From assembly GCA_958296135.2 (NCBI GenBank), contig CATQHZ020000001.1, positions 3,808,001 to 3,872,000 on the forward strand: a stretch of DNA of 64,000 bases, written 5' to 3'. The translations under genes were made by a program, and so were the position numbers. Below the pieces are notes generated by a model that saw only the letters and a list, made by a program, of their open reading frames with translations, had not been told where the DNA came from and did no database searches. The stretch is from an uncultured Poribacteria bacterium (GTDB lineage Bacteria; Poribacteria; WGA-4E; WGA-3G). Below, piece after piece: positions 1 through 64,000 of the stretch. How positions within the stretch are numbered: the stretch's first letter is position 1; each line of letters opens with the position of its first letter.

Positions 1-613
1 GATTAGCCGCGCGCATGCGAGCAAGCGGTATGCTATCCCTTACGACATCCACCCGCGCCTCACCGAAATCGGGTGGGAGTTTATTGATGACATCACTTGG
101 GTGAAACCGGATTATGCCGCGAAGAACCGGAACGGCGGTTTCTTTCAACACCGCAAACCGCTCGGTTACAAGGCGAATTCTGTCACCGAATCGGTTATGG
201 TTTATCGGAAGAAAACGGACAAACTGCTCGATTGGAACATGCGGCAATATGACGCGGAAACAATTGAAGCCAGCAGAATCTTGGGCGATTATGACAAGAC
301 AAATGTCTGGCAAATCAATCCCTCAGCGGACAAAGTGCATCCGGCCGTCTTTCCGGTTGAGTTGGCGGTGCGCGTTATTCAGTTCTACTCCTTCAAAGGC
401 GATTTGGTGTTCGACCCGTTTGGCGGAAGCGGCACCGTTGGCCAGGCGGCAATGGCCCTGGAAAGGTATTTTCTCCTCTGTGAAAAAGAGGCAGAATACG
501 TGGAACGCGCGATGCAACGGCTTGACGCATCCCTATTCTCCCCCGAACAGCCGCCAAGGAGCCTCTCCTTGGCAGAACTTAACACTGAAGAACGGAGAAA
601 TCACAAACCGTGA
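1..613 (+). CDS. N4/N6 DNA methyltransferase (beta class), 5' end outside the window; probable partner of the CfrBI-like endonuclease
   Basis: HPAVFP and VFDPFGGSGT SAM-binding motifs. The stop overlaps the GTG start of the downstream endonuclease (GTGA). Confidence 0.85.
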   Translation, partial: ISRAHASKRYAIPYDIHPRLTEIGWEFIDDITWVKPDYAAKNRNGGFFQHRKPLGYKANSVTESVMVYRKKTDKLLDWNMRQYDAETIEASRILGDYDKTNVWQINPSADKVHPAVFPVELAVRVIQFYSFKGDLVFDPFGGSGTVGQAAMALERYFLLCEKEAEYVERAMQRLDASLFSPEQPPRSLSLAELNTEERRNHKP

Positions 614-1599
614 CTGTTACTGGAGTCGTCATTAAGAATATCATTCGCAAACTCATCGCGGGTGAAGATTACCGGTCGGAAGTCATTACCCTAATCGATG
701 CCGAGTTCTTGCAATACGTTGTGGATTTTTTCAAACGCATTGCGCACGCCAAGTTGGAGAATCAAGCCGTAACCGCCGATTGGTATAGAAAGGAACTCCT
801 CTGCGATGAGTCGCTGACCAAGGAGGAGGTAGCCGTCCATTCGGGCATGAACATGAAAACTATCTCCAATATGTATAACTCGGCGAGCAAGAAAATCGTG
901 CTAGAAGCATCGTTGGAACACTACGATGCGCTTTACAACGCGATTCATAACCTCACCGAGCAGGACGACGTTGACATAACGTTAACCATAAAACTTCGTC
1001 ACGTAAGCGTTGACCTGAGTCTTAACGAAAGTTTGGTTGTCATCAACACGCTGGCAGTCAAACGTTCGGCACTTCGCGGCGGATTATGGAGCACTGCCGG
1101 GAAACAGGTTGAAAAACCTCTGATGGCAACGCTTTGTGCCCTTTTCCAAGTGCCGAGAAGGTTCTTCGATCAGAGCAATCTTCCGGATTCATTGCGTGAA
1201 GCGGATTTTTATCTTCTCGATGAGACCGGCACGCGGCACCGCTGTGAGGTGAAACTCATGGGAAAAGGTAACCCTGAAAGTGCAGACGTGGTTTACGCGC
1301 GCGGCAGCCGTGTGTTGGTTGCCAACAAACTCTCTGACGCAAACAAAGCGCAGATGGCATCAAATGACATCCTTTGGGTCGAACTCCAAGCAATCCACGG
1401 TTATCAGCGATTTGAGCAGGTGCTCAAGGCACTTTCTATTCCGTGTCGCCCGTTTACCGGAGAACTGCAACCAGCGTTGGATAAAATTTTGCCTGTCATA
1501 CTCTCCGATGACGTGCAGGCCTCCGTCACGCCAGAGGCAATTCTACAAGAACAGGAGCAAGGGCTGAATCACCTTTCAGAACTATTGGTTAAATTGTAA
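610..1599 (+). CDS. Type II restriction endonuclease, CfrBI family
   Basis: KLIAGEDYR...FFKRI..AKL...DWY N-terminus, plus ALRGGLWSTAGKQVEKPL and CEVKLMGKGNPESAD motifs recalled for RE_CfrBI. Adjacent to a methyltransferase. Confidence 0.75.
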   Translation: MTVTGVVIKNIIRKLIAGEDYRSEVITLIDAEFLQYVVDFFKRIAHAKLENQAVTADWYRKELLCDESLTKEEVAVHSGMNMKTISNMYNSASKKIVLEASLEHYDALYNAIHNLTEQDDVDITLTIKLRHVSVDLSLNESLVVINTLAVKRSALRGGLWSTAGKQVEKPLMATLCALFQVPRRFFDQSNLPDSLREADFYLLDETGTRHRCEVKLMGKGNPESADVVYARGSRVLVANKLSDANKAQMASNDILWVELQAIHGYQRFEQVLKALSIPCRPFTGELQPALDKILPVILSDDVQASVTPEAILQEQEQGLNHLSELLVKL

Positions 1600-2312
1600 T
1601 GAAAATCTTAGGTATTGACACCGCAACCCCTATCGGAAGCGTCGCCTTAATTGATGGCGAAAGCCTCATCGCAGAGCATACGCTCAATATCGTGCAAGCG
1701 CACTCCTCGCGACTCATGCCTGCGATTGACACCGTCCTCAAATGGGGCGACATCACCGCGGCGGAACTCGACGGATGCGCCGTCGGCATCGGACCGGGTT
1801 CCTTCACCGGCATCCGCATCGGCATCGCAACAATCAAATCGCTCTGTTACGCACTTGATAAACCGATTGTCGGCGTTTCAACGCTAGAATCCATCGCCTA
1901 TAACCTGCGCTGGACTGAAGGCATCATCTGCCCAATACTCGATGCACGACGGAACGAGATTTACGGGGCTATCTTCCGCGGTGGAGACAAATGGCAACGC
2001 CTCAGCGATGATTGCTGTGTAACGGTTGCGTCATTTCTTGCGGAATTTAGCAAGACTAGAAGGGTTCTCCTATCGGAAATCGAGACCGGGGGGACGCACC
2101 TACTGCCGTGCACCTTCGTTGGCGATGGACTGGAGATTTATGCGGATGCGGTGCAGGCGGTACTAGGCGAAGAAATCCGCTTCGCCGATGCAATTTTCAA
2201 TGTGCCGCGCGGTGCGACAGTCGCACACCTCGGCGCGCAACGCTTACAAAATGGGGACAGCGATAGTTATTGGACTTTAGTGCCGAACTATGTTAGAATA
2301 GGGCTCTATTGA
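1599..2312 (+). CDS. tsaB: tRNA threonylcarbamoyladenosine biosynthesis protein TsaB
   Basis: ILGIDTAT, HSSRLMPAID, GPGSFTGIRIG, DARRNEIY and PNYVR motifs. Confidence 0.95.
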   Translation: MKILGIDTATPIGSVALIDGESLIAEHTLNIVQAHSSRLMPAIDTVLKWGDITAAELDGCAVGIGPGSFTGIRIGIATIKSLCYALDKPIVGVSTLESIAYNLRWTEGIICPILDARRNEIYGAIFRGGDKWQRLSDDCCVTVASFLAEFSKTRRVLLSEIETGGTHLLPCTFVGDGLEIYADAVQAVLGEEIRFADAIFNVPRGATVAHLGAQRLQNGDSDSYWTLVPNYVRIGLY

Positions 2313-5300
2313 GGAGGGAAACTACCTTGTTTAAGGATTATCTCAGAGAAATAGAGCAGAAATGGCACAGCGGCCGCGCAACCGAACATACCTATCGCTC
2401 GAATCTGGAGCGGTTGCTCACCGATTTTCTGAAATCCGATGAGTATACCGTAATCAACGAACCGACGCACCTCGGGCGCAACGCACCGGACATGCTCATC
2501 CTCAAGAATCAGCAACCAGTCGGCTACATTGAGGCGAAAAATATTGGGGCTAACCTTGACAAAGTTGAGGAAACAGAGCAGCTCCAACGCTACCGAAACG
2601 GGTTGGAAAACCTGATTCTGACAGATTACCTCGAATTCCGCCTGTATCGCCAGAGCAAGAAGCACCAAAGCGTTCGGCTTGGTGATGTCTCGTCGCAGCG
2701 GCACTTTCAGTATCTTCCTGAAAACGAATCCGACATCAGGGATTTGCTGAACGCCTTCATCTACGGACATCAACCTGTCGTCGTCATCAGTCCGGAAGAT
2801 TTGGCGGCGCGGCTGAGTCAGAAGGCACTTCTCCTTCGCTACGGGATAAGCCGTATCCTAGAGAACGACAACGCCTCAAAACTCGGCGAACTCTTCGCGG
2901 CGTTCAAAGAGCATCTGGTTGAAGGGCTATCTCCATCGCAATTCGCGGACATGATAGCCCAAACGATGACTTACGGCCTGTTCGCCGCCCGCGCCGAACA
3001 CAAAAGCGGGCCGTTTACGCGAGAGAGTGCCGTGAAAGGTTTCTTGAAAACCAGTCCCTTCCTGCACGCAATTTTCACGCGTGCCGATAAGGGGCTCCAG
3101 GAAGATGCAAACCTGCTTTCACAAGAAATCCTGCTTGACGCGGATCTGAATTGGATTGTGGATGACTTGGTTGCATTCCTTGAGGCAAGCGATATCCATA
3201 ACCTCCTTAAGGGTGTTGCCCAAGGCGATGCCATTGTTCATTTTTATGAGACATTCTTAAGGGCATATAATCCGAACGAAAAGAAGTTGCGCGGGGTATA
3301 CTACACGCCGGATGCGGTTGTCTCTTACATTGTGCGCAGCGTCCACCAGATTTTGCAGAGAGACTTCGGTATTCCGAATGGGCTCGCCGCCACCGAAACC
3401 GTCGCGCAACACAGCGGCGCAGCGCGAACCCAACCGCGGGTAACAATTCTCGACCCGGCCACCGGCACCGGCACCTTCTTACGGCACGTCGTTGACAAGG
3501 TGCATGATGTCTACATAACCGCGCAAGGCAATTCTCCGCAAACCTGGCCCGATTACGTTCGGAAACATCTCCTGCCGCGCCTCTTCGGTTTTGAACTGAT
3601 GGTAGCACCGTATGCGATGTGTCACCTCAGTTTAACGCAGCACCTTGTCAGAATGGGTTACCACTTTACGGAAGACGAACGGCTGCATGTTTATCTCACC
3701 AATACGCTGGACGAACGTGACTTGCAGCTCTATCTCGCTGAGGAGAACGCAATCGCGAAAGAGGGCGATGCCGCCATCAAAATTAAGAAGTTATATCAAC
3801 TGATGGTTATCCTTGGCAACCCGCCTTATGCTGTCCACTCGGCAAACAAAAGCGATTGGATTCACAACCTGCTGCGCGGTTTCGATGGTAGCGACACTGA
3901 GACAGCGAACTACTTCCAAGTTGATGGGCAGCCACTCAACGAGAGAAACCCGAAGATGCTCAACGATGACTACGTCAAATTTTTCCGATTCGCGCAGTGG
4001 CATATTGAACGGACAGGTTATGGCGTGCTCGGCCTCATTACCAACCACGGCTACCTTGACAATCTCACCTTCCGGGGAATGCGGGAAAGTTTGATGCGCA
4101 CCTTTGACGAAATTTACCTGCTGAACCTGCACGGGAATCTGAGAAAAAAAGAGAAAACTCCCGACGGTGGGAAAGACGAGAACGTGTTTGATATCATGCA
4201 AGGAGTTGCAATCGGCTTCTTTGTCAAAAAGGAAGGAGACGCGAACCTACCCTGCCGTGTCTTTTACGCCGACAGCTGGGGAAACCGCGCAAGCAAAATG
4301 AATTGGTTGGCGGAAAACGATATCCACACCACACCGTGGCGAGAAATTTCGCCTACGTCGCCGCACTACTTCTTTGTGCCTAAGGATGCAACCTACGTGG
4401 AAGAATACGAAAGCGGCATAAGCGTTAAGGAAATTTTCCAGGTCAATTCCGTAAGTATCTCTAGCGGCAGAGACAAATTAACGATTCACTGGACGCGAGA
4501 AGACGTACTACAAGTGGTTCGTCAATTCCGCTCGCTGTCGGTAGACGAGGCCTGTCAACGATTCAGTCTCGCCGAAGGGACAGTAGCACTTATACGAGCG
4601 GATCTGGACGAGCCCCCAGAGAGCCCTGGTACCGCCGAGCATATTGTGCCAATTTGCTATCGGCCGTTTGATACGCGCTTTACGTATTACACGGGACGCT
4701 CTGGCGGCTTTCACGACAGGCCGCGACGTGATGTAATGCAGCATTTCCTCAATGCTTCAAATGTGGGGTTGGTTACGGCTCGGTACAATCCACAAGCGTC
4801 TGGGTGGTGTCATGCCTTCGTCTCTCACAATATGCTAGCCATCTCCAACCAATACTACTTTTTTCCGCTCTACCGTTACCCAGATGGCGGAGAAGAACCT
4901 GAACCGAATTTTGCGGAAGGATTTGCCGAGCAACTCGCCCAAAATTTGGGGTTGCGTTTTATCGGATGCGGCTGTGGCGATTTGCACGAAACCTTTGGCG
5001 CGACAGATGTCCTACACTACCTCTATGCCGTGCTCTATGCTCCCAGTTATCGGGAACGCTACGCAGAATGCCTCAAAACTGATTTTCCGCGTATCGCGTT
5101 CACACATCAGCGAAACTTTTTCCAAGTGTTGTGTAAATTTGGCAAACGGTTAGTCAATTGCCATATCCCAACTTCAGAGGGCGAGGTTCACAAAAGCGAA
5201 CCTCGCTTCGATGTGGTGGGCAGCAACGTTGTCGGGCAAATTCGCTATGATGCATCAGTACCCCAGGTCTGGATAAATAAGCGTCAGTATTTTGAGGGAG

Positions 5301-5497
5301 TCATTCCGGAAGTGTGGCAATTTCAGATTGGCGCATATTCCCCTGCGCAAAATTGGCTGAAAGTTCGGAAGGGACGCATCTTGCAACCGGAGGATATTCG
5401 GCACTATCAGTCCATCTGCCAAGCCCTGCGTGAAACCCTATCGGTGATGGCAGAAATCGATAAGGAAATTGAACGGCATGGGGGATGGCCCTTGTAG
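2309..5497 (+). CDS. Fused restriction-modification enzyme (type IIG/ISP-like: nuclease, N6-adenine methyltransferase, C-terminal specificity domain)
   Basis: N-terminal PD...IEAK nuclease motif, GVYYTP, ILDPATGTGTF, GNPPY, and a type-ISP-like C-terminus (YRPFD, DFPRI, VWQFQIGAY..NWLK.RKGR). Confidence 0.85.
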   Translation: MRRETTLFKDYLREIEQKWHSGRATEHTYRSNLERLLTDFLKSDEYTVINEPTHLGRNAPDMLILKNQQPVGYIEAKNIGANLDKVEETEQLQRYRNGLENLILTDYLEFRLYRQSKKHQSVRLGDVSSQRHFQYLPENESDIRDLLNAFIYGHQPVVVISPEDLAARLSQKALLLRYGISRILENDNASKLGELFAAFKEHLVEGLSPSQFADMIAQTMTYGLFAARAEHKSGPFTRESAVKGFLKTSPFLHAIFTRADKGLQEDANLLSQEILLDADLNWIVDDLVAFLEASDIHNLLKGVAQGDAIVHFYETFLRAYNPNEKKLRGVYYTPDAVVSYIVRSVHQILQRDFGIPNGLAATETVAQHSGAARTQPRVTILDPATGTGTFLRHVVDKVHDVYITAQGNSPQTWPDYVRKHLLPRLFGFELMVAPYAMCHLSLTQHLVRMGYHFTEDERLHVYLTNTLDERDLQLYLAEENAIAKEGDAAIKIKKLYQLMVILGNPPYAVHSANKSDWIHNLLRGFDGSDTETANYFQVDGQPLNERNPKMLNDDYVKFFRFAQWHIERTGYGVLGLITNHGYLDNLTFRGMRESLMRTFDEIYLLNLHGNLRKKEKTPDGGKDENVFDIMQGVAIGFFVKKEGDANLPCRVFYADSWGNRASKMNWLAENDIHTTPWREISPTSPHYFFVPKDATYVEEYESGISVKEIFQVNSVSISSGRDKLTIHWTREDVLQVVRQFRSLSVDEACQRFSLAEGTVALIRADLDEPPESPGTAEHIVPICYRPFDTRFTYYTGRSGGFHDRPRRDVMQHFLNASNVGLVTARYNPQASGWCHAFVSHNMLAISNQYYFFPLYRYPDGGEEPEPNFAEGFAEQLAQNLGLRFIGCGCGDLHETFGATDVLHYLYAVLYAPSYRERYAECLKTDFPRIAFTHQRNFFQVLCKFGKRLVNCHIPTSEGEVHKSEPRFDVVGSNVVGQIRYDASVPQVWINKRQYFEGVIPEVWQFQIGAYSPAQNWLKVRKGRILQPEDIRHYQSICQALRETLSVMAEIDKEIERHGGWPL

Positions 5498-5625
5498 AAT
5501 TCCCCTAATCGGCGAGGCAAAGCGACTGAGAAAAAATAGCATCGAAAACTTAGAACTTAGTCATCGTCAACGGCGATGACGGCCTTACGAGAACAGACGT
5601 TCTTTTACCAGAAACGTAGCACGCA

Positions 5626-7095
5626 TTGCGAACAACAAAAATAGTCCAAAACACGTCCACACTTTTCGGCGCGCATCTCCTCGGGCGGCTTGGTGCGCTC
5701 GTGATAACTATCTGGCTCATGCCGCGGTATTTCACCGCAAACGCGCTCGGCGGCTATTTCGTCGCGATTGCCCTCACGAACCTCATCGCCAGCCTCACGG
5801 AGTTGGGGCTCCAAAACCCGCTCATCCGAGAGATGACGCTAGACTTGCCGCGCACTCGGCAATTCCTCGGCAACGCGCTCCTCGTGCGCGGTGTCTTATC
5901 GCTCATCGCCTACGCCCTCATGATGATGAGCGGCGTGCAACTCGGCTACGCCCCGGTTATCGTAGAGATGATAGTCTTTTTAGGGCTGGCAGAGATTGCC
6001 AATTCCCTCGCGCAGCTGTATCGCTGCGTCTTCCGCGCGCACGAACAGATGACATACGAGGCACTGACCGTGGTGGCCGAGCGCGGTGCTTTCGTCCTCA
6101 TCGGCGGCGGCGCGATTTTGCTCGGATATGGGCTTGTACCTGTCTGTCAAGCGATGCTGGCGGCGAGTTGCATCAACCTGATGCTGAGCATCGGCATTGC
6201 GAAATATCGATTTCTGAGTGCGCCGCGCACGGCGCAGGACAGGTTTCCCTCGCCCTACCGGTTCAGTTGGCAAATCGTTGAAGTGCTGATGCGGCAGGCA
6301 TTGCCGTTCGCAGTCGGTAACCTCTTCAACCTGCTCTATTTTCGCATCGATGCGATTCTGTTGTCAAAACTCAGTCCAGATGGCGTAGATGCGAATACGT
6401 GGTACGGCTTGGCGTATACGCTAGTTAATGCGTTCACGATTCTGCCGGGCGCGTTCATGATGGGCGCGATGTTCCCCGTCCTCTCCCGCGCGTTTGAGCA
6501 AGCCCCAGCCGAATTCCCGAAGGCATACACATTCGGCGTGCGGTGGATGGTGCTGAGCGGCATCCCGCTCGCCGTGGGGCTTGCAACCCTCTCTCACGAG
6601 ATTACCGCGGCATTATTCCCCGCGGAGACGGTAGATAACATCGCGGTAGCATTGCGATGGCTCGGCGGTTCCGGCGGACTTATCTTCTTAACGACAGTCG
6701 TCTTGACAGTGCTACGCGCCGCCGATAAACGCCGGGCGTTCTCACTGCTCATGGCGACAACCGCACTGCTAAACATCGGTTTGAATCTGTTCCTCATCCC
6801 GCGGTTCAGCCACGTCGGTGCAGCGATAGCGATGGTTCTCAGCGAGGCGTATCTGCTCATCGCCGGGTTCGGCTACATCTCAAAGCGGCTTGCCAAACTG
6901 ACCGAAACGGGATTTATTGTCAAGGCGGTTGTCCTCTCGCTTTTGATGGGAGCAGGGCTGGTTTTGATGAGAGGGTTGCTGTCGGTTTGGGCGTTGATTC
7001 CGCTAGCGGTGTTGTTTTATAGCGGTGGGCTAGCGGTTTTGGGGGAGTTCCGCACGCTAAAAAAACTTGACATTGACTCGGGAGATGAGGTATAA
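5626..7095 (+). CDS. Polysaccharide flippase (Wzx/MATE-like)
   Basis: About 12-14 hydrophobic segments, RIDAILLSKL and LNLFLIPRFSHVGAAIA motifs. Confidence 0.85.
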   Translation: MRTTKIVQNTSTLFGAHLLGRLGALVITIWLMPRYFTANALGGYFVAIALTNLIASLTELGLQNPLIREMTLDLPRTRQFLGNALLVRGVLSLIAYALMMMSGVQLGYAPVIVEMIVFLGLAEIANSLAQLYRCVFRAHEQMTYEALTVVAERGAFVLIGGGAILLGYGLVPVCQAMLAASCINLMLSIGIAKYRFLSAPRTAQDRFPSPYRFSWQIVEVLMRQALPFAVGNLFNLLYFRIDAILLSKLSPDGVDANTWYGLAYTLVNAFTILPGAFMMGAMFPVLSRAFEQAPAEFPKAYTFGVRWMVLSGIPLAVGLATLSHEITAALFPAETVDNIAVALRWLGGSGGLIFLTTVVLTVLRAADKRRAFSLLMATTALLNIGLNLFLIPRFSHVGAAIAMVLSEAYLLIAGFGYISKRLAKLTETGFIVKAVVLSLLMGAGLVLMRGLLSVWALIPLAVLFYSGGLAVLGEFRTLKKLDIDSGDEV

Positions 7096-7130
7096 TAATA
7101 GAGAGAAAACATCACATAGGAGGAACAGAG

Positions 7131-7301
7131 ATGTCAATTCGCGAAGGAACGATGCACTTAACAGTAGAACGCCTGCTTGATAGCGTCAGGCAGCTATCTC
7201 CCACCGAATTGTGGGAGTTCACCGAGCGGTTTGTTGTGGCGCAAATGCTTGGAATTGAAAGAGGTAAACGATGCGTTTTGGGCCTATTAGGGAATTCCTG
7301 A
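7131..7301 (+). CDS. Small hypothetical protein (56 aa), possibly a gene remnant
   Basis: AGGAGG ribosome-binding site before the ATG, and TTGACA-18-TATAAT at 7067-7096. Below the length cutoff of the ORF track. Confidence 0.4.
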   Translation: MSIREGTMHLTVERLLDSVRQLSPTELWEFTERFVVAQMLGIERGKRCVLGLLGNS

Positions 7302-7325
7302 AAAAATTTTGATGGAAAAATTAAT

Positions 7326-7354
7326 TTGACATTCTTAACAAAAAATGATATAAT
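7326..7354 (+). promoter_or_regulatory. Consensus sigma70 promoter
   Basis: TTGACA-17 nt-TATAAT with an extended -10 TG. It may originally have driven tcmP-DUF5131 before the IS insertion. Confidence 0.7.
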
Positions 7355-7430
7355 TTAATATAGTTAACGACGAACCGAACGTAAAAAGGAGGGCTCGGTG
7401 CAGTGGCGATAACTCTATGAGATACTAGGA

Positions 7431-8861
7431 GTATCTGCCCTAATCTAGCAGTGTGCATTTTTATTTGCAGTCGCCGTGGATTTGTGGTAGAATGTAGTTA
7501 CCGTTGGGGGCGAGACGGCTAGGTGCGGCTGCCCGCCGTGTCTCTCGCCCCACCTATCTAGCAGAAGGTGACAACCAACGGGAACGGTGACGCTATGGCA
7601 CTACGAGCCCAGAAGATAGCACTCAATCCAACTGAGGAACAGGTCGAGGCATTTAACCTGCATGTGCAATTCGCACGCGCCGCCTATAATGCCGCGCATT
7701 CTGATTGGAACGCCGACCGCCGTAACTCCCTCTATGATTTGAAGAAAATCTTCAACTCACGGAAGCGCGAGGTGTTCCCCGAATTCGCCGCGTGTTCTCA
7801 AAACGCAGGCAAGACTGCTATCCACGCTTTCGGTGATGCTATCGCCAGATACAAATCGGGACAGAATGGTGCGCCCAAACGGAAGACGCATAAGTCTCGC
7901 CCCGCGTTCCAGATTGATAATGGTGTGGATAGCGTCAAAATAACGGAGGACGGCAAACACGTCGTCCTCCCGATAATTGGACAGGTTAGGTTGCATGAAA
8001 CCCCTCGATGGACAGGTGAAGTTCGCCGTGCTTTCGTCAAACGCATCGCACATCGTTGGTATCTCAGCATCCTCGTCGACGTTAACGAACCGGAACCGCC
8101 TGATAGTTCCAACCTGCCCGCCGCAGGTTGTGATGTCGGCATCTCTGCCCTCGCCACGATGGACGATGGCACTGTCTATGAAAATCCGCGTGCCTTGCGC
8201 GTCAATGAACGCAAACTACGCCGTGCAAATAAGGCACTCGCCCGCAAGACGTTCATGAGCCGCAACTGGTGGAAGGCGAAGGAACGCCTCGCCCGCCTGC
8301 ATGCCCGTATCGCCAATGTGCGAACCGATGCCCATCATCAGGCGACACATCGCATCCTGCAAGGCATCTCGGCACTTGGCATCGAGAGCCTCACCGTCAA
8401 AGGTTTGATGAAAAATCGCAAGCTGAGCAAGGCACTCGCCGATGCAAGTCTTGGCGGCTTCCTCGTCAAACTCAAATATAAGGCGGTGTGGCGTGGCATC
8501 CGCATTGTGTCAGCAGATAAGTTCTGGCCGTCAACACAGCGATGCAGTTCTTGTGGATACGTCAAACGTGGCGAATTCAAACTGACGCTCAAGGACAGAG
8601 AATATCACTGCGGCATCTGCGGATGGGTAGAGGACAGAGACGTTAACGCCGCTATAAACCTTCGACAGCTCGCCTCAAGCACTGAGGAGAGTCAAAACGC
8701 CTGTGGAGATGCTGTAACACCTACTTTGGTAGGCTGGCATCAGAACCCGCGTGTGCGCGGAAGAAGCAGGAAACCGCTGACCGAACAGAGACTCGTAGAC
8801 TTTGCACAGGTTTCCAGATAAGTCTACATTTGACGAGATGCTCATAGGTTATGTAGTGCGG
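7431..8861 (+). mobile_element. Non-autonomous IS607-type element (tnpB only)
   Basis: Shares a left motif (TGCATTTTTATTTGCAGT..17 nt..TAGAAT) and a right end (CAGATA..ACATTT..GAGATG..TAGGTT..AGTGCGG) with the second element at 37137-38916. The left boundary is approximate. Confidence 0.65.
7595..8821 (+). CDS. tnpB: RNA-guided endonuclease TnpB
   Basis: N-terminal AQKIALNPT, RuvC motifs GCDVGI / IESL / DRDVNAAINL, and a CSSCG...CGICG zinc ribbon. Catalytic residues appear intact. Confidence 0.92.
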   Translation: MALRAQKIALNPTEEQVEAFNLHVQFARAAYNAAHSDWNADRRNSLYDLKKIFNSRKREVFPEFAACSQNAGKTAIHAFGDAIARYKSGQNGAPKRKTHKSRPAFQIDNGVDSVKITEDGKHVVLPIIGQVRLHETPRWTGEVRRAFVKRIAHRWYLSILVDVNEPEPPDSSNLPAAGCDVGISALATMDDGTVYENPRALRVNERKLRRANKALARKTFMSRNWWKAKERLARLHARIANVRTDAHHQATHRILQGISALGIESLTVKGLMKNRKLSKALADASLGGFLVKLKYKAVWRGIRIVSADKFWPSTQRCSSCGYVKRGEFKLTLKDREYHCGICGWVEDRDVNAAINLRQLASSTEESQNACGDAVTPTLVGWHQNPRVRGRSRKPLTEQRLVDFAQVSR

Positions 8862-8866
8862 TGACA

Positions 8867-9163
8867 ATGAATACCCAAGGACAGATGTTCGGCGGAAACT
8901 GGACAGATCAAAAATTGGAGTGCGTAAGGAAATACCTGCGCGCCTACACAACGATTATGGTTAAGCAGCCCTTTCGTTTCGCTTACAATGTATTTGAGCA
9001 AGTGGCTGATAATCCGCTTCTTCATTACAATTCAAAAAATGTTCCCCTGTATCTGCTCTGCTTTGCCGCAGGAAACCCAAAAGGGGCACCAACGGCAGTA
9101 AAGATTGCCCAGCATATCCTAAACGGAATGCGAACCGGCCCACAACTAACGCTTGAAATATAA
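8867..9163 (+). pseudogene. Three-Cys-motif partner protein TcmP with a large in-frame internal deletion
   Basis: The N-terminus FGGNWT..KL...YL.AYT is joined directly to the C-terminus PL..NSKNVPLYLLCFAAGNPKG..IAQHIL. The expected IDAFAG methyltransferase core is absent. Lies upstream of DUF5131. Confidence 0.65.
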
Positions 9164-9174
9164 GAGGTAACCCA

Positions 9175-9936
9175 ATGGCAGCTCAAACATCCAAAATCGA
9201 GTGGACAGAATCAACTTGGAACCCCGTCCGCGGATGCACGCGGGTCTCAGAAGGGTGCCGGTTCTGTTATGCTGAACGGATCGCGTCGCGATTTTCTGAC
9301 GAAGGCATGGCATACGAGGGCCTCGCCGAAAACACCAAAGCCGGTCCGCGCTGGACACAGGAAGTCAGGATTGTCCGAGAAGCGTTCAAGGCACCCCTGA
9401 AATGGAGAAAACCGCGCCGAATTTTCGTCAATTCCATGAGCGACATCTTCCATGAAAAGATCGAATTATCGACGATTCAGGAGCTCTTCGATGTCATGAA
9501 GAAAGCGGATTGGCACCAATTCCAGCTCTTGACGAAGCGAGCAGAACGGCTATTGGCATGCAACGCCGCCTTGCCGTGGCCGCCGAACGTCTGGATGGGA
9601 GTGAGCGTGGAAGATGAGCAAGTTATGCATCGGATAGATGCGCTGCGGCAAACCGATGCGCGCATCAAATTCCTCTCACTTGAACCGCTCCTCGGTCCGC
9701 TTCCGAATTTAGACTTAAGCGGGATAGACTGGGTTATCGTCGGCGGAGAATCCGGTCCGGGTGCACGTCCGATGGATAAAGCATGGGTGATTGCCATCCG
9801 AGAGCGGTGTGCGGAGGCGGGTGTGCCGTTTTTCTTTAAGCAGTGGGGTGGCGTGCGTAAATCGAAAACGGGGCGCGAGTTGGATGGAAAATTTTATGAC
9901 GAGATGCCGCACACGCCGCTATTGCAAATGAGATAG
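9175..9936 (+). CDS. DUF5131 (phage Gp37/Gp68-like, three-Cys motif) protein
   Basis: IEWT..TWNPVRGC.RVSEGCRFCYAE, FVNSMSDIFH, FLSLEPLLG, DWVIVGGESG and FFFKQWGG motifs. Confidence 0.92.
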   Translation: MAAQTSKIEWTESTWNPVRGCTRVSEGCRFCYAERIASRFSDEGMAYEGLAENTKAGPRWTQEVRIVREAFKAPLKWRKPRRIFVNSMSDIFHEKIELSTIQELFDVMKKADWHQFQLLTKRAERLLACNAALPWPPNVWMGVSVEDEQVMHRIDALRQTDARIKFLSLEPLLGPLPNLDLSGIDWVIVGGESGPGARPMDKAWVIAIRERCAEAGVPFFFKQWGGVRKSKTGRELDGKFYDEMPHTPLLQMR

Positions 9937-9956
9937 AAAATCTAATTGCGGGCCTA

Positions 9957-11579
9957 TCATGGAATCGCCCGTATCTGGCGGATTTCGGAAACCTCAGACA
10001 CCGGCGGCGAGATCGGTTCATGGAATGCCATCTTCGCGGCAATTCTCCCGTAACTGTAACCATCACGGCGGGCTAACAATCGTAAATCCGCAGTGGTGCC
10101 GCTTTTTCGCGAATCTTTCACATCCGGTGCGAAATATTTGACACGGCATCTACGCGGCTTCCCTTTGGGCGTTTTATCAAAGCAGTTAATAACCCCGCGC
10201 CATTTCGTCCCATCTTGCGTTGTGAGCTCAACATGGTCCAACCGCCGGAACCCGTTGCTTTCCGCCCGTTTTTCATTCGGGAGGAAGAAGCCCGGGGCCT
10301 TCATCTTGAAAGTCTTGCGCAGATTATCACGCCGTCCATATCCCTCCGCTTGAATCACGTCAACTTGGAGAGAACTTGGTTGTTTCGGGAGACACGCAAC
10401 CGCGGCCGCGTCGTAGTAATGCGTCTTTGGCAAGCCTGCGAGGTTTCGGTTATGTGCTGTTTTTCCGCCAGTCCCGCTGAGAACGGGCAACTTCATCGCC
10501 TTGAGTATTTCAAAGAGTTTCCAGCGAATCGTGTTCACTGCAGCAGCATCAGAAAGCCCTTTCTTTGACTTGCTCACAGCGGATTTGACCTTTTTCGCAA
10601 ACTTTTCACCGCATTTCGCTTCCAACGCGTCACCGACAAGATTGCCCTTTTTCGCGTTGCACGGACGACACGCCATCGTGAGATTGTCGGGGCGACTGGA
10701 ACCGCCTTTCGCTTTAGGGAGGATGTGTTCAACCTCAAGGCGAACATTTTTGTCCCCACAATAGGCGCACTTTCGTCCGGTGAGTTCCAAGAGGTATTCG
10801 CGAATTTCGCGCCCGTGAAGTGTGCCTTGTTGATATTGAATCCCATGAATGTTGGGCTTGTCCATCAACTGCATATCAAACTTCACCGTTTCAATCGCGA
10901 GCCGTGTTATCGGAGAGACTTTGCGGTATCGCCGCGTCCACGTCTCTATATTGAAAACACGGGACATGAGGCTCGGTGCAACCCATCCGTTATCCGCGCG
11001 CTTTTGATGAGCAACACGGACGCGCTTCCAACGCTTCTTTTGGCGTTGATTCGTTTTCGTTTTCGGCAGACGTTCCCACCGATACCGCGGATCTCGCAAT
11101 TGTGCCCACGAGACGCGATTGAAGTGATTCTGCGTTTGACTCGTATCCGTGCCTTCTGGGGCCTTGGCGCGTTGATACGTCCATCCCTCGTCAGTCAGCA
11201 CCGGCACTTTTCGTCCGCGGTTTGCCCAACGCGCAGGACGATACCGTAGATTCCGAGTGCGGCGACCGCGGCGGAATCCAGACCGGTTAGTCAACGCTTT
11301 CTTTATCTGCCTTCCACGATGGTGGAGTTCCGCGGCATAGATGATATCGCCAGTCTCCGATGTGATGGCGATGCCCGATGTTTTTGAACCCGGATCCCAA
11401 CTCAGGGTGTAGTTCCCGGTAACAATCTCATCGGCAGGCACCGCTTTTTTCAGGATGATTGTAAACGGATGTCGGTTCCAAACAGCCGCCTCACCACGCT
11501 TCAATAAACGTCGCGCTATTGCCGGGTGGCACGGTTCCAATACGTTCTTGTTTCTATCAATCACAAAAACTTTTGACAT
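9957..11579 (-). CDS. iscB: IscB RNA-guided endonuclease (540 aa), CRISPR-associated, with a REC-position insertion
   Basis: PLMP-like N-terminus (VFVID...VLEPCHPAIARRLLK...PFTIIL), RuvC-I WDPGSK, Arg-rich bridge helix (RRGRRTRNLRYRPAR), GWVAPSL, RuvC-II IETVKFD, HNH (CAYC...EHILPKAKGGS...NL..AC..CN..K) and RuvC-III THYYDA. GGAGAGG ribosome-binding site precedes the ATG at 11579. Confidence 0.95.
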   Translation of the reverse strand: MSKVFVIDRNKNVLEPCHPAIARRLLKRGEAAVWNRHPFTIILKKAVPADEIVTGNYTLSWDPGSKTSGIAITSETGDIIYAAELHHRGRQIKKALTNRSGFRRGRRTRNLRYRPARWANRGRKVPVLTDEGWTYQRAKAPEGTDTSQTQNHFNRVSWAQLRDPRYRWERLPKTKTNQRQKKRWKRVRVAHQKRADNGWVAPSLMSRVFNIETWTRRYRKVSPITRLAIETVKFDMQLMDKPNIHGIQYQQGTLHGREIREYLLELTGRKCAYCGDKNVRLEVEHILPKAKGGSSRPDNLTMACRPCNAKKGNLVGDALEAKCGEKFAKKVKSAVSKSKKGLSDAAAVNTIRWKLFEILKAMKLPVLSGTGGKTAHNRNLAGLPKTHYYDAAAVACLPKQPSSLQVDVIQAEGYGRRDNLRKTFKMKAPGFFLPNEKRAESNGFRRLDHVELTTQDGTKWRGVINCFDKTPKGKPRRCRVKYFAPDVKDSRKSGTTADLRLLARRDGYSYGRIAAKMAFHEPISPPVSEVSEIRQIRAIP

Positions 11580-11589
11580 AATGTCCTCT

Positions 11590-11860
11590 CCTGCTACTGC
11601 AGAAGGTAATGTGAGCCTCGCCAATGTTATCTCTGCTTAATTCAGGGTTGACTGCCTCATCTTGACAAGAGACTGTTTACAGAGCCCCCACAGTGCTCCC
11701 GACTGGCTCCATCGGCGATCCGACGTATCTGGAGGTGTGATAACAGAGATAACGTAGTTAGTGAAAACTTAAGCTAGATACCGATTCAATTAGGCAACAA
11801 GGATTCCACCCCTTGTTCCCCGCTCCGCAAGCGGAGCTAACATGGTTTCATTGCAACTTT
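11590..11860 (-). ncRNA. omegaRNA (HEARO-like) scaffold with a 5' anti-repeat (tracrRNA-like)
   Basis: Minus-strand motifs in HEARO order: ACTACGTT...ACACC...CCAGT...CTCTG TAAACAG...CAGT...AACATTGGCGAGG...TTACC. A perfect 10-bp long-range stem joins 11744-11753 and 11626-11635. Directly upstream of iscB. Confidence 0.85.
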
Positions 11861-11940
11861 GCTGTCAACCTCCCGCAACATTTGCGTTATTGGAGGTAGA
11901 CAGCAAGTCCTTACGCCGCAAGCACGGATGCACACGGCGT
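11859..11940 (-). other. Two hairpins between the array and the omegaRNA (leader or processing element)
   Basis: TTGCTGTC-ACCTCC/GGAGGT-GACAGCAA stem at 11859-11906 and ACGCCG/CGGCGT stem at 11913-11940. Confidence 0.6.
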
Positions 11941-11950
11941 GATGCCGAGC

Positions 11951-13260
11951 GTTGCAACTTTACCATGCTCAAGCGGTAACTGAAGGATTTAAGCCGACTC
12001 CGCGCAGCCGGAAACGCGTTGCAACTTTACCATGCTCAAGCGGTAACGGTTCCATCTCGATGCGAGTTTGCGTCGTGCGGCACTGGTTGCAACTTTACCA
12101 TGCTCAAGCGGTAACGCTGCGCTTTGCGGTTTAGCTCTCCCCACGCGATTGTTGCAACTTTACCATGCTCAAGCGGTAACTCGTAAGGATAGGCGAGTGC
12201 CTTGTCAATGAGGCGTTCGTTGCAACTTTACCATGCTCAAGCGGTAACTTTACCTAAACTATAATGCGTAAAATTGACAATCTCTAGTTGCAACTTTACC
12301 ATGCTCAAGCGGTAACGCGTGTCGTAAGATTCTGCCGCCGCGTAGATGGAATGCGTTGCAACTTTACCATGCTCAAGCGGTAACCTTCATCGTAAGCCTC
12401 TTCATCGTAGGTGAAGAATTGTTGCAACTTTACCATGCTCAAGCGGTAACCGCTTGATGAACCTGCTGTTGATGAACCCCAGCAGGGCAGGGCGGCGTTG
12501 CAACTTTACCATGCTCAAGCGGTAACCAGCATCTTGAAAAACAAGGTGCGGGTGCTGCGAGCGTTGCAACTTTACCATGCTCAAGCGGTAACAGGTTTTT
12601 ACGTCTACTTGCGCCGGCCCGCCAGCCGGCGCGGTTGCAACTTTACCATGCTCAAGCGGTAACTGAACACGAAGGGCGGGGTGACGCGCATGGGCGTGAG
12701 TTGCAACTTTACCATGCTCAAGCGGTAACCTCTGTATAACCTATGTTAATCCCGTCAAATCTAGTTGCAACTTTACCATGCTCAAGCGGTAACCTAAAAT
12801 ATCCATTACATCTTTAGGCATTGCCAGCCTCGTTGCAACTTTACCATGCTCAAGCGGTAACTTAAGGTCTTCGTGAAGCCCTCCCTGCCCGTCCAGGTTG
12901 CAACTTTACCATGCTCAAGCGGTAACCATTGCAGACGAGCATTGATGTGAAGACCGGACGACTGTTGCAACTTTACCATGCTCAAGCGGTAACGTCATAG
13001 ATGGCTTCTAGCATAGGCGTGAGACGCGGTGTTGCAACTTTACCATGCTCAAGCGGTAACGCGCAGCGTCAGTCTCGGTAGCCGGTGCGGGTGCCGGTGT
13101 TGCAACTTTACCATGCTCAAGCGGTAACTTTTGGGGTTGATTTGCGCTCATGGCGTTGCCGACAGGTTGCAACTTTACCATGCACAAGCGGTAACAAATA
13201 CTGACAGCGATACGACTTCCCGCCAGAACCGTTTCAACTTTACCATGCTCAGGTGGTAAC
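11951..13260 (-). CRISPR. CRISPR array: 20 repeats of 30 nt (transcribed GTTACCGCTTGAGCATGGTAAAGTTGCAAC) and 19 unique spacers of 34-46 nt
   Basis: Repeats start at 11951, 12018, 12086, 12151, 12219, 12287, 12355, 12421, 12497, 12563, 12634, 12700, 12764, 12832, 12897, 12964, 13031, 13099, 13166 (1 mismatch) and 13231 (3 mismatches). Confidence 0.98.
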
Positions 13261-13275
13261 CGGCAACTATGTTAA

Positions 13276-13304
13276 AGTATACCACGCTTTCTTCTGAATT
13301 GCAA
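13276..13304 (-). promoter_or_regulatory. sigma70 promoter driving the array, omegaRNA and iscB
   Basis: Minus strand TTGCAA-17 nt-TATACT with an extended -10 TG, 15 nt upstream of the first repeat. Confidence 0.7.
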
Positions 13305-13378
13305 ATGAAATCGACCTATTTGGTTAGCATCCCGCGTCCGGAAGTGCAATGCTAAAGAAGCGTGTGGTGCTACTAACC

Positions 13379-14302
13379 TCATACAAGTTTGTTCAAATCG
13401 ACAGGTAACCCGACAGATTTCATTTCCTGAGCCAGTCTCAGTTTCCATCCATCCTCGCTCTTCATTGGAATATAAAGGAGTCCATCAAGATCGGAGGGGT
13501 TTTCTAGTTCCCCTTTAACGAGCAAACAGACTCTTCCGCGTTCCAACTTTCCTTGAAAATAGCCGAGTTCTAGGATGACGTTTTGACGAGCCCGAAGTTT
13601 GAGATCCTCATCTGCTTCATTCCTTAGGGCACCAACATCATCGGGAGTCAGCAAAGCAATAGCAAACCTAACGTTGTTTGCCAATTGCTCAAGCTTCTCA
13701 ATAATCGTTAGACCGGAGTTGGGTTGGTTTTCAAGGATGATTTCCTTGAATCCTAAATCCCTGAGGAACAAAACGACAGCGTTTTTCGCCGCATCGTCCC
13801 GTCCATGCACGATAAACACTGAAGTGTCCGCAGGAGTGTCTGAAGGTAGATTACGCAGATTTATCTTTCCCACCGTTTCAGATCTGGCTTCCACCGTAGA
13901 ACCTTCTTGTGCTATCTGTAACCGTGTTAACTGTTCCGGATCCAAAACCGATATTTCGCCATCATCAACAGAATCCACCTCTTTTGCCTTCGGGTGATAG
14001 GAGAGGTAGGAACGTTCCCCTTTTCTTTCTTCGATGATAGCGAGCCATATACCGCCGCAACTCCCTTCGCAGCACAGCGTTTTTTGTCTGTCGCAGAGTT
14101 TGATTTCAAGTTGATGCGAAGCCCCCCAGGGACAAGCAATGTCAATAAATTCGTGAGGTTGTGCCGGCGTGGAAAGAAGGACTTTCCATGCACCACCTCG
14201 TTGCAAGATACCATGCACCTTCTTACCTGTCGTATCTACGATAAGAAGGTCTTTCCCATCAAATGCCCCTGAAGGAAGCATTCCATTATAAGGTCTATAC
14301 AT
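13379..14302 (-). CDS. TIR-like domain (predicted nucleotide-binding, CBASS/Pycsar-effector-like) protein with an unknown N-terminal domain
   Basis: VFIVHGRD...TIIEKLE...FAIALLTPDD...RARQNVILELGYF...PSDLDG motifs. GGAG ribosome-binding site before the ATG at 14302. Confidence 0.85.
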   Translation of the reverse strand: MYRPYNGMLPSGAFDGKDLLIVDTTGKKVHGILQRGGAWKVLLSTPAQPHEFIDIACPWGASHQLEIKLCDRQKTLCCEGSCGGIWLAIIEERKGERSYLSYHPKAKEVDSVDDGEISVLDPEQLTRLQIAQEGSTVEARSETVGKINLRNLPSDTPADTSVFIVHGRDDAAKNAVVLFLRDLGFKEIILENQPNSGLTIIEKLEQLANNVRFAIALLTPDDVGALRNEADEDLKLRARQNVILELGYFQGKLERGRVCLLVKGELENPSDLDGLLYIPMKSEDGWKLRLAQEMKSVGLPVDLNKLV

Positions 14303-14475
14303 TATTTCTCCTTCCACCCGCAGTTCCAGAAAACCCGCACCAGCATCGTTACATTTCAAGGGAAACCGTTAAGTTCTCTCATACCATCGGTGCATGAGCG
14401 CAGCGTTACCATAACCCGACACCGCAATGGCGATGCGAAGCCGGTAACTGAACGTACCTGCATCCTTTTCTTTTA

Positions 14476-14504
14476 ATTATACACGAAATGGTTAGAAATG
14501 TCAA
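14476..14504 (-). promoter_or_regulatory. Consensus sigma70 promoter of the TIR gene
   Basis: Minus strand TTGACA-17 nt-TATAAT. Confidence 0.7.
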
Positions 14505-14509
14505 TTTTT

Positions 14510-14653
14510 TTAATGATTATCAATCTCCCGATGCCTCGGCACCGCCGCGCGGGTTCCCCGTACTGGATTTGCCCACCACGAGTGGTTTCCACCCTCACGA
14601 ACTAAGTAGCAGCCGTGTCGTCTGAGGTGTTTAATCAACTGCCGCAACTTCAT
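14510..14653 (-). pseudogene. hicA: HicA-family toxin, C-terminally truncated (47 aa)
   Basis: MKLRQLIKHLRRHGCYLVREGGNHSWWANP....AVPRHREIDNH then stop; the final helix is missing. Overlaps the hicB stop. Confidence 0.75.
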
Positions 14654-14862
14654 ACAGAAATTTCCACTTCCTCATATTCGTAGGCGGCGCGCTCTCGTGC
14701 GTCTTGCGCTTCAAACTCCAATGCCTCGCGAAGTGTAATTTGGAGCGTATCTAGCAACGCCTCTCGCGTCCGTTCTTGGCACGTCACGCCCGATACCTCG
14801 CGGATCCACCCAATCCACCACTCACCGCGGTGTTGGATCTGAGCCGTATAGGTTTGTGACAT
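14650..14862 (-). CDS. hicB: HicB-family antitoxin
   Basis: YTAQI....WWIGWI.EV.GV.CQ..TRE.LL..L...L.EAL pattern, upstream of hicA. Confidence 0.8.
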   Translation of the reverse strand: MSQTYTAQIQHRGEWWIGWIREVSGVTCQERTREALLDTLQITLREALEFEAQDARERAAYEYEEVEISV

Positions 14863-14895
14863 TTTAAATCTCCTTCCCATCGCTACAATTCTCGA

Positions 14896-16167
14896 CTAAA
14901 GGTATAGTCCTTGCAACTCCTCAAAAAAATGCGGAAACGTTTTACTCACACATCCCGGGTCACAAATCTGAATCCCAGGAACTTTCAAGCCTATCAGCGA
15001 AAATGCCATCGCCACGCGATGATCGCGGTAGGTATCAATCGCCGCGGGGGTAATAGGCGCAGGAGTAATCTCTACGCCATCGCGATGCTCTACCACCGGT
15101 ACGCCTAATTTGCGCAACTCTGTCACCATCGCATGAATCCGGTCGGTTTCTTGCCAGCGGGTATGTTCAATGTTTCGGATAATCACTTTGCTATCGGCGA
15201 AGGGGGCGATGGCCGCCAAGGTCAACGCCGTATCGGAGAGTGCCTTCATATCTACGTCAATGCCGCGCAGACGTTCCGGTCCGATAACCTCAAGGCCATC
15301 GGAAGCGGCGTTCACCCGACACCCCATCTCTTCCAAGACGCGGACAAACTGGACATCGCCTTGCGCGGAATCGAGATGCAGGTGCCTCACCTTGAGCCGT
15401 CCCCCTGTGAGCGCGGCTGCAGCGAAAAAATAGGAGGCATTGGAGGCATCCGGCTCAATGTGATACTCGCGCGGTTGATATGACCGGGGGCCTGCGATGC
15501 GGAAATGCCGATAATTGTCATTGGCGACGGTTACGCCGAATGCCTCCATGACAGACGTGGTAATGTCAATATAAGGCGTTTTGAGCGCGCCGACAACCTC
15601 AATCTCCATATCGTTTTTGGCGCAAGGCGCAATGAGAAGCAGTGAGGTGAGGAATTGACTGCTCTTGCTGGCATCCAATCGGGTTTTGCCGCCGCCAAGC
15701 CCGTTTGCCTGCACGATGACAGGGAGATGGCCGTTGTCAAATTGTGAGCGCGCGGAAACGCCGAGTTGCGTCAGCGCGTCGAGTAAATCGGAGATAGGCC
15801 GGCTGCGCCGCATCGGCTCATCGCCATCAATGATAAATTCGCCTTGCCCGAGCGATACATAACTGACGAGGGAGCGGGCAGTAGTGCCAGAGTTCCCGAT
15901 GTAAAGTGCCGCGCTCTCCACCGGTATATACCCGCCGTTGCCGTTGACGTGAAACGTCGCCTGTGCTTCATCTGCATCGATTTGGGCTCCGAGTTTTCGC
16001 AGGGCGTTGCACATATAGCGCGTGTCATCGCTGAAGAGCGCGCCGGTTAACGTGGAGTGTCCGTTCGCCAGCGCGGCAACTAACAACGCGCGGTTCGTAT
16101 AACTTTTAGAGCCCGGCACCGCTATCGTCGCATTGACTGGTTTGCGAAGGGGTTGAATCTCAATCAT
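14896..16167 (-). CDS. aroA: 3-phosphoshikimate 1-carboxyvinyltransferase
   Basis: PGSKSYTNRAL, GNSGT, SSQF, ETDRI, DHRVAM and VSKTFP motifs. Confidence 0.95.
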   Translation of the reverse strand: MIEIQPLRKPVNATIAVPGSKSYTNRALLVAALANGHSTLTGALFSDDTRYMCNALRKLGAQIDADEAQATFHVNGNGGYIPVESAALYIGNSGTTARSLVSYVSLGQGEFIIDGDEPMRRSRPISDLLDALTQLGVSARSQFDNGHLPVIVQANGLGGGKTRLDASKSSQFLTSLLLIAPCAKNDMEIEVVGALKTPYIDITTSVMEAFGVTVANDNYRHFRIAGPRSYQPREYHIEPDASNASYFFAAAALTGGRLKVRHLHLDSAQGDVQFVRVLEEMGCRVNAASDGLEVIGPERLRGIDVDMKALSDTALTLAAIAPFADSKVIIRNIEHTRWQETDRIHAMVTELRKLGVPVVEHRDGVEITPAPITPAAIDTYRDHRVAMAFSLIGLKVPGIQICDPGCVSKTFPHFFEELQGLYL

Positions 16168-17063
16168 TCGGAAATCCCCAACTCCGTGAGCAACTGCCGA
16201 ATCTCCGCTTTGGCGGCATCGCTCACCGGCAACAGCGGACTCGTCGTGTGCGCTTGGCAGACACCGAGAATGTCCAAGCAAGCCTTCATCCCGCTCACGC
16301 CTTGGCCGTAGGTGTAGATTTTGCTGAGCCGGAGCAGCCACTTTTGCAACCGATGCACTTCGTCAATATCGCGGGCCTTCCCAGCATTGTAGAGCGCGAC
16401 AGCTTGTTTCGGTGCAACGTTTGAGATGGAAACGACACCGCCATCGGCACCGAATAGCAAAGCCGCGCCTAGCGCGGTATGCGAACCGAGAAAGATAGAG
16501 AAATCATCCCTATCTCCAAGCAGTGCTAAAAGGCTCAGGCAGTTGTTCCAATCGCCGGAACTATCCTTCATCCCAACGATGTTATCGCACCGCTCTGCGA
16601 GTTCAGCGACTATCTGTGGCTTAATCGCCGTTTTTACGGTAGAGGGGATGTTGTAAATCAGCACCGGCAGGGCCGTGCTAGCTGCGATAGCTTCATAGAA
16701 TTCAACCAGGTCTGCGTCATTGGTGGAGGGGTAGTAGTAGCCCGGTGTCGCGGCGACAGCATCCACGCCGAACTGCTGCGCAATCTCAATGTTTTGGATA
16801 ACGCGCCGCGTGCTGGTATCCATCACACCGCTGATAATCGGCACGCGGCCGTTGACGACTCTCACGGCGATGTCAATAGCGCGCTCGCGTTCCGCGTTTG
16901 TCAACGTTGTGAACTCACCGGAAGTGCCTAAGAGATAGATGCCGTGAACGCCGTTGCTAATCAAACGGTGGAGTTGCTTGGTAAACCCGAGCTCATCAAC
17001 GCGTTCTTTTGCATCCAGCGGCGTTACCGTGGGGGTAAAAATTCCTTCAAATCGGACATTCAT
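16164..17063 (-). CDS. Dihydrodipicolinate synthase family aldolase
   Basis: GTSGEF, YNIP and GMKDSSGD motifs. Confidence 0.88.
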   Translation of the reverse strand: MNVRFEGIFTPTVTPLDAKERVDELGFTKQLHRLISNGVHGIYLLGTSGEFTTLTNAERERAIDIAVRVVNGRVPIISGVMDTSTRRVIQNIEIAQQFGVDAVAATPGYYYPSTNDADLVEFYEAIAASTALPVLIYNIPSTVKTAIKPQIVAELAERCDNIVGMKDSSGDWNNCLSLLALLGDRDDFSIFLGSHTALGAALLFGADGGVVSISNVAPKQAVALYNAGKARDIDEVHRLQKWLLRLSKIYTYGQGVSGMKACLDILGVCQAHTTSPLLPVSDAAKAEIRQLLTELGISE

Positions 17064-17125
17064 TCGTTTCGCTCCTCAGTCAAGCTGGCTAAGTCTTTTG
17101 AGTTTAGCAAATTATGGTTCGGTTG

Positions 17126-17569
17126 TCAATCATTTTTTTCCTCCTCCGATGCCTCCATTCTCTCCAAAATGCGATCCAACTTCTCTGTAGCCGCTTTAAT
17201 TTTTCGCCAGATAATGACAGCGGACACTCCAACTGTGAGGGGAAAAACGAACTGAATTATTTCAGCGGGGACAATTGGAATGAGCGATTTGCACTTTTCT
17301 GTCACGTACCCAATCGCCGGGAGAATGAGCCAATTCCAATCCTTCACAAAAGTGATGTATTTTCGGATGCGGCCGCCTTTGGGAGGAATTGGGACAGTGC
17401 TGATTTCATATTTACCGGATTGGACATCAAACCGCACGCTAGTCCCTTCTTCCGGTGTTGAAGAGACCTCTAACATGCCTGTCTCCTGGTCGTATTTAAT
17501 GTTCACGTTTTCCTTATATCGCAACTGTAGCAGGCGATAGTGCCTAACAGTTTTGCGCTGATAGAACAC
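17126..17569 (-). CDS. Hypothetical membrane protein
   Basis: Open ORF with C-terminal hydrophobic segments; start uncertain. Confidence 0.5.
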   Translation of the reverse strand: MFYQRKTVRHYRLLQLRYKENVNIKYDQETGMLEVSSTPEEGTSVRFDVQSGKYEISTVPIPPKGGRIRKYITFVKDWNWLILPAIGYVTEKCKSLIPIVPAEIIQFVFPLTVGVSAVIIWRKIKAATEKLDRILERMEASEEEKND

Positions 17570-17626
17570 GCTCGCCTACTTCGCGCGCAGGCGTAGATTT
17601 ATATGCCGCGCGGACAGCCCTATAGG

Positions 17627-17824
17627 TTAACCTGCCCGAACGGGCGTGTTGGGGACAGGTTTTATCATAAATTCCAGTTTTCCATCTTTAAAATAGCGCC
17701 GGATCTGCGGGTCTTTTAAATCCAGCGCGAAATCCGAGCCACTGACAGCCTCAATAATCAACAGGTCATTCGGATTGTCGGGATGGACGATTTTCGCGTT
17801 TCGGTGCCGATATTCCTTTTTCAC
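17627..17824 (-). CDS. Small hypothetical protein
   Basis: 65-aa ORF with an AGGAGG ribosome-binding site. Confidence 0.5.
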   Translation of the reverse strand: MKKEYRHRNAKIVHPDNPNDLLIIEAVSGSDFALDLKDPQIRRYFKDGKLEFMIKPVPNTPVRAG

Positions 17825-17956
17825 AGGTCTTCCTCCTTGTTGCCATACAGCGGCCGGTCTGCAAACGCTGCAATGCCCGACCCCGGGGATAAAACTGACA
17901 CGCTACATTAAGTTTATCACATTTTTGTTACCGTGTCAAATTTATTTGCCGCCCTC

Positions 17957-18763
17957 TTACCCACTCCGTTTCAACCTGCCGACGCGCTTGGCATATTTCT
18001 CGCCGAGATGGAAGACCCAAAATCCAAGCGGAATCAGCACAATCCCGATGATGAGTAGTAAGAACAAATTGCCCGCTTGGCTCTCAACCGACGCGTTTTC
18101 AAGCATCGCCGCGCGGATAGACTTGAGGGTGTAAGTCGCCGGGGAAATCCAAGAGAGCGGTTGCAGCCATTCCGGCAGCACCTCAATCTCATAATAAATG
18201 CCGGAGATTAACAGCAGCAGCGATTGGATAATCCCCGTCGCCGCTTGTCCTTTTTCTGGCGAGAGCAGCGGAAAAATTGCAGCCATCAACCCAATTCCGA
18301 TGAAAGAGAGACTGGAAACGGTTACCGTAATCGCCATCGTGAACCAATTCGCGCGCCCGAGGTTGATGTGCTCGCCGAAGAAGAGGGGCATTATCGCCAG
18401 GACGAGCCCTGTCCGTAAAAGTCCATACAGAATCGCGAATAAGCAGGAGCCGACGAGGTGCGTGATGCGGTGAATCGGTGCCATGAAGGTATACTCTATG
18501 GTGCCTTCCCACCGTTCCCACGTAATTGCATCGCTCACCTCGCGCATCATGATAGAGAGAAAGCCCCAGATGAGCGCGCCAATGACGAGATAAAGCACAT
18601 CATCGCTCGAGCCGCGCCCCACCATGATTAAACCGATAGTTAGCGCGTTGACAATAGAGTAACTGAAAAACAAGATTTCCCAGCTGAGGTACCGCTTCAG
18701 GAGATTAAAATTGCGTTCAATGAAGGCGTAGGAAACCACGGTTTCCCGCACGAGATTCAGCAT
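17957..18763 (-). CDS. ABC-2 type transporter permease
   Basis: ERWEGTIEY..MAP and SGIYY.I..LP.WLQ motifs; six transmembrane segments. Confidence 0.9.
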   Translation of the reverse strand: MLNLVRETVVSYAFIERNFNLLKRYLSWEILFFSYSIVNALTIGLIMVGRGSSDDVLYLVIGALIWGFLSIMMREVSDAITWERWEGTIEYTFMAPIHRITHLVGSCLFAILYGLLRTGLVLAIMPLFFGEHINLGRANWFTMAITVTVSSLSFIGIGLMAAIFPLLSPEKGQAATGIIQSLLLLISGIYYEIEVLPEWLQPLSWISPATYTLKSIRAAMLENASVESQAGNLFLLLIIGIVLIPLGFWVFHLGEKYAKRVGRLKRSG

Positions 18764-18767
18764 CGGT

Positions 18768-19643
18768 TTATTCCTCCTCGTCCCCGATATCTTTGCCGGT
18801 GAGCGCGATGAAGACATCTTCCAACGTCGCCGGCGCACCGTTCAGTGATGGCACCCGGGCGATGAGTTCCTGGACAGTGCCTTCCGCGATGAAGCGTCCC
18901 TTATCAATAATGGCGATTTTGTCGCACAACCTTTCCGCTTCCGCCATATCGTGCGTCGTCAGCACGATGACAGCATGCCGTTCGCGGCGGATATCCTCAA
19001 TAAATGCCTGCACATCGCGTTTGGATTTCGGGTCCAGCCCTGTTGTTGGCTCATCAAGCAACAGAAGCATCGGCGAAGTTAACAAAGCACGCGCAATCGC
19101 TACCTTCTGCTGCATCCCGCGCGACAGGTTCTCCATCTCTTCGTCCATCCGCGCCGCATTGAAACCAAGGCGTTCTAAAATCTCACGTGCTTTTTTCTCT
19201 GCGGCCTCCGCGGAGATGCCGTAGAGGCGCGCGGCGTAAATCAGGTTTTCGGTGGAGGAAAGCCGTTTGAAGAAAGATGCCTCAACGGAAACGCGGTTCA
19301 TCACCTGTCTCACCTTCAGACTCTCAGTCACAACGTTGTCGCCGAAAACGTGAATGCTGCCTGCATCGGGCAAAAGTAAGGTAGAAATACAACGAATCAG
19401 GGTAGATTTCCCAGAGCCGTTCGCACCGAGGATGCCGTAGATCTCTCCGATGCCTACCTCCAGCGAGATGTTGTCAACGGCGCGGATAGTCTCTTTCTCA
19501 CGCTTAAAAAACTGGCGCAGGCGTTGGTAAAAATGTAGGTTCTCTGCCAGCTTTGTCCGCTTGGTTCGATGAAAATCTTTCGTCACCTCGCGGACAGATA
19601 GTCCATGGATTGGTTGTTCCACCTCTTTTTCCTCTATAGACAT
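18768..19643 (-). CDS. ABC transporter ATP-binding protein
   Basis: GANGSGKST, LSRGMQQK and LLLDEPT motifs. Confidence 0.95.
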   Translation of the reverse strand: MSIEEKEVEQPIHGLSVREVTKDFHRTKRTKLAENLHFYQRLRQFFKREKETIRAVDNISLEVGIGEIYGILGANGSGKSTLIRCISTLLLPDAGSIHVFGDNVVTESLKVRQVMNRVSVEASFFKRLSSTENLIYAARLYGISAEAAEKKAREILERLGFNAARMDEEMENLSRGMQQKVAIARALLTSPMLLLLDEPTTGLDPKSKRDVQAFIEDIRRERHAVIVLTTHDMAEAERLCDKIAIIDKGRFIAEGTVQELIARVPSLNGAPATLEDVFIALTGKDIGDEEE

Positions 19644-20116
19644 TAAGCCCCTAATGGTGCTTTATCGGCATGGGGCCAGAGCGATTCAGTTCCCGGATGA
19701 ACTGTCCAGGGCGGATGTCCATATCCACCCTGACAATCGGGAGATTGAAAACGAAATCGTCCTGGGTATAGGGCCTTTTCTTATTGACATTTTTCGTCAG
19801 ATTTTATAGCATATCCCTGAAGCTTCGGGTATATGGCGCGCGATTTAAACAAGGCTCGCCTGACTGCATTTTAACCGAAAAGGCGGAAAATTCTTCAATA
19901 TATCGCTATTTGCTTTTACCGCTGCTGGTGCTATTTTACGTCGTTGTTGCGCAGCAAGACAAACTCGCTGTCACATGGGCGCAAATGAAGGCGTTACCTT
20001 CCAGGTAGGTTTCTTTCCCTATTTCTTCCAGTTCGGCAGACGCGCTTTCCAAGCGCGCACGCGCCACAAAGTGCGCGGTTAAAAACCGAGCCTACCGAAT
20101 CCCGGCTACAGACATC

Positions 20117-20851
20117 CTACGCAAGTAATGAAGCAGAACCTGCATCCAGAAATACAGCGCAATCCGGGTGCGTCTGCAGGATAGACGCGGGATGCATCGG
20201 TGTTATCGCACCGGTGAGGCAATCGCGAACGGCTTCTGCTTTGCGTTCATCGGGGACAGTGCAAATAATTGACTTCGCCATCATGAGCTGGCGGATAGAC
20301 ATGGAGATAGCTTGGGTTGGCACCTCATCAAGCCCAGAAAACCATCCCTCGCCTACCTGCTGAAGCCGACACGCCTCATCCAATTCGACGACAATATAGG
20401 GCGCGTCGGTTTCAAAGTCCGCGGGCGGATCGTTGAAGGCGAGGTGCCCATTTTCGCCGATGCCGACGAATGCCACGTCAATCGGATGTTGCGCGATAAT
20501 GCTATTGAGCCGCGCGCATTCCGCTTGCGGATTGTCCGTTTCGCCGTTCAGGAAATGCACCGTCCCAGGCTGCACCAGATCGACAAGCCGTCCCCGCAGA
20601 TATTTGCGGAAACTGGCAGGATGCGTCTCTGGAATCCCGATGTATTCGTCCAGATGGAACATCGTCGTCTTGTCCCAGTCAATGGCGGTATCCGCAGTGA
20701 GCGCGGCGAGAAAATCAAACTGCGAGGCACCTGTCGCGACGATGAAGTTCGCGTGTCCGTGGGCGCGGAGTGCCTCTTGGAGTTTCGTGCTTGCGGCGTG
20801 TGCCGCCGCTTCGCTAGTTTCGCGTTTGGTTGTCGTTTTAAAAATCTTCAT
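20117..20851 (-). CDS. nagB: Glucosamine-6-phosphate deaminase family protein
   Basis: [25 protein letters not shown] and PASIL motifs. Confidence 0.85.
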
Positions 20852-20894
20852 TGTTTCATTTACGGCTCTTAAGGGGAGTGAGAGATATCCGCCC

Positions 20895-21536
20895 TCACAA
20901 AAGCATACGGGTGAAATCCCGTTTCCAACTCGGCGAGAGAGCCGACAGTTTTCGGGCCCGCTCGATTTTCCCAAGGTTATCCTTATCAAAATAGCGCAGG
21001 TTCAGAATCTCCGTAACGCTCATTGATTCGGATGCCCTTTCAATGCGGATGATGGCATCGCCGGCGGTGATATCTCCTTCCGCAAGCACCCGAAAATAGA
21101 AACCGACACGGCGGCTGGCTAAGAATTGTTTCGCGAACCCTGGCATTCCCATTTTGGACTCCAACTTGAAACAAGGAACGCGCGGTTGCGTGACTTGCAA
21201 TTTTGCCGTTTCCCCTACCTGAAAAACATCGCCGATATGGATAGCGTCTTCCACCATGTCTTCAACGGTAAGATTTTCGCCGAATTGGCCGGCGGTTAAG
21301 TCATCTCGCTGCAACACCTCTTTCCAGAAAACGTAGTGCTCGCTCGGGTAAGCGTAAACGGATTTATAGGTACCACCGTGGACGCGAAGATCTCCCTGGC
21401 CATCGCCGTCAATGTTCTTCTCTCTGAGCATGACGGTGCCGGTTACGGGTTCTTTGAAAATCCCGGTCAGGATAGTTTTTCCGCGGTATTGGATAGGTTT
21501 CGGTTTTGAGACGTTTATAGATAAGAGTTGCATCAT
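20895..21536 (-). CDS. MOSC domain protein (YiiM-like)
   Basis: [24 protein letters not shown] and GFYFRVL motifs. Confidence 0.9.
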
Positions 21537-21841
21537 AGTAATGAGTATACAAATTTTTTCAGGTTTTGTCAAGACTTTTAATCGCATTCGTCAACGATGG
21601 TTTGTCCACAAGCGGGTTGAAGGAAAAGACAAGGGCGAAGTGAATGCCTTCGTCGAGTGATGCATCTTGTTGCGGTTCGGCGGGTTCTCCATCGCCATCG
21701 GTTTTCCAGTGGCCGGTTTGCTCGGTGGTATCATCGGCGACATCCGTTGGGACAACCAAATTGCTTGGATGTCTCTGGAAAGTGATGTTGATTTAAACGG
21801 CGCGTTCTGGTATACTTTGTCACAATAGATAGGAGATAAAA

Positions 21842-22663
21842 ATGCACGAAGAATACCTGAACGTCCTCCAAAGCAAAGCCGATTCAGATACGCGAGTGCT
21901 AGCAGCTTGGCTTGAGGGAAGCCTCGCCAAAGGCACCGCCGATAAATACTCGGACATGGATATCCACCTCTTGGTTGCCCCAGAAAATAAGGGCGCTTTC
22001 CAGCAGGAACTTGAATCGTGGATCTCCGATATCCAGCCCCTAGTCCTTTTTAGAGAGACGTTTCCGGGGCAAATGATAACCGGTATCACCGAGGCGGGAT
22101 TGCGTCTTGATGTCTGGTTACATTCAGGCACAACGATTTCACGGGACCGGGCGGCCGTTCGCGTGTTGTATGCCGATGAAGGAAGCATTCAATTCAAGGA
22201 GGCACGGGGAGATAGCAAACCGAAAGAGGTTGCTTCAGCATTAGCGCGGCATTTCAACGAGTTTTGGCGGTTGATTGCCATCCTGCCTACGGTTCTCGGA
22301 CGTGAAGAGCACATCGCGGGGTTCATGGGAACGGCATTTGTGGGGATGGCACTTACGGAAGTGCTCATCATCGGCGGCGGGAAACAACGAGATAGAGGCG
22401 TGAAAAACGTCAACGATTTTTTGCAACCGGAACTCAGAGAAGAAATTGAGACAGCATTAAGCAAGGTAGGCCTCGGTAGAGAACCTCTGGCAAAAGCGCA
22501 TCTCCGGTTAGCCGCGATGATGCAACGCTATGGCCCAGGCATTGCAGCGCAGCACGGACTCACGTATCCTTTCGCTTTGGAAAAGGCTGTCATCGGTTAT
22601 ATTGCGAGAGAGCTACAGTTGTTAGGACTTTCGGGGTGTTTAACCGAGTTACACAGATGTTAA
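21842..22663 (+). CDS. Nucleotidyltransferase-domain protein
   Basis: GSLAKG.AD.YSDMD Pol-beta motif. Confidence 0.8.
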   Translation: MHEEYLNVLQSKADSDTRVLAAWLEGSLAKGTADKYSDMDIHLLVAPENKGAFQQELESWISDIQPLVLFRETFPGQMITGITEAGLRLDVWLHSGTTISRDRAAVRVLYADEGSIQFKEARGDSKPKEVASALARHFNEFWRLIAILPTVLGREEHIAGFMGTAFVGMALTEVLIIGGGKQRDRGVKNVNDFLQPELREEIETALSKVGLGREPLAKAHLRLAAMMQRYGPGIAAQHGLTYPFALEKAVIGYIARELQLLGLSGCLTELHRC

Positions 22664-22894
22664 CCCATACATGCCGCTTATTTTCTTATGTATCTTTCCC
22701 AATAACCGTTCCGGGCGCGCTTGATTGAGGCGGCGTATTTTGGGATACTCCCTTCACAATAGAAAGGCGGCACTGATGAAACACGGAAGCAGATTACGTG
22801 CACGGAAGGCACTTGCCAGGGCCCGAACCCAATAGGGTGCCTCAATGCCCATCTGCAGCGCGAATGTCTACAGAGGGGCATTGGGTTTTCCGCG

Positions 22895-24367
22895 CTATTC
22901 AAAACCACCCACTTTCGCCGCTTGCGGTGCGCGCGTCGGAAGCCCTTTCTTTGCCAACGTGTCTGCTGGCACATAGTCGGAATAATCCGAAATCCCGCCG
23001 TGCGTCAGCGCATAGACGACGACGTTCGTCATGAAGCGATATACGCCCGGCGAATAGTGCACACTACGCGTCGGAAGACTCACCGACTCCATCGCGCACA
23101 TATAGTCCCGACGGACAATGAGAACGGACAACTTCTCATCGACAGTGATACCTTCAAGGTAGTTCCGTTTCGGCGGACGCGTCCCCCACCAGAAAATGTC
23201 AAAGCCGATCGGCGGGCCGCCCATTTCATAGAAGTTGTTGTAAACCTCGTGGGAGTTCAAGATACGTTCAATGTGGTATTCCGGCATGACGTACCGCATC
23301 TGCGCGAGGAAGAGCCGCACCATTGCCTGCGCAGGCGCATTCACACCGCAATCGTCAAAGACGAGGAACCCGCCTTTTTCCACAAGATATCGGCGGAGCC
23401 CCGCCGCCTCTGCCTCAGAAAATCGGCTATCCATTTTCCCGCCGCCATACTGTCTAGCGAGTAGGTTACGGGAATGCGTGAGCGAAGGCTCGTGCCCTGT
23501 CATAAAGGCAAGCGGCATTTTTAACAGATTCGCATCCGTCAGTTTCACCGCACCACCCTCAACGTTCATGTCCGTCTTGAGCTTGGTGCGTTCGTTGAGC
23601 CATTTCGTCAAGGCGTTCAACGAAGACGCATCTGCCCACCAGTCGGAAAGAGTATGGCGGATACGCGTGAAACGGAAAACACCGCGGATGTCTCTCCCTA
23701 CACCGACAACGTGTCCACCCGGCTCGCCTCTTTCAAGCGGCCGCACGTCCCCGCCGCCGAGAGGGATGCTCCTCACGACATCGTCTAATCCATTTTTCAC
23801 AGCACCAACGTGCTGCACCATCGCAAGCCCCGGTGCCCGCTCAAATGTGACTTTGAGTTGGACATCGCCCGCTGCTCCCCGATTCATACGAGCGGAACCT
23901 GCGGAAGGTGCAGTCGCCACAGGCGATGAGAAAGCTAACGCCCCGGGCGCATCGGATACCGGCAGCACTGCCTGCATCCACTCCTGCGGTTGCACATTTG
24001 ACACGACAACACTCGGAACGCTCGGGTTCACCGGCGCGTCTACCTTGACAACCTGATTTGTGAATTCCAGCACCGTCTGCGGCCGGAAAACGGTAGACTT
24101 ATCAAGAGCCTTCGTAACATGCGGTTTCACCTGAACAGGTTCAGAGACAACCGTGTGCTGTGGCGATACGACAGGCTTAATCGGCACTCGGATGATGGGC
24201 CTATGCACTATTGGCGGTTTCGGGGGCTCCACGGCAAAGAGGTCAAAATCAAAAAAAGCCTCAAAATAGTCGGTTTGACTGATGAGGTAGAACCCTGCGA
24301 TAAGCGCGATGACCAGGTGTAGCACCAGTGCTGTCACCAGCGCGCTTGAAGTTCTTTTCGCACTCAT
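22895..24367 (-). CDS. Membrane-anchored DUF4159-domain protein
   Basis: N-terminal transmembrane segment, Pro-rich linker, then FMTGH...LRRYL..GGFLVFDD C-terminal domain. Confidence 0.75.
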   Translation of the reverse strand: MSAKRTSSALVTALVLHLVIALIAGFYLISQTDYFEAFFDFDLFAVEPPKPPIVHRPIIRVPIKPVVSPQHTVVSEPVQVKPHVTKALDKSTVFRPQTVLEFTNQVVKVDAPVNPSVPSVVVSNVQPQEWMQAVLPVSDAPGALAFSSPVATAPSAGSARMNRGAAGDVQLKVTFERAPGLAMVQHVGAVKNGLDDVVRSIPLGGGDVRPLERGEPGGHVVGVGRDIRGVFRFTRIRHTLSDWWADASSLNALTKWLNERTKLKTDMNVEGGAVKLTDANLLKMPLAFMTGHEPSLTHSRNLLARQYGGGKMDSRFSEAEAAGLRRYLVEKGGFLVFDDCGVNAPAQAMVRLFLAQMRYVMPEYHIERILNSHEVYNNFYEMGGPPIGFDIFWWGTRPPKRNYLEGITVDEKLSVLIVRRDYMCAMESVSLPTRSVHYSPGVYRFMTNVVVYALTHGGISDYSDYVPADTLAKKGLPTRAPQAAKVGGFE

Positions 24368-24437
24368 TGTTTAGTCCTCCAAAAGATGTTTGCGCGTCTT
24401 AACGCGCCCCTTAAAAAAACTTATTGCAAATATAATT

Positions 24438-24454
24438 AGCAAATTCTATGCCAA
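24438..24454 (-). promoter_or_regulatory. Candidate sigma54 (-24/-12) promoter of the DUF4159 gene
   Basis: Minus strand TTGGCAT-AGAAT-TTGCT matches TGGCAC-N5-TTGC with correct spacing. Confidence 0.6.
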
Positions 24455-24787
24455 TTTTTTGGTATTCCTAGCGGTTGTTCACGTTTAACGTGGAAACTGA
24501 CGTTGTCTTGCCAGAACGCATTGACGTTGTCAAGGCTTACGGCTCTTTTACCTCAAACAAAGATGCCCATATTTCCTGCCGTAAACCCGTTAAATTACCC
24601 AAAAGGGGCAAAATCCCTTTTAAAATGCACGAAAAGGTCCTTTGGGGTTCCTAGCGGTTGTTTCGCGGCGACTTGGCTGTTGACGTTGTAAATGCTTACG
24701 GTTCCAGCTATCCGGAGAAAAAATGCAACTTTTTGCGGTTTCAAGTGTATTAACAAGTAACAGGCTCAACATGAAGTTGTGATAAGG

Positions 24788-24815
24788 GTAAGGGCGGATG
24801 TCTCTATCCGCCCGT
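24788..24815. repeat. REP-like palindrome GTAAGGGCGGATGTCTCTATCCGCCCGT
   Basis: Identical 28-mer at 49252-49279, inverted copy at 29765-29787, and degenerate copies near 19708, 42653, 48021 and 59561. The copies lie between genes or at gene boundaries. Confidence 0.8.
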
Positions 24816-24938
24816 ATCGCTCAAAAATCACTCATTCATTTTTTTTAATCTTCATGCGCTCTGGTTTCCCTACAGAGAGGATACAAATCAACATCATTTG
24901 GTATAACAGACTCAGCCAGAAACCGTAGGAGGATACGT

Positions 24939-25655
24939 ATGAATTTACTCTTGAAGATTGCCGGCCTTGCGGGAATCGGAGGTGTGGTATGCCTATTTTT
25001 AGTGTTCGCGCTCCGAGTGCCATACGCCCAAGATAAACCCGCTAGCGGTGCCATCCCCAGCGCGCCGAAGCAAAAATCCGTGATGCAACAACGCACACGA
25101 GCCCGTGCCAGCCAACGCCAAGTGGACTTCGGCGAAAATGAAGCGTTTTACCGCGTCATCATCGACAACAATCTCTTTCGGCCCCTCGGATGGAAAAAGC
25201 CGGAGGACAAGCCATCGTATAGCCTCCTCGGCACCGTTGTTGACACAGACAACGCGCGGGCGCAGGCGATTCTACTAGAGCCGCGGACGAATCGCTATTA
25301 CTTTGTCACCATCGGCGAGAAGGTAGGCGATACAACGGTGAAGGATATTCAACCGAAACAGGTTATCTTGGACGAAGCCGGAAAGACGATAACGCTGAAG
25401 GTAAGTCCGCTGCAGTTCCTTACGCAATCGCGCTCGCGCGGCGGGCCCGGGCGAGATGACGATGCACGCGCGAAAGCCAATGCCAAACGTAGTCACGAAA
25501 GCGGAAAAGCCGCGGTGAGTCCCAATTTGAACGTCGTGATTCCGAACAGAAAGCCCGGCAGATTTCAGATGAGCGCGGGGGTAGCCGAAAAGTTTCGTAA
25601 TGCTTCGCCGGAAGAGCGGCGGAAGATGATAGAGCAGGAATTCCGCAAGCGGTAA
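24939..25655 (+). CDS. Membrane-anchored protein, GspC/PilP-like domain
   Basis: N-terminal transmembrane segment, then NLFRPLG..YSLLGTV...AIL...IGEKVG...VKDIQ..QVIL. Confidence 0.55.
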   Translation: MNLLLKIAGLAGIGGVVCLFLVFALRVPYAQDKPASGAIPSAPKQKSVMQQRTRARASQRQVDFGENEAFYRVIIDNNLFRPLGWKKPEDKPSYSLLGTVVDTDNARAQAILLEPRTNRYYFVTIGEKVGDTTVKDIQPKQVILDEAGKTITLKVSPLQFLTQSRSRGGPGRDDDARAKANAKRSHESGKAAVSPNLNVVIPNRKPGRFQMSAGVAEKFRNASPEERRKMIEQEFRKR

Positions 25656-25836
25656 GCGAGAAGGAGGAGCAACGCAGGTGATAGAAGGCGGAATAGTGAC
25701 GGCTACTAACGAGACAAACCGACCTGGGCACCCGCTATCTTGTCATTTCTCGCGACGAAAAAACTGCTTCCGCAAAAAATGTGCAACTTTTTCGGCTTTA
25801 GTTTGTAGTGACGAATAAATGAAAAGGAGGATTCTC

Positions 25837-26847
25837 ATGAAAACCCGTTTTTTTCCAATTGTTCTCGGCGTATGCCTCGTTTCCCTGATTGGAGTGGCAC
25901 TCTTTGTGGTGTCGCGCTCCCAAACGGAGGCACCGATCGCGTCAGAGAGCATAACAACAACAGCGGCGCACCAAACAGAGGAGACAAATGTCAGCACAAC
26001 CTCCACGCGCGACGCTGAAGAAGTTGCGAAAAACCCCCAGTCTGCGAAGAGTCCCGCCCCATCTGCCGAAGAAACAGCGAAAATGGACGCTGTTAAACAG
26101 CAGCTCGTCCAGTCACTCGCTCAACGGTTTGAAGGGAAAACGCTTGCCGACGCGCCGGACATCGATTTCTCGCTACAAGAGATGCTTGACATCTTCGCCG
26201 ATGCCCAAGGCAAAGAGCGGATTGATATCGGGCAGATTGGACTGTATGCATTTCAAGAATTCGGTCCCGGCGGAGATCCGGCGGACTACGAACCCGAAAT
26301 GGCAGCGAAGGTTCACGAAATGGTTTTTAATACCCCTGGCGACTTTAGAGAGGTCCTGAGTGTTGTCGGAGATGCCGCCCACGAAAACCAGGATTTTTTG
26401 GTATGGAACCTGGCCTACTTCAAAGGCGACATCGGCGCAGGAATGGGGTGGATGATGGAACAAATCCTCGTCGCAGGTAATCTAGAGGAGGACCCGTTTT
26501 CTGTCCCGCCAGAGATGGCACCCCTCTTCGCGCCCGCTGTGCCAGAGGAAACTTCCTCAACAGCACCGCCTACGTTTGTGGAGACAGCCGATTCTCAACC
26601 TGACGCGCCCGCACCGATGTCAACCGCGCGGATAACAACTATCCGAGAGACGCTGTCTTCACACGGCACTGATGAAGGCATCTTGCATCTGCTTGAAACC
26701 GATGAGGCAGCGGCAAATTGGATTTTGGAACGCTTCGGTTCCTCCGAAGAAATAAAGGCATGGCTGGCTTCCGATGAACAGCCGCCTGCGGCACCCAAGC
26801 AAGCACCGAGTAGCCAACAACCTTTACCAACGGAGGTGCAACCGTGA
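25837..26847 (+). CDS. Hypothetical exported protein
   Basis: AGGAGG ribosome-binding site, signal/transmembrane segment, acidic low-complexity regions. Confidence 0.7.
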   Translation: MKTRFFPIVLGVCLVSLIGVALFVVSRSQTEAPIASESITTTAAHQTEETNVSTTSTRDAEEVAKNPQSAKSPAPSAEETAKMDAVKQQLVQSLAQRFEGKTLADAPDIDFSLQEMLDIFADAQGKERIDIGQIGLYAFQEFGPGGDPADYEPEMAAKVHEMVFNTPGDFREVLSVVGDAAHENQDFLVWNLAYFKGDIGAGMGWMMEQILVAGNLEEDPFSVPPEMAPLFAPAVPEETSSTAPPTFVETADSQPDAPAPMSTARITTIRETLSSHGTDEGILHLLETDEAAANWILERFGSSEEIKAWLASDEQPPAAPKQAPSSQQPLPTEVQP

Positions 26848-27683
26848 GACAAAACACCCTCGCAAGAATCAGGAACGGGATATTACTCCTTTCGCTCTTT
26901 CTGCCGCTCTGCCTCGGTAACGGCTTAGCAGGCGCGAAAGAAAAAGTCCCGGTCGGCGAAGTAGTGAACGGCATGAAAGACATCGCCGACAAGAAAGCAC
27001 AGAGCAAAGCGGCTTTAGAGCAGGGGGCGCGGGCACCGTTAACCGATGCGCAGCAAAAACTTCTCCAGACACTTCTGAAGAACCGCGGGCCGGTAGACGA
27101 AGTCTTGTCAACCGCGCCCTATCTCGCCTACCTGAAGGAGCAAGTGGGCAAGGAATATCCTAACTTTCCTGCCTACCTCGCCGCGATGCCGACACCGAAG
27201 CGAAAAACCGCTGTGTTGTTCGCGTTTAAGGATGCCTTCTCTCCGGAGACATCGGCGAAAGAGTTGCACATCTTCGTCGATTACTATTTCAAAGCGCGGC
27301 GACTGATTGCGAAGAAGGGATTCACCATCCTTGACACGGAGGCGGCCGCCGAATTCAGAAGCATCTATCTGGTAAAACCTTATGCCGAGTTGATGCAGAA
27401 GGAGTTCAAGGACATCCCTTTTCCGCTGTTTTTCAAGAAAATGATGCAGATAGGGGTGATTCCTGATAATCTCGCCGCCATGCATACTGAAGTGTTTCAG
27501 CGCGCCTGGCGAGAACGGCTGGAAAAGCACGGCGCGGCGGAGGGGCTTCTGCGGTGTGCCATCGCAACGCCAGCCGAATTTGCGCTGATGCGTTCATTTT
27601 TTCAGGAGACAGCCACGTTTGAAAAGTGGATTATGGAGGCAGCTGAAGGTGATGCGGCAGAAGAAAACTCGCCGAGTCCGTAG
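26844..27683 (+). CDS. Hypothetical exported protein
   Basis: GTGA overlap with the upstream gene; signal peptide. Confidence 0.7.
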   Translation: MRQNTLARIRNGILLLSLFLPLCLGNGLAGAKEKVPVGEVVNGMKDIADKKAQSKAALEQGARAPLTDAQQKLLQTLLKNRGPVDEVLSTAPYLAYLKEQVGKEYPNFPAYLAAMPTPKRKTAVLFAFKDAFSPETSAKELHIFVDYYFKARRLIAKKGFTILDTEAAAEFRSIYLVKPYAELMQKEFKDIPFPLFFKKMMQIGVIPDNLAAMHTEVFQRAWRERLEKHGAAEGLLRCAIATPAEFALMRSFFQETATFEKWIMEAAEGDAAEENSPSP

Positions 27684-27870
27684 GACGAGGGCCGGTCCCT
27701 CCCGAATCCTTTAGTTCTCCCCCTGCGTAGTTTGCGATAACTTGAGCGCAAACAGGTGGAGCTCAGGCGAGCTCCACCTACACGGAGGGACACGTTTTGA
27801 TTTCACTGTTGAATGCCACACCTAAAACTGAATGCCAATGCCTATCCCTCCTCCTACCGGCCAAAGAAGG

Positions 27871-28755
27871 TTATGTGCGGGGTTGAAGCTGTCCCGCCAA
27901 AATCGCGATGAGTTCCGCTAATGTCGGAAACCGGTCGCGAGCCTCCGGCGGCAGGTTAGCGAGGTGCGTTTCGCTAACGAAACGATACATGTCCGCCGCA
28001 CCGGACAAAATTCTCGGGGTTAACCCAGCATATTCAAAGGTTGCCGAGATTTCCTCCATTTCGCCGATCCATCGTCTTGCCTTAGGCGGCATGCCCGGCA
28101 GCCCTTTTTCCATCCGCTCAAAAAGCGCGGATTGACTTAACCGAAACTCTGCAGTGAGCGCATCCGAAACGCCCAAGACTTCCGCCGCCGTCAGGAGTTC
28201 AGTGCAGAGCGCAGTTAACCCTTTCGTTAACGAGGCATAACACATCTTAATCGCCGACGCGAGCCCGATTTCATCGCCGAGGGAACGCACGTCTAAGCCA
28301 TATCGGTTGAGTGCCAAAAACGCTTCAAGTGCCGGCCCTGAGGCATAGAAGCGCGTCGCGCCAGAGGTCCGCGGCGGTGGGCCGATGATAGACGCATCCA
28401 CAAACGTGCCGCCTGCCGATGTGATAACCTCGCCGAGTTTGCGCACCGTCTGCGGCGCGATGGCGTTGCAATCCGCATACGTCAGCGGCGTATCTGTCAC
28501 GAGCAGTGCATCGGCGACAGCTGCCGCAGCGGACATCGCCTGTGCTGGCACCATGATGGAGAGCACCAGGTCTGCCTCGGTGACGAGTTGCCGATACGTC
28601 GGCACATCAATAATTCCTGCTTTTTCGGCGAGCGCGCGAGTGCGAGCACTTCTCCCCACTAGACAAGTGATGACGCGCAACCCGTTTTGACGCAGAACAT
28701 CGCCGACGGTATGCCCCATATCACCGGGACTTAAAATTCCAATGGTGTCCGACAT
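27871..28755 (-). CDS. NAD(P)-dependent oxidoreductase (3-hydroxyisobutyrate dehydrogenase-like, DUF1932)
   Basis: GILSPGDMG, DASIIGPPP, ASAIKMCYA and KARRWIGEMEEI motifs. Confidence 0.85.
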   Translation of the reverse strand: MSDTIGILSPGDMGHTVGDVLRQNGLRVITCLVGRSARTRALAEKAGIIDVPTYRQLVTEADLVLSIMVPAQAMSAAAAVADALLVTDTPLTYADCNAIAPQTVRKLGEVITSAGGTFVDASIIGPPPRTSGATRFYASGPALEAFLALNRYGLDVRSLGDEIGLASAIKMCYASLTKGLTALCTELLTAAEVLGVSDALTAEFRLSQSALFERMEKGLPGMPPKARRWIGEMEEISATFEYAGLTPRILSGAADMYRFVSETHLANLPPEARDRFPTLAELIAILAGQLQPRT

Positions 28756-28858
28756 ATTTGAAAATTCCTATAGACATGAAGGACCTAACGTCCCTTTTTT
28801 TCATATTGCGTTGAGTCAGTGGCGCGCTCCCAAAGCGCGCCTACCGGCCTTGCACGCT

Positions 28859-29743
28859 TTAAATCCGAATGCCAACATCAATGAGAGCCTTGAATACCAA
28901 GACAGCCCCCAGAATAATCACAACGGCGGCACTGAAAATCGGCAACCGTTTGAGCCAGACACCTTCGCCGGTGAACCGTTCAATAAACGGCTTCGCCACT
29001 ACCATCAGCACGCCGATGGCGACTAACACTGCAGCGAGCCCGAACGAAAACGCGCACAAGATAATGATACCCCACGTCAGTTTGTTGAGGCTGATGGCAA
29101 ACAGCAGTCCCACGAGCGCGTCAACGCACGGCACGATCCCCCCGGAGATGCCAAGTGATAACAGGCCCCAAAAACCGGTCCGCGTTGAAACTTCCGCCGG
29201 CGCGTGCGAGTGGGTGTGCCCATCGCCGTGATGATGGTGGTGGCCATGCGCGTGCCCGTGGTCGTGGCTATGGTCGTGCCCATGTCCGCGCCCACCATAA
29301 TACTGTTTCATATTTTTTGCCAGAAGCCACGCGCCGATGCCGGCAATCAACACACCAGAGAACAGACTGAGCCACGGGACGATGTCCTCTGGCACCAAAT
29401 AATTCTCCGCCAATAGCATCACTATCCCGAGGGCGATGACGCTGAAGGTGTGCGTGAACGTGACTACCAGCCCTAAGAAAACAGCATCGATAATCCTGCC
29501 TTTAGAACCGACTAAATACGCGGCGACAACCGCTTTGCCGTGGCCGGGAGTTAAGGCATGCAATCCACCGAGCACGAATGAGACAACTAAGGCGACGACT
29601 GCCAACTGTAGCGTGAGCGGTTGCGTGATAAATTCTTTCAACCGGTCGCCGGAGTGTTCGTGGCCACTGTCCGCAAACGCCGTAACGCTGCTCATGAGCG
29701 TGACAATAACGAGAATGATAAGACAAGCATAGCGTTTCTTCAA
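28859..29743 (-). CDS. Nickel/cobalt transporter, RcnA/HoxN family
   Basis: HALTPGHGK motif, His-rich loop and GGIVPC. Confidence 0.85.
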   Translation of the reverse strand: MKKRYACLIILVIVTLMSSVTAFADSGHEHSGDRLKEFITQPLTLQLAVVALVVSFVLGGLHALTPGHGKAVVAAYLVGSKGRIIDAVFLGLVVTFTHTFSVIALGIVMLLAENYLVPEDIVPWLSLFSGVLIAGIGAWLLAKNMKQYYGGRGHGHDHSHDHGHAHGHHHHHGDGHTHSHAPAEVSTRTGFWGLLSLGISGGIVPCVDALVGLLFAISLNKLTWGIIILCAFSFGLAAVLVAIGVLMVVAKPFIERFTGEGVWLKRLPIFSAAVVIILGAVLVFKALIDVGIRI

Positions 29744-29803
29744 AACGAATTTCTCCTCAGGTTGCGGGCGGATAGAGACATCCGCCCATACCCTTTGTCT
29801 CCC

Positions 29804-30652
29804 TTAAACGCGCGCGAATTTCTGGAAGCGTCTCTCCGCGATGACTTCGCTGACGTAGATGTCGCCTTTTGAATCGAGCCAGATGCCGTGCGGCGAATCA
29901 CTGAATTGCCCTGGGGCAGTGCCTTTCTCACCCCACTGTCCGATGACTTCGCCATCAAGCGTCATAATGCTGATGCGTTGCCCCGCTTCGGCGATGTGGA
30001 TAATGCTATCGGCATCAATGAACAGATCGTTCGGAGAACGAAGGTCGCGCCATTCGGTGAGGTATTCGCCATTCGCATTGAAAATCTGGCATCGGAGGTT
30101 ACCCCGGTCCAGAATATAGACGCGTTCATTGCTATCAACAGTGACATCGTGCGGGAGGTTGAACTCGCTGGGCCCCGTGCCCGGTGCTCCCCACGAGACG
30201 ATGACATCTCCATCAGCTGTCATGCGATGCACGCGCGACTGTCCGTATCCATCGGAGACATACATCTCACCAGATGCGGAGAGGACAGCGCGCGTCGGTT
30301 CATTAAACGGTGTGCCGGGCGCGCCCGGTCTATTGACGGTGCCGAACGTCTGTAGCAGTTCGCCATTAAGCGAGAACTTGCAGACGGTGTGAGCTACCGT
30401 GTCAGTCGTATAGATTTCATCGTCCGGGCTAATCCAAATGCCGTGAGGTTTCTGGAAAATATCTTTTCCCCATTCCGCGATGAGGGTGCCATCTGCCTCA
30501 AAAACGAGCATAGCGGGTTGTGGACTGCGGTTGTAGACGTAAACCCGGTCGTTCGAGTCACACGCCACGCCGGAAACGAGTCCGAGTTGCGGAATCATTC
30601 CCCAGCCTTCCACTACCTCATATTGATAATCGCCGGTCCCGAAAGTTGCCAT
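29804..30652 (-). CDS. NHL-repeat beta-propeller protein (peptidylglycine alpha-amidating lyase-like)
   Basis: PHGI, FNEPT, DGYG and FNLPH repeats. Confidence 0.85.
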   Translation of the reverse strand: MATFGTGDYQYEVVEGWGMIPQLGLVSGVACDSNDRVYVYNRSPQPAMLVFEADGTLIAEWGKDIFQKPHGIWISPDDEIYTTDTVAHTVCKFSLNGELLQTFGTVNRPGAPGTPFNEPTRAVLSASGEMYVSDGYGQSRVHRMTADGDVIVSWGAPGTGPSEFNLPHDVTVDSNERVYILDRGNLRCQIFNANGEYLTEWRDLRSPNDLFIDADSIIHIAEAGQRISIMTLDGEVIGQWGEKGTAPGQFSDSPHGIWLDSKGDIYVSEVIAERRFQKFARV

Positions 30653-30668
30653 GGTCCTGCCTCCTGCG

Positions 30669-31332
30669 TTAGTTGCATTTGCTGTGTTGCTTCGCGACGA
30701 TAGCCTTCAGAATCTGCACAATGCGTTCGGCATCTGAAACGCTGTTGTATTCCGGCGCGAACGCAATTGTGAACGTCGGTTTTTCGGAGTCGATGTCGCG
30801 AACGATGCCTCGAATGAAAGCCCAGGTAGCCGCGACGGTGTAGCACCCGAAGATTTCCTGTTCGGGATTGTCATCCTTTTTCCAATTGAGCCAGGCGGCA
30901 GCAAGCATTTCACCCAGGAGTTGCACCTCCAGATCGGACGCGTCGATACCACGTTTGGCCTCATGCGCAATCAGATAAGGCGGATGAATCTTCCCACCGA
31001 TGTCAAGGGCAAGCGCGCCATCCGCCTCACCTTCCAAGTGGAAATTGGGATAGACAGCTTTCAGTGGAACGCCTGCCCACGCTTGAATTGCACCCTGTTC
31101 GGCGAGGACTAGCATCGGGTAGATAGCGCGCCCACACCGTCGCCTCGTTCATGACGCTCAAGTGGCGTTGATACCAGATGGATCTCAGATAGTCAATTTG
31201 CCCGAGCTCCGCGGAAGTCAAGGAGACTTCCTGCATCTTCTCCCAGTCTTCGGACACCCCCGCGATTTTGTTCAGAGCCACCAACGTGCTGAGTTTCTCT
31301 TCTGATAATTCTGAGAACCGATAGGTTTGCAT
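30669..31332 (-). pseudogene. PD-(D/E)XK-like hypothetical family, copy 1, frameshifted near 31126
   Basis: The 5' half (MQTYRFSELSEE...NEATVWAR) and 3' half (MLVLAEQG...) are in different frames; 2 nt are missing in a GC dinucleotide run relative to the paralogues. Confidence 0.75.
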
Positions 31333-31360
31333 GGATGAATTCCTCCACTTCTTGCCGAGA

Positions 31361-32011
31361 CTACAAATGCTTGGCAACGATAGCCTTCAGAATCTGCACG
31401 ATGCGTTCGGCATCCGAAACGCCGTTATACGTCCGCGACTTCTCCACGGCGAACGCCGGTTTTTCGGCATCCATCTCGCCGACAACCCCACGAACGAAAG
31501 CCCAACTATCAGCCACCGTATAGCACCCGAAAATCTCGGGTTCGGAGTTGACATCCTTTTTCCAATTGAGCCACGCGGCAGCAAGCATCTCGCCGAGGAG
31601 TTGATACAGCGGGTCCGGCGCGTTCACGCCACGCTTCGCCTCGTGCACAACAAAATAAGGCTGACGCATCCGTCCCAAAATGCACGGGGCGAGTGCACCA
31701 TCCGCCTCACCTTCCAATTGAAACCTGGGATAGGTAGCTTTGAGCGGAACGCCTGCCCACGCCCGAATATGTCCCTGTTCCGCAAGAACTAAAAGCGGAT
31801 AAATGACACGGGACCAGAGGGTGGCTTCGTTCATCGCAATCAACTCAAGCTCTTCCAAACTTGACTTAAAAACGTCAATGCGTCTGCCTTCTTCCCCGGT
31901 GAGGGGTATCTGCATTTTCGCCCAGTCTTCAGACACACCCACCTTTTCGTGCAGTGTCACGAGGGAACCGAGCGTTTCCTCAGACAACTCGGATAAACGA
32001 TAGGTTTGCAT
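31361..32011 (-). CDS. PD-(D/E)XK-like hypothetical family, copy 2
   Basis: EGEADG...VHEAKRG...QLLGEMLAA motif; paralogue of 55328-55984. Confidence 0.75.
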   Translation of the reverse strand: MQTYRLSELSEETLGSLVTLHEKVGVSEDWAKMQIPLTGEEGRRIDVFKSSLEELELIAMNEATLWSRVIYPLLVLAEQGHIRAWAGVPLKATYPRFQLEGEADGALAPCILGRMRQPYFVVHEAKRGVNAPDPLYQLLGEMLAAAWLNWKKDVNSEPEIFGCYTVADSWAFVRGVVGEMDAEKPAFAVEKSRTYNGVSDAERIVQILKAIVAKHL

Positions 32012-32037
32012 GGTTCAGCATCTCCGTTTGTTGCCGG

Positions 32038-32190
32038 CTACAAATGCTTGGCAACGATAGTCTTCAGAATCTGCACGATGCGTTCGGCCTCAAAGATGCC
32101 GTTATATCGCTTTGACAGTTGGACAGCGAACGCCGGTTTCTCAGACGCAATCCCGCTAACAACACCTCGAACAAATGTCCAGTTGTCCGC
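32038..32190 (-). pseudogene. 3' fragment of the same family
   Basis: DNWTFVRGVV...YNG..EAERIVQILK.IVAKHL. Confidence 0.7.
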
Positions 32191-32254
32191 TAGTTTGACA
32201 TTCTGGCGATGCCTTGCAGGGGTGAAGAATGTCCTCCCCGCCGAACATCGCCGA

Positions 32255-33703
32255 TTACAAGATGTTCCTCTCTCCGACAGGTATCTTGGGTAACCGGCCC
32301 TCAAAGTGCTCCTGAATGAGGTAGAATTGGAGACGCGGATAGGCCATGTCCCACACCGGATGCTGCCACATCCCTGCCAAGAGGGCTTCGCGCCGCATGC
32401 CGGGTGTCGGCGGCTTCGTCACAACGAATATTCCCAACTCGGCATCGGCGTTCACCATCGCAGTGCGAAACGCGCGCACCTGGTCCAACGTGAAATTGCC
32501 ACCCTTGACTTGTGCCACCATCTTCCCATAGGCACGCCGGCCTTTCACCTTGCCTATCGGAAAGCGATAGGTGCCGTCAATGCCACCATCTGCCACTTTT
32601 TTCGCGTTCGATTTGAATTGGAGAACGTGCGTGACGCACCATTCCTCAAACTCACGCGGGTTCTCGCGCGCCAGTTGGAGCGCAGTGTCCACATTCTCCG
32701 GCGTGCCGGTGAGGACAATGCTGTCGGTGAGCTGCGGAAAAAACTTCTCCACTTGGAGTTTGACGGCACCCGTCGCAAGATACGTCAGATCGATGCCGAG
32801 CCATCGGCGGTTGAGGGCCTCAGCTGCGATGAGCGTGGTGCCGCAGCCGCAGAAGGGATCGAGCACCAAGTCGCCTTCGTTCGTGGCGGCTTGGATAATC
32901 CGTTTATAGAGCGCAATCGGCTTCTGCGTCGGATAACCAACCCGCTCTTTCGCCTGCGAGTTGAGATAGGAAATTTCCCACACATCCCGCATCGCCTTCT
33001 GCCGACTCGTATCACTCGTGTAGTCCTGCACGATACTGCCACTCGACTCTATCGTTGTCCTTCGTTTCCCTTTGTGCTTGGACTTAGGGCTATAAGGCTC
33101 TGTCAAAGCGTTAAACTGCACAGACGCTCTATCCTTGGCATAAAAGAGGATGATGTCGTGCATCCTTTGAAATCGACTTGTTGCCCCTGTCCATCGTTGA
33201 TAGGACCAGACGATTTCGTTCATGAAGTTCTCCGGTCCAAAAACTGCATCCATCAGGAGTTTCAGGTAGTGACTCGCTGTCGGATCGCAGTGGAGATAGA
33301 CAGACCCGGTTGGTTTGAGGATACGCCGCATCTCCACGAGACGGATAGCCATCATCGTCAGATACGCCAACATCGGCGTGTCCTTCAAAAACAGCGACAT
33401 TCCTTCTATCACCTCCCCGATTTTGCCACCCACATCGCAGATGAGTACCTCGCATGTCTGCGCCGCAGCGGGGCCCCATGTCCACGTATCAGTGAAGGCT
33501 TTGACAAGGGTATCGGGTTCATTGCCATGTTCATCACGATAGGGCACGAAATAGTCGCGCTTGGAATTGAACGGCGGATCCGTCGCTATGAGATCGAACG
33601 TATCATCGGGACATTTGCGCATCTCCTCCAGGTTATCCCCCCGGATGAGCATGCGCCCCTTGTTTAAAATGTCTATGAAAGCAGCATCTATACTATAGTG
33701 CAT
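32255..33703 (-). CDS. N6/N4 DNA methyltransferase with a C-terminal Mrr-like domain, copy A
   Basis: DPPF, YPTQKP and VLDPFCGCGTT motifs; C-terminal D.GIDG...QVKGG. Confidence 0.9.
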   Translation of the reverse strand: MHYSIDAAFIDILNKGRMLIRGDNLEEMRKCPDDTFDLIATDPPFNSKRDYFVPYRDEHGNEPDTLVKAFTDTWTWGPAAAQTCEVLICDVGGKIGEVIEGMSLFLKDTPMLAYLTMMAIRLVEMRRILKPTGSVYLHCDPTASHYLKLLMDAVFGPENFMNEIVWSYQRWTGATSRFQRMHDIILFYAKDRASVQFNALTEPYSPKSKHKGKRRTTIESSGSIVQDYTSDTSRQKAMRDVWEISYLNSQAKERVGYPTQKPIALYKRIIQAATNEGDLVLDPFCGCGTTLIAAEALNRRWLGIDLTYLATGAVKLQVEKFFPQLTDSIVLTGTPENVDTALQLARENPREFEEWCVTHVLQFKSNAKKVADGGIDGTYRFPIGKVKGRRAYGKMVAQVKGGNFTLDQVRAFRTAMVNADAELGIFVVTKPPTPGMRREALLAGMWQHPVWDMAYPRLQFYLIQEHFEGRLPKIPVGERNIL

Positions 33704-33796
33704 TGGGTAGCCCTCCGCTCAAAAATGCAGTTGATGAACAGAACGGCGCGCGTGGTAAGCGACAGGTTTGCATCGTTCAGAACCTCCTCTTTCGGT

Positions 33797-35248
33797 TTAC
33801 AAGATGTTCCTCTCTCCGACAGGTATCTTGGGTAACCGGCCCTCAAAGTGCTCCTGAATGAGGTAGAATTGAAGGCGCGGGTATTCCATGTCCCACACCG
33901 GATGCTGCCACATCCCTGCCAAGAGGGCTTCGCGCCGCATGCCGGGTGTCGGCGGCTTCGTCACAACGAATATCCCGAGTTCTGCATCGGCGTTCACCAT
34001 CGCAGTGCGAAACGCGCGCACCTGGTCCAACGTGAAATTGCCACCCTTGACTTGCGCCACCATCTTCCCATAGGCACGCCGGCCTTTCACCTTGCCTATC
34101 GGAAAGCGATAGGTGCCGTCAATGCCACCATCTGCCACTTTTTTCGCGTTCGATTTGAATTGGAGGACATGCGTGACGCACCATTCCTCAAACTCACGCG
34201 GGTTCTCGCGCGCCAGTTGGAGCGCAGTGTCCACATTCTCCGGCGTGCCGGTGAGGACAATGCTGTCGGTGAGCTGCGGAAAAAACTTCTCCACTTGGAG
34301 TTTGACGGCACCCGTCGCAAGATACGTCAGATCGATGCCGAGCCATCGGCGGTTGAGGGCCTCAGCTGCGATGAGCGTGGTGCCGCAGCCGCAGAAGGGA
34401 TCGAGCACCAAGTCGCCTTCGTTCGTGGCGGCTTGGATAATCCGTTTATAGAGCGCAATCGGCTTCTGCGTCGGATAACCAACCCGCTCTTTCGCTGTCG
34501 GCGGAATGAAATTGATGTCCTCCCATACGTCGTGCATCAACACACCTTCCCGCTGCGTTTCCCGCTTGATATAGCTGCCATCCTCGCCTCTCAACCGGAT
34601 GACCTTGCCATCAACAACACCGCGAACCGTATCTTCAATATACTTCTCGTTGGCATAAGCCTGTAGCGGTTTCGTAAAGAGATACCGGTCCGTTTTTGAA
34701 TACCAAAAGACGATGTCGTGCATCTTCTGAAACTGCTTGGAGGCAGCTGTCCACCTGCGATAATGCCACACAATCTCATTTCTGAAATTCGTCTGGCCGA
34801 AAACAGCGTCCATGATGAGTTTCAGGTAGTGACTTGCTGTCGGATCGCAGTGGAGATAGACAGACCCGGTTGGTTTGAGGATACGCCGCATCTCCACGAG
34901 ACGGATAGCCATCATCGTCAGATACGCCAACATCGGCGTGTCCTTCAAAAACAGCGACATTCCTTCTATCACCTCCCCGATTTTGCCACCCACATCGCAG
35001 ATCAGCACCTCGCATGTCTGCGCCGCGGCGGGGCCCCATGTCCACGTATCGGTGAAGGCCTTGACGAGGGTATCGGGTTCATTGCCGTGTTCATCACGAT
35101 AGGGCACGAAATAGTCGCGCTTGGAATTGAACGGCGGATCCGTCGCTATGAGATCGAACGTCTCATCGGGACATTTGCGCATCTCCTCCAGGTTATCCCC
35201 CCGGATAAGCGCGCGCCCGCTGTTGAAGAGGTTGTGTGTGGACTGCAT
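33797..35248 (-). CDS. N6/N4 DNA methyltransferase with a C-terminal Mrr-like domain, copy B
   Basis: Near-identical to copy A except for the central variable segment and the extreme N-terminus. Confidence 0.9.
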   Translation of the reverse strand: MQSTHNLFNSGRALIRGDNLEEMRKCPDETFDLIATDPPFNSKRDYFVPYRDEHGNEPDTLVKAFTDTWTWGPAAAQTCEVLICDVGGKIGEVIEGMSLFLKDTPMLAYLTMMAIRLVEMRRILKPTGSVYLHCDPTASHYLKLIMDAVFGQTNFRNEIVWHYRRWTAASKQFQKMHDIVFWYSKTDRYLFTKPLQAYANEKYIEDTVRGVVDGKVIRLRGEDGSYIKRETQREGVLMHDVWEDINFIPPTAKERVGYPTQKPIALYKRIIQAATNEGDLVLDPFCGCGTTLIAAEALNRRWLGIDLTYLATGAVKLQVEKFFPQLTDSIVLTGTPENVDTALQLARENPREFEEWCVTHVLQFKSNAKKVADGGIDGTYRFPIGKVKGRRAYGKMVAQVKGGNFTLDQVRAFRTAMVNADAELGIFVVTKPPTPGMRREALLAGMWQHPVWDMEYPRLQFYLIQEHFEGRLPKIPVGERNIL

Positions 35249-35249
35249 T

Positions 35250-37079
35250 TTAAAAGAATCCATTGATGAACAGAACAGCACGCGTCGTATTTGCTTCCTG
35301 AAATCCGGTCGCATACAAGACGTTCGTTTCGTCAAGATAGGTATAGTTATTCGCCCCGAAAAAGTGCGTGATTTCAAAATTTAAGCGGAACGTTCGGCCG
35401 AAATCGTAGTGGATGCCGCCGCCCCAATCAGATAAGTTCGCGCCGAAGTCAAAGACACGGAAGTTTTGACTGTCAAGTGCGGCGTTTCTAAAATCGAGCC
35501 GTACCGTGCTAAAATATGCAAACGCACGTGCTTCTCGGTAACGATAAACATTATGATTCCGAACCCAAATTAAGTCAAGTTGCATTCGGTTATCCCATGA
35601 TGCCTCGGTGGCCCTATCGTCCTGATTGAAGGTGCCGCGGAAGTCCTCAAAATCTTGCGAGCGGTAGTAGTTGGTATCGCTCATCCGGATGTAGGCAAGC
35701 CGATTCGAGAGCGCGAGCCGAAGGTTTTCGTTCAAATCGTAAGCCACGGTAAGTTTCGCATTCGCCATATCGCGGATAATCTCCTGGTCAAAATCGGCCC
35801 TGGTATACAAATCCGCATCCAGATCATCCTGATTGTCTATCTCCACATCCTGCAAGTCGCGAGTGTAACGCAGTTTCAGTTCCGTTTGGAACATCGCGGG
35901 CATCAGCGTCGTCCGCCGCGCATATTTTTTGAAGGTGCGTTCGTCACGATTAAAATAATAGATATTCCCTTTCTTGTCAATTCCTTTCAGTAGGAGTGCC
36001 GCATCCGCTTCCCGTTCTCGCTGGAAGGGGACGAGTAGTTTTTGGGTGAAGTCTCCCGCCGTCGTGAACCTTTGCACGCGTCGGAGGCGATACCGAAAGG
36101 TGCGTCCCTCTGTGGGTAGGAGCATCTTCCCGGCTGTGACACCGGCGTTTAGGAATCGCCTCGGGTCGTCAAGTCGCTGCGGGAGCGTGGAGACGAAATC
36201 CTTTTGATACTTCGCCTTGTCCGCGACGAGGAGCGTTCCGTCTGTCAACGCCGCGATGCGGAATGGCGCGATAAATTGTCCATCCGCGTCGCCATAGTCG
36301 CCAAAAGCGCGCGCAAACGTGCCATCGGCCCCATATTTCAAAACGCGATGTCCCTTTTCATCAACAATATAGAGGTTGCCAGCCGCGTCTACCGTCATAT
36401 CCGCGGGCTGAATCACTTGTCCCGCGCCGGGTTGCGCGATGGCATAGCGGGCAATCGGTTGGCCATCGCTATTCAGTTTGTAAACTACGCCCTTATCACA
36501 AACGTAGAGATTTCCTTCGGCATCCACGCTCAATAAAAAGGAACGCTTCGTGTCGCCGTTTGGGATGATAATAGCGTAGTTGCCCTCGGCATCAAGTCCG
36601 GGGGCAGCGGCTTCAAGGCTTTTCAGTTTCTGGTTCAGAACTTCAAGTGGATAACTGGCGAGAAACGCGCCTTGTGCATCAAATTTGTGGATACCGGGCC
36701 CGTAGTTAAAAATTCTCGGGTTCTCCGTATTCGAGATGTGCATCAACATCCAATCCATGACGTAGATGGCACCATCCACACCGACAGCGATGGCAGTAGG
36801 ATTGATGAAGCGAAACACCCCCGGGTCTTCCATCTGGATGTCAAAGATAAAAGTACCGGTGCTACTGAATTTCTGGATTCTGAAGTTATCAGTATCCGTA
36901 ACGTAGATGGCCCCATCGGGACTGAACGCTATGGACACGGTTTTTGCGAGTTGCCCTTCCTGTTCGCCTTTTCCGCCGAATTCACCGACGAATTCAAACG
37001 TTTGCGCGGCACTCACCCGCAAGGGGATGAGACAGAGTAGGAAAAGCGTTAAGTTTTTTAGTATTGCCTTACGGAGCAT
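35250..37079 (-). CDS. Exported NHL-repeat protein with a probable C-terminal beta-barrel
   Basis: Signal peptide, repeated G.IYVTD..N.RIQKF motifs, terminal Phe. Confidence 0.8.
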   Translation of the reverse strand: MLRKAILKNLTLFLLCLIPLRVSAAQTFEFVGEFGGKGEQEGQLAKTVSIAFSPDGAIYVTDTDNFRIQKFSSTGTFIFDIQMEDPGVFRFINPTAIAVGVDGAIYVMDWMLMHISNTENPRIFNYGPGIHKFDAQGAFLASYPLEVLNQKLKSLEAAAPGLDAEGNYAIIIPNGDTKRSFLLSVDAEGNLYVCDKGVVYKLNSDGQPIARYAIAQPGAGQVIQPADMTVDAAGNLYIVDEKGHRVLKYGADGTFARAFGDYGDADGQFIAPFRIAALTDGTLLVADKAKYQKDFVSTLPQRLDDPRRFLNAGVTAGKMLLPTEGRTFRYRLRRVQRFTTAGDFTQKLLVPFQREREADAALLLKGIDKKGNIYYFNRDERTFKKYARRTTLMPAMFQTELKLRYTRDLQDVEIDNQDDLDADLYTRADFDQEIIRDMANAKLTVAYDLNENLRLALSNRLAYIRMSDTNYYRSQDFEDFRGTFNQDDRATEASWDNRMQLDLIWVRNHNVYRYREARAFAYFSTVRLDFRNAALDSQNFRVFDFGANLSDWGGGIHYDFGRTFRLNFEITHFFGANNYTYLDETNVLYATGFQEANTTRAVLFINGFF

Positions 37080-37194
37080 CGTAGTCCTTTCACCGCCATA
37101 ATGTCGCGGGGCCAATCTCGTCAGAGGGTGTCTATACCGCACTGATAAACCTAGCCACATCTCATTAAATGTGCAAGTATCTGTCCAACGTGGG

Positions 37195-38387
37195 TTAGGC
37201 AGTTGCAAAATGGATGAGGGCTTGGTTCGGTTTGATCTTCCGCCTTCCACGCGTCCAGCCTACTCCCGTAGGTGTTACAGACGCTCCAACGGCGTTTCGG
37301 GTCTCATCCGTGCTGGAAGCGACCTGCTTCAGATTTATCGCGGCGTTCACGTCTCTGTCTGCTTCAAACCCACAGACACCGCAATGATAATGGCGTTCCG
37401 ATAGCGACACCTTCTGCTTAACATAACCGCAAGAACTGCATCGCTTGGTAGACGGCCAGAACCTGTCTGCTTCTACAATGCTAATACCACGTCGCACCGC
37501 CTTATATTTCAGTTTGACGAGAAAACCACCGAGGCTTGCATCGGCAAGTGCCTTGCTAAGCTTGCGGTTTTTCATCAAACCTTTGACGGAGAGGCTTTCT
37601 ATACCGAGAGCAGAGATACCTTGCAGAATGCGATGTGTTGCTTGGTGATGCGCATCGCTACGGATATTCGTGATTCGCATAAGCAAACGTGCTAGCAATG
37701 CCTTCGCCTTCCACCATCCACCTGAGCGGTATTGCTTGCGTGAAAGGCTTTGACTCAGACGTTTCAATTTGCGTTCCTGCGTGCGTAAGGCACGAGGATT
37801 TTCATAAACCGTGCCATCGTCCATCGTGGCGAGGGCAGATATACCGACATCGCAGCCTGCTACGGGCAGGGCTGACGTATCGGGCGGTTCGGGTGCGTCT
37901 ACGTCAAAGAGCATACTGATAAACCACCTGTGAGCTGTCCGTGAAATGACAGCACGCCTGACAGAACCTGTCCAGCGAGACGTATCTTGCCGATTTTCGG
38001 GAGGATGACGTGTGTGCTATCCTCCGATACCTTGACGCTATCCACGCCGTTGTCAATCTGAAACGATGAACGGCTGTTATGCTTCTTCCGCTTCGGGAAG
38101 TTATTCTGTCCCGATTTCCAACGTTGGATAGCGTCATGGAAGTTGTGAATGGCGTTCTTCCCTGCATTTTGTGACAGGTCACAAATGTCGGGGAATACCT
38201 CACGCTTACGTTGATTAAACAGCTTCTTCAAATCGTAAACCGAACGGAATTCGCCTGCTTCGAGACCTGCTTTGAAATCGGAATGTGCTGCATTATAGGC
38301 ATTCCGTGCGAAGTCGCAATGCTGATTGAGCAGCTGCCGCTGCGCCTGAGTCGGTTGAAGTGCTGTCTTGTGGGCTAGAAGTGCCAT
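37195..38387 (-). pseudogene. tnpB: TnpB, frameshifted near 37975
   Basis: Two ORFs (37899-38387 and 37195-37914) are collinear with TnpB at 7595. A short deletion removes HETP of GxxRLHETPRWTG. Confidence 0.88.
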
Positions 38388-38389
38388 CT

Positions 38390-38840
38390 GTGAGTTCCAG
38401 TTCGATTTGCTTTTGCGGATTCGGCGTAGCGCCAGCCGTTTACGTCTTGCGCGAAGACGTGCTGTTTGTTATTACAAACAGCACTACGCCGAATCCGAAA
38501 GGAGGCGTTGTGTGCCGCCGTGAGTGCCTCGATCGGCTTATGCTGGCGGAAACCACTGACGCGGACATAACACATCGGAGGCGCATCGAGGGATTTCAGA
38601 CCATCAGGGCACCTGTGGCGTCGCAGCGAGTGCCACCTTTCGTTTTCCGTGCAGGTAGCAATTCGCCTGTCTCCTCTGCCGATTTTGACGGAGGTTGTTT
38701 GGTACTAAAAACAACCGAAGATGTGTTTTTTGGAAACCTTCGCAAAAAACACTGCGTCAAAATCGGACCACCTACGCAGCGTCTCTCGTGGTGCCGAGTC
38801 ACTCGGCAGCCTCACCCATCTTAACTCTTATGTTTTCCAT
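38390..38840 (-). pseudogene. tnpA: IS607 TnpA (MerR-like HTH plus serine recombinase) remnant
   Basis: Fragments across frames: MGEAAE*LGTT / ETLRRW / EETGELLPARKTKGGTR / CYVRVS...Q. Confidence 0.7.
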
Positions 38841-38925
38841 ATCTCTACGTTATACCCCATTTTTAGAGACACTGCAAATAAAAAATGCAGTTGATGTAGA
38901 GGATGACGGATTTAACCCGATATGT

Positions 38926-39366
38926 CTAGGTTATTACGCACTGCACCGAGCCCCGTTTAAATTCGGATGCCTTTTTTCGGATGTTATCCAGAATACCGTT
39001 CACAAACTTCGGCGAATCCGGAGTGCTATAGGTTTTGGCAATCTCAACCGCCTCGTTGATGGAGGTGGCCGCGTCGATTTCCTCACAATAGAGGATTTCA
39101 TACGTCGCGCATCGCAGGATAGACAGGTCGACGACAGGCATCCGGTGCAACTTCCAATTTTTCGACGTGGCTTGAATCACCGCATCAATGGCCTCCCTAT
39201 TTGCAACGGTATTTTGAACGAGCATCGTCGCGAACGGCCGAAATTCCGTTGGCGTTCCATGGTTCTGCCAGAACCTGTTGATGACATCTTGCACGGGGGC
39301 ATCTGTCAACTGAATCTGATATAATAGCTGCATCGCGATGATGCGCGATTTTCTCCGAGACGACAT
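38926..39366 (-). CDS. nusB: Transcription antitermination factor NusB
   Basis: RRKSR..AMQLLYQ, W...RM..VD.SILR, INEAVEIAK and FVNGILD motifs. Confidence 0.95.
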   Translation of the reverse strand: MSSRRKSRIIAMQLLYQIQLTDAPVQDVINRFWQNHGTPTEFRPFATMLVQNTVANREAIDAVIQATSKNWKLHRMPVVDLSILRCATYEILYCEEIDAATSINEAVEIAKTYSTPDSPKFVNGILDNIRKKASEFKRGSVQCVIT

Positions 39367-39587
39367 AGCGTATCCTTTAGTGAAAAATTTAGGTTTAACC
39401 CACGTCTGATATTATACACCATTTCACACGGTGTGTCAAACGAAAATGAATCGCGGATTCGCACGGCGAAAAGATTTTCAGAAGTTAAGGAGCAGCACCC
39501 TCTAGCCGTGTCGCGAAAAATTCTTGACATTTATGTGAAAATCTCTTAAAATTTGACACATTAGCCTTTTAAGAAAGGAAACCCCTT

Positions 39588-41186
39588 ATGGATTGTAACC
39601 AGAGAGACTACGGAACTGTTGCCGGCCCGCACCCGCGCACTGCAAAAGCAGGACTCGAAATGCTTATTGCAGGCGGAAACGCTGTAGATGCCGCCGTCGC
39701 CGCCGCATTCACAGAGGGAGTTGTTGAACCCTCACACAACGGCATCGCGGGTTACGGCGGGTGTATGCTCATTTACCGCAAGAAGACACAAGATGTCCTC
39801 GCTATAGATTACAACACCGCCGCGCCCGCCGCGGCCTCGGCGGACATGTTTACCATCGAAAAAGCAGACGTTCCCGCGGGCTATCGGGTGCCGGGGCGCG
39901 TGAACGTGCACGGCCCGCTGTCCATCGGTGTGCCGGGTGTCGTCGCAGGATTGTGCCTGGCGTTAGAGGAATTCGGCACGATGTCCCTCGCTGATGTTCT
40001 CCGGCCGGCCATCCATTCAGCGCGCTACGGCTACGCGCCTAACAGTGCAAACCGCAGCGGCATCGCAGCGAATGCTGAACGGTGGAAGCAAGAATTCCCA
40101 GAAACGGCGCGCGTCTTCCTTAAAAATGGCAGCCCGCCGAAAAAAGGGGAAACGCTCACGAACCCAGAACTCGCCAGAACCCTAGAAGCTGTCGCTGAAG
40201 GCGGTGGCCCCGCGTTTTACGAAGGAAAAATAGCGGAGACACTAGCGAACCACATTCAGGAACTGGGGGGATGCTTAACCGCCGAAGATCTGAAGAACTA
40301 TCGTCCCTTTATTACGGAACCGTATGAAATCTTCTATCGGGGCTATTCGGTGTATACGGCTCCCCTCGGCGCGGGCGGGCTAACGACATTGCAGATGCTC
40401 CGCTTAGTTGAGGAATATGATATGGCGGCGATGGCTGTAGCCGAACGGTTCCATCTCTTCGCCGAGGCCATGAAGGTGTGCTGGCCCGAACGCCTCCGCC
40501 GGTTCGGAGACCCGAGTTTCGTTGAGATAGACATAGCCGAAGAACTATCGGATAACTTCACTGCAACACGCCGCAAAAAACTGAAGGCAGGGCTGGCATC
40601 GCCGCAGCCCGGCGAAGTTGTCTACCACGAACCAATGAATTGCACAAGCCATATCTCCACCGCGGATGCAGATGGAAATATGGTGTCGTTGACACAGACG
40701 CACGGCGGCGGATTCGGTTCAATGGTCACGGTGCCCAGCACCGGATTGCTCTTCGGGCACGGGGTAGGCCGTTTTGACCCGAGGCCAGGGCTTGCCAACT
40801 CTATCGGCCCCGGGAAACGTCCGTTGCACAATATGGCACCGTTCCTCGCTTTGCGCGACGGCCTGCCGTTTGCCACCTACGGCATCCCCGGCGGCCGCAC
40901 TATTCCAAACAACCAACTTAACATCAGCGTCAGCCTGATGGATTTGCAAGTACCAATTCAGGACGCGTTAGACGCACCCCGGATTCACACCGATGGGGCC
41001 GAACCAATTCAGGTGGAGACGCGTGCTGGCGAAGAGACGCGTGCTGCCCTGCAGAAACTCGGCCACGCAGTTACGGAAAGCAGCGGCATCGGCGGGCCCG
41101 GGCACGGCATCGTCTTGTGGGCTGACGGCAAGCACCACGCCGGCGGCACAGATCCGCGCGGCGAAGGCAAAGTCCTTGCGCGCTAA
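39588..41186 (+). CDS. ggt: Gamma-glutamyltransferase family protein
   Basis: GGNAVDAAVA, TSHIS.AD..GN.VS.T and DPRGEG motifs. Confidence 0.88.
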   Translation: MDCNQRDYGTVAGPHPRTAKAGLEMLIAGGNAVDAAVAAAFTEGVVEPSHNGIAGYGGCMLIYRKKTQDVLAIDYNTAAPAAASADMFTIEKADVPAGYRVPGRVNVHGPLSIGVPGVVAGLCLALEEFGTMSLADVLRPAIHSARYGYAPNSANRSGIAANAERWKQEFPETARVFLKNGSPPKKGETLTNPELARTLEAVAEGGGPAFYEGKIAETLANHIQELGGCLTAEDLKNYRPFITEPYEIFYRGYSVYTAPLGAGGLTTLQMLRLVEEYDMAAMAVAERFHLFAEAMKVCWPERLRRFGDPSFVEIDIAEELSDNFTATRRKKLKAGLASPQPGEVVYHEPMNCTSHISTADADGNMVSLTQTHGGGFGSMVTVPSTGLLFGHGVGRFDPRPGLANSIGPGKRPLHNMAPFLALRDGLPFATYGIPGGRTIPNNQLNISVSLMDLQVPIQDALDAPRIHTDGAEPIQVETRAGEETRAALQKLGHAVTESSGIGGPGHGIVLWADGKHHAGGTDPRGEGKVLAR

Positions 41187-41240
41187 GCAAGCCATGACTT
41201 TGATATCTTTTTTATCAACAACACAAGGAATCTTGACACT

Positions 41241-41570
41241 ATGTCACAATTTGTCAAAGCCGCAACAACCGAGCAAATCTTGCCCGGGAAATGTATCGGC
41301 GTGAAAGTTGAAGGCGTTTTTATCGGTATCTACAACGTCAAGGGCGAGTATTACGCCATGAACAACATCTGTCCGCACCTCGGCGGCGTTTTGAGTTACG
41401 GTTTTCTAGACGACAGCTGTATCACGTGTCCGCTGCACATGTGGGAATTTGATGTCACCACAGGAAAGTGCGTCTGGCCGGGCGAGGAAAGCCTACCCAC
41501 CTATCCTGTCAAAGTGGAGGGTGACAACATCCTCGTCAACGTGGACGCGCCAAACGTCCCCAGTCCGTAG
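41241..41570 (+). CDS. Rieske 2Fe-2S ferredoxin
   Basis: CPH...CPLH motif. Confidence 0.92.
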   Translation: MSQFVKAATTEQILPGKCIGVKVEGVFIGIYNVKGEYYAMNNICPHLGGVLSYGFLDDSCITCPLHMWEFDVTTGKCVWPGEESLPTYPVKVEGDNILVNVDAPNVPSP

Positions 41571-41704
41571 ACTCAAGGGCGCGTTCTTCGCAGGCAGACC
41601 TGGTTTGGAGCGCGAGGGCCTGTCCCTCGCCTTCATCAATCGTGCCTCTTCTCATAGCGCGAGAGCCTGTCCCTCGCAAGTCTTCAACGAATAGGAGAAA
41701 CATA

Positions 41705-42652
41705 ATGGCATACTTGCTCACCGGTGGCATGGGATGCATCGGTAGTTACGTTATTCGCGACCTGCTCGCCGCCGGTGAAAAGGTAGTAGTTTACGATTTC
41801 GCTTACGACTTAACCATCCCGAAGATGGTGCTGAAGCCCGAGCAACTAGAAGCGTTTACCTTCGTGCAGGGCGACATCACCGATCTGCCGCACGTTCTGC
41901 GCACCATCCAAGAATACCAGATCGACCGGGTTATCCATCTCGCTTCGTGGCAGGTGCCGGCATGCAATGCGAATCCGCCGCAGGCGTTGAAAGTTGTCTG
42001 CGAAGGCACCATCAACATGTTAGAAGCCGCCCGAATTCTCAATCTCACGCGTGTTGTTTGGGCGAGCAGTGTCGCGGTGTTCGGTGCGCCGGCGGATTAC
42101 AATCACGAGCAGATTCTCAACGACGCGCCGCACTATCCTAAATTTATCTACGGCGCATGCAAATCCCTCAATGAGCGATATGCCGCGCACTATTTTGATG
42201 CGTATAGCGTGGACTCGATTGGACTCCGGTTTACCGCTGTCTACGGGGTAGGCCGCACGCGCGGGATGAGCTCGTTCACAACGCAGTTGATTGAGGCGGT
42301 GGCGTTAGGACAACCGCACGCCTGTCCCTTCGGCGACGATGCAGTCGATTGGCAATATGTGGAAGATGTCTCGCGCTCCATCGTCCTCGCCTGTACCTGT
42401 CCGACAACGAAGACGCGCGTCTTCAACGTGAAGGGCGGCATTCGGCCCGTCACAGAGGGAGTAGCGTATCTGAAAAGTTTGGCACCAGAGGCACAAATTA
42501 CGCTGGAGCCGGGTGTATTCGGCATCTCGTGGGATTACGACGCAACGCCTATCGCGGAAGAGATGGGTTTCACGCCTGCCTACACGATGGAGCAGGGGAT
42601 TCTGAAGACGTTCAATCTGTTCCGTGCACGCGCGGGGTTGGAAACGTTGTAA
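41705..42652 (+). CDS. NAD-dependent epimerase/dehydratase
   Basis: TGGMGCIG and YGACK motifs. Confidence 0.9.
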   Translation: MAYLLTGGMGCIGSYVIRDLLAAGEKVVVYDFAYDLTIPKMVLKPEQLEAFTFVQGDITDLPHVLRTIQEYQIDRVIHLASWQVPACNANPPQALKVVCEGTINMLEAARILNLTRVVWASSVAVFGAPADYNHEQILNDAPHYPKFIYGACKSLNERYAAHYFDAYSVDSIGLRFTAVYGVGRTRGMSSFTTQLIEAVALGQPHACPFGDDAVDWQYVEDVSRSIVLACTCPTTKTRVFNVKGGIRPVTEGVAYLKSLAPEAQITLEPGVFGISWDYDATPIAEEMGFTPAYTMEQGILKTFNLFRARAGLETL

Positions 42653-42846
42653 GGACGGTTCTATATCCGCCTTTGGTGTCTGCTTGCCGCCTATAGCTCG
42701 GGCTCGCAACCCACCGATGTTAGGGACATCGGGAGCCCGAACTGTCGGTGCCCATTGGGAGTGAGGACAAGAACCGGCGAACTGGTTTCCCTACGAACGC
42801 ACATGAAAATGTGAAAACTGAATCGTACTGTTTCCGCCGCCTGTCC

Positions 42847-43485
42847 CTATAGCAACGTCGTCTTCGCGAAAATGAATGCCAAGACACAGACAATCGCTGT
42901 CAAGGTGCGTTTTTCACTTCTCATCGCACGCGCCCAAGAAAAATCGTGGCACGAAGGATACGGATAGGGACGCGCACGCGGCACAAAACGCGGCACCTTC
43001 GCTTGATACGCCTGATAGACAGAACCGCACGCCTCCAACAGATATCCCTCTTCAACGGCGATGATAGGAAGATACTGCAAGACATAACCAACGACGAGAA
43101 CCGGGATAAGCCAATCGACATTTGAAACAAGGCAAACGCCGAAACTGAGCAGGAAATTGCCTAGATAGAGCGGATTCCGGACGTAACCGTAAGGCCCAGT
43201 CGTCACAAGAGCTCGCGCGGCACCGAGTGTGCGCGCCCGCGTCGAAGCACCTGCATAACCGACTGCCCATATCCGTAAACCTTCGCCCAGAATCATCAAG
43301 AGGATGCCGAGAGTTGTCCGCTGCCACGTCGGTTGCGCAAAATAGAGCAGCGTGAGGATGAACGGTACCGGCGTGAAACTGCGGATTTTAAAGAAGAAGT
43401 TACCGAGAGCTTGCGTTGTCTTCACTCTGTCATCCGTGCGCGCTATTTCACTATCACCATCCGGCGCGGTGCATCGTTTTTCCAT
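42847..43485 (-). CDS. Isoprenylcysteine carboxyl methyltransferase / phospholipid methyltransferase family protein
   Basis: LVTTGPY..VRNPLY.G and EE..L...Y..Y...VPR motifs. Confidence 0.85.
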   Translation of the reverse strand: MEKRCTAPDGDSEIARTDDRVKTTQALGNFFFKIRSFTPVPFILTLLYFAQPTWQRTTLGILLMILGEGLRIWAVGYAGASTRARTLGAARALVTTGPYGYVRNPLYLGNFLLSFGVCLVSNVDWLIPVLVVGYVLQYLPIIAVEEGYLLEACGSVYQAYQAKVPRFVPRARPYPYPSCHDFSWARAMRSEKRTLTAIVCVLAFIFAKTTLL

Positions 43486-43595
43486 AGGACCCCGGTAAAA
43501 CCGTCAACCCCGGCCCACAAGGGATAGACTGCATCGGTACGTTTGTTCTCAAAACGCGCTTCATACGCATCCGTTTAATCCTATAAATCCTGATG

Positions 43596-44663
43596 CTACT
43601 TCGGTGTGCGCCAAATCAGGATACTCCCAACAGTCGCATACAGGATATTCGCACCCCAACACGCCACAAACGGATGAAGTTTGCCGTTGACGCTGAGCCC
43701 CTCTAACGTCGCGAAGGAGAGGGCCCAATAGAGAAACGACAAGAAAAAAGCGACAACCAAACCCGCGAAGAAGCCCGTTCTGCCAAAACGGATGGCAATC
43801 GGCGCGCCAAGCATGACGACGACAACCGCAGCGAACGGATACGCCGTTTTGTGATATAACTTCACCTGCTCCCGCCGCGAAATCTGGCCGGCAGCTTGTT
43901 TATAGGCAATCTGCTCCCGGAGCTCAGCGATGGTCATCGCCCTCGGGTCTTTGTTACTACCGATAAACCGCTCGGGTTCCTCGTGGCGTTCAAGTTGTAG
44001 TGCCGTGAACGTCTCATACGCAACCTCTCTCCCGGCATCAAACTCGCGGACATAGCCATCGGCTAATTCCCACTGCGCCGGACTCAGTGTCCACATCGCC
44101 GACTTTGCAAAAGTGACGCGGGAGAGCTGTTCGTTCTCGTCGTACTCATAAATCGTTAACTGATGGATGCTACGGGATGCCAGATCGATGCGCCGTGAGA
44201 AGAAAGTGCGGCCATCCTTCCCTTTGAAAAGGATATTTCTGCCGCGGCGAGGCGGCACCTTATTTTGCAAAAGGTGCGCATGATGGAAAGCCGGCGATGC
44301 AACTCTATCGTAAAAAATCGCGAAGAGCACGCAGATAAGCAACGTGACAACGATGATAGGCGCAAGCAATCGGTAAATGCTCAAGCCGCCTGCCTTCATC
44401 GCTGTCCACTCATTGCTCCGAACCATCCTGCCAAGCACGAAAAAGACAGCGATGAATCCCGTGATAGGCACCATCTCCATAATCCGTCGTGGGGCTTGGT
44501 AAAGCACAATCTTGATAGCGGTGATATAGGCAATATCGTCCTCAAATTTTTTGATGTCGTAGTCCAACAAGCGGACGAGGACAATTAACGCGCTGAGGAA
44601 CAAGAGTGCCACCATGAAGGCTTTGAGGTATTCCCGAAGCAGATACCGGTCTAGAATCGTCAT
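43596..44663 (-). CDS. lptG: LPS export ABC permease LptG
   Basis: ILDRYLLRE and NEWTAMKAGGLS motifs; LptF/G topology; downstream of lptF. Confidence 0.8.
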   Translation of the reverse strand: MTILDRYLLREYLKAFMVALLFLSALIVLVRLLDYDIKKFEDDIAYITAIKIVLYQAPRRIMEMVPITGFIAVFFVLGRMVRSNEWTAMKAGGLSIYRLLAPIIVVTLLICVLFAIFYDRVASPAFHHAHLLQNKVPPRRGRNILFKGKDGRTFFSRRIDLASRSIHQLTIYEYDENEQLSRVTFAKSAMWTLSPAQWELADGYVREFDAGREVAYETFTALQLERHEEPERFIGSNKDPRAMTIAELREQIAYKQAAGQISRREQVKLYHKTAYPFAAVVVVMLGAPIAIRFGRTGFFAGLVVAFFLSFLYWALSFATLEGLSVNGKLHPFVACWGANILYATVGSILIWRTPK

Positions 44664-44664
44664 C

Positions 44665-44757
44665 TTTCGTATTGGCGCGGGCGTTTTTTTCGTATTAGCG
44701 CAAGGCGTTTTTTTCGTATTGGCGCGGGCGTTTTTTTCGTATTGGCGCAAGGCGTTC
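44665..44757. repeat. Tandem repeat, about four copies of 23-24 nt (TTTCGTATTGGCGCGGGCGTTTT variants)
   Basis: Seen directly, abutting the lptG start codon. Confidence 0.85.
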
Positions 44758-44842
44758 GTTCACGTCTCCTGTGCAATCACGTCTCCGCACGTAGAGACGC
44801 ATGCGCCGTTGTTGCATGCTGCGTTCTTGGAGCTAAGTTTTT

Positions 44843-46084
44843 TTATGAGTCGGGCGAATTGCCGGTCTGCACCGACGTGCTTTCGTGACTCGGATGAAAT
44901 GCGTGGTTCAGGACGAATTTGCTATCTCTCTCGCGCCATGCGTGGAGTTTCCCTTCGCCGATGATGCTGATGTTCATGACGATGCCGAGCACACCGATAA
45001 CGATATTTGGTAGCCACATAGCGAGGACCGGGGACAGAATACCGTTTAACCCCGCGCTCTGTCCGACTTGGAGCAACAGGTAATAGGCGGCACAAAGCAC
45101 CAATCCGATGCCAAACCCAATCATCTTGCCACTCCGCTTCACCATCATACCGAGCGGGACACCAATTAATCCGAACGCGAGGCAAGCAAACGGGATGGCT
45201 AACTTTTTGTGATACTCGACTTCGGCATTGCGGAGCCGCTTGAGGGTATACGCCGGGTTCTCGCTGGTTTCCAGGGACTTTTGCAGCGTGCCGACAAACG
45301 CTCGCAGTTGGGCGAAACTCATCGTCCTCGGAGTCTGGTTCTGAAATTCGCCGCGTTCCAGGTCTGCCTTTAACTGTAGTGAGAGTTCTTGCTTCTGAAA
45401 CTGCGTCACACGGAAACTGTCCGACTTGTCAGCGGCAGGTTCGTAAGTGTGGCCATCGTAAAGCGTCAACATCGCTCGCCCACTTTGGAAACCGAGTTCA
45501 GCCTCTTGGGCATGGCTAAAGCGCGGTCTGCCGTTCCAGATGCTATCCCAAATTTTGACGTTCTGCATGCGGCCGCTGTCAGCATCCGTGGATTCATACA
45601 TCCAGAGCTTGCCTTCGCTCTCCAATTCCTTCATGACGGTAGCCTCCTCCAGCACGACAGCAGGGTTGTGCCTGCGGATGTCCCGCGTGAGGGTGGCGTA
45701 AGCGCGGTTCGCTTGCGGCATCGCGTAGTCTATCAAGCCCAGATCCATGATGCTTAGAACGCTTGTCAAAACTAACAACGGTGTCATCACCTGATAGAAG
45801 GCGACACCGTGCGCCTTCATCGCAACGATTTCGTTATCGGTAGAAAGCCGCCCAAGCGCAAGCAAAATGCCCACGAGGCTCGCCATCGGAATCGTTAGCA
45901 CCAACGTCGCTGGCATGACGTAGATGAGCAGTTCAATAAGGTAAAGCGGATTTACCCCTTTCTGCACGAAGAGTTGCGTCAACCGAAAAAGGTCATTGAA
46001 GATGAGGATAAAGGTTAAACAGGTGAGCGCTATGATAAAAGGTGGAAAAAACTCTCTGAGTATATACCGTGCTAAGATTTTCAT
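44843..46084 (-). CDS. lptF: LPS export ABC permease LptF
   Basis: ILARYILRE, RLSTDNEIVAMKAHG and AMWLPN motifs. Confidence 0.85.
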   Translation of the reverse strand: MKILARYILREFFPPFIIALTCLTFILIFNDLFRLTQLFVQKGVNPLYLIELLIYVMPATLVLTIPMASLVGILLALGRLSTDNEIVAMKAHGVAFYQVMTPLLVLTSVLSIMDLGLIDYAMPQANRAYATLTRDIRRHNPAVVLEEATVMKELESEGKLWMYESTDADSGRMQNVKIWDSIWNGRPRFSHAQEAELGFQSGRAMLTLYDGHTYEPAADKSDSFRVTQFQKQELSLQLKADLERGEFQNQTPRTMSFAQLRAFVGTLQKSLETSENPAYTLKRLRNAEVEYHKKLAIPFACLAFGLIGVPLGMMVKRSGKMIGFGIGLVLCAAYYLLLQVGQSAGLNGILSPVLAMWLPNIVIGVLGIVMNISIIGEGKLHAWRERDSKFVLNHAFHPSHESTSVQTGNSPDS

Positions 46085-46276
46085 ATCGTTTGTCGCTGCG
46101 CAGATGTCTCCTCGGTAGGAGCAATTCCCGAATCGCTCGCGCCGCTCCTATCAGTTTTTTGTCGTTCGCCAGATGTTGTTTGGCCGCGGTTCACTTTGCC
46201 ATTTTGTTGCATTATCAGGAGAGAATCTTCATAAAATAATTTGCCATTTTCTTGTGAGCGTGTTATCATCAGAGAC

Positions 46277-46762
46277 ATGAACCTTACGCTAGCATCCATT
46301 CAACTGACAGGGGCTGACTTATCGGAGTTCGCCGCGCGCCATGCTTCCGCACAAGAACTCTACTCTCCGACCGCCCCCAAGCCGCCCATCGCCGAATTTG
46401 GTTGCCGCGATAGATGGTGGTTAAACCACACGGCAGCGCAGCAAGTGGCTCTCCATTACTGGTTTTTTGACTCGCCGGCTGCGGCGCGCACTGCTGCGGC
46501 CGAAAGCAGGGCGCGGCTTACCGCACGTTCTATCCCCCTATCGGAATCGCGCTCAGGAGATAGTTCCTACTATCAACCGCCACCGAATGCAGAACATGGC
46601 CTCGGTGACATCGTATGGCAGGCCGGCGCGAATTTCCTGTTCGCCCGGTACACTGTCGTCGTGTTGGTAGCACAAGTTGGCCGCGAGGTGCCGGTAGAAA
46701 CAACTCTCTGCATTGCCCGCAAAATCTTTGAGAAGATTGAGCAAGCAGTCTCGTGCCCATAG
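46277..46762 (+). CDS. Hypothetical protein
   Basis: Open ORF in an intergenic gap; no recognised motif. Confidence 0.5.
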   Translation: MNLTLASIQLTGADLSEFAARHASAQELYSPTAPKPPIAEFGCRDRWWLNHTAAQQVALHYWFFDSPAAARTAAAESRARLTARSIPLSESRSGDSSYYQPPPNAEHGLGDIVWQAGANFLFARYTVVVLVAQVGREVPVETTLCIARKIFEKIEQAVSCP

Positions 46763-46889
46763 GCATGGCGGCCGCCCACCCTAGGCCCTCGCCCCACGGG
46801 AAATGCTACAAAATCTTTGTAGCATGGCGAGGGAAACCCTCGGCGATTCGTGATCGCCGGGCCCTCGCCCCACGGGAAATGCCGGTGTG

Positions 46890-47957
46890 CTAATAGTCCT
46901 GATACCATGTTGCGGACTGCTTGGCAATTTGCACATTGTCCGCACCACCGAATTGACGATGGTTGAACCACGGGAGCGCGTTTTCCGCTGCCGCGTTCGC
47001 GTTCGTGAAATTCGTCGTCGCCTCGGTTGCAAGGAAGCGGTTAACGGCAGCGGTGTCCGGATAATATTGCACAGCATCTTTCCAGATGGCTCTGCCGCAG
47101 AGGAAACCGCTCGCACCTGCCTCAGTGGCAAGGTGCACATTCTCAATGAATTCCTCAATATCCACACCCGCGCTCAAAATCACCCACGGCAACGTTGAGG
47201 CCGCGTCTAACCGCTGGCAGATATCCTTCACTTCCGCGAGCGTGTATGCCGAGTCACCGGCATAAAAACTCCTATCTTGATAATCGGCCGTATATTTCAG
47301 GTCGGCGGGGAACTCTAACTTCAGAATGTCAACCTTATAGCGTGGAGCCGTGAACTCCTCGACGCTGCGGATAACCAGGGCCGGTTTCTGCTTCGCGAAT
47401 GCTACGCTTTTGGTAGTGCCTTCCAGCGCGTAACTGACGAGCTCTAACAGAAACGGCAGCTCGTGCTTTTCACACTCGTCACCAACGTGTTGCACAAACG
47501 CTTGCTGATGCTTGAGCGTCGCCTCGGAGGCATCGGGGTGGTAGTAGGCGAGAAGTTTAATCGCATCGGCACCAGCACGCTGCGCCTTTGCGATAGTCCA
47601 ATGTTCGATGGGATTGGAGAGCCGTTCGTTCTCGCTAACGCCCTCACTGACATAGCCCGATTCTTCATAAGCTAACAGCAGTGCGACATCCCGCGGAAGC
47701 TCTGCAATGGAGTACGGATACCCGTAAATCGGATCGGTGAGGACAGCGGTGGCGTTCGGTGCAAGCGAACGGGTTATCAACGTTTTGAGCGCGGCGACAT
47801 CCGCGTATTGGACATCCGTTTTCTCCTTGTTGAGGACATCCGCGAGCGCCTGCACCATGGAACCACGCTGGTCGATCGCCATCATCTTAAACCGGCCATT
47901 AGCGTCGGCGAGTTTCATGATGCCGCGCAATTTTCCAGAGGAAATATCGTTCATCAA
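46890..47957 (-). CDS. Tagatose-1,6-diphosphate aldolase (LacD family)
   Basis: AIDQRGS, LKLEFP, PWVILSAGV and GASGFLCGRAIW motifs. Confidence 0.88.
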   Translation of the reverse strand: MMNDISSGKLRGIMKLADANGRFKMMAIDQRGSMVQALADVLNKEKTDVQYADVAALKTLITRSLAPNATAVLTDPIYGYPYSIAELPRDVALLLAYEESGYVSEGVSENERLSNPIEHWTIAKAQRAGADAIKLLAYYHPDASEATLKHQQAFVQHVGDECEKHELPFLLELVSYALEGTTKSVAFAKQKPALVIRSVEEFTAPRYKVDILKLEFPADLKYTADYQDRSFYAGDSAYTLAEVKDICQRLDAASTLPWVILSAGVDIEEFIENVHLATEAGASGFLCGRAIWKDAVQYYPDTAAVNRFLATEATTNFTNANAAAENALPWFNHRQFGGADNVQIAKQSATWYQDY

Positions 47958-48047
47958 AATCTCCTTTTCATAAGGGGGTTGCGCGCCGCCAAAGCGCGCC
48001 TACCAGCCTTGTTAGTTTAAGAGCGGATTTCTCTATCCACCCGAAAC

Positions 48048-49121
48048 TTAATATTCACGTTCAACGAAAAAATCAATTAGCGATAGAAACAGCCGCTTTG
48101 CCATGCCATCAGGGAGATGGGCAAAATTGTGCGTAAACTGTCCAGCCGCCTCTTGCAAGAGAGCCTTGGAGCGGCGTTGTGCGTACGCAATGGAGTCGTA
48201 TTTTCGCATTAACTGTAGCACGCTTTCGATATCCGCTTCCGTTTTCTCATCGCGCGGGCGCGCCATGATGTCAATGACGCGCTGCGCTTCCGTTGGTGTA
48301 CACGCATTGAAGAGGTGGATAAGCACCAGGGTACGCTTTCCTTCGCTGATGTCGCCAGCGATTTCTTTCCCGTATCGGCCGACATCGCCGATGAGATTAA
48401 GGACATCGTCCTGAATTTGGAACGCAACGCCCAAGTCTTCGCCAAGTTGAACGAAAGCATCAACTTCCGCGTCACTTGCTCCACCGATAATTGCGCCGAC
48501 ACGGCACGGCGTGATGCAGGTATACCACGCCGTTTTCTGGATACACATCGTCAGGTAATCCTCTTCGTCAAGATTCCATCGGTTGCTGCCTACCCAGCTG
48601 AGTTCAATGTGTTGTCCCTCAACGACTTGGTTGCTCAGTTGGATGAATTCGGAGAGAATGCGGAAGGCCAGTTCGTGCCCGAGAATCTCTGTGTTGCGGA
48701 GGAGCATCTCCCACATTTTACAGTGGAGCGCATCGCCAACGTTGATAGCCATCGGGACCCCGTGCTTTTGATGAAGGCACGGCTCGCCGCGCCGAAGTTC
48801 AGAACCATCTTCAATGTCATCGTGAATGAGAAGCCAATTTTGGAGGAGCTCCAAGGCAGCAGCCGTATTAACAGCGCGTTTCGATTCACCACCGAAGGCC
48901 TCGCAGATAAGCAGACAGAGCGCCGGCCGTAACCCCTTCGCCGCTCGACGCGGATAGTCCAACATCATCTGATACAATTGATGCACGTCCTCGTGCGCGT
49001 CTGTCGTCGGCAGAAAGTCAAAGATGCAAGTATCCACCTCGCGCTTGACATCGCTGAGGTACTCGGTGACGTTCGCTGTCATTCGCGAAGCGTTCAATTG
49101 GCATTTTGGGTTCAAGGACAT
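48048..49121 (-). CDS. Polyprenyl diphosphate synthase
   Basis: LIHDDIED...RRG, AFQIQDD and DISEGK motifs. Confidence 0.93.
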   Translation of the reverse strand: MSLNPKCQLNASRMTANVTEYLSDVKREVDTCIFDFLPTTDAHEDVHQLYQMMLDYPRRAAKGLRPALCLLICEAFGGESKRAVNTAAALELLQNWLLIHDDIEDGSELRRGEPCLHQKHGVPMAINVGDALHCKMWEMLLRNTEILGHELAFRILSEFIQLSNQVVEGQHIELSWVGSNRWNLDEEDYLTMCIQKTAWYTCITPCRVGAIIGGASDAEVDAFVQLGEDLGVAFQIQDDVLNLIGDVGRYGKEIAGDISEGKRTLVLIHLFNACTPTEAQRVIDIMARPRDEKTEADIESVLQLMRKYDSIAYAQRRSKALLQEAAGQFTHNFAHLPDGMAKRLFLSLIDFFVEREY

Positions 49122-49316
49122 TTGTTTCCGTCATCCGTCACCGACGTTAGTCGATGACTACGTTTTTATGGAATTGTTTAATTATACCACATCGCGCAGT
49201 AAAAATCAAATTTTAATTGTTCTCGCGTAGGGGCGCCCCGTTTGCCAGACTGTAAGGGCGGATGTCTCTATCCGCCCGTTTGCATCGCGGATTCGGACAG
49301 AACTAGAAATCTGTCC

Positions 49317-49544
49317 TTACGACACGTTCGCAACATCCACATCCAACGCGATGAACCGGTAACCAAGCGGTTTTATCCGTTCCACCAAGGCCTCGCGCAA
49401 CGCAATTGCGCGTGCAAATTGCGATTCTGATACCTGTACCCGCAAAACCGGGGAATGATCGAAGAGGGACGCGCCTTCAATCTGGAACTCGGCGAGGACT
49501 TCATGGATAGGCGCGAGTGCGGATGGGTTCTGTTGATTCTCCAT
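49317..49544 (-). CDS. Small protein resembling the LarE C-terminal domain
   Basis: LRVQV......IALREALVERIKPLGYRFIALD pattern; coupled to the upstream SDR stop. Confidence 0.45.
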   Translation of the reverse strand: MENQQNPSALAPIHEVLAEFQIEGASLFDHSPVLRVQVSESQFARAIALREALVERIKPLGYRFIALDVDVANVS

Positions 49545-49545
49545 G

Positions 49546-50352
49546 TTACGAACGCCGCCTCCAGTCGCTACCCGCCATGAACCCGCCATCAACGAATACC
49601 ATCTGTCCAGTAACAAAGTCGGAGGCGTTGGAGGCAAAGAATATCGTCAACCCCGCTAAATCTTCCGGTTCGCCCCATCGATAGGCAGGGGTGCGATTGA
49701 GAATCCATTCATTTCGGTTGTCTTCGCGCGCGGGCGCAGTCATCTCGGTGCGGATGAAGCCGGGGGCGATGCCGTTCACCTGAATGTTATGCTCTGCCCA
49801 CTCCACGGCCAGAAGTTTCGTCAATTGCAAGAGGCCCCCCTTTGCAGCGGTGTAGGCGACGCTCGTCGGCAGTCCTATCGCGGAGGTGAGCGACAGGGTG
49901 TTAATCACCTTGCCAGCCTTCTGTTGCCGCATCACTCTCCCGCAGGCTTGCGCCAGAAAGAACGCGCCTTTCAAGTTGACATCCGTGACGAAGTCCCAAG
50001 CAGCCTCGGTGAATGCCAATGCCTCATCCCGAATGTTGACACCGGCGTTGTTGACAAGCACGTCAAGGCTGCCGAACCGCTCCACAGTTCGCGAAACGAG
50101 CGCCTCAATTTCGCTGAGATTGCTCACATCAGCCTGAAGGGGCAGAACGTTCTGTCCTGTCTCCTTAGCAATCTGTTCGGCGACTGGTTCCAGCGTCTCC
50201 ATTTTTCTCCCGACGATGACGAGTGATGAGCCGGCCCCCGCGAGTCCTTCGGCCATCGCTTGTCCGATGCCGCGGCTCGCCCCGGTGACGAGGCTCACTT
50301 TACCATCCAACCGAAAGTGTTGGATGATGCTTGTTGCGGATGTTTGATTCAT
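49546..50352 (-). CDS. Short-chain dehydrogenase (gluconate 5-dehydrogenase / KduD-like)
   Basis: TGASRGIG, NNAG and YTAAK motifs. Confidence 0.9.
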   Translation of the reverse strand: MNQTSATSIIQHFRLDGKVSLVTGASRGIGQAMAEGLAGAGSSLVIVGRKMETLEPVAEQIAKETGQNVLPLQADVSNLSEIEALVSRTVERFGSLDVLVNNAGVNIRDEALAFTEAAWDFVTDVNLKGAFFLAQACGRVMRQQKAGKVINTLSLTSAIGLPTSVAYTAAKGGLLQLTKLLAVEWAEHNIQVNGIAPGFIRTEMTAPAREDNRNEWILNRTPAYRWGEPEDLAGLTIFFASNASDFVTGQMVFVDGGFMAGSDWRRRS

Positions 50353-50461
50353 ATTTTTCTCTTTTAGGACGGTGGCGAGGGACAGGTTTCCCTACGCCCC
50401 GCGGGTTATGTTGGAATAGACAATCGCGAGGGACAGGTTTCCCCACGCACCACGATTAACC

Positions 50462-51667
50462 TTACGGCAGCACTCCCTCAGGGTTTGCGTATTCTACCAA
50501 CAGCTCGCTATCAATAACCTTTAGTTTGCCGTTGTGCTGCTCGGCAAGGGAGACGAGCAACTCCGCGCCGGGGGAATGTTTCACATCGATTTCAAGCGCG
50601 ACGACATAGATACGCGTGTTGTTCAGGTTCTTTTGCCGAATTACCTCAAGAATCTTCTGGGTATTCGTCTCAATCGGATACTCCCGAATCGCGACAGGCA
50701 GCCCGTCTGTCACCAAAACAACGACAGAGGCATCTAGACTGAGAGAGGCATCGAGTGCTGCAAGAATGTTAGTTCCCGCATTGCCCTCAATGCGCTGCGG
50801 TGTAAAACTCTCCAGATACTTCAACGTCCGCTTTATGTTTTTGGCGTTTGCCGGGAGCATGTTCTTGTGCATGGCTTTCGCTGTGGTAGAAAACGCTACC
50901 ACGTTGAGTCTATCATCGCTGCCAAGATTCATGACAGAATCCTTGATGGATTTGACAGCCAATTCCAATTTTTTTAGCCCGGCAGCTTGCATGCTCGCGG
51001 AAATGTCAAGGCAGTAGACAACATTTTGGGGGCCTTCAAACTCGTTCAGGAAATCGATGATACCGAGCCGGTCCCTGGAGCCATCGTTTCCACCGCCACC
51101 GAGGAGGCCGCCCTCGTCACCGGCCTGTCCATCGCCGCGGAATCTCCCCATGCCATCGCCGCGGGCTCGGACTCTGCCGGTAACAATACCGCGGCCATCG
51201 GTGCGCCCGGGTTGCCGAATCAGCCGGCTCAGGTTTGAGGCCTCAGCATCGCGCAGTTGCGCGTCTGTCATCACATCAGGGACGATTTCACTCAAGGCGG
51301 CGTTGTTGATTTCCACATCTTCAAGCACCACGCGCGGGCTGAATTTGATGACTTCGTCCTGTTTGTTCCGAGCAGCCTCGATTTTCTTTTCCATCGCATT
51401 CCTCGCGAGTTGCTGGCTCGGGTCATACAATTTTTTGGACAGCGGCGGTTTCGGTCTCTTTCGCCGCTTCTTCGGCGCGTCCGCATCGTTAATGAAGTCA
51501 ACGGCGAACGCGTCCGCCTGTTCCTCTCCCGACCGGTTCATCGGGAGGAAGAGGTAGACGATAACTACCACTATATGTAAAATGAGGGAGAGCAAGATGA
51601 CAGACCGGATGCGGTTTTTCCGGCGCTCGGCATCAATGCGCCAGTCTGTCAGTTGGTTCATTAACAT
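50462..51667 (-). CDS. Membrane-anchored VWA-domain protein
   Basis: N-terminal transmembrane segment; DISASM MIDAS motif, GTN and TDG. Confidence 0.85.
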   Translation of the reverse strand: MLMNQLTDWRIDAERRKNRIRSVILLSLILHIVVVIVYLFLPMNRSGEEQADAFAVDFINDADAPKKRRKRPKPPLSKKLYDPSQQLARNAMEKKIEAARNKQDEVIKFSPRVVLEDVEINNAALSEIVPDVMTDAQLRDAEASNLSRLIRQPGRTDGRGIVTGRVRARGDGMGRFRGDGQAGDEGGLLGGGGNDGSRDRLGIIDFLNEFEGPQNVVYCLDISASMQAAGLKKLELAVKSIKDSVMNLGSDDRLNVVAFSTTAKAMHKNMLPANAKNIKRTLKYLESFTPQRIEGNAGTNILAALDASLSLDASVVVLVTDGLPVAIREYPIETNTQKILEVIRQKNLNNTRIYVVALEIDVKHSPGAELLVSLAEQHNGKLKVIDSELLVEYANPEGVLP

Positions 51668-51829
51668 TGTTCAGCTCCTATCAACGTCCCGTCTACGGCG
51701 ACTGCGAATCGCCTATGCGTGACACGTAGCACCTCTCGTAGCCACGAGGTTGCATACGGTTAGGTTGTGGTTGGCGTGGCCCTCAAGGCACACGCCCGCG
51801 CCCTAGGGTTACGTTCCGTGGGCGTTTCG

Positions 51830-52231
51830 CTACAGTTTGGCAATGAGTTGATTCAGCAACTCTTTGAGCTCGTCATATCTGCCTTTCAACCCATAAAACG
51901 CCTGCTTGAGTTCATCAATCTCGTCGGCCTGTCGGGCAACCTCTTTTCGGAGAAACTTATTTTCCTCTTTGAGTTCCTCATTCTCCGTCCGAAGGGTAGC
52001 GTAACGCCGGTCGGACGCGCTCTGGAATGCCTTAAACTCCTCTTTGAGGGCGTTGTGTTCCTCTCGAAGGGCGTTGTGTTCCTCTCGAAAAGCGTTGTAT
52101 GCCGCTTTGTGGGCTTCTTTCTGGGCTTCCAGCCGTTTGTCCGCCCATCTTTTCATTATCCAAAGCCCGATAAGACTGATGCTCAACACGCCGATGTCTA
52201 TGCCAGTCAGCGTTATCCAACTAAAACTCAT
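51830..52231 (-). CDS. Transmembrane plus coiled-coil hypothetical protein
   Basis: N-terminal transmembrane segment; heptad repeat with a 21-nt tandem duplication (REEHNAL). Confidence 0.65.
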   Translation of the reverse strand: MSFSWITLTGIDIGVLSISLIGLWIMKRWADKRLEAQKEAHKAAYNAFREEHNALREEHNALKEEFKAFQSASDRRYATLRTENEELKEENKFLRKEVARQADEIDELKQAFYGLKGRYDELKELLNQLIAKL

Positions 52232-52297
52232 TTCAGTCTGCCTCTCTTTTTTATCAAACCGACACACGTCATCATTCGCCGCAGCGCTGCGCCGGTG

Positions 52298-52813
52298 CTA
52301 TATTGAAGTCTCCGAAGACAACTTTTCAAACGCCTCAATCCACGTTTTGCCTTCGGGTGTAAGTTCATAGTAGGTGTGGTTACGGTGCTTAATCCACTTC
52401 CCTTTGACGATATTTTTGCGGTAGTGAATGATGCGTCCTTCCACCCGCTTCAATCCCCCGAGTGCTCTTAACTTCCGGTGCCGACGATGCATCTCCTCTA
52501 GCGGAATTTGCAACGCCTCGGCAACAACGATGGAATAGTCCATGCCGAACTCTTGATGGTGCTTGAGAACAAAATAGTCAGTCTCATCAAGTTCGGCGAA
52601 TGCGGGGGCGAGTGATGCCTCTGGCGGAGTTTCGGCTGCCTGAATCTCCTGCCACGATACCTTCAGTAACCGCTCCGTTCGCAAACCTTGCACCGCGCCG
52701 CACTCGGAGTGATGGACGGTAATGGTTCCATCCTCTTTGAAATAGCCGATAACCGGGGCCTTCGGTTGCGGCGCGCAACATTTGGCGATTTTATAGGTGA
52801 GTTCAGTTCGCAT
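52298..52813 (-). CDS. RelA/SpoT RIS-like zinc domain fused to a DUF2250-like winged helix
   Basis: YKIAKCCAP.P...VIGY....GTITVHH.EC N-terminus; KHRNHTYYELT C-terminus. Confidence 0.6.
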   Translation of the reverse strand: MRTELTYKIAKCCAPQPKAPVIGYFKEDGTITVHHSECGAVQGLRTERLLKVSWQEIQAAETPPEASLAPAFAELDETDYFVLKHHQEFGMDYSIVVAEALQIPLEEMHRRHRKLRALGGLKRVEGRIIHYRKNIVKGKWIKHRNHTYYELTPEGKTWIEAFEKLSSETSI

Positions 52814-52846
52814 TTTTCTATAAGGTTGCCAGAGTGCATACTATTT

Positions 52847-53821
52847 TTAAAACCAGATTGCATCCCTACAAGCGGCGCGCTTTGGAAGCACGCGACGTAC
52901 CATCGGTTTGCGTTGCCGCAAGGCCTGCAACATGTTCTCGGCAATAGCGTGAACAACCGGAATCGCGACACTATTACCAATCTGCTTCCTCAGCTGCATC
53001 AAGCCACCCACGATGTGAAAATCTTCCGGGAAACCTTGCAAACGCAACAATTCCCGACCCGAGGGCCGCCGAACCCCGTTCACCAAAAGATAGTTATAGG
53101 ATGCTCCCGCCCTTAACGCACACGAGAAGGGGAGCACCGAAATGTTGCCGCCCTTGTTTTCATGCCAAATTGATGGATAAAACGGCTCACCCTTGCACTT
53201 CTCACGCCGAGAACTGCGGATATGTTCGGATGCAAAGAGACTCGGCGCAACGCGCGCATCGGACTCAAGGATTGCTGACAGCGGTTTGTAAGTCCCCGGG
53301 CCTCGCGGAAAATCAAACGCAATCGGCGCCCGGAAGCCGACGATAAAAATCCGCTCTCGTTTCTGCGGCAACCCGAAATCGAGGGCATTCAACACCGCGT
53401 GATAGGTGGTATAGCCCAATTGCGACAGGTGTTCCTGTATGATGGCGAACGTTCGCCCCTTGTCGTGAGTGCGCAATTGCTTCACGTTTTCAAGAAGGAA
53501 GGCATTCGGTTGCTTCCGTTTTAAGATACGCGCGATGTCAAAAAACAGCGTGCCGCGGGTGTCTTCAAACCCCTGTTTATCGCCGAGGATGCTGAACGGT
53601 TGACACGGAAATCCCGCCAATAAAATGTCGTGTGCAGGGATATCAGCCGCGTCAATTTGGGTAATATCGCCGGCAGGTGTTTCGCCGAAGTGCTGCGCGT
53701 AGGTTTTCTGCGCGGGTTCATCCCATTCAGAACTAAACACGCAGGTGCCGCCTAACTTATCAAAGGGGATACGCATCCCGCCAATTCCTGCAAAGAGATC
53801 GATGAAGGTGAAGTCGTTCAT
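52847..53821 (-). CDS. C5-cytosine DNA methyltransferase (orphan)
   Basis: FIDLFAGIGG, GFPCQPFS, ENV, PQKRER and GNSV motifs. Confidence 0.95.
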   Translation of the reverse strand: MNDFTFIDLFAGIGGMRIPFDKLGGTCVFSSEWDEPAQKTYAQHFGETPAGDITQIDAADIPAHDILLAGFPCQPFSILGDKQGFEDTRGTLFFDIARILKRKQPNAFLLENVKQLRTHDKGRTFAIIQEHLSQLGYTTYHAVLNALDFGLPQKRERIFIVGFRAPIAFDFPRGPGTYKPLSAILESDARVAPSLFASEHIRSSRREKCKGEPFYPSIWHENKGGNISVLPFSCALRAGASYNYLLVNGVRRPSGRELLRLQGFPEDFHIVGGLMQLRKQIGNSVAIPVVHAIAENMLQALRQRKPMVRRVLPKRAACRDAIWF

Positions 53822-53923
53822 ACTGTCACAAGCACCTTGTAGCGTCATGGAATTTTACCACAATGTTGGGGAGTCTGTCAAGAAAAAACGCGTGCCTCAT
53901 GGCTCATACACTTTTCAGGTGTT

Positions 53924-55204
53924 TCAATTTCGCCCTAACGCCCGATACCCGATGTCGCTGCGGACATGTGCATCGGCGAAATTGATGGCGGAAACGCCAC
54001 GGTAGGCTTGCTGAATCGCTGATTCCAGGCCCTCTGCAACCGCGGTGACTCCGAGCACGCGCCCTCCATCGGTTAGCACCTGTCCATTATCACGTTTTGT
54101 GCCGGCGTGAAAAACGGTGACTCCCTCAATCGCCGCCGCTTCTAGCAAACCGTGAATCACCTCCCCGGTCTCGTAAAGGTCTGGATACCCGCCGGAAGCC
54201 ATGACAACGCACGCTGCTGCGCCCGCGTGCCATTCGGGCTCAGCGTAACGGTTGAGCGTCCCATCAATACACGCAATAAGCATCGGAACTAAGTCACTTT
54301 TGAGGCGTGGCAAGAGAACCTGTGCCTCCGGATCTCCAAAGCGGCAGTTGAATTCCAACACCTTCGGACCGGCATCGGTTATCATCAAACCGACATATAA
54401 CACACCTTTAAAGGGACATCCGATAGCCGCCATGCCGTTAATCGTAGGATAAACGACGCGCTCCATCACGTAGGCGTGCAATTCGGGTGTAATCACCGGC
54501 GCGGGCGAATACGCGCCCATCCCGCCAGTATTCTTGCCGGTGTCCCCATCGTGGGACATCTTGTGGTCCTGCGAACTGACGAAAGGGACACATGTATGCC
54601 CATCGGTAAGAACGGTAAAAGATGCCTCTTCGCCGATGAGTTCCTCCTCAATGACGACGCTGTCGCCTGCCGCCCCGAACGCCTTGTCCACTAAAATGGT
54701 TTTCACCGCCTGCGTCGCTTCGGCGACGGTGCGCCCCGGAATAACGCCTTTGCCAGCGGCGAGGCCGTTCGCCTTGACAAAAACGGGGACATTGCGCGCT
54801 TTGATGTCCGCTATCGCTTGCGCTGCATCCACATACGTGCGGTACGCCGCCGTGGGAATGCCGTTTTTTATCAGCAACTGTTTGGCGAAATCTTTGCTTG
54901 CTTCAAGCTGCGCGGCGCGCTTATCCGGGCCGAACGCTTTCAGCCCGCGGGCGCGAAAGGCATCGACGATGCCAGCTGCTAAAGGCACCTCCGGCCCAAC
55001 GACGGTGAGAGCGATGCGTGCGGATTCTGCCCACGTTACGAGCTCGGCAAACTTGTTGTCCAACGGCAGCGCAAGGCACTCCGCTATCTCGGCGATGCCA
55101 GCATTGCCGGGGACACAATAAATTTTCTCGACGAGTGGGCTCTGCGCGATTTTCCAGACCAGCGTATGTTCCCGTCCTCCCTGTCCGATAACCAAAATGT
55201 TCAT
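53924..55204 (-). CDS. purD: Phosphoribosylamine-glycine ligase
   Basis: GQGGREH, GLAAGKGV, NTGGMGAY and EFNCRFGDPE motifs. Confidence 0.97.
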   Translation of the reverse strand: MNILVIGQGGREHTLVWKIAQSPLVEKIYCVPGNAGIAEIAECLALPLDNKFAELVTWAESARIALTVVGPEVPLAAGIVDAFRARGLKAFGPDKRAAQLEASKDFAKQLLIKNGIPTAAYRTYVDAAQAIADIKARNVPVFVKANGLAAGKGVIPGRTVAEATQAVKTILVDKAFGAAGDSVVIEEELIGEEASFTVLTDGHTCVPFVSSQDHKMSHDGDTGKNTGGMGAYSPAPVITPELHAYVMERVVYPTINGMAAIGCPFKGVLYVGLMITDAGPKVLEFNCRFGDPEAQVLLPRLKSDLVPMLIACIDGTLNRYAEPEWHAGAAACVVMASGGYPDLYETGEVIHGLLEAAAIEGVTVFHAGTKRDNGQVLTDGGRVLGVTAVAEGLESAIQQAYRGVSAINFADAHVRSDIGYRALGRN

Positions 55205-55327
55205 GTTTTTTATCCTAAGAAAATCCTTTTTAAGAATATGATACCATGATGTTTTGAGAAAAATCAAGGAAATTAATTTGAAAAATCGTTGTAGGTATGT
55301 TAAACTGAATGCAGGAGGTTTTGAACA

Positions 55328-55984
55328 ATGTGCACGTATACATTCTCGCAATTATCGGAAGAGACGCTGAAAAGCCTCGTGACATTGGAGGGGAAATACG
55401 TTGCTGCAGCAGAATGGGATAAAATGCGGATAGCCCTCACCGATAACGAACTCAAACGGCTTGAAACTCTCACATCGACATTGCGCGGGCGCCATCTATT
55501 CGTCATGAACGAATCGACCTTGTGGGCGCGTGCAATTTATCCGATGCTAGTGCTCGCTGAACAGGGGTATGTCCAAGCGTGGAGCGGTGTGCCACTAAAA
55601 GCCGCCTATGCCGCGTTTGGACTTGAAGGTGAGGCTGATGGCGCGCTCGCGCCCTCCCTCGGCGGAAGAATTCAACCGCCTTATCTCATTGTGCATGAAG
55701 CGAAACGCGGGCTGAACGCGCCAGACCCGCTGTATCAACTCACCGGCGAAATGCTCGCCGCCGCATGGCTCAATTGGAAGCAAGACTCCAACCCCGAACA
55801 AGAAATCTTCGGATGCTACACCGTCACTGACACTTGGGCATTCGTCCGCGGGATTATCAGCGACATTGACACCGAAAAACCGACGTTCACTCTTGAATTT
55901 TCACCAGACTACAACGGCATCTCGGACGCGGAACACATCGTCCAACTGCTGAAATTTATCGTCGCAAAGCAAATCGCAGTATAA
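55328..55984 (+). CDS. PD-(D/E)XK-like hypothetical family, distant copy
   Basis: Paralogue of 31361-32011. Confidence 0.75.
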   Translation: MCTYTFSQLSEETLKSLVTLEGKYVAAAEWDKMRIALTDNELKRLETLTSTLRGRHLFVMNESTLWARAIYPMLVLAEQGYVQAWSGVPLKAAYAAFGLEGEADGALAPSLGGRIQPPYLIVHEAKRGLNAPDPLYQLTGEMLAAAWLNWKQDSNPEQEIFGCYTVTDTWAFVRGIISDIDTEKPTFTLEFSPDYNGISDAEHIVQLLKFIVAKQIAV

Positions 55985-55996
55985 CAGGAGAAACTC

Positions 55997-58057
55997 ATGA
56001 TTACCACCCTCGCTGGACATCACCATGAACTCACCGCTGTTTTTGCCGATGCACGGCAACGCGTCACTGACGCACGCGGCGGAACTCCCCGCGACTTGAA
56101 CACGCCCTACATTTTTCCGAACTACACGAAAACTGAATGGGAAACACGGGCAGAAGCCTTACGGCAACAGATTCGCGTCGCAACAGGCTTAATCCCGACA
56201 TCGGAACCAACACCCCTGAACGCCAACGTTTTCGGAAAAGTTGAACGCGAAGATTACACCGTGGAAAAGGTCTGGTTTGAACCGTTGCCCGGTTTCTTCA
56301 CGACTGGCAACCTCTATCGGCCCAAAGGCAAACCGGGGCCGTTTCCCGGCATTATCAGTCCGCACGGGCATTGGGCGCGCGGACGCATTGAGGACATCAA
56401 GCGCGGTTCGATTCCGGCGCGCTGTATCAACTTCGCAAAACAGGGATACGTTGTCTTCGCCTACGATATGCTCGGTTACAACGACAGCGGCAAGCAGATC
56501 GAACACCGCTACGGTGGGGCCCGGGAAAGTTTGTGGGGGTTAAGCGCGATGGGGCTGCAACTCTTAAACGGCATCCGCGCCATCGATTTCTTACAAAGTC
56601 TCCCGAATGTAGACAATGAACGTATCGGATGCACAGGCGCATCGGGCGGCGGAACGCAAACCTTTATCTTAACAGCCGTTGATGAACGCATCAAGGTATC
56701 CGCACCAGTCAACATGATTTCTGGGACGATGCAGGGCGGCTGCCTCTGTGAAAACGCCCCGAATCTGCGGCTGGATGTCAGCAACATTGAGATAGGCGCG
56801 TTGATGGCACCGCGCCCACTCCTGATTGTATCGGCGACGGGAGACTGGACGGTAAGCACACCGACGGTTGAATACCCCGCCATCCAAAGCATCTATGCGC
56901 ACTTTAACGCCGAAGAACGGGTGCATCACGTGCAGGTAGACGCGGAGCATAACTATAACCGCGAAAGCCGTGAGGCGGTGTACGCCTGGTTCGCAAAGTG
57001 GCTACTCAATGCGGATAAACCGGAAACAGTCAAAGAGGTGGCGTATCAGGTGGAACCTGACGACGCGTTGCTGGTTTTCTCCGAGTGCGAGATGCCAGCA
57101 CACGCGCTGAAACAGGAAGAATTTCTGCCAACATGGGTGAATCGCGCGAAGAAAGCACTCGAAAACCGCAAACCGAAGAATCCAGCCGAACTTGAGACGT
57201 TCCGCGCTGAGATGGGAAGCGTCCTACAACACGCGCTCGGCCTCCAGCTCCCGCAAAGCGAGGATATCACGTTCGGGGAACCTGAGGGCGCGTTCCCGAC
57301 AACCTATCGCCGGCACTATTCTGTCCAACACCTCGTCATCGGCAGAAAGGGGGTAGGCGATGCCATTCCCGCTATTTTGGTTAACCCGAACCCGCCGGTA
57401 GAATGCTGTCCCTTAACCCTCGTCGTTCACGCCGAAGGTAAGGCGCAGTTTGTAGACGAGACGGTGGAAATCGCGGCCCGCTCGCTGTTAGCAGGTTCGC
57501 GTACCACCTCTGACTCGAGTATCCTCACCGAGCTGCTCACTTTGAACCACAAACTGCTCCTCATTGATGTCTTCGGAACAGGAGAACACAACGACTATCA
57601 GCGAGCGGAGGATACCACTTACTTCACCACCTACAATCGGACAACGGCGGCGTTGCGCATCCAAGACATTGTGACAGCACTCCGCTGTTTTGCAAACCGA
57701 GATGAGGTTTCAGAGGTGAATCTCATCGGGTTCGGCGAAGCTGGGTTGTGGGCAATGCTCGCTGCCGGCTTCACCGATGTCGCAAACGTTGTCGTGGACA
57801 CAGCACAATTTGATAACAACATGGACGTTGTCTGTTTAGAGTCCTTGCCGATACCGAGTCTCCGTCAAGCTGGGGATTTTCGGACAGCAGGAACGCTCAT
57901 CGCACCACGTCCCCTGACGCTCTATAACACCGGGGAGGTATTTGATACGAGGTGGATTACGGATGTTTATCGGAACCTCGGCGCATCGCATCAGCTGCAT
58001 GTGGAAAAAGAAATGTTGTCTGAGCGGGAAGTCTTCGCGAGATTGATAGGAGAATAG
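55997..58057 (+). CDS. Alpha/beta-hydrolase (acetyl xylan esterase-like)
   Basis: SPHGHW and GASGGGTQT nucleophile motifs, plus a second degenerate hydrolase domain. Confidence 0.8.
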   Translation: MITTLAGHHHELTAVFADARQRVTDARGGTPRDLNTPYIFPNYTKTEWETRAEALRQQIRVATGLIPTSEPTPLNANVFGKVEREDYTVEKVWFEPLPGFFTTGNLYRPKGKPGPFPGIISPHGHWARGRIEDIKRGSIPARCINFAKQGYVVFAYDMLGYNDSGKQIEHRYGGARESLWGLSAMGLQLLNGIRAIDFLQSLPNVDNERIGCTGASGGGTQTFILTAVDERIKVSAPVNMISGTMQGGCLCENAPNLRLDVSNIEIGALMAPRPLLIVSATGDWTVSTPTVEYPAIQSIYAHFNAEERVHHVQVDAEHNYNRESREAVYAWFAKWLLNADKPETVKEVAYQVEPDDALLVFSECEMPAHALKQEEFLPTWVNRAKKALENRKPKNPAELETFRAEMGSVLQHALGLQLPQSEDITFGEPEGAFPTTYRRHYSVQHLVIGRKGVGDAIPAILVNPNPPVECCPLTLVVHAEGKAQFVDETVEIAARSLLAGSRTTSDSSILTELLTLNHKLLLIDVFGTGEHNDYQRAEDTTYFTTYNRTTAALRIQDIVTALRCFANRDEVSEVNLIGFGEAGLWAMLAAGFTDVANVVVDTAQFDNNMDVVCLESLPIPSLRQAGDFRTAGTLIAPRPLTLYNTGEVFDTRWITDVYRNLGASHQLHVEKEMLSEREVFARLIGE

Positions 58058-58139
58058 ATGGGGGTAAGTGCGGATATGAAAATATCCGCACTTACCGTCG
58101 AAGGGGCGCGCTTGCAACGCGCGCCTCCCAGAAATTAGC

Positions 58140-59519
58140 CTACGCTTGTAGGTTGTAACCACGCTCGTTGTGCTGAGAGAGGTCCAACCCCATGCGTTCA
58201 TCATCTGTCTCCACGCGTAAACCGATGGTGGCATCCAAGATTTTGAGCGTGATGAACGAAATCACCCCACTCCACACCACCGTGATGACGATGCTGATGA
58301 ACTGCGCCCACACTTGCGCCCCGATGTTCATGCCTTCTGCCAACCCAACGCCACCGAGTGATTTCGCGGCGAAAACGCCTGTCAGGAGAGCACCCACAAT
58401 GCCGCCGATACCGTGCACGCCGAAAGCGTCCAACGAATCGTCGTAACCGAGTTGTCTTTTTAGACTGGTGGCACCCCAGAAACAGACGATACCGGAGACG
58501 AACCCTATCACCAGCGCGCCCATCGGCCCGACAGAACCAGAGGCAGGCGTAATGGCGACTAACCCCGCGACAGCCCCGGTCGCGATGCCCAGAGTGCCAG
58601 GTCTGCCGTGCCGCACCCACTCCACAAACATCCAGGTAATCGCAGCGGTTGCAGTGGATATCTGCGTGACGAGCATCGCCATGCCAGCAGAACCGTCTGC
58701 TGCGACAGCACTTCCAGCATTGAAACCGAACCAGCCTACCCAGAGCATTGATGCACCGATGACGGTGAGCGGCAAACTGTGCGGCTGCATCGCTGTCATC
58801 GGGTAACCGAGTCGTTTTCCGACTAAGATTGCAGCGATTAAAGCGGCAACGCCAGCATTAATATGCACGACAGTCCCACCAGCGAAATCGATAACTCCGA
58901 GCGTGTGAAACAGGGCTCCCTCGCCAGCCCAGGCCATGTGGCAGATAGGCGTGTAGGCAACTACCGCCCAGACTGCCGAGAAAATGAGCATCGCTGAGAA
59001 TTTTATCCGCTCAGCGAAAGCACCAACAATAAGCGCAGGCGTGATAATCGCAAACGTCAATTGGAAGGTGATAAAGACGGTTTCAGGGATAGTCCCACTG
59101 AGACTCTCCACACCGACACCCCGCAAAAACATCGTTCCAAGCCCACCGATAAAGGAATTGAGGTTGGTTTCCCCTGCGGCCATACCAGCGGTATTGAAAG
59201 CCAAACTATAGCCACAGATAACCCATAAAACGGTGATGAGCCCTGTCAACGCGAAGCACTGCATGAGCACCGATAGCACGTTTTGGACGCGCACTAACCC
59301 GCCATAGAAGAGCGCGAGCCCGGGGATAGTCATAAATAGGACGAGGGCCGTGGCCGTGATAAGCCAAGCGGTGTCCCCGGAATCGAGGGCATTCGATTCT
59401 TGTGCCAGTGCAAAACCTGGCACGCCGCAAATCAATAACACGACAAGTATGGGCAGGACGCGCCCCCTCAAAAGCGTGCTATGTTTCTTGATACATCGTG
59501 ATGAACAGCGTTGTTGCAT
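58140..59519 (-). CDS. amtB: Ammonium transporter
   Basis: PGLALFYGG, DFAGGTVVH, WFGFNAGS and DAFGVHG motifs. Confidence 0.93.
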   Translation of the reverse strand: MQQRCSSRCIKKHSTLLRGRVLPILVVLLICGVPGFALAQESNALDSGDTAWLITATALVLFMTIPGLALFYGGLVRVQNVLSVLMQCFALTGLITVLWVICGYSLAFNTAGMAAGETNLNSFIGGLGTMFLRGVGVESLSGTIPETVFITFQLTFAIITPALIVGAFAERIKFSAMLIFSAVWAVVAYTPICHMAWAGEGALFHTLGVIDFAGGTVVHINAGVAALIAAILVGKRLGYPMTAMQPHSLPLTVIGASMLWVGWFGFNAGSAVAADGSAGMAMLVTQISTATAAITWMFVEWVRHGRPGTLGIATGAVAGLVAITPASGSVGPMGALVIGFVSGIVCFWGATSLKRQLGYDDSLDAFGVHGIGGIVGALLTGVFAAKSLGGVGLAEGMNIGAQVWAQFISIVITVVWSGVISFITLKILDATIGLRVETDDERMGLDLSQHNERGYNLQA

Positions 59520-59887
59520 CCGAATCCTCCGTAAGCATTAATTGCTTTGTTGTTTTTAGCAGGCGGACAGCTTTGTCCGCCCATTCTCTGTGTGTAGGGA
59601 CGAATATGCGAAGTCCGTCCAATTATTGCTAGGGACTATTATAGCAAAAATCAAAAATTGTGTCAACTATTTTTTTCCAACAGTGCTATTGAGTTTTCTG
59701 TTTTTGTAGGACGAAGCCTTGTTATTGGGGTGAGCGAGCGCGGGGGCCTGTCCCCCGCGCTACGGGCAAACGGAGGCGTAACGAAAAAGAGCGGGGAGCA
59801 GCTGCTCCCCACTCTTCAGTTCGCGCAGCACAATGATGGATGTCCATGTCCACCCAGGCACGGCGCGTGAGACAGATTTCGGAAAGT

Positions 59888-61255
59888 TTAACGGAGTGCA
59901 GAGACGTTGAAGTCCGGATAGGCATTTGCACCGTGCTCTTCAAAGTCAAGTCCGCGCATCTCTTCTTCCTCGCTGACGCGCAAGCCAGTGGCAGCTTTGA
60001 TGCCGTAGAACAGCGCGAAGCCGGTAATTAGACACCATCCGAGAACGGCGATGACTCCGACAAACTGTACCCAGAGGAAGCCAAAGGCGGCCCCTTTATC
60101 GGCGGCGAAGAAAACACCGTCTGTTTTGTGGAAGAATCCGAGGAGGAGCGTGCCTAACGCACCACACACGCCATGCACGGAGATGGCACCAACCGGGTCA
60201 TCGATGTGGAGGCGTTCAAGCAATAGCACGCTCAGCACCACGACGATACCGCCGAGTAAACCGATAATTACGGCAGAGGCCGGGGTAACGAACGCACAAG
60301 GTGCCGTAATTGCTACGAGTCCGGCGAGCGCGCCGTTGAGGGCCATACCTGCATCCGGTTTACCAAGGATAATCCACGCGGTAATCATTGAGGCAATAGC
60401 CCCCGCTGCAGCGGCGATGTTCGTGGTTACCGCGATGAGGGAAATGTCCGCTGCGTCTGCACCCATCTGGCTGCCGGGGTTAAAACCGAACCACCCAAGC
60501 CACAGAATAAAGACACCGAGCGCGGCAAGCGGAAGATTGTGCCCGGCAATCGGCCGAGGGTTACCCTCGCCATCGTATTTGCCGATGCGGGGCCCTAAGA
60601 CGATAGCACCCGTCAATGCCAACCATCCCCCTGTCGAATGGACAACCGTTGAACCGGCGAAGTCAAGCATCCCCAAGCTTGATAACCACCCGCCGCCCCA
60701 AATCCAGTGCCCGACGATGGGATAGATAATGCCGGTGATGAAAAGGCTATAAATCAAGTAACTTTTGAACTGCGTGCGTTCCGCCATCGCGCCGGATACG
60801 ATGGTAGCTGCCGTCGCAGCGAAAACGAGCTGGAAGAGCCACGCCGCATACGTCGGAACCGAACTCCACTCCAGTGAACCGAACGCGTTAGAATCTGCCG
60901 GGACGAACCAGCCGCTTGTGCCCATAAAGGCGTTCCCCGCACCAAACATAAGCGCAAACCCAATCGCCCAGTAGGCGATGGAGCCCATGGAGAAGTCCAT
61001 GAGGTTCTTCATGAGGATGTTCACGGCGTTCTTGGCGCGAGTAAACCCGGATTCAACCATGGCGAAACCCGCCTGCATAAAGAAGACGAGGAATGCAGCA
61101 ACCAGCACCCATAGCGTATCCGCCATATACTTCGCATCTGAGACTTTCTCGCCTTCAACAGCCCCATTGAGGGCGAAGGCGTTCGCGCTCAGAAGACAGA
61201 CGAGAGCCAGCATTATAACGATGCCCTGATAGAAACTTCGAGGAATCTTTTTCAT
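59888..61255 (-). CDS. amt: Ammonium transporter (second subfamily)
   Basis: FFMQAGFAMVE, DFAGSTVVH and DDPVGAISVHG motifs. Confidence 0.93.
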   Translation of the reverse strand: MKKIPRSFYQGIVIMLALVCLLSANAFALNGAVEGEKVSDAKYMADTLWVLVAAFLVFFMQAGFAMVESGFTRAKNAVNILMKNLMDFSMGSIAYWAIGFALMFGAGNAFMGTSGWFVPADSNAFGSLEWSSVPTYAAWLFQLVFAATAATIVSGAMAERTQFKSYLIYSLFITGIIYPIVGHWIWGGGWLSSLGMLDFAGSTVVHSTGGWLALTGAIVLGPRIGKYDGEGNPRPIAGHNLPLAALGVFILWLGWFGFNPGSQMGADAADISLIAVTTNIAAAAGAIASMITAWIILGKPDAGMALNGALAGLVAITAPCAFVTPASAVIIGLLGGIVVVLSVLLLERLHIDDPVGAISVHGVCGALGTLLLGFFHKTDGVFFAADKGAAFGFLWVQFVGVIAVLGWCLITGFALFYGIKAATGLRVSEEEEMRGLDFEEHGANAYPDFNVSALR

Positions 61256-61406
61256 GTCAAATATCTCCTTTGTCTTGAAAGCGTGCTCTCGACGTTGAGA
61301 GCCGCTTCTCACACCAAATTAACCTCAGCAAGACAAATCAACCTAAGTCGTGCCCTTGCCTCAACAGCGAATCGAACTGGATTCGCTGTTATTTCTACAA
61401 GGCTTG

Positions 61407-62126
61407 CTACCACGAGCGGACGAACGTCATGCGCCCAGTCAGCCCGGTATCCTCGTCCTCTTTTTGGGTTTCAAACCCAACGAAAAGCCCCAAGGTGTTG
61501 TTTTCGCCGTAGCCGAGGTTAAGGCGGCCGCCAGCGACAAGGCTACCGAGCCCGCCGTCATCGCCTAAATCAAGCGTTACTTCAACTTGCGGGCCGACAG
61601 CGACGGTGTCGTTAATAGCATAAAGAATGAAATCGCGCGTATACAGCGCATCTCCCGCATCCTCATCAAACGGAGAATTGAAGAATCCTTGAATCCACGA
61701 TTCAAAATAGATGGAACCGGCGGTGAGATACGTAAACAGCTGCGGAGCAATCAGCGAAGAAGGCCCATTCGGCGCAGTATAATCAAAACCGATGCCTACC
61801 ATCGGGAGGAAACTCAGCGACAGCGCATCGCTGTCAACAACAGGAATACCGAGGCCGATGTCGAATTCACCGAAGGTATCCACGACGTAAATATCGCTAT
61901 CCAGCGAGATACTGCCGAGGGAGTGACTGGCACCAAACCAGTACTGCGTACCCAAGCCGTCCGTATCTATTCGGAACCACCCAGAGGTACTGGATTCTTC
62001 CGCTTCTTCCATCTCCATTTCTTCCCCCATTTCGTGCTCTTCCGCGTAGACTGAGGGGACGCTAGCAACTGCCAACATGCACGCGATTGCCAACAATCGG
62101 GTTAACCAAAACGCTTTACTTCTCAT
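61407..62126 (-). CDS. Putative outer-membrane beta-barrel protein
   Basis: Signal peptide, alternating beta-strand pattern, terminal Trp; first gene of the amt cluster. Confidence 0.6.
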   Translation of the reverse strand: MRSKAFWLTRLLAIACMLAVASVPSVYAEEHEMGEEMEMEEAEESSTSGWFRIDTDGLGTQYWFGASHSLGSISLDSDIYVVDTFGEFDIGLGIPVVDSDALSLSFLPMVGIGFDYTAPNGPSSLIAPQLFTYLTAGSIYFESWIQGFFNSPFDEDAGDALYTRDFILYAINDTVAVGPQVEVTLDLGDDGGLGSLVAGGRLNLGYGENNTLGLFVGFETQKEDEDTGLTGRMTFVRSW

Positions 62127-62444
62127 GAAAGAAAATCTCCTTTTAGCAGGGCGGAGGGACTATCCCATGCCCAACAATTTTGTAAAAAAGCGCGCCGATG
62201 CGCGTCACATACCAAATTCACCGCTACCGGATTTGTCTTGATACCGGCATCAATTTGTGATATATTTCAATATGAGCGGCACTAATATAGCACCTATCTT
62301 TCACTTAAAGCAAAATGCGTGCCAATTGTCGCTGAAAGCCTATCTCCGCCGATGAAGAAGGGACATGGAGGCGTGCGGCTCTCGGGTTGCTCGCTGAGTG
62401 CCCTCCCTATTTTTCTGCGCTTAGGAGACAAACTGATAATAAAA

Positions 62445-63899
62445 ATGCTGAAATTTTCATCAAAACATTGCCAAAAAGATTTGCAATCGGTAGCCGCGCT
62501 GTGGAAATGCACGCCGCTGTTGAGCACCGTTGTTATCATTGGCGCGATGCTCCGATTCTGGAAACTAGGTGAGTGGAGTTTCTGGAAGGACGAAGTCTTC
62601 ATGGTGCTAGACGCGCAACAGCTCACCCTAGACAACTCGCCTATTAACCCGATTCCGTATCTGGCGGTGAAGTTATCCATCATCCTCGCAGGCGATAGCG
62701 AATGGGGAAGTCGCCTCATGCCATGCATCGTAGGCATTCTCTCTATTCCTATCATCTTTGGTTTGGGAAGGACGCTCTTCAATTGGCGGGTAGGGCTTCT
62801 CGCAGCGGCGTTCGTATCGTTCTCTAGTTGGCATCTGTTTTGGGCACAGAACGCGCGTTGTTCCTACATCTGGACATTTCTTTTCGCGGCGTTAACGGCG
62901 TGGCTCTTCTATCTGTCGGTAAAACGCAATTCCATGCTGTTGACATTCGGCGCGCTTTTCACCTGTATCTGTCTGATTTTATCGCATCTCCTCGCGGTGT
63001 TTATGGTGCCGGCGCTAGCGGTGTACGCGGTATTTTGTCTGTTGGATTTGCAATCTGGCGCGCCCTCCCGGTCGCGATTAGAAAATCGCGACTACCGAAA
63101 GATGTGGCTAAATTTGCTCATCTTTTTCGGGCCGTTCGCCGCACCGATGCTAGCACTCGTGCACCCGAAAATTCACGGATACCTCTTCTCCGGATGGGGG
63201 CTCAACGAATGGAGTCGCAGCCCCCTCTACATTGTGCTGACGCTCGTCCAAGGGGTGAGTATCCCAATAGCCGTTACCGCTTTCTTCGGGGGCATCGCCT
63301 CCCCATCTAAGCGTCCCACTCGGTTTCTCATCTGTTACGCCGGTGTCCCGCTGCTGCTCTTTCTGATTGCATCGCAGTTCCAAAACGTCGCAGGCTACTA
63401 TCTATTCTGGACAACGCCGGCGTACTTCATCCTCGCCGCAGTCGCATGTGAACGGCTATACGCGAAGTTAGGACGCACGCTCTTCGGCGCGCTCGTACCC
63501 TGCATCCTCCTCCTAAACATGGCAGCACAAGACTATCTCTATTTTAACGTCGAAAACGGCGGGCGGCCGAAATGGCGCGAGACTTTTGATGTCATCCGAA
63601 CATATAAGAAACCTAACGATAAAGTGGTACTCTCAGAACCGGAGATGGGGAAATATTACCTCCCAGAATTGGAAACGATTTACATCGGGAGTTTGATAGA
63701 AAACGCGGCAGGATTTGAGAAGCAGTGGATATCGCAGAAGCACCGGTTGTGGTTCGTCGTCGATGTGGGGAGTTTTAACGTGTTCGATGCAAATAAGAAG
63801 GTACGTGAATGGATTCGCCAGCGCGGACGCATGGTTCGCACGTTACCGACATTTTCTCGGGCGAAAGAGCGCACGATCTACCTCTATTTGCTGGAGTGA
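62445..63899 (+). CDS. GT-C family glycosyltransferase (PMT_2 / GT39-like)
   Basis: LRFWKLG..SFWKDE, E...RL and Q.AR..Y motifs; multiple transmembrane segments; start uncertain. Confidence 0.8.
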   Translation: MLKFSSKHCQKDLQSVAALWKCTPLLSTVVIIGAMLRFWKLGEWSFWKDEVFMVLDAQQLTLDNSPINPIPYLAVKLSIILAGDSEWGSRLMPCIVGILSIPIIFGLGRTLFNWRVGLLAAAFVSFSSWHLFWAQNARCSYIWTFLFAALTAWLFYLSVKRNSMLLTFGALFTCICLILSHLLAVFMVPALAVYAVFCLLDLQSGAPSRSRLENRDYRKMWLNLLIFFGPFAAPMLALVHPKIHGYLFSGWGLNEWSRSPLYIVLTLVQGVSIPIAVTAFFGGIASPSKRPTRFLICYAGVPLLLFLIASQFQNVAGYYLFWTTPAYFILAAVACERLYAKLGRTLFGALVPCILLLNMAAQDYLYFNVENGGRPKWRETFDVIRTYKKPNDKVVLSEPEMGKYYLPELETIYIGSLIENAAGFEKQWISQKHRLWFVVDVGSFNVFDANKKVREWIRQRGRMVRTLPTFSRAKERTIYLYLLE

Positions 63900-64000
63900 C
63901 ACCAAATTGTGTCGATTCGTCTCGCATCTGTAGGTGGCACTCGCCCGGTTTTGCCCTGTTTGAGAACGCTTGGAGACAGCTGTCCTTACCCTTCCTGCGA

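Follow-up and report, generated by a model that had tools for sequence, protein, structure and literature searches.

The route from IscB to Cas9 remains an open question, which covers the origin of the array, of the tracrRNA and of the coupling to adaptation. The locus described here raises this question in a concrete form: in a stretch of 64,000 nucleotides from an uncultured Poribacteria bacterium, whose genome is of the sponge-symbiont type (hereafter the window, at C1:3.808-3.872 Mb of the genome G000), an iscB gene stands behind an omegaRNA and a long CRISPR array. What kind of system is this, and what supplies its spacers? Judged from its sequence, the locus is a chromosomal, domesticated CRISPR-associated IscB (CasIscB) with a tracr-like omegaRNA. 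The best joint explanation, to which we assign a probability of roughly 0.8, is a domesticated CasIscB defense module of the DelIscB kind, whose spacers are supplied in trans by a type I-B system.

The original prediction for this DNA listed four co-oriented parts on the minus strand with no genes between them, and promoter, array, omegaRNA and iscB are all found in this arrangement, with no intervening ORF (Table 1). Likewise, its 18 identical repeats and 19 different spacers are recovered, the array amounting to 20 repeats when the variants R1 and R2 are included, and its description of the array as long agrees with the 13-28 repeats present in five relatives. The predicted absence of cas1 and cas2 extends over the whole 64-kb window; no csn2 is adjacent to iscB, and neither cas1 nor cas2 adjoins the iscB loci of the relatives. 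The genome contains two cas1-cas2 pairs, at C1:3.646 Mb and C1:4.395 Mb, and the cas1 nearest to the window, about 0.16 Mb away, belongs to a type I-D locus.

Table 1. Parts of the iscB locus, numbered from the first nucleotide of the window.
Feature	Coordinates	Strand	Basis
Promoter, predicted sigma-70-like	13276..13304	-	hexamer scan and context in L111
CRISPR array, 20 repeats/19 spacers	11951..13260	-	repeat detection
Leader-like element between last repeat and anti-repeat, 93 nt	11858..11950	-	alignment to type I-B leaders
Split anti-repeat	11777..11857	-	cofolding and compensatory changes across 12 loci
omegaRNA (HEARO) scaffold, extending to the iscB RBS	11606..11841	-	Rfam RF02033
iscB, 540 aa	9957..11579	-	Pfam, homologue alignment

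The predicted promoter combines TTGCAA and TATACT at a spacing of 17 nt, with TG preceding the -10 box, and is directed into the degenerate R1 at the array end distal to iscB. Taken alone, this call is weak, because the scan returned 6 promoter-like sites against 3.0 +/- 1.7 in shuffled sequences. By eye, however, L111, the closest relative, has the same promoter beside its first repeat, and in L002 and L124 promoter-like hexamers stand there. No terminator-like site was detected on the array strand between promoter and iscB; a transcript from this far-end promoter would cross the 20 repeats, then the omegaRNA and then iscB. Since the scan yielded no sigma-70-type site before the anti-repeat, a separate tracr promoter is unsupported. 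An extended -10-like sequence, TGGTAAAGT, lies inside the repeat of the window and of L111 and is absent, by eye, from the other ten repeats; repeat-borne promoters as in type II-C were therefore dropped as a feature of the clade. The repeat unit itself, GTTACCGCTTGAGCATGGTAAAGTTGCAAC, is 30 nt long, and its departures from identity are confined to R1 (3 mismatches) and R2 (1 mismatch), both at the promoter end. The spacers measure 34-46 nt. At the contig level, four sequencing runs (none of RNA, all of one sample that is probably the source) give identical spacers and zero array variants, a result that does not bear on heterogeneity or expression.

The intact IscB with RuvC and HNH motifs that had been predicted is borne out. 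The 540-aa start is favored over an alternative 555-aa frame beginning at TTG 11624, because an RBS, GGAGAGG, precedes it at 11591-11585 and because the homologues begin with MSKV. Pfam models match the protein at 1.5e-55 (RRXRR) and 1.9e-12 (HNH), and an alignment of 69 homologues shows no variation at the six catalytic residues D62, E230, H285, N308, H387 and D390. Its domains follow in the order of a PLMP-like N-terminus, RuvC-I (D62), a bridge helix (RRGRRTR at 103), an insertion, RuvC-II (E230), HNH (H285, N308), RuvC-III (H387, D390) and a divergent C-terminal TAM-interaction region. Residues 2-45 align with the N-terminal domain of OgeuIscB-type chains and with residues 497-540 of TbaIscB, the PLMP motif being replaced by VLEPCHPA. 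The insertion at the REC site comprises 83 aa (about residues 115-197) and is modelled as a beta-hairpin plus a small alpha/beta unit with mixed confidence, the pLDDT being below 50 at 104-123, 138-148 and 190-197. In Foldseek the best matches are IscB structures, headed by 8csz (E 8e-24), and type II-D Cas9 structures are weaker but significant. An RNP built on this protein would cut dsDNA whose sequence corresponds to the 3' part of a spacer, beside a TAM.

What makes the omegaRNA tracr-like, as had been claimed, is an anti-repeat at its 5' end. The scaffold barely passes as HEARO: the gathering score is 83, and it attains 83.4 bits (E 2e-16); among the window and the loci of 13 relatives only the window and L113 reach that score. 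Fourteen loci share a conserved omegaRNA core, in which 12 of the 23 predicted pairs are compensatory, with changes on both sides. The anti-repeat is split: a first segment (11857-11837) pairs with repeat positions 12-19 and 23-30, a second (11783-11777, CGGTATC) pairs with positions 1-7, and two hairpins (11837-11822 and 11821-11793) are inserted between them. Cofolding of the repeat with the tracr region gives -53 to -54 kcal/mol and 22 intermolecular pairs. Across 12 loci, two-sided compensatory changes affect repeat positions 3, 4, 5, 6, 10, 11, 12, 18 and 27. In an RNAduplex matrix, the cognate repeat/anti-repeat duplex is the best in its row at 5 of 12 loci; RNAduplex cannot bridge a split anti-repeat and under-scores the window, L111, L113 and L001, so cofolding was preferred. 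With the anti-repeat forming the 5' end of the omegaRNA, the reading as a CRISPR-IscB with a tracr-like omegaRNA therefore holds. Any of the repeats can pair with this anti-repeat, and such pairing places the spacer 5' of the scaffold, i.e. in the guide position of IscB and Cas9.

The locus had also been described as domesticated and as part of a defense island, and both descriptions fit. The neighbors of iscB encode a type II REase, a type IIG RM enzyme, PDC-M41 and a TIR protein; the genome holds one full copy of iscB, and no Y1 transposase domain occurs among the ORFs flanking it. The single copy and the missing transposase speak against a still-mobile IscB of the IS200/IS605 type that lies beside an orphan CRISPR array and uses a flank-derived guide for transposon homing. 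So do the anti-repeat, which fills the position usually taken by the guide, and the conservation of array, leader and anti-repeat alongside the protein down to about 50% identity. A mobile element would be in keeping with the TnpB gene (7568-8821) located 1.1 kb past iscB, and with a spacer of a type I-B array in the genome G069, which has a 20-nt exact match within the iscB of another genome, a hint that certain IscBs in the phylum count as invaders. On balance, we regard a mobile element as highly improbable and retain the domesticated module.

IscB homologues (E <= 1e-20) occur in 22 of 176 genomes of the phylum. In an IscB tree with no Cas9 included, 17 Poribacteria rows form a single clade (SH-aLRT 98) nested among array-less IscBs of Chloroflexota and Cyanobacteria. 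Directly upstream of iscB, 13 members of the clade have at least three repeats, three have one or two, and one has none. The tree is consistent with an origin independent of Cas9. As for the suggestion of an independent IscB-to-Cas9-like transition, the nesting of the clade among array-less IscBs fits it as far as Cas9 is concerned. Two features are graded or coupled across the clade: the REC-site insertion measures 11, 29, 83 and up to 156 aa, and the repeat co-varies with the anti-repeat.

Is the whole array used? The last repeat is predicted to fold also onto the anti-repeat in cis, within one transcript, and the spacer proximal to the omegaRNA would therefore be a natural single guide. By extension, the array might be a fossil in which only this spacer is used and the remainder is inert. 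The predicted cis fold of last repeat, leader loop and anti-repeat suits this idea, as does the existence of relatives with one or two repeats, and an RNase III that could free crRNAs in trans is not detected: PF14622 and PF00636 each match in 0 of 21 Poribacteria genomes, an absence from domain models that is not proof, and TIGR02191 gives only a 20-bit match to the dsRNA-binding part. Cas9-like maturation is thus left without a candidate enzyme. Type II-C crRNA biogenesis, it should be noted, can proceed without RNase III. Furthermore, DelIscB functions with just such a single-transcript ncRNA, cleaving DNA at the TAM NAC with a guide of 16 nt, according to the available text of PMC12660989. 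Against a fossil, however, stand the 18 repeats maintained in identical form, the five long arrays of the relatives, and the covariation of repeat and anti-repeat along the full length of the repeat. Four near-identical loci (L114-L117), moreover, carry different spacers, having none in common except for a partial match of the far-end ones. A fossil array therefore appears quite unlikely to us, and we take the array to be in use.

A probable source of the spacers is suggested by the 93-nt element that separates the last repeat from the anti-repeat. In the reverse orientation, i.e. on the plus strand, it resembles the leaders of the type I-B arrays in these genomes, with a hairpin at 11907-11857 (CTTGCTGTCTACCTCC...GGGAGGTTGACAGCAAAG). 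Identity over the leader block amounts to 26-42 of 51 columns, compared with a mean of 12.9 and a maximum of 24 in shuffled sequences, and the leader-like orientation scores higher in 32 of 42 pairs. A composite motif occurs twice in the whole genome, here and in the I-B leader, and is absent from the I-D leader. The I-B locus of the genome is complete (cas6, cas7, cas5, cas3, cas4, cas1b, cas2); its array has 72 repeats of 30 nt and spacers of 33-41 nt, and those of the IscB arrays mostly measure 34-41 nt. In G069, spacer 16 of the IscB array matches a spacer of the I-B array at 36 of 37 nt, with identical ends and in the same orientation relative to the leaders. This is a single case: no spacer is common to IscB and I-B arrays in G000, G065, G077 or G152, and none of the window spacers is present in the I-B or I-D arrays of G000. 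The element is proposed as the site of spacer integration, a leader function that we infer from these likenesses, and adaptation most likely depends on the I-B module elsewhere in the genome. The claim that the system is self-contained lacks support in that form, given the I-B-like leader and the shared spacer of G069.

Could the array be real and used, yet fed by something other than I-B, namely by the Cas4-Cas1/Cas2 of type I-D or by rare recombination or duplication, with the hairpin being bound by a regulator common to both? Its palindromic arms, GTCGACCTCC...GGAGGTCGAC, have the look of a dimer-binding operator, and their place in I-B leaders is immediately upstream of the promoter of the array. 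In addition, the distance from hairpin to repeat is about 50 nt in the IscB loci and about 98 nt in the I-B loci, and the IscB and I-B hairpin blocks of one genome are not systematically the most alike. IscB arrays also persist without I-B, because G150, a 95%-complete single-contig genome, combines a 9-repeat IscB array with no cas1, G173 has just a cas1 fragment and G160 just a cas4-cas1 of the I-D type. The co-occurrence of cas1 is powerless as a test, since 132 of the 176 phylum genomes carry cas1. The spacer shared in G069, with its identical ends, however, sits in an I-B and not in an I-D array, and both the motif distribution and the preferred orientation described above are those of an I-B leader. 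The decay of the repeats points the same way: in 7 of 13 arrays the most divergent repeat is the one at the far end, and no array of at least four repeats has it beside the omegaRNA, a polarity that indicates the hairpin end. As to duplication, two spacers of L002 derive from one protospacer with an offset of 1 nt and resemble two integrase events. We consider a feeder other than I-B unlikely, and therefore continue with I-B.

If the leader-like element works as its I-B counterparts do, the I-B Cas1-Cas2-Cas4, encoded 0.58 Mb away, would add spacers in trans at the omegaRNA-proximal repeat, the insertion point implied by the reversed leader. The array would then be read backwards, towards its leader, and the PAM-side end of each spacer would become the 3' end of the guide, adjoining the repeat. 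IscB and Cas9 require their TAM at this side, beside the repeat; the prediction is therefore a TAM that reads as the I-B PAM in reverse complement.

The search for spacer targets and a 3' TAM that the original prediction had proposed was run and yielded no protospacer for any of the 19 window spacers in the own genome, the phage and plasmid records or the 176 phylum genomes, and no TAM was derived. Matches in the own genome remain at chance level (at best 20/21 nt, E 0.008); 50,697 phage and 72,556 plasmid records give none; and the phylum genomes, searched for the best 2 candidates per genome, give repeat-driven matches to related arrays plus two short ones at chance level. The L002 array matches only its own genome within the phylum, and three spacer stretches, one each from the window, L002 and L113, have 0 matches in IMG/VR. 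For the I-B spacers of G000 and G069, the available sequence contained no protospacer from which a PAM could be read. In G065, two spacers of array 2 match their own MAG at 36/36 nt and 36/37 nt; the TAM-side flanks differ (CCT, GCG), and the 5' flanks both end in CCG.

How the clade may have arisen is a separate matter, and we would put the following scenario at about even odds as a whole. An inverted I-B leader-repeat unit would have been captured in front of the omegaRNA; the 5' end of the omegaRNA would then have evolved into an anti-repeat; and I-B would still feed the array, at its omegaRNA-proximal end, with transcription running backwards from a promoter at the trailer end. The inversion would convert type I spacers with a 5' PAM into IscB guides with a 3' TAM, and the newest spacer would adjoin the scaffold in cis, as a single guide ready for use in a phylum seemingly devoid of RNase III. 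The clade offers natural intermediates, namely an omegaRNA-borne anti-repeat, arrays of 1-28 repeats and a graded REC-site insertion, and also carries sequence evidence for an I-B adaptation module serving the array through a captured leader. If the TAM is indeed the reverse complement of the I-B PAM, this would explain how a new effector can join an existing adaptation system. The scenario as a whole, together with the stepwise growth of the REC-site insertion, would make the clade a living model for the passage from a transposon nuclease to a type II-like adaptive system. In addition, the nuclease, with its 540 aa, its spacers of 34-46 nt and its native arrays of many spacers, joins the engineered DelIscB as a candidate for a compact editor.

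Among known systems, the closest in kind are the CRISPR-associated IscBs, including DelIscB, which Altae-Tran et al. reportedly were the first to describe, from a metagenome, in 2021. CRISPR-associated IscB is not new as a kind: several small IscB branches became CRISPR-associated independently, as stated in the available part of a review (PMC10734277), and DelIscB has been characterized and engineered (PMC12660989). As far as the accessible text of the latter goes, the upstream ncRNA of DelIscB has the same build as that of the window, i.e. a direct repeat followed by a loop of about 100 nt, then an anti-repeat into which a small hairpin is inserted, and the omegaRNA core. Its core begins ...AGACTAAGTTC...ACTACGTTAT, with TAGCTTAAGTTTTCACTAACTACGTTAT as the window counterpart by eye; its loop ends with GGTGGTTGACAG, for which the window has GGGAGGTTGACAG; and the bridge-helix motif RYRPARW is common to both proteins. 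DelIscB differs in its length of 457 aa, as opposed to 540 aa, and is not among the best 120 homologues of the window IscB. According to the same source, it is unknown whether the DelIscB ncRNA is processed into crRNA and tracrRNA, and the origin of the spacers is not discussed in its accessible part.

With OMEGA systems of the OgeuIscB type, the window locus shares protein architecture, fold and an omegaRNA core that matches HEARO. OMEGA IscBs, however, are mobile and use one flank-derived guide, whereas the window iscB is single-copy with no TnpA, has the anti-repeat in the guide position and takes its guides from the array. The likeness to Cas9 (II-D Cas9d, II-C) lies in the crRNA:tracrRNA-like duplex, the guide 5' of the repeat, the domains RuvC and HNH, and the growing insertion at the REC site. 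Unlike Cas9, the window IscB has kept the PLMP-type N-terminus along with a full-size omegaRNA and lacks a REC lobe, and unlike type II loci, its locus has no adjacent cas1, cas2 or csn2.

Effectors that use the Cas1-Cas2 of another system are found in type III with type I arrays, in type IV and in CRISPR-associated transposons. As in these, cas1 and cas2 are missing from the locus, and the likely supplier is a type I system in the same genome; the difference is the position of the borrowed leader, here at the 3' end of the transcript, so that the array runs antisense to the donor system. To our knowledge, which is bounded by limited access to the literature, no case has been described in which an inverted leader turns 5'-PAM spacers into 3'-TAM guides. 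The kind of system, a CRISPR-associated IscB, is thus already known, and its adaptation logic is possibly new.

The minus-strand locus at 9957-13304 holds a real and conserved CRISPR-associated IscB of an already known kind, which is very probably functional. Between 13600 and 9700 on this strand, a promoter-like site, the repeats, a non-coding stretch and the iscB frame follow one another. Eighteen of the 20 repeats are identical and the mismatches are confined to the promoter end (three in R1, the repeat nearest the promoter, and one in R2); the 19 spacers, of 34-46 nt, are all distinct. The protein matches RRXRR (1.5e-55) and HNH (1.9e-12) in Pfam, and its nearest solved structures are IscBs (TbaIscB, 4e-37; OgeuIscB, 1e-21). 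Its AlphaFold model (mean pLDDT 77.5) likewise ranks IscB structures first (8csz, E 8e-24), and all 69 aligned homologues retain D62, E230, H285, N308, H387 and D390. The original prediction, which had listed a promoter, 18 identical repeats with 19 different spacers, an omegaRNA and an IscB with intact RuvC and HNH motifs, was thus right in all details checked.

Features of the CRISPR-IscB locus, its surroundings and related sites (window positions unless another genome or contig is named)
Feature	Position	Strand	Basis or remark
CfrBI-like type II restriction enzyme	610-1599		domain annotation
Type IIG/ISP restriction-methylase	2309-5497		domain annotation
TnpB, 417 aa	7568-8821	+	OrfB_IS605 and Cas12f-like TNB domain
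PDC-M41A fragment, 100 aa	8861-9163	+	truncated
PDC-M41B, full gene	9175-9936	+	DUF5131
iscB, 540 aa	ATG 11579, frame end 9957	-	ORF and Pfam
omegaRNA	11841-11606	-	Rfam HEARO (family for IscB omegaRNA), 83.4 bits against a gathering score of 83
Anti-repeat segment 2, CGGTATC	11783-11777	-	pairs with repeat positions 1-7
Anti-repeat segment 1, GTTGCAATGAAACCATGTTAG	11857-11837	-	pairs with repeat positions 12-19 and 23-30
Non-coding stretch, 371 nt	between array and iscB frame	-	read from sequence
CRISPR array, 20 repeats of 30 nt	13260-11951	-	repeat scan
Promoter-like site, TTGCAA-17 nt-TATACT, TG ahead of -10 box	13304-13276	-	promoter scan
TIR protein, PDC-S35/Pycsar-effector type	13379-14359	-	upstream of array
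Type I-D locus (cas10d, csc2, csc1, cas3', cas6, cas4-cas1 fusion), 38 repeats	3.65 Mb of the window's own genome		NCBIfam typing
Type I-B locus (cas6, cas7, cas5, cas3, cas4, cas1b, cas2), 72 repeats of 30 nt	4.39 Mb of the window's own genome		NCBIfam typing
L124 self-match, 36/37 nt	G065:C68:27767-27804		array spacer against another contig of the MAG
L124 self-match, 36/36 nt	G065:C182:9924-9959		array spacer against another contig of the MAG

Homologues of the window IscB accounted for 2382 matches among 8000 candidates scored; among them were a first band with 55-83% identity and lengths of 480-673 aa and, near 50%, a second of about 455-490 aa. Within the phylum, 22 of 176 genomes, one per species, contain a homologue at E <= 1e-20. 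We scanned 20 loci, namely 18 of the phylum's matches with 5-kb flanks and two Poribacteria loci from a named genome collection. In 12 of them, a k-mer scan located an array whose end lies 300-540 nt ahead of iscB; by eye, two repeats were found at L118 and one each at L119 and L120, and none at L122 or at the more distant L125-L128. When mismatches were allowed, the arrays carried 2-28 repeats. The repeats form a single family, GTYNNCGCTTGRGCATGKT...GTTGCAAC, and the spacers of the IscB arrays are mostly 35-38 nt long. When 70 locus-derived proteins were placed in a maximum-likelihood tree, a quick one computed without bootstraps and with neither Cas9 nor the published CasIscBs among its rows, the 17 Poribacteria rows constitute one clade (SH-aLRT 98), of which thirteen have at least three repeats, three have one or two and one has none. 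Very long branches in five rows of the tree go back to poor automatic ORF extraction. The Poribacteria clade falls within a wider set of IscBs from Chloroflexota, Cyanobacteria and other groups, upstream of which our scan found no array. The CRISPR-IscB is a conserved system, and a chance neighbourhood of array and nuclease is rejected.

The window IscB also carries an 83-aa insertion at the REC site (about residues 115-197), modelled with mixed confidence as a beta-hairpin that leads into a small alpha/beta unit. Its length is graded across relatives: 94-156 aa in the other first-band homologues, 29-37 aa in the 50% band and about 11 aa in cyanobacterial relatives. According to a 2025 study (PMC13180657), IscBs active in human cells have REC-like inserts at this same site, and REC grafts lengthen the effective guide. 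The C-terminal TAM-interaction region of the window IscB is unlike that of array-less relatives.

Beyond the last repeat, each locus keeps about 95 nt of conserved sequence in which a strong hairpin forms, at 11907-11857 in the window, and past it comes a sequence complementary to the locus's own repeat. In the window this anti-repeat is split, with two hairpins inserted between its segments. Cofolding of repeat and anti-repeat gave 16-27 intermolecular pairs per locus in 12 loci; such pairs come from energy minimisation, which is prone to finding them, but the position-by-position pattern is consistent. Double-sided compensatory changes keep the pairing at many positions across these loci, as at repeat positions 3 (T:A in 8 loci, C:G in 3), 4 (A:T in 8, T:A in 3), 11 (G:C in 7, T:A in 2), 12 (A:T in 5, G:C in 3) and 18 (G:C in 5, T:A in 3, C:G in 1). 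The repeat of L002, which diverges most, pairs with its own anti-repeat at -38.1 kcal/mol and with any other at no better than -30.7. The strand closing HEARO's first helix beside the guide is the pairing partner of the repeat's 5' end, so that the spacer would sit exactly at the guide position of IscB. The omegaRNA core is itself conserved in 14 loci, where compensatory change affects 12 of the 23 pairs predicted. Of the window and 13 relatives' loci, just the window and L113 reach the HEARO gathering score, which marks this RNA as a divergent branch of that family. Judged by this covariation, the omegaRNA is tracrRNA-like, in agreement with the original prediction. As a separate observation, each window repeat (e.g. 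R20, next to the omegaRNA, at 11964-11956) holds TGGTAAAGT, an extended -10-like box from which, as in the repeats of type II-C, transcription would begin within the first bases of each spacer; by eye, it occurs only in the repeat variants of the window and of L111, its closest relative.

The origin of the array appears to lie in a type I-B system. The opposite strand of the post-repeat stretch aligns with the leaders of I-B arrays in seven genomes (block GCCGTCAACCTCCCAGCAA...GGAGGTCGACAGCAA), and a similar ...ATAGC junction to the repeat is found in both leaders at several loci. All 42 IscB-by-I-B pairs agree in 26-42 columns of a 51-column hairpin block, compared with 12.9 on average and 24 at most in shuffled controls, and the leader-like orientation outscores the opposite one in 32 of the 42. 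A composite leader motif has two sites in the 5.19-Mb genome of the window, one at window 11864 and one in the I-B leader; since the pattern was designed after both sites were known, its weight rests on the absence of a third site. The arms of the motif occur singly 24 and 21 times. The two leaders differ in that the I-B version has the array promoter between hairpin and repeat (about 98 nt), whereas the IscB version is devoid of that stretch (about 50 nt).

A shared spacer points in the same direction. Spacer 16 (37 nt) in the IscB array of the related genome G069 also occurs, with one mismatch and identical ends, in that genome's I-B array of more than 130 repeats; the two copies are oriented alike with respect to the leaders and hence oppositely with respect to transcription. 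It is the only such case, none being found in G000 (the window's genome), G065, G077 or G152. Both kinds of array have 30-nt repeats and the same spacer length range. Taken together, leader homology, shared spacer and format lead us to infer that the IscB array is a captured, back-to-front I-B array, transcribed towards its leader and still served by the I-B adaptation genes. The I-B Cas1-Cas2-Cas4, encoded at C1:4.394-4.396 Mb, would then be its spacer supplier. In type I adaptation, a spacer is inserted with its PAM-side end towards the repeat on the leader side. Read in reverse, that end would become the 3' end of the guide, adjoining the repeat paired to the anti-repeat, and the TAM of IscB would be expected on the guide's 3' side.

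As originally predicted, no cas1 or cas2 lies within the 64-kb window, and two sets are present elsewhere in the genome (see the table), which has one copy of iscB. The locus had been called self-contained; its array instead seems to be fed by the I-B module. Three genomes speak against such a supply: G150 has nine repeats and no cas1, G173 has only a cas1 fragment and G160 only the I-D type. Their arrays are short (4-9 repeats), and all arrays with at least 13 repeats belong to genomes having I-B-type cas1, which are few and related, at a background of cas1 in 132 of the phylum's 176 genomes.

Spacers turn over, and the polarity of the arrays points to the omegaRNA end as the entry side. L114-L117, with near-identical proteins and flanks, have entirely different spacers except for one partial match, in which the far-end spacers of L115 and L116 are alike in their last 18 nt. 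Of 13 arrays, 7 have their most divergent repeat or repeats on the promoter side, and in none of the arrays with at least four repeats do these adjoin the omegaRNA. L116 has a one-base variant common to its four omegaRNA-proximal repeats, a pattern that copying of new repeats from the proximal one would produce, but L114 and L117 are not in line with simple copying of this kind. Besides, L002 has two spacers from a single protospacer, offset by one base, and L113 has one spacer exactly duplicated.

The original prediction had envisaged a TAM from spacer matches. Searches of the window's own genome, of phage and plasmid records and of the 176 phylum genomes yielded no target for any of the window's spacers, nor did IMG/VR for the one spacer compared with it, and hence no TAM was obtained. 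Adjacent spacers 7 and 8 of L124, the second IscB array of G065, do match other contigs of the same MAG; one of the matched sites belongs to a homologue of a cohesin/dockerin/Por-tail surface protein gene, whose chromosomal surroundings are ordinary. The 3' flanks of the two sites are unlike and both 5' flanks end in CCG; no TAM follows from them. The matches could reflect self-targeting or targeting between strains, and the sites may be survivors without a working TAM or a strain mixture in the MAG. As for RNA maturation, the RNase III domains PF14622 and PF00636 were each detected in 0 of 21 Poribacteria genomes, with models that matched 8 of 14 control genomes, and TIGR02191 gave only a 20-bit match to its dsRNA-binding part (G000:C1:1007174-1007398). 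A Cas9-type maturation step is thus left with no candidate enzyme, and the absence, if real, would make this a phylum devoid of a near-universal bacterial enzyme.

The surroundings of the IscB locus are a defence island, as had been proposed, with restriction enzymes, the candidate defence pair PDC-M41 and a TIR protein on its flanks. TnpB lies 1.1 kb past the end of iscB, placing a second RNA-guided nuclease family within the same island. No Y1 transposase is found among the listed neighbours of iscB. Over 19 nt (9333-9351), the window's DUF5131 gene is identical to a spacer from the IscB array of G077. Spacer 54 of the I-B array of G069 (L152) matches the iscB of G030 exactly over 20 nt (L122 5514-5533, E 1e-4), which hints weakly at CRISPR targeting of IscB elements themselves. 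In G032, the array-less L133 (C394, 1867-5143) encodes a 430-aa IscB with an ordinary omegaRNA type, followed with overlapping ends by a 577-aa cas4/cas1-like ORF and a 96-aa ORF, and the contig ends at 5313; an IS may have landed in a CRISPR-cas locus, or this IscB may be linked to adaptation genes. A putative cobalamin-riboswitch-like sequence was seen by eye upstream of it (about 1260-1500), and a group II intron domain match lies near another IscB locus (L119, 1267-1343).

CRISPR-associated IscBs as such are already published (PMC10734277 and PMC12660989). In a review (PMC10734277), several much smaller IscB branches besides Cas9 are described as having become CRISPR-associated independently; a commentary on Altae-Tran et al. 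2021 (PMC11610941) states that a few IscBs are associated with arrays, and PMC13180657 names "CasIscBs" as a tested group. Our search of full-text literature, with Altae-Tran et al. 2021 outside its scope, returned nothing on a Poribacteria CRISPR-IscB clade or on the origin of CasIscB spacers. JGI metagenomes yielded three more array-bearing IscBs among 32 loci, with repeats unrelated to the Poribacteria family and anti-repeats just 6-12 nt past the last repeat, which leaves no leader-like element there. The closest parallel in format is DelIscB, which, according to a 2025 report (PMC12660989), has an ncRNA with repeat and anti-repeat, an NAC TAM and a 16-nt guide, and works with repeat, loop and anti-repeat in a single transcript, its authors leaving undecided whether the ncRNA is processed into two parts. 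By eye, the ncRNA in its supplement has the element order of the window, with a loop that runs for about 100 nt to a terminal GGTGGTTGACAG. The whole region of the window is likewise predicted to fold as one transcript, with the last repeat and the anti-repeat paired in cis and the leader as the loop, so the newest spacer may act as a natural single guide. Beyond these systems, the locus adds sequence-based evidence for a reversed I-B array still supplied by the I-B adaptation genes, in a phylum with no detectable RNase III, along with the graded REC-site insertion.

What the first reader, a model, noticed from the sequence alone, without database searches (positions are those of the whole stretch)
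11001..11216. About 70-aa basic, Trp-rich insertion at the REC position of IscB
Seen: between the bridge helix end (RYRPARWANR) and GWVAPSL lies GRKVPVLTDEGWTYQR...RWERLPKTKTNQRQKKRWKRVRVAHQK. Known: canonical IscBs have only a few residues here (RF.NR...GWLPPS), and Cas9 gained its REC lobe at this site. Inference: this is a proto-REC module that may read a longer guide:target duplex or bind the repeat:anti-repeat helix, which would fit the 34-46 nt spacers.
Basis: partly seen in the sequence, partly recalled or inferred. Interest (0 to 1): 0.7.

Follow-up and report, generated by a model that had tools for sequence, protein, structure and literature searches.

The report
REC-site insert in CRISPR-linked IscB
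A small RNA-guided nuclease (IscB) of a sponge-symbiont bacterium, already wired to a CRISPR array, carries a conserved, very basic 76-residue module at the spot where Cas9 grew its target-reading lobe; it is a new variant of a known kind of insert.

Summary
The IscB gene is window 9957-11579 (minus strand, 540 aa). It has 76 residues (122-197, nt 10989-11216) between ARWANR (the FNNR motif) and GWVAPSL (the LTP motif). Thirty of 48 relatives from genomes have 4 residues there.

- **Composition:** pI 11.4, 20 Lys+Arg, 4 Trp, no Cys.
- **Conservation:** 69% mean pairwise identity against 74% for the core.
- **Predicted fold:** two beta-hairpins plus a short helix, pLDDT about 80-87 in the second half. 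No match in PDB, Pfam or BFVD.
- **Locus:** a full-length HEARO/omega RNA with an anti-repeat, then a 20-repeat array.

All 9 assessable loci with inserts of 76 aa or more have an array. So do the 3 loci with 30-37-aa inserts and one of five with a 22-aa insert, so the module is not needed for array use. Spacers are 35-39 nt whatever the insert size, and they match a cas1-linked array in the same genome. The spacer-length argument therefore fails.

REC-like inserts at this site and CRISPR-associated IscBs are both published. Two things go beyond what I found in print. The module has no zinc finger, so it is unlike the Cas9-lineage insert. It also comes in nested sizes (22 to 149 aa) that look exchanged as cassettes between closely related IscBs.

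The parts
9957..11579 (-). iscB coding sequence, 540 aa, stop codon included
   Evidence: ORF list. Pfam RRXRR 1.5e-55 and HNH. Best PDB sequence matches are IscBs. The AF2 model aligns to IsrB/IscB structures at Z 20-24 from residue 1-2, and to Cas9s only from residue about 54.
11217..11234 (-). ARWANR (residues 116-121), the FNNR motif at the end of the bridge helix
   Evidence: Aligned to RFNNR of TbaIscB. Conserved in the 120 homologues. Motif named in Kannan 2025.
11169..11216 (-). Insert part 1: beta-hairpin 1 (residues 122-137, GRKVPVLTDEGWTYQR). W133 and Y135 are invariant.
   Evidence: Strands 124-128/133-137 and 3-8/11-16 of the insert alone. Shared with the 22-aa forms. Invariant columns listed.
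11130..11168 (-). Insert part 2: acidic, poorly conserved loop (residues 138-150)
   Evidence: pLDDT below 50 for residues 140-147. Mean pairwise identity 0.57.
11070..11129 (-). Insert part 3: NxFNRVSxAxLxDxRYRWER (residues 151-170), a short helix and strand beta-3
   Evidence: pLDDT 79-89. N151, V156, D163, R165 and Y166 are invariant; W168 and R170 are at least 90% conserved.
11031..11069 (-). Insert part 4: variable tip of hairpin 2 (residues 171-183, LPKTKTNQRQKKR). Larger relatives carry nested additions here.
   Evidence: Alignment A2. The tip is about 3 aa in the 67-aa form and about 70 aa in the 132-133-aa forms.
10989..11030 (-). Insert part 5: strand beta-4 and basic tail (residues 184-197, WKRVRVAHQKRADN)
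   Evidence: Strand 184-188. W184, R186, R188, H191 and N197 are at least 90% conserved.
10968..10988 (-). GWVAPSL (residues 198-204), the LTP motif at the start of RuvC-II
   Evidence: W199, P202 and S203 are invariant in 120 homologues. Motif named in Kannan 2025.
11606..11841 (-). HEARO / omega-RNA scaffold, full-length match
   Evidence: Rfam RF02033, 83.4 bits (gathering score 83), model positions 1-211 of 211.
11841..11857 (-). Anti-repeat at the 5' edge of the omega RNA, where a canonical omega RNA has its guide
   Evidence: Complementary to the 3' 17 nt of the repeat, 14 of 17 pairs by eye. Paired with the last repeat in the MFE and centroid folds, z -4.3.
11951..13260 (-). CRISPR array: 20 repeats of 30 nt and 19 spacers of 34-46 nt (17 of them 35-38)
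   Evidence: The repeat occurs nowhere else in the genome.

Best explanation
The segment is an enlarged REC linker: a REC-like, nucleic-acid-binding module of a CRISPR-associated IscB.

**Shown**
- It sits at the FNNR/LTP junction.
- It is conserved and very basic.
- It is predicted to form two beta-hairpins with conserved Trp/Tyr, and the tip of the second hairpin is a hot spot for nested additions.
- The enzyme keeps its PLMP region, its HNH and RuvC domains and a full omega RNA whose 5' end is an anti-repeat for the adjacent array.

**Inferred**
- In the ribonucleoprotein the two hairpins project from the bridge-helix end along the guide:target heteroduplex, on the side where Cas9 has its REC lobe.
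- Lys/Arg contact the backbone and the conserved aromatics stack on or cap the TAM-distal part of the duplex (TAM = target-adjacent motif).
- This would stabilise a longer R-loop and help gate HNH activation.

The module adds to the omega RNA rather than replacing part of it. It is an optional, exchangeable accessory, not a prerequisite for using CRISPR spacers.
For: - **Position:** between ARWANR and GWVAPSL. [quoted passage not shown] - **Charge and aromatics:** pI 11.4, 26% K+R, 4 Trp.
- **Selection:** mean pairwise identity is 0.69 in the insert (0.72 for residues 151-197) against 0.74 in the core, over 40 sequences. dN/dS is 0.19 against 0.13 and 0.09 in the flanks, for the window versus L001. 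Eight columns are invariant and 19 are at least 90% conserved across 37 inserts.
- **Fold:** the same elements appear in the full-length model and in the insert-alone model, pLDDT 81-87 over insert residues 31-70.
- **Aromatic stacking precedent:** aromatic or His stacking residues of REC3 set heteroduplex checkpoints in Cas9d, PsCas9 and SpCas9 (PMC13622844, passages).
- **Context:** HEARO, anti-repeat and array. All 9 assessable loci with large inserts have arrays.
- **Omega RNA not shortened:** HEARO spans 222-296 nt in forms with 76-149-aa inserts, 184-245 nt in 22-aa forms and 207-249 nt in 4-aa forms.
Against: - No complex with RNA or DNA was modelled, so the contact partner is inferred from position alone.
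- The isolated module matches no solved or viral predicted fold, Cas9 REC domains included: Foldseek best E 6.7, VIA-align nothing at Z 2 or more, BFVD best E 1.8.
- Close relatives do without residues 138-197. These are the 22-aa forms, one of which has a homologous mini-array.
- Spacer length does not change with insert size.
- Residues 140-147 are predicted disordered, and pTM of the isolated module is only 0.45.
Confidence: 0.55

Rival explanations
1. The module binds the guide-RNA scaffold rather than the target heteroduplex. Its partner would be the repeat:anti-repeat helix or the diverged 5' adaptor of the omega RNA, and it would stabilise the two-RNA assembly.
For: It follows directly after the FNNR motif, which Kannan 2025 calls RNA-contacting. 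It is highly basic. Omega RNAs of the whole clade match HEARO weakly, at 44-83 bits against 104-142 bits for two 4-aa relatives, and have mispaired first stems. The anti-repeat sits where the guide normally is.
Against: Forms with 22-37-aa inserts have the same repeat family and the same low HEARO scores without the module. No RNA feature was found that tracks insert size.
Confidence: 0.2
2. The module is mainly an exposed, fast-swapping surface element under conflict or regulatory selection. Examples would be escape from phage inhibitors that dock at the REC site, or binding of a host partner. Any role in reading the guide would be incidental.
For: There is a mosaic pattern. P0022 (76 aa) and P0059 (132 aa) are 96% and 91% identical in the N and C cores but 45% identical in the insert. 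The divergent block is sharply bounded at about residues 106-195. P0057 and P0064 show the reverse: 68% and 60% in the cores against 77-82% in the insert. The size classes are interleaved on the core tree. The locus lies beside a CAP12/Pycsar-type TIR protein gene, a defence context.
Against: Within a size class the module is as conserved as the core, with invariant basic and aromatic residues. No inhibitor or partner is known.
Confidence: 0.12
3. The module is a tolerated, essentially neutral expansion segment of the REC linker.
For: 22-aa relatives exist. Residues 140-147 are predicted disordered. The tip is low-complexity in the 87-104-aa forms.
Against: dN/dS of 0.19, identity close to that of the core, invariant Trp/Tyr/Arg, and a confident predicted fold for residues 151-190.
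Confidence: 0.08

Closest known systems
REC-like inserts / enlarged REC linker of IscBs: CzcbIscB and TbaIscB zinc-finger inserts, type II-D Cas9 minimal REC (Kannan et al. 2025, PMC13180657; Hirano et al. 2022, PMC9581776)
   Same: Same insertion point, between the FNNR motif at the bridge-helix end and the LTP motif of RuvC-II. Same idea of a small domain beside the guide:target duplex.
   Different: There is no zinc finger. None of the 68 inserts of 67 aa or more has two Cys, whereas TbaIscB has a 34-aa stretch with a Cys at this site and relatives P0124 and P0176 have CxxC...CxxC inserts. It is beta-hairpin based, not helical. It has no sequence or fold match to solved IscB or Cas9 structures.
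Beta-hairpin REC linker of OgeuIscB/OrufIscB
   Same: A short basic beta-hairpin near the bridge helix, said to touch the guide:target duplex.
   Different: In OrufIscB the hairpin lies before the FNNR motif. Here both hairpins lie after it. In my PDB alignment OgeuIscB's extra residues also precede RFNNR.
CRISPR-associated IscB (DelIscB; Zhang et al. 2025, PMC12660989, citing Altae-Tran et al. 2021)
   Same: An IscB with an upstream non-coding RNA that holds repeats, spacers and an anti-repeat (here).
   Different: DelIscB is 457 aa, the size of the 22-aa-insert forms found here. The window protein has about 54 residues more at the REC site. I could not obtain the DelIscB sequence, so any relationship is untested.
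Cas9 REC lobe
   Same: Topological position. Association of the enzyme with a CRISPR array and a repeat:anti-repeat duplex.
   Different: The Cas9 REC lobe is far larger (Hirano 2022 gives 625 aa for SpCas9); from memory it is helical. [quoted passage not shown] Here the N-terminal region and a full-length HEARO are kept. No cas1 or cas2 is adjacent.

Membership tests
IscB (OMEGA RNA-guided nuclease) | Split RuvC with an Arg-rich bridge helix, plus an inserted HNH domain | tested here: met
   Pfam RRXRR 1.5e-55 and HNH 1.9e-12. IscB structures are the top matches by sequence and by fold, Z 20-24. D62, E230, H285, N308, H387 and D390 are conserved in 120 homologues; I assign these as catalytic from memory.
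IscB (OMEGA RNA-guided nuclease) | N-terminal PLMP domain (absent from Cas9) | tested here: met
   The RRXRR profile matches from residue 5. Structural alignments to IsrB/IscB start at model residue 1-2, and those to Cas9s at about 54.
IscB (OMEGA RNA-guided nuclease) | Omega RNA (HEARO) encoded directly upstream on the same strand | tested here: met
   RF02033 at 11606-11841 (minus), 83.4 bits against a gathering score of 83, full length.
IscB (OMEGA RNA-guided nuclease) | Residence in an IS200/IS605 element with a TnpA (Y1 transposase) | tested here: not met
   The nearest Y1_Tnp match in the genome is about 83 kb away. The four neighbouring ORFs I scanned are TnpB, DUF5131, a TIR-domain protein and one without a family. 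IscB is single-copy in this genome. TnpA-less IscBs are common (from memory), so this does not exclude membership of the protein family.
CRISPR-associated IscB | CRISPR array upstream of the omega RNA, with an anti-repeat in the RNA | tested here: met
   20 repeats at 11951-13260. The anti-repeat at 11841-11857 pairs with the last repeat in the fold.
REC-like insert / enlarged REC linker | Extra residues between the FNNR and LTP motifs | tested here: met
   76 aa here against 4 aa in 30 of 48 genome-derived relatives.
REC-like insert / enlarged REC linker | Contacts the guide:target heteroduplex | not testable with these tools
Cas9-lineage REC (zinc-finger core / helical bundle) | Conserved REC zinc finger or triple-helix bundle (Kannan 2025) | tested here: not met
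   0 Cys in the window insert. None of 68 large inserts has two Cys. The predicted fold is mostly beta-hairpins. Fold searches found no REC match, which on its own is inconclusive.
Cas9 (type II effector) | Adjacent cas1/cas2, large REC lobe, no PLMP domain | tested here: not met
   The cas1 genes lie about 170 kb and 575 kb away. The PLMP region is present. The insert is only 76 aa.

The most novel reading that the evidence does not exclude
A lineage of IscB in sponge-symbiont Poribacteria has become a CRISPR effector, apparently separately from the Cas9 lineage. At the exact site where Cas9 built its REC lobe it is growing an unrelated module with no zinc finger.

The module exists as a nested series of 22, 30-37, 67-76, 87-104 and 122-149 aa, with new subdomains budding from one hairpin tip. 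The versions look shuffled between loci by recombination, a natural counterpart of the laboratory 'REC swaps'. This would be a living replay of REC-lobe origin. It would also be a ready-made library of small REC modules that may tune R-loop length, fidelity or resistance to inhibitors.
Probability: 0.3. Interest if true: 0.75.

Novelty: new variant of a known kind. Interest (0 to 1): 0.55.

Why it matters
How Cas9 acquired its REC lobe, and the order in which CRISPR association, RNA shrinkage and REC gain happened, is inferred from few intermediates.

This clade gives a second series in which the order can be read. Array association appears first and does not need the module. The omega RNA stays full length. 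The REC-site module then grows and is exchanged.

For engineering, small natural REC-site modules are what improved OrufIscB in Kannan 2025. A family of compact (22-149 aa), zinc-free modules with defined graft points could be tested directly for their effect on guide length and specificity.

Tried and rejected
**Searches on the insert alone that found nothing**
- PDB sequence search, none at E up to 10.
- Pfam, none at E up to 10.
- Foldseek against PDB, best E 6.7.
- VIA-align against 48,161 chains, none at Z 2 or more.
- BFVD, best E 1.8.
- ESM Atlas, best score 0.79, which is chance level.

**Other searches with little or no yield**
- The metagenome-contig scan gave only 14 distant loci, none of the insert-bearing clade. 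It did not help the array test.
- The 'longer' homologue search gave two proteins of 954-1016 aa. The one I read (P0271) is a 4-aa IscB with a long C-terminal extension that looks like read-through, and both have 4-aa linkers. Neither resembles TbaIscB or Cas9. The position of the clade relative to the Cas9 lineage on a global tree was therefore not tested.
- Spacers: only chance-level matches elsewhere in the own genome. Two 24-nt spacer stretches had no exact match in viral contigs. No target or TAM is known.
- The look-up of sequencing runs: no RNA holder listed. Four runs of one sample hold the DNA. I did not lay reads.

**Ideas rejected**
- 'The insert replaces lost omega-RNA parts': rejected, because HEARO is full length in 14 of 15 relatives regardless of insert size.
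- 'Large-insert forms are one clade': rejected by an AU test, p 0.00013. The group was defined after I had seen the tree.

**Limits of my own scripts**
- My first motif pattern overshot for L013 (167 instead of 149 aa) and missed L006. Both were corrected.
- The pattern scan of the 150 representatives is unreliable beyond the 4-aa count and is not used for any claim.
- The tree left out P0051 and P0066 of the 120 rows, through the pattern and length filter.
- In one search, dS was saturated for all pairs except WIN-L001 and L002-L066. The 'pre' segment of L066 was misaligned and is ignored.

**Papers and closed sources**
- Altae-Tran et al. 2021 is not held. What I say of it is recalled or taken from the DelIscB paper.
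- Supplementary tables are closed. I could not check whether Kannan 2025's tested 'larger IscBs' include this family.
- 'Not in print' rests on one search, 'Poribacteria' + 'IscB', with 0 papers, and on the listings.
Full report
**What is there**

The finding's coordinates (11001-11216, minus strand) translate to the quoted 72 residues. They lie inside a 540-aa ORF, 9957-11579 (minus). That ORF is an IscB:
- Pfam RRXRR (1.5e-55, split into two stretches by the segment) and HNH.
- Best PDB sequence matches are TbaIscB, OgeuIscB and engineered IscBs.
- The AlphaFold model (mean pLDDT 82.8) aligns to IsrB/IscB structures at Z 20-24 from residue 1-2. It aligns to Cas9s only from residue about 54, so the IscB-specific N-terminal region is present.

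Measured between ARWANR (116-121) and GWVAPSL (198-204), the segment is 76 aa, residues 122-197, nt 10989-11216. It has pI 11.4, 20 K+R, 4 Trp and no Cys. Several early calls used a start one codon too far upstream. This changes nothing.

**The locus**

Directly upstream on the same strand lies a full-length HEARO/omega RNA (RF02033, 11606-11841, 83.4 bits). At its 5' edge, where a canonical omega RNA carries its guide, there is a 17-nt anti-repeat (11841-11857). It pairs with the 3' part of the nearest CRISPR repeat in the predicted fold (z -4.3).

Next comes an array of 20 repeats of 30 nt at 11951-13260, with 19 spacers of 34-46 nt, 17 of them 35-38 nt.

Other context:
- No cas1 is adjacent. 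Two cas1 genes lie about 170 and 575 kb away.
- No Y1 transposase is near.
- Neighbouring genes encode a TnpB, a DUF5131 protein and a CAP12/Pycsar-type TIR protein.
- By the record titles of its closest relatives, the genome is a Candidatus Poribacteria.

This is the CRISPR-associated IscB arrangement described for DelIscB (passages).

**Is the site the REC site?**

Kannan et al. 2025 (passages) state that REC and REC-like inserts of IscBs and type II-D Cas9s lie between a basic, RNA-contacting FNNR motif and a helical LTP motif of RuvC-II. Hirano et al. 2022 (passages) call this stretch the REC linker. They note that it is enlarged and minimally folded in some IscB clades, and that Cas9 replaced it with the REC lobe.

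ARWANR aligns with RFNNR of TbaIscB, and GWVAPSL with YWLPPSL.

Among genome-derived relatives, 30 of 48 have 4 residues at this site. OgeuIscB's extra residues precede the motif. TbaIscB has 34 residues at the site.

**Is it a real, selected module?**

The 120 nearest homologues (48-100% identical) fall into size classes at this site:

| Residues at the site | Homologues |
|---|---|
| 4 | 1 |
| 22-23 | 38 |
| 30 | 12 |
| 67-76 | 42 |
| 87-104 | 9 |
| 122-149 | 17 |
| N-terminally truncated | 1 |

The first 16 residues (RKVPVLTxxGWxYQ) are shared by all forms of 22 aa or more. Forms of 67 aa or more add a conserved NxFNRVSxAxLxDxRYxWxR ... KKRWxRxR block.

Across 37 inserts, 8 columns are invariant (R123, W133, Y135, N151, V156, D163, R165, Y166) and 19 more are at least 90% conserved. 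Among the 40 sequences with exactly 76 aa, mean pairwise identity is 0.69 in the insert against 0.74 in the core. For the window against L001, dN/dS is 0.19 in the insert against 0.13 and 0.09 in the flanks.

Two AlphaFold runs, one of the whole protein and one of the insert alone, agree on the elements:
- hairpin 1, residues 124-137, pLDDT about 62-70;
- a disordered acidic loop, residues 140-147;
- a short helix, residues 158-161;
- hairpin 2, strands 166-170 and 184-188, pLDDT about 80-89, with a 13-residue tip.

All larger variants carry their extra residues at that tip, and the 129-149-aa class also carries extra residues after the second strand. The 67-aa variant reduces the tip to about 3 residues.

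The isolated module has no detectable relative by sequence or fold. None of the 68 large inserts could form a zinc finger. This differs from the Cas9-lineage REC core and from the CxxC inserts of relatives P0124 and P0176.

**Co-occurrence with arrays**

In species-representative genomes the clade is confined to Poribacteria. Twenty-two of 176 genomes of the phylum have an IscB relative. I resolved 18 distinct loci of the clade.

| Insert size | Loci with an array directly upstream of the omega RNA | Notes |
|---|---|---|
| 76 aa or more | 9 of 9 assessable | A tenth locus sits at a contig end |
| 30-37 aa | 3 of 3 | |
| 22 aa | 1 of 5 | L012, four repeats |
| 4 aa | 0 of 30 genome-contig loci and 0 of 6 Poribacteria loci | One of the six had only 209 nt of upstream sequence |

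L011 (22 aa) has an unrelated 37-nt-repeat array just downstream of the gene.

The 30-nt repeat family (GTT..CGCT.G.GCATG.T...GTTGCAAC) occurs in all three subclades, beside inserts of 22, 30, 34, 76, 133 and 149 aa. On a core tree that excludes the insert, the 18 loci form one clade (100/100) nested among array-less 4-aa IscBs.

But array association is older and wider than the large insert, and these related loci give few independent contrasts.

**The spacer-length argument**

Spacers are about 35-39 nt beside every insert class. A 72-repeat, cas1-adjacent array in the same genome has the same repeat length (30 nt) and 34-39-nt spacers. The other cas1 array has 42-47-nt spacers. Spacer length thus looks like a property of adaptation in trans. 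It says nothing about the effective guide.

HEARO is full length in 14 of 15 relatives and is not shorter where the insert is larger. So the module adds to the RNA rather than replacing it.

**An unexpected pattern: cassette-like exchange**

On the core tree the size classes are interleaved. An AU test rejects monophyly of the forms of 76 aa or more (p 0.00013; the group was chosen after I had seen the tree).

| Pair | N core identity | C core identity | Insert identity |
|---|---|---|---|
| P0022 (76 aa) / P0059 (132 aa) | 96% | 91% | 45% |
| P0057 / P0064 (both about 132 aa) | 68% | 60% | 77-82% |

For the first pair the identity dip is sharply bounded at about residues 106-195.

L013 (149 aa, from a single-contig chromosome) groups with the 22-aa forms by its core, yet its insert is homologous to the window's.

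The simplest reading is recombinational exchange of the REC-site module between related IscB loci. One genome has a 76-aa locus and a 34-aa locus 20 kb apart on the same contig.

**Mechanism**

By position, charge, conserved aromatics and published analogy, the module most likely lies on nucleic acid in the RNP. I favour the TAM-distal guide:target duplex (confidence 0.55). There, stacking residues of small REC domains set R-loop checkpoints in Cas9d and other Cas9s (passages).

Binding of the guide scaffold, a conflict-driven surface role, and neutrality are the rivals. None is excluded, because no RNA/DNA complex could be modelled here.

**Verdict**

REC-like inserts at this site and CRISPR-associated IscBs are both published, so this is a new variant of a known kind.

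I found four points that are not in print, within the limits of my searches (supplements closed):
- the zinc-free, two-hairpin architecture;
- the nested size series;
- the apparent cassette exchange;
- the order of events: array first, omega RNA retained, module later.

Noticed in passing
window 13379-14359 (-): A 326-aa protein with a CAP12/Pycsar-effector TIR domain (4.3e-37) ends about 120 nt from the far end of the IscB array. This suggests a defence-island setting.
   Followed up: partly
window 7568-8821 (+): A TnpB (OrfB_IS605 + Cas12f1-like TNB, 417 aa) lies about 1.1 kb beyond the 3' end of iscB, so a second OMEGA-type nuclease sits in the same neighbourhood. A DUF5131 gene (9175-9936) lies between them.
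   Followed up: partly
window 13166-13260: The two repeats farthest from iscB are the degenerate ones (1 and 3 mismatches). If the array is co-transcribed with iscB, the degenerate end is promoter-proximal, the reverse of the usual leader/trailer polarity. Two spacers are outliers, at 41 and 46 nt.
   Followed up: no
own genome C1:4396604-4401369 and C1:3642830-3645591: Two large cas1-adjacent CRISPR arrays (72 and 38 repeats). The first has the same 30-nt repeat length and 34-39-nt spacers as the IscB array, so it is a candidate source of adaptation in trans.
   Followed up: partly
L011:11466-12236 and L009:8735-9288: Two sister IscB loci (22-aa and 37-aa inserts) sit right beside arrays with unrelated 37-nt repeats. 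L009 also has a degenerate mini-array next to its omega RNA. This hints that IscB elements land beside, or capture, arrays of other CRISPR types.
   Followed up: partly
L001 and L014 (same contig PYJE01000137.1): One Poribacteria genome carries two array-linked IscB loci about 20 kb apart, with 76-aa and 34-aa inserts. This gives an opportunity for exchange between paralogues.
   Followed up: no
proteins P0124, P0176, P0194, P0141: Other IscB relatives have unrelated inserts at the same site: 34-36 aa with CxxC...CxxC (like a zinc finger), a 74-aa insert with no similarity to the window's, and a 50-aa hairpin-plus-extension. The site is a general insertion hot spot.
   Followed up: partly
protein P0132 (574 aa, 38% identical overall): A much more distant IscB carries a 93-aa insert with the same core signature (YSRV...DKRFKWRKL...RWKRT). 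Either the module is older than the Poribacteria clade sampled here or it has moved between lineages. Its placement on the tree is unreliable because of a long branch.
   Followed up: partly
L066 (G152:C2:391541-393103): The search reported one in-frame TGA within the match to this 76-aa-insert IscB. It may be a sequencing error, a recent inactivation or recoding.
   Followed up: no

What the first reader, a model, noticed from the sequence alone, without database searches (positions are those of the whole stretch)
11815..11857. Anti-repeat at the omegaRNA 5' end: split crRNA:tracr-omegaRNA architecture
Seen: the minus strand reads GTTGCAA-tgaa-ACCATGTT-ag-ctccgcttgcg-GAGCGG-gg-AAC. This can pair with the minus-strand repeat GTTACCGCTTGAGCATGGTAAAGTTGCAAC in three helices (7 bp, 8 bp with G-U, about 9 bp), with an internal loop and an inserted hairpin. 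It sits where the guide-adaptor stem of an omegaRNA would be, just 5' of the HEARO core. Inference: the repeat supplies one strand of that stem in trans, so any crRNA can load onto one scaffold, as with Cas9 tracrRNA. Caveat: GTTGCAAC is self-palindromic, so only the other two helices are informative about orientation.
Basis: partly seen in the sequence, partly recalled or inferred. Interest (0 to 1): 0.85.

Follow-up and report, generated by a model that had tools for sequence, protein, structure and literature searches.

The report
Anti-repeat of a CRISPR-associated IscB omegaRNA

Summary
On the minus strand the window holds, in order: a promoter-like site, a 20-repeat CRISPR array, a conserved hairpin, the anti-repeat, a HEARO/omegaRNA (Rfam RF02033) and a 540-aa IscB.

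Helices 1 and 2 (repeat nt 23-30 and 12-19) hold up. They form in the unconstrained co-fold, which gains -19.1 kcal/mol; none of 300 shuffles reached that.

Helix 3 (GAGCGG-gg-AAC) does not hold. Enforcing it costs 14.6 kcal/mol, and in relatives it pairs no better than shuffled columns. Those bases form two hairpins of the HEARO multiloop.

The true guide-proximal helix is repeat nt 1-7 with CGGTATC at 11783-11777, the 3' strand of the HEARO first stem. It shows compensatory changes in related loci, with a constant U.U at position 2.

Relatives form a series:
- one repeat-like unit folded in cis;
- two repeats;
- 4 to at least 21 repeats;
- one locus with the array downstream of iscB and a consensus promoter in front of the anti-repeat.

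The split crRNA:tracr-omegaRNA reading is therefore supported. The architecture is already published for CRISPR-associated IscB, so this is a new member of a known kind.

No RNase III domain was found in this genome, so Cas9-style RNase III processing should not be assumed.

The parts
13276..13304 (-). Promoter-like site (TTGCAA-17-TATACT with TG) 16 nt upstream of the first repeat; likely drives the array towards iscB
   Evidence: 9 of 12 consensus matches with an extended -10. No terminator-like site found in 11500-13450. L002 has a similar TTGATT-17-TACAAT before its first repeat (read).
11951..13260 (-). CRISPR array: 20 repeats of 30 nt and 19 unique spacers of 34-46 nt. The two promoter-proximal repeats are degenerate (3 and 1 mismatches).
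11859..11906 (-). Conserved long hairpin (TTGCTGTC..CCTCC..GGAGG..GACAGCAA) between the last repeat and the anti-repeat. It corresponds to the loop of the single-unit guide-adaptor hairpin seen in L170.
   Evidence: helix 5, 13 pairs, 88.8% of cells paired, 3 pairs changed on both sides. It forms in the co-fold. The same element sits in the loop of the one-unit omegaRNA of L170.
11850..11857 (-). Anti-repeat, distal helix 1 strand (GTTGCAAT). Pairs with repeat nt 23-30 (GTTGCAAC, a palindrome).
   Evidence: helix 4, 96.1% paired but almost invariant, so uninformative.
11839..11846 (-). Anti-repeat, helix 2 strand (ACCATGTT). Pairs with repeat nt 12-19 (AGCATGGT).
   Evidence: helices 2 and 3, with one-sided changes only, in the 4-5 sequences that have these columns.
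11822..11837 (-). hp1, an intramolecular hairpin (GCTCCG-CTTG-CGGAGC). This is the first hairpin of the HEARO multiloop.
   Evidence: Rfam alignment; MFE. Equivalent hairpins are visible by eye in L160, L162 and L002.
11792..11821 (-). hp2, the second hairpin of the HEARO multiloop (core AACAAGGG/CCTTGTT).
   Evidence: Rfam alignment; MFE.
11777..11783 (-). Guide-proximal anti-repeat: CGGTATC, the 3' strand of HEARO stem P1. Pairs with repeat nt 1-7 (G-C, U.U, then 5 Watson-Crick pairs).
   Evidence: MFE. Covariation (helix 1): position 4 AU6/UA3/CG1; position 5 UG5/CG2/AU1/GC1/UA1; position 6 CG9/AU1. Pair table of 13 loci.
11606..11841 (-). HEARO/omegaRNA scaffold (Rfam RF02033). The P1 5' strand of the model is poorly matched.
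   Evidence: 83.4 bits against a gathering score of 83, E 2.5e-15. It is the only HEARO match in the genome.
9957..11579 (-). iscB, 540 aa (RRXRR/RuvC plus HNH). Residues at the positions I take, from recall, to be catalytic are conserved.
   Evidence: PF14239 at 1.5e-55, PF14279 at 2.9e-13. D62, E230, H285, N308, H387 and D390 are invariant in 3 sequences.

Best explanation
This is a CRISPR-associated IscB (OMEGA) locus. The omegaRNA guide-adaptor hairpin has been opened into a crRNA strand (the CRISPR repeat) and a tracrRNA-like strand at the 5' end of the scaffold.

Proposed steps:
1. The array is transcribed on the minus strand towards iscB.
2. Each spacer-repeat unit pairs with the scaffold through three contacts: repeat nt 23-30 with 11857-11850, nt 12-19 with 11846-11839, and nt 1 and 3-7 with 11777 and 11779-11783.
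3. This rebuilds HEARO stem P1 as one arm of a four-way junction, together with hairpins hp1 and hp2.
4. The 3' end of the spacer then sits where an omegaRNA guide sits, directly 5' of P1.
5. IscB uses it to cut matching DNA.

The last repeat can make the same pairing in cis across a 93-nt loop. All other units must do it in trans.

What is shown: the pairing scheme, by thermodynamics and by covariation in relatives, and the homology to HEARO.
What is inferred: trans loading in this particular locus, how the RNAs are processed, and nuclease activity.
For: Anatomy.

Co-fold: the unconstrained MFE forms exactly this scheme. The binding gain is -19.1 to -24.2 kcal/mol, and 0 of 300 shuffles reached -19.1.

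Covariation on 11 loci:
- Whole structure: 87.3% of cells paired, against 31.9-57.7% when the partners are slid.
- Covariation score 0.154 against 0.095 in shuffles (0 of 500 reached it).
- In P1, 3 of 7 pairs change on both sides, and position 2 is U.U in 11 of 11.

Further loci outside that alignment show the same 5'-repeat/pre-nexus pairing: L080, L081, L168, L170, L171 and L173.

The weak cis copy of the P1 5' strand inside the scaffold (GTTAGC) did not follow the compensatory changes in L160 and L162. The repeat did (read).

L171: array from 2552, downstream of iscB (1087-2466); anti-repeat at 868-882; TTGACA-16-TATAAT at 824-851.

Arrays of near-identical loci L164-L167 share none of their 3-6 spacers, so the arrays turn over.

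RNA-library contigs of relatives cover the scaffold and run on into their anti-repeat regions. This is weak evidence, because contigs show presence only.

Literature (passages read): repeat plus anti-repeat in the DelIscB ncRNA, and activity with a truncated DR/anti-repeat hairpin (PMC12660989). The guide adaptor hairpin corresponds to the Cas9 repeat:anti-repeat duplex (PMC9640706).
Against: - No RNA ends, no processing sites and no activity data exist for this locus.
- The promoter scan found no promoter between the array and the anti-repeat. Scaffold and array may therefore be one transcript, with only one scaffold per 20 repeats.
- The last repeat could satisfy the pairing in cis alone.
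- Helices 1 and 2 are nearly invariant among close relatives, so they carry little covariation.
- The 11 aligned loci are kin, and the structure was derived from them, which inflates the controls.
- L181 is one column out of register in A2. It counts as broken, although it pairs 10 of 10 by eye.
- Two other sites in the window bind the distal repeat part as well by energy alone.
- No spacer matched a phage record or the own genome, so targets are unknown.
- No RNase III was found, so the Cas9-like maturation step has no candidate enzyme.
Confidence: 0.8

Rival explanations
1. One reading: three intermolecular helices, the third between repeat nt 1-10 and GAGCGG-gg-AAC (11825-11815), with only one small inserted hairpin.
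For: In the window itself these bases can pair: 9 pairs, with one bulge on each strand. The short 43-nt co-fold shows a partial version.
Against: - Enforcing it costs 14.6 kcal/mol against the MFE.
- It requires melting hp1 and hp2, which are the two hairpins of the HEARO consensus multiloop.
- In the relatives that have these columns, pairing is 62.2% against 63.1% in shuffles, and 1 pair has a change on both sides, as often as in shuffles (279 of 500).
- L160, at 78% protein identity, has GAGCAGGGATT there.
Confidence: 0.04
2. Cis only: the scaffold pairs only with the terminal repeat of its own transcript, so only spacer 19 guides IscB. The rest of the array is a by-product or a reservoir that is shifted into the terminal position by recombination.
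For: - One-unit relatives L170 and L179 work this way by design.
- The 93-nt linker with its conserved hairpin is kept in all array-bearing close relatives.
- No separate tracr promoter was found in the window.
- Published work on DelIscB used a single fused RNA (PMC12660989, passages).
Against: - 18 of 20 repeats are identical, including all pairing positions.
- Arrays of 4 to at least 21 units with fully different spacers occur in close relatives.
- L171 separates array and anti-repeat by the iscB gene and gives the anti-repeat its own promoter.
Confidence: 0.13
3. Chance complementarity, or a decayed terminal repeat: AAAGTTGCAA at 11860-11851 is also a direct match to the repeat's 3' end because GTTGCAAC is a palindrome.
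For: The direct match is 10 nt. Two unrelated sites in the window bind the distal repeat part equally well.
Against: - Position and strand are exactly at the HEARO 5' end.
- 0 of 300 shuffles reach the binding energy.
- The same arrangement occurs with different repeat sequences in more than 12 loci, with compensatory changes.
Confidence: 0.03

Closest known systems
CRISPR-associated IscB systems (Altae-Tran et al. 2021, Science, not held here; DelIscB, PMC12660989)
   Same: - A small IscB (RRXRR/RuvC plus HNH) without adjacent cas1/cas2.
- A CRISPR array upstream.
- An ncRNA with repeat and anti-repeat regions followed by an omegaRNA-like scaffold.
- The DR/anti-repeat hairpin can be shortened into a single guide (passages of PMC12660989).
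- Several small IscB branches became CRISPR-associated independently (passage of PMC10734277).
   Different: I could not compare sequences, because no published sequence was available to the tools. This protein is 540 aa, against 457 aa stated for DelIscB. I did not see described in the passages I read:
- the four-way junction (P1 in trans plus hp1 and hp2);
- the conserved U.U at position 2;
- the graded series from 1 to at least 21 repeats within one group of genomes;
- the variant with the array downstream of iscB.
These may be in the 2021 paper or its supplements, which I could not read.
Type II CRISPR-Cas9 crRNA:tracrRNA
   Same: The crRNA is spacer 5', repeat 3'. The 5' end of the repeat pairs with the 3' end of the anti-repeat next to the guide. 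The scaffold continues into a nexus-like element. One scaffold serves many crRNAs.
   Different: - The effector has no REC lobe and gave no Cas9 Pfam domain.
- No cas1/cas2/csn2 was found among the seven neighbouring ORFs scanned with Pfam.
- The scaffold is a roughly 250-nt HEARO RNA.
- The duplex is interrupted by two scaffold hairpins.
- No RNase III was detected in the genome.
Canonical IscB omegaRNA / Rfam HEARO (OgeuIscB structure, PMC9640706)
   Same: The scaffold matches RF02033 end to end. The repeat:anti-repeat P1 takes the place of the guide adaptor hairpin that links guide and nexus stem. Relatives L170 and L179 still have it as one cis hairpin.
   Different: The 5' strand of the first stem is supplied by a repeated array unit instead of the scaffold's own 5' end. 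The element is single-copy in the genome, which is not how a multiplying insertion sequence looks.
TranC, the TnpB-to-Cas12 intermediates with a split omegaRNA (mentioned in PMC13565253, passage only)
   Same: The same evolutionary step: a transposon guide RNA is functionally split into crRNA and tracrRNA.
   Different: A different nuclease family (TnpB/Cas12 against IscB/Cas9) and the opposite guide polarity.

Membership tests
IscB / OMEGA (HEARO) system | Protein with an RRXRR/RuvC-like nuclease interrupted by an HNH domain, about 400-600 aa, without a REC lobe | tested here: met
   PF14239 at 1.5e-55, PF14279 and PF01844 HNH, 540 aa. D62, E230, H285, H387 and D390 are invariant.
IscB / OMEGA (HEARO) system | HEARO/omegaRNA directly upstream of the ORF on the same strand | tested here: met
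   RF02033, 83.4 bits against a gathering score of 83, model positions 1-211, ending 27 nt before the ATG. The score is borderline because the P1 5' strand is not matched.
IscB / OMEGA (HEARO) system | Part of an IS200/IS605 element (TnpA, transposon ends, several copies) | tested here: inconclusive
   There is one HEARO match in the genome. No TnpA was among the neighbours scanned. Transposon ends were not searched. A TnpB-like ORF lies at 7568-8821 on the other strand.
CRISPR-associated IscB | CRISPR array adjacent to the omegaRNA/iscB and in the same orientation | tested here: met
   20 repeats, 93 nt from the anti-repeat.
CRISPR-associated IscB | Anti-repeat in the ncRNA complementary to the repeat | tested here: met
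   MFE, shuffles; covariation.
CRISPR-associated IscB | RNA-guided DNA cleavage using array-derived guides | not testable with these tools
   No activity or small-RNA data exist for this locus. One search gives only contigs of relatives.
Type II CRISPR-Cas (Cas9) | Cas9 effector with a REC lobe | tested here: not met
   no Cas9 families; 540 aa. There is a 60-170 aa insertion after the arginine-rich region relative to 435-456 aa IscBs, but its fold was not examined.
Type II CRISPR-Cas (Cas9) | cas1-cas2 adaptation genes in the locus | tested here: not met
   Among the seven ORFs scanned, the neighbours are a TIR-domain protein, DUF5131, EPSP synthase and so on. cas1/cas2 occur elsewhere in the genome, 173 kb and 575 kb away.
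Type II CRISPR-Cas (Cas9) | RNase III-dependent co-processing of the repeat:anti-repeat duplex | tested here: inconclusive
   PF14622, PF00636 and TIGR02191 found no RNase III in the 94.7%-complete genome; the only hit was 20.2 bits on the dsRBD part. PF14622 was found in 0 of 21 genomes of the group. A divergent enzyme cannot be excluded.

The most novel reading that the evidence does not exclude
This group of genomes preserves living stages of the step from omegaRNA to crRNA plus tracrRNA:
- a one-unit cis hairpin (L170, L179);
- two repeats (L168);
- 4 to at least 21 repeats;
- an array moved behind iscB, with a promoter-driven tracr (L171).

The arrays may be extended by the host's own class 1 Cas1-Cas2 acting in trans. 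The IscB arrays copy the unit size of a co-resident Cas1-linked array:
- 30-nt repeats with 65-68 nt spacing in the own genome and in five of the six other genomes fetched that carry 30-nt IscB arrays (no such array in the one Cas1 region fetched for the sixth, G160);
- 37-nt IscB repeats where a 37-nt array abuts them.

Degenerate repeats sit at the promoter end in 3 arrays. This hints that new units enter next to the scaffold, so the newest spacer would be the cis guide. Maturation would be independent of RNase III, perhaps through the co-resident Cas6 or through no cleavage of the duplex at all.
Probability: 0.25. Interest if true: 0.7.

Novelty: new member of a known kind. Interest (0 to 1): 0.4.

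Why it matters
Within one group of related genomes, the locus gives a well-resolved natural example of how a transposon guide RNA becomes a crRNA:tracrRNA pair. It comes with a pairing scheme precise enough to design single guides: fuse repeat nt 1-7 or more to 11783 onwards and keep hp1 and hp2.

The relatives supply graded intermediates and natural compensatory mutants.

The apparent lack of RNase III, and the match in unit size with co-resident Cas1-linked arrays, raise two testable questions: how such minimal systems mature their guides, and how they acquire them.

As a genome-editing lead it is one more compact IscB with a modular guide. It is not a new principle.

Tried and rejected
Literature.
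- Altae-Tran et al. 2021 could not be read: it is not held under its PMC id or its DOI. What I say about it rests on passages in other papers and on recall.
- I did not open any supplements. Supplementary Fig. 1a of PMC12660989, and the supplements of the 2021 paper, may show the published repeat/anti-repeat fold and list loci that include this clade.
- A search for papers holding both 'Poribacteria' and 'IscB' found none in the searchable library. That search does not cover subscription journals.

Spacer targets.
- The whole array against the phage collection gave no match at E up to 1.
- Spacers against the own genome gave only 14-21 nt chance-level matches.
- I did not scan viral contigs for protospacers. 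That would have required typing several neighbouring stretches of the window.

RNA runs.
- The four RNA runs are contigs of relatives at 88-99% likeness over 11605-11786 only.
- The lack of cover over iscB and most of the array says nothing.
- One 35-nt repeat-like piece at 12896-12930, with other flanks, appeared in 2 runs.
- No starts, ends or strands can be read from contigs.

Cas1 and array presence. Cas1 is in 132 of 176 genomes of the phylum, so its presence does not discriminate genomes with IscB arrays from those without. I dropped that test.

Loci not examined.
- Arrays flagged in L026, L058, L069 and L099 were not examined. L099's array lies upstream of its IscB match and may be another case.
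- L163 lacks the upstream region.

Script and alignment errors.
- The script picked a wrong site for L002. The correct pairing, GTTTGAG/CTCAATC, was read and used.
- A first version of helix 2 columns was off by one and was corrected.
The correct place is 11783-11777.

Not done. No structure prediction, complex prediction or protein database search was run, because the question did not need them.

Full report
What is there.
Read on the minus strand, the region holds the following, in order:
- a promoter-like site, TTGCAA-17-TATACT with an extended -10, at 13304-13276;
- a CRISPR array of 20 repeats of 30 nt (GTTACCGCTTGAGCATGGTAAAGTTGCAAC) from 13260 to 11951, with 19 unique spacers of 34-46 nt;
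- a 93-nt linker that contains a conserved long hairpin (11906-11859);
- the stretch under review (11857-11815);
- a full-length match to Rfam HEARO RF02033 at 11841-11606, 83.4 bits against a gathering score of 83;
- a 540-aa ORF at 11579-9957 with RRXRR (1.5e-55) and HNH domains, that is an IscB.

The promoter scan found no terminator-like site between 13450 and 11500. The scanned flanking genes are not cas genes: a TIR-domain protein, DUF5131, EPSP synthase and a TnpB-like ORF. The genome (5.19 Mb, 94.7% complete) has this one HEARO match and this one array with this repeat.

Check of the observation.
Helix 1 (repeat nt 23-30 with 11857-11850) and helix 2 (repeat nt 12-19 with 11846-11839, one G-U) form in every unconstrained co-fold. 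Binding of the repeat to the scaffold's first 118 nt gains -19.1 kcal/mol. 300 dinucleotide shuffles gave -5.7 +/- 2.85, and none reached the observed value.

A duplex scan of the whole window is less flattering. The site is third among 41,761 non-array windows, behind 48085-48120 and 14188-14229. Complementarity alone would be only suggestive.

The third helix.
This is not what the RNA is predicted to do, and it is not conserved.
- In the MFE, GAGC is the 3' arm of a hairpin (hp1, 11837-11822), and GGGGAAC opens a second hairpin (hp2, 11821-11792).
- These are the two hairpins that the HEARO consensus places inside its first stem.
- In the aligned relatives that have these columns, it is paired in 62.2% of cells, against 63.1% in shuffles (378 of 500 at least as high), and one pair changes on both sides, no more often than in shuffles (279 of 500).

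The MFE instead pairs repeat G1 and U3-G7 with C11777 and A11779-C11783. This is the heptamer CGGTATC that Rfam aligns as the 3' strand of HEARO stem P1, directly before the TAG and the nexus/pseudoknot element.

Relatives.
- A protein-based scan of species-representative genomes gave 77 loci. Two of them, L002 and L003, have arrays directly upstream of iscB. Their records are titled as Poribacteria MAGs.
- A search of 176 genomes of the window's phylum found IscB relatives at E <= 1e-40 in 20.
- Of 18 loci whose upstream region I extracted, 14 have an array of three or more repeats there: the window, L160, L161, L162, L164, L165, L166, L167, L181, L173, L002 and L003, plus the metagenome loci L080 and L081.
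- Their repeats differ (for example GTTTCCGCTTTGG.., GTTCTCGCTTGAG.., GTTTGAGCTTGAG.., GTTTACGCTGTAGC..), and the heptamer before TAG/AAG differs with them (CGGAATC, CGAGATC, CTCAATC, GTGTAATC).
- On an alignment of 11 loci running from the last repeat to the pseudoknot (A2), the P1 pairs read as follows:
  - position 1: G-C in 10 of 11;
  - position 2: U.U in 11 of 11, never a pair;
  - position 3: U-A in 10;
  - position 4: AU 6, UA 3, CG 1;
  - position 5: UG 5, CG 2, AU 1, GC 1, UA 1;
  - position 6: CG 9, AU 1;
  - position 7: GC 5, GU 4.
- The one non-conforming row, L181, is one column out of register in the alignment. It pairs at 10 of 10 positions when read in register.
- For the whole structure I named, 87.3% of cells pair, against 31.9-57.7% when partners are slid. 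The covariation score is 0.154, against 0.095 in shuffles (0 of 500).
- These controls are generous, because the loci are kin and I derived the structure from them. The compensatory changes at positions 4-6 are nevertheless plain.
- In L161, L164-L167 and L003 the two multiloop hairpins are absent, and the repeat:anti-repeat duplex runs on without interruption for 14-19 bp. In the window, L160, L162 and L002 they are present.
- The scaffold keeps a weak cis copy of the P1 5' strand (GTTAGC in the window). This copy did not follow the compensatory changes in L160 and L162, while the repeat did. Selection therefore acts on the repeat:scaffold pairing (read).

Cis or trans.
In the window the last repeat could fold onto the anti-repeat across the 93-nt linker. 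The relatives show where this arrangement comes from.
- L170 and L179 have a single repeat-like unit, the same linker hairpin and a full-length anti-repeat. This is an ordinary omegaRNA whose guide-adaptor hairpin is long (-70 kcal/mol as one hairpin).
- L168 has two repeats.
- L164 and L165 have four.
- The window has 20, and L003 at least 21 within reach (27 in the k-mer scan of the whole locus).
- L173 ends its array with a truncated repeat joined by 26 nt to the anti-repeat.
- L171 is the clearest trans case. Its 11-repeat array (37-nt repeats) starts at 2552, behind iscB (1087-2466). The anti-repeat (868-882) pairs with repeat nt 1-15, with the same G-C, U.U start. A 12-of-12 consensus promoter with TG lies at 824-851.

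The four nearly identical loci L164-L167 share none of their 3-6 spacers, so the arrays turn over.

I therefore take trans loading of internal units as the most likely mode in the window as well. It remains an inference there. The scan found no separate promoter, and the RNA data are only contigs of relatives that cover the scaffold and run on into their anti-repeat regions.

Processing and adaptation.
- Two Pfam RNase III models and TIGR02191 found no RNase III in this genome. The only hit was 20.2 bits on the double-strand-binding part, against a cut-off of 166.
- PF14622 was found in 0 of 21 genomes of the group (19 of them at least 90% complete), while it was found in 8 bacterial controls.
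- A divergent enzyme cannot be excluded, but Cas9-style maturation should not be assumed.

The genome has two class 1-like loci with cas1 and cas2, and one with cas6.
- One of their arrays has 30-nt repeats ending in ATTGAAAC with 65-69 nt spacing, the same unit size as the IscB array.
- The same 30-nt array type stands beside Cas1 in G077, G152, G171, G069 and G044, whose IscB arrays have 30-nt repeats, and also in G030. The one Cas1 region fetched for G160 held only a 37-nt array.
- The two IscB arrays with 37-nt repeats (L171, L173) abut a different 37-nt array.
- Degenerate repeats lie at the promoter end in the window, L162 and L167, but not in L164.

These points suggest, and do not show, that host Cas1-Cas2 feeds the IscB arrays, and that new units enter next to the scaffold.

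Comparison with what is known.
- CRISPR-associated IscBs were reported in 2021. [quoted passage not shown]
- PMC10734277 states that several small IscB branches became CRISPR-associated independently (passage).
- PMC12660989 describes the DelIscB ncRNA with spacers, repeats and an anti-repeat, truncates the DR/anti-repeat hairpin into a working single guide, and leaves open whether it is processed into two RNAs (passages).
- PMC9640706 equates the Cas9 repeat:anti-repeat duplex with the IscB guide adaptor hairpin (passage).

What this locus and its relatives add is a corrected and covariation-backed pairing scheme, a four-way-junction variant, a graded natural series, and the RNase III question. 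I could not compare sequences with the published systems, so I cannot say whether this is one of the published branches.

Verdict.
This is a new member of a known kind. Interest 0.4. Confidence in the pairing scheme and the overall reading is 0.8.

Noticed in passing
own genome G000 and 20 relatives: No RNase III catalytic domain was found: PF14622, PF00636 and TIGR02191 in the own genome, and PF14622 in 0 of 21 genomes of the group. The bacterial controls were hit. This is unusual for bacteria and bears on how any duplex RNA is processed here.
   Followed up: partly
own genome C1:4396603-4401247 and C1:3642843-3645595; L193-L205: Cas1-linked arrays with 30-nt repeats (CTTTTAATCG.ACCA..GGAAT.GAAAC) and 65-68 nt spacing stand in the own genome and in G077, G152, G171, G069 and G044, whose IscB arrays have the same unit size, and in G030. 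A second array type has 37-nt repeats. The IscB arrays with 37-nt repeats (L171, L173) abut another 37-nt array.
   Followed up: partly
window 13379-14359 (-): A 326-aa ORF with a CAP12/Pycsar-effector TIR domain (PF10137, 4.3e-37) lies directly upstream of the array leader. This suggests a defence-island context.
   Followed up: no
window 14188-14229 (+): A solitary repeat-like fragment (about 17 of 20 nt, with one indel, same orientation as the array repeats) lies inside the TIR-domain ORF, 930 nt beyond the array. It may be chance or a relic.
   Followed up: no
window 7568-8821 (+): A 417-aa TnpB-like ORF (OrfB_IS605 plus the Cas12f1-like TNB domain), a second RNA-guided-nuclease family member, lies 1.1 kb from iscB.
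   Followed up: no
window IscB residues about 125-195; L164-L167, L003: Array-bearing IscBs of this clade carry a 60-170 aa lysine/arginine-rich insertion after the arginine-rich (bridge-helix) region. Non-CRISPR relatives of 435-456 aa lack it. This is the place where Cas9 has its REC lobe (placement recalled, not tested).
   Followed up: no
window 11837-11826; L160, L162 hp1: The 5' arm of hairpin hp1 copies repeat nt 5-11 (CCGCTTG in the window, CCGCTTT in L160). The hairpin could therefore exchange strands with the repeat, or it may be a remnant of a repeat duplication.
   Followed up: no
L164-L167 (G160, G173, G150, G171): These four loci have near-identical scaffolds and linkers, but arrays of 4-7 repeats with no spacer in common. 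Degenerate repeats lie at the promoter-proximal end in the window, L162 and L167.
   Followed up: partly
L099 350-603: A four-copy repeat array lies upstream of an IscB match in a metagenome contig. It may be another CRISPR-associated IscB of a different branch.
   Followed up: no
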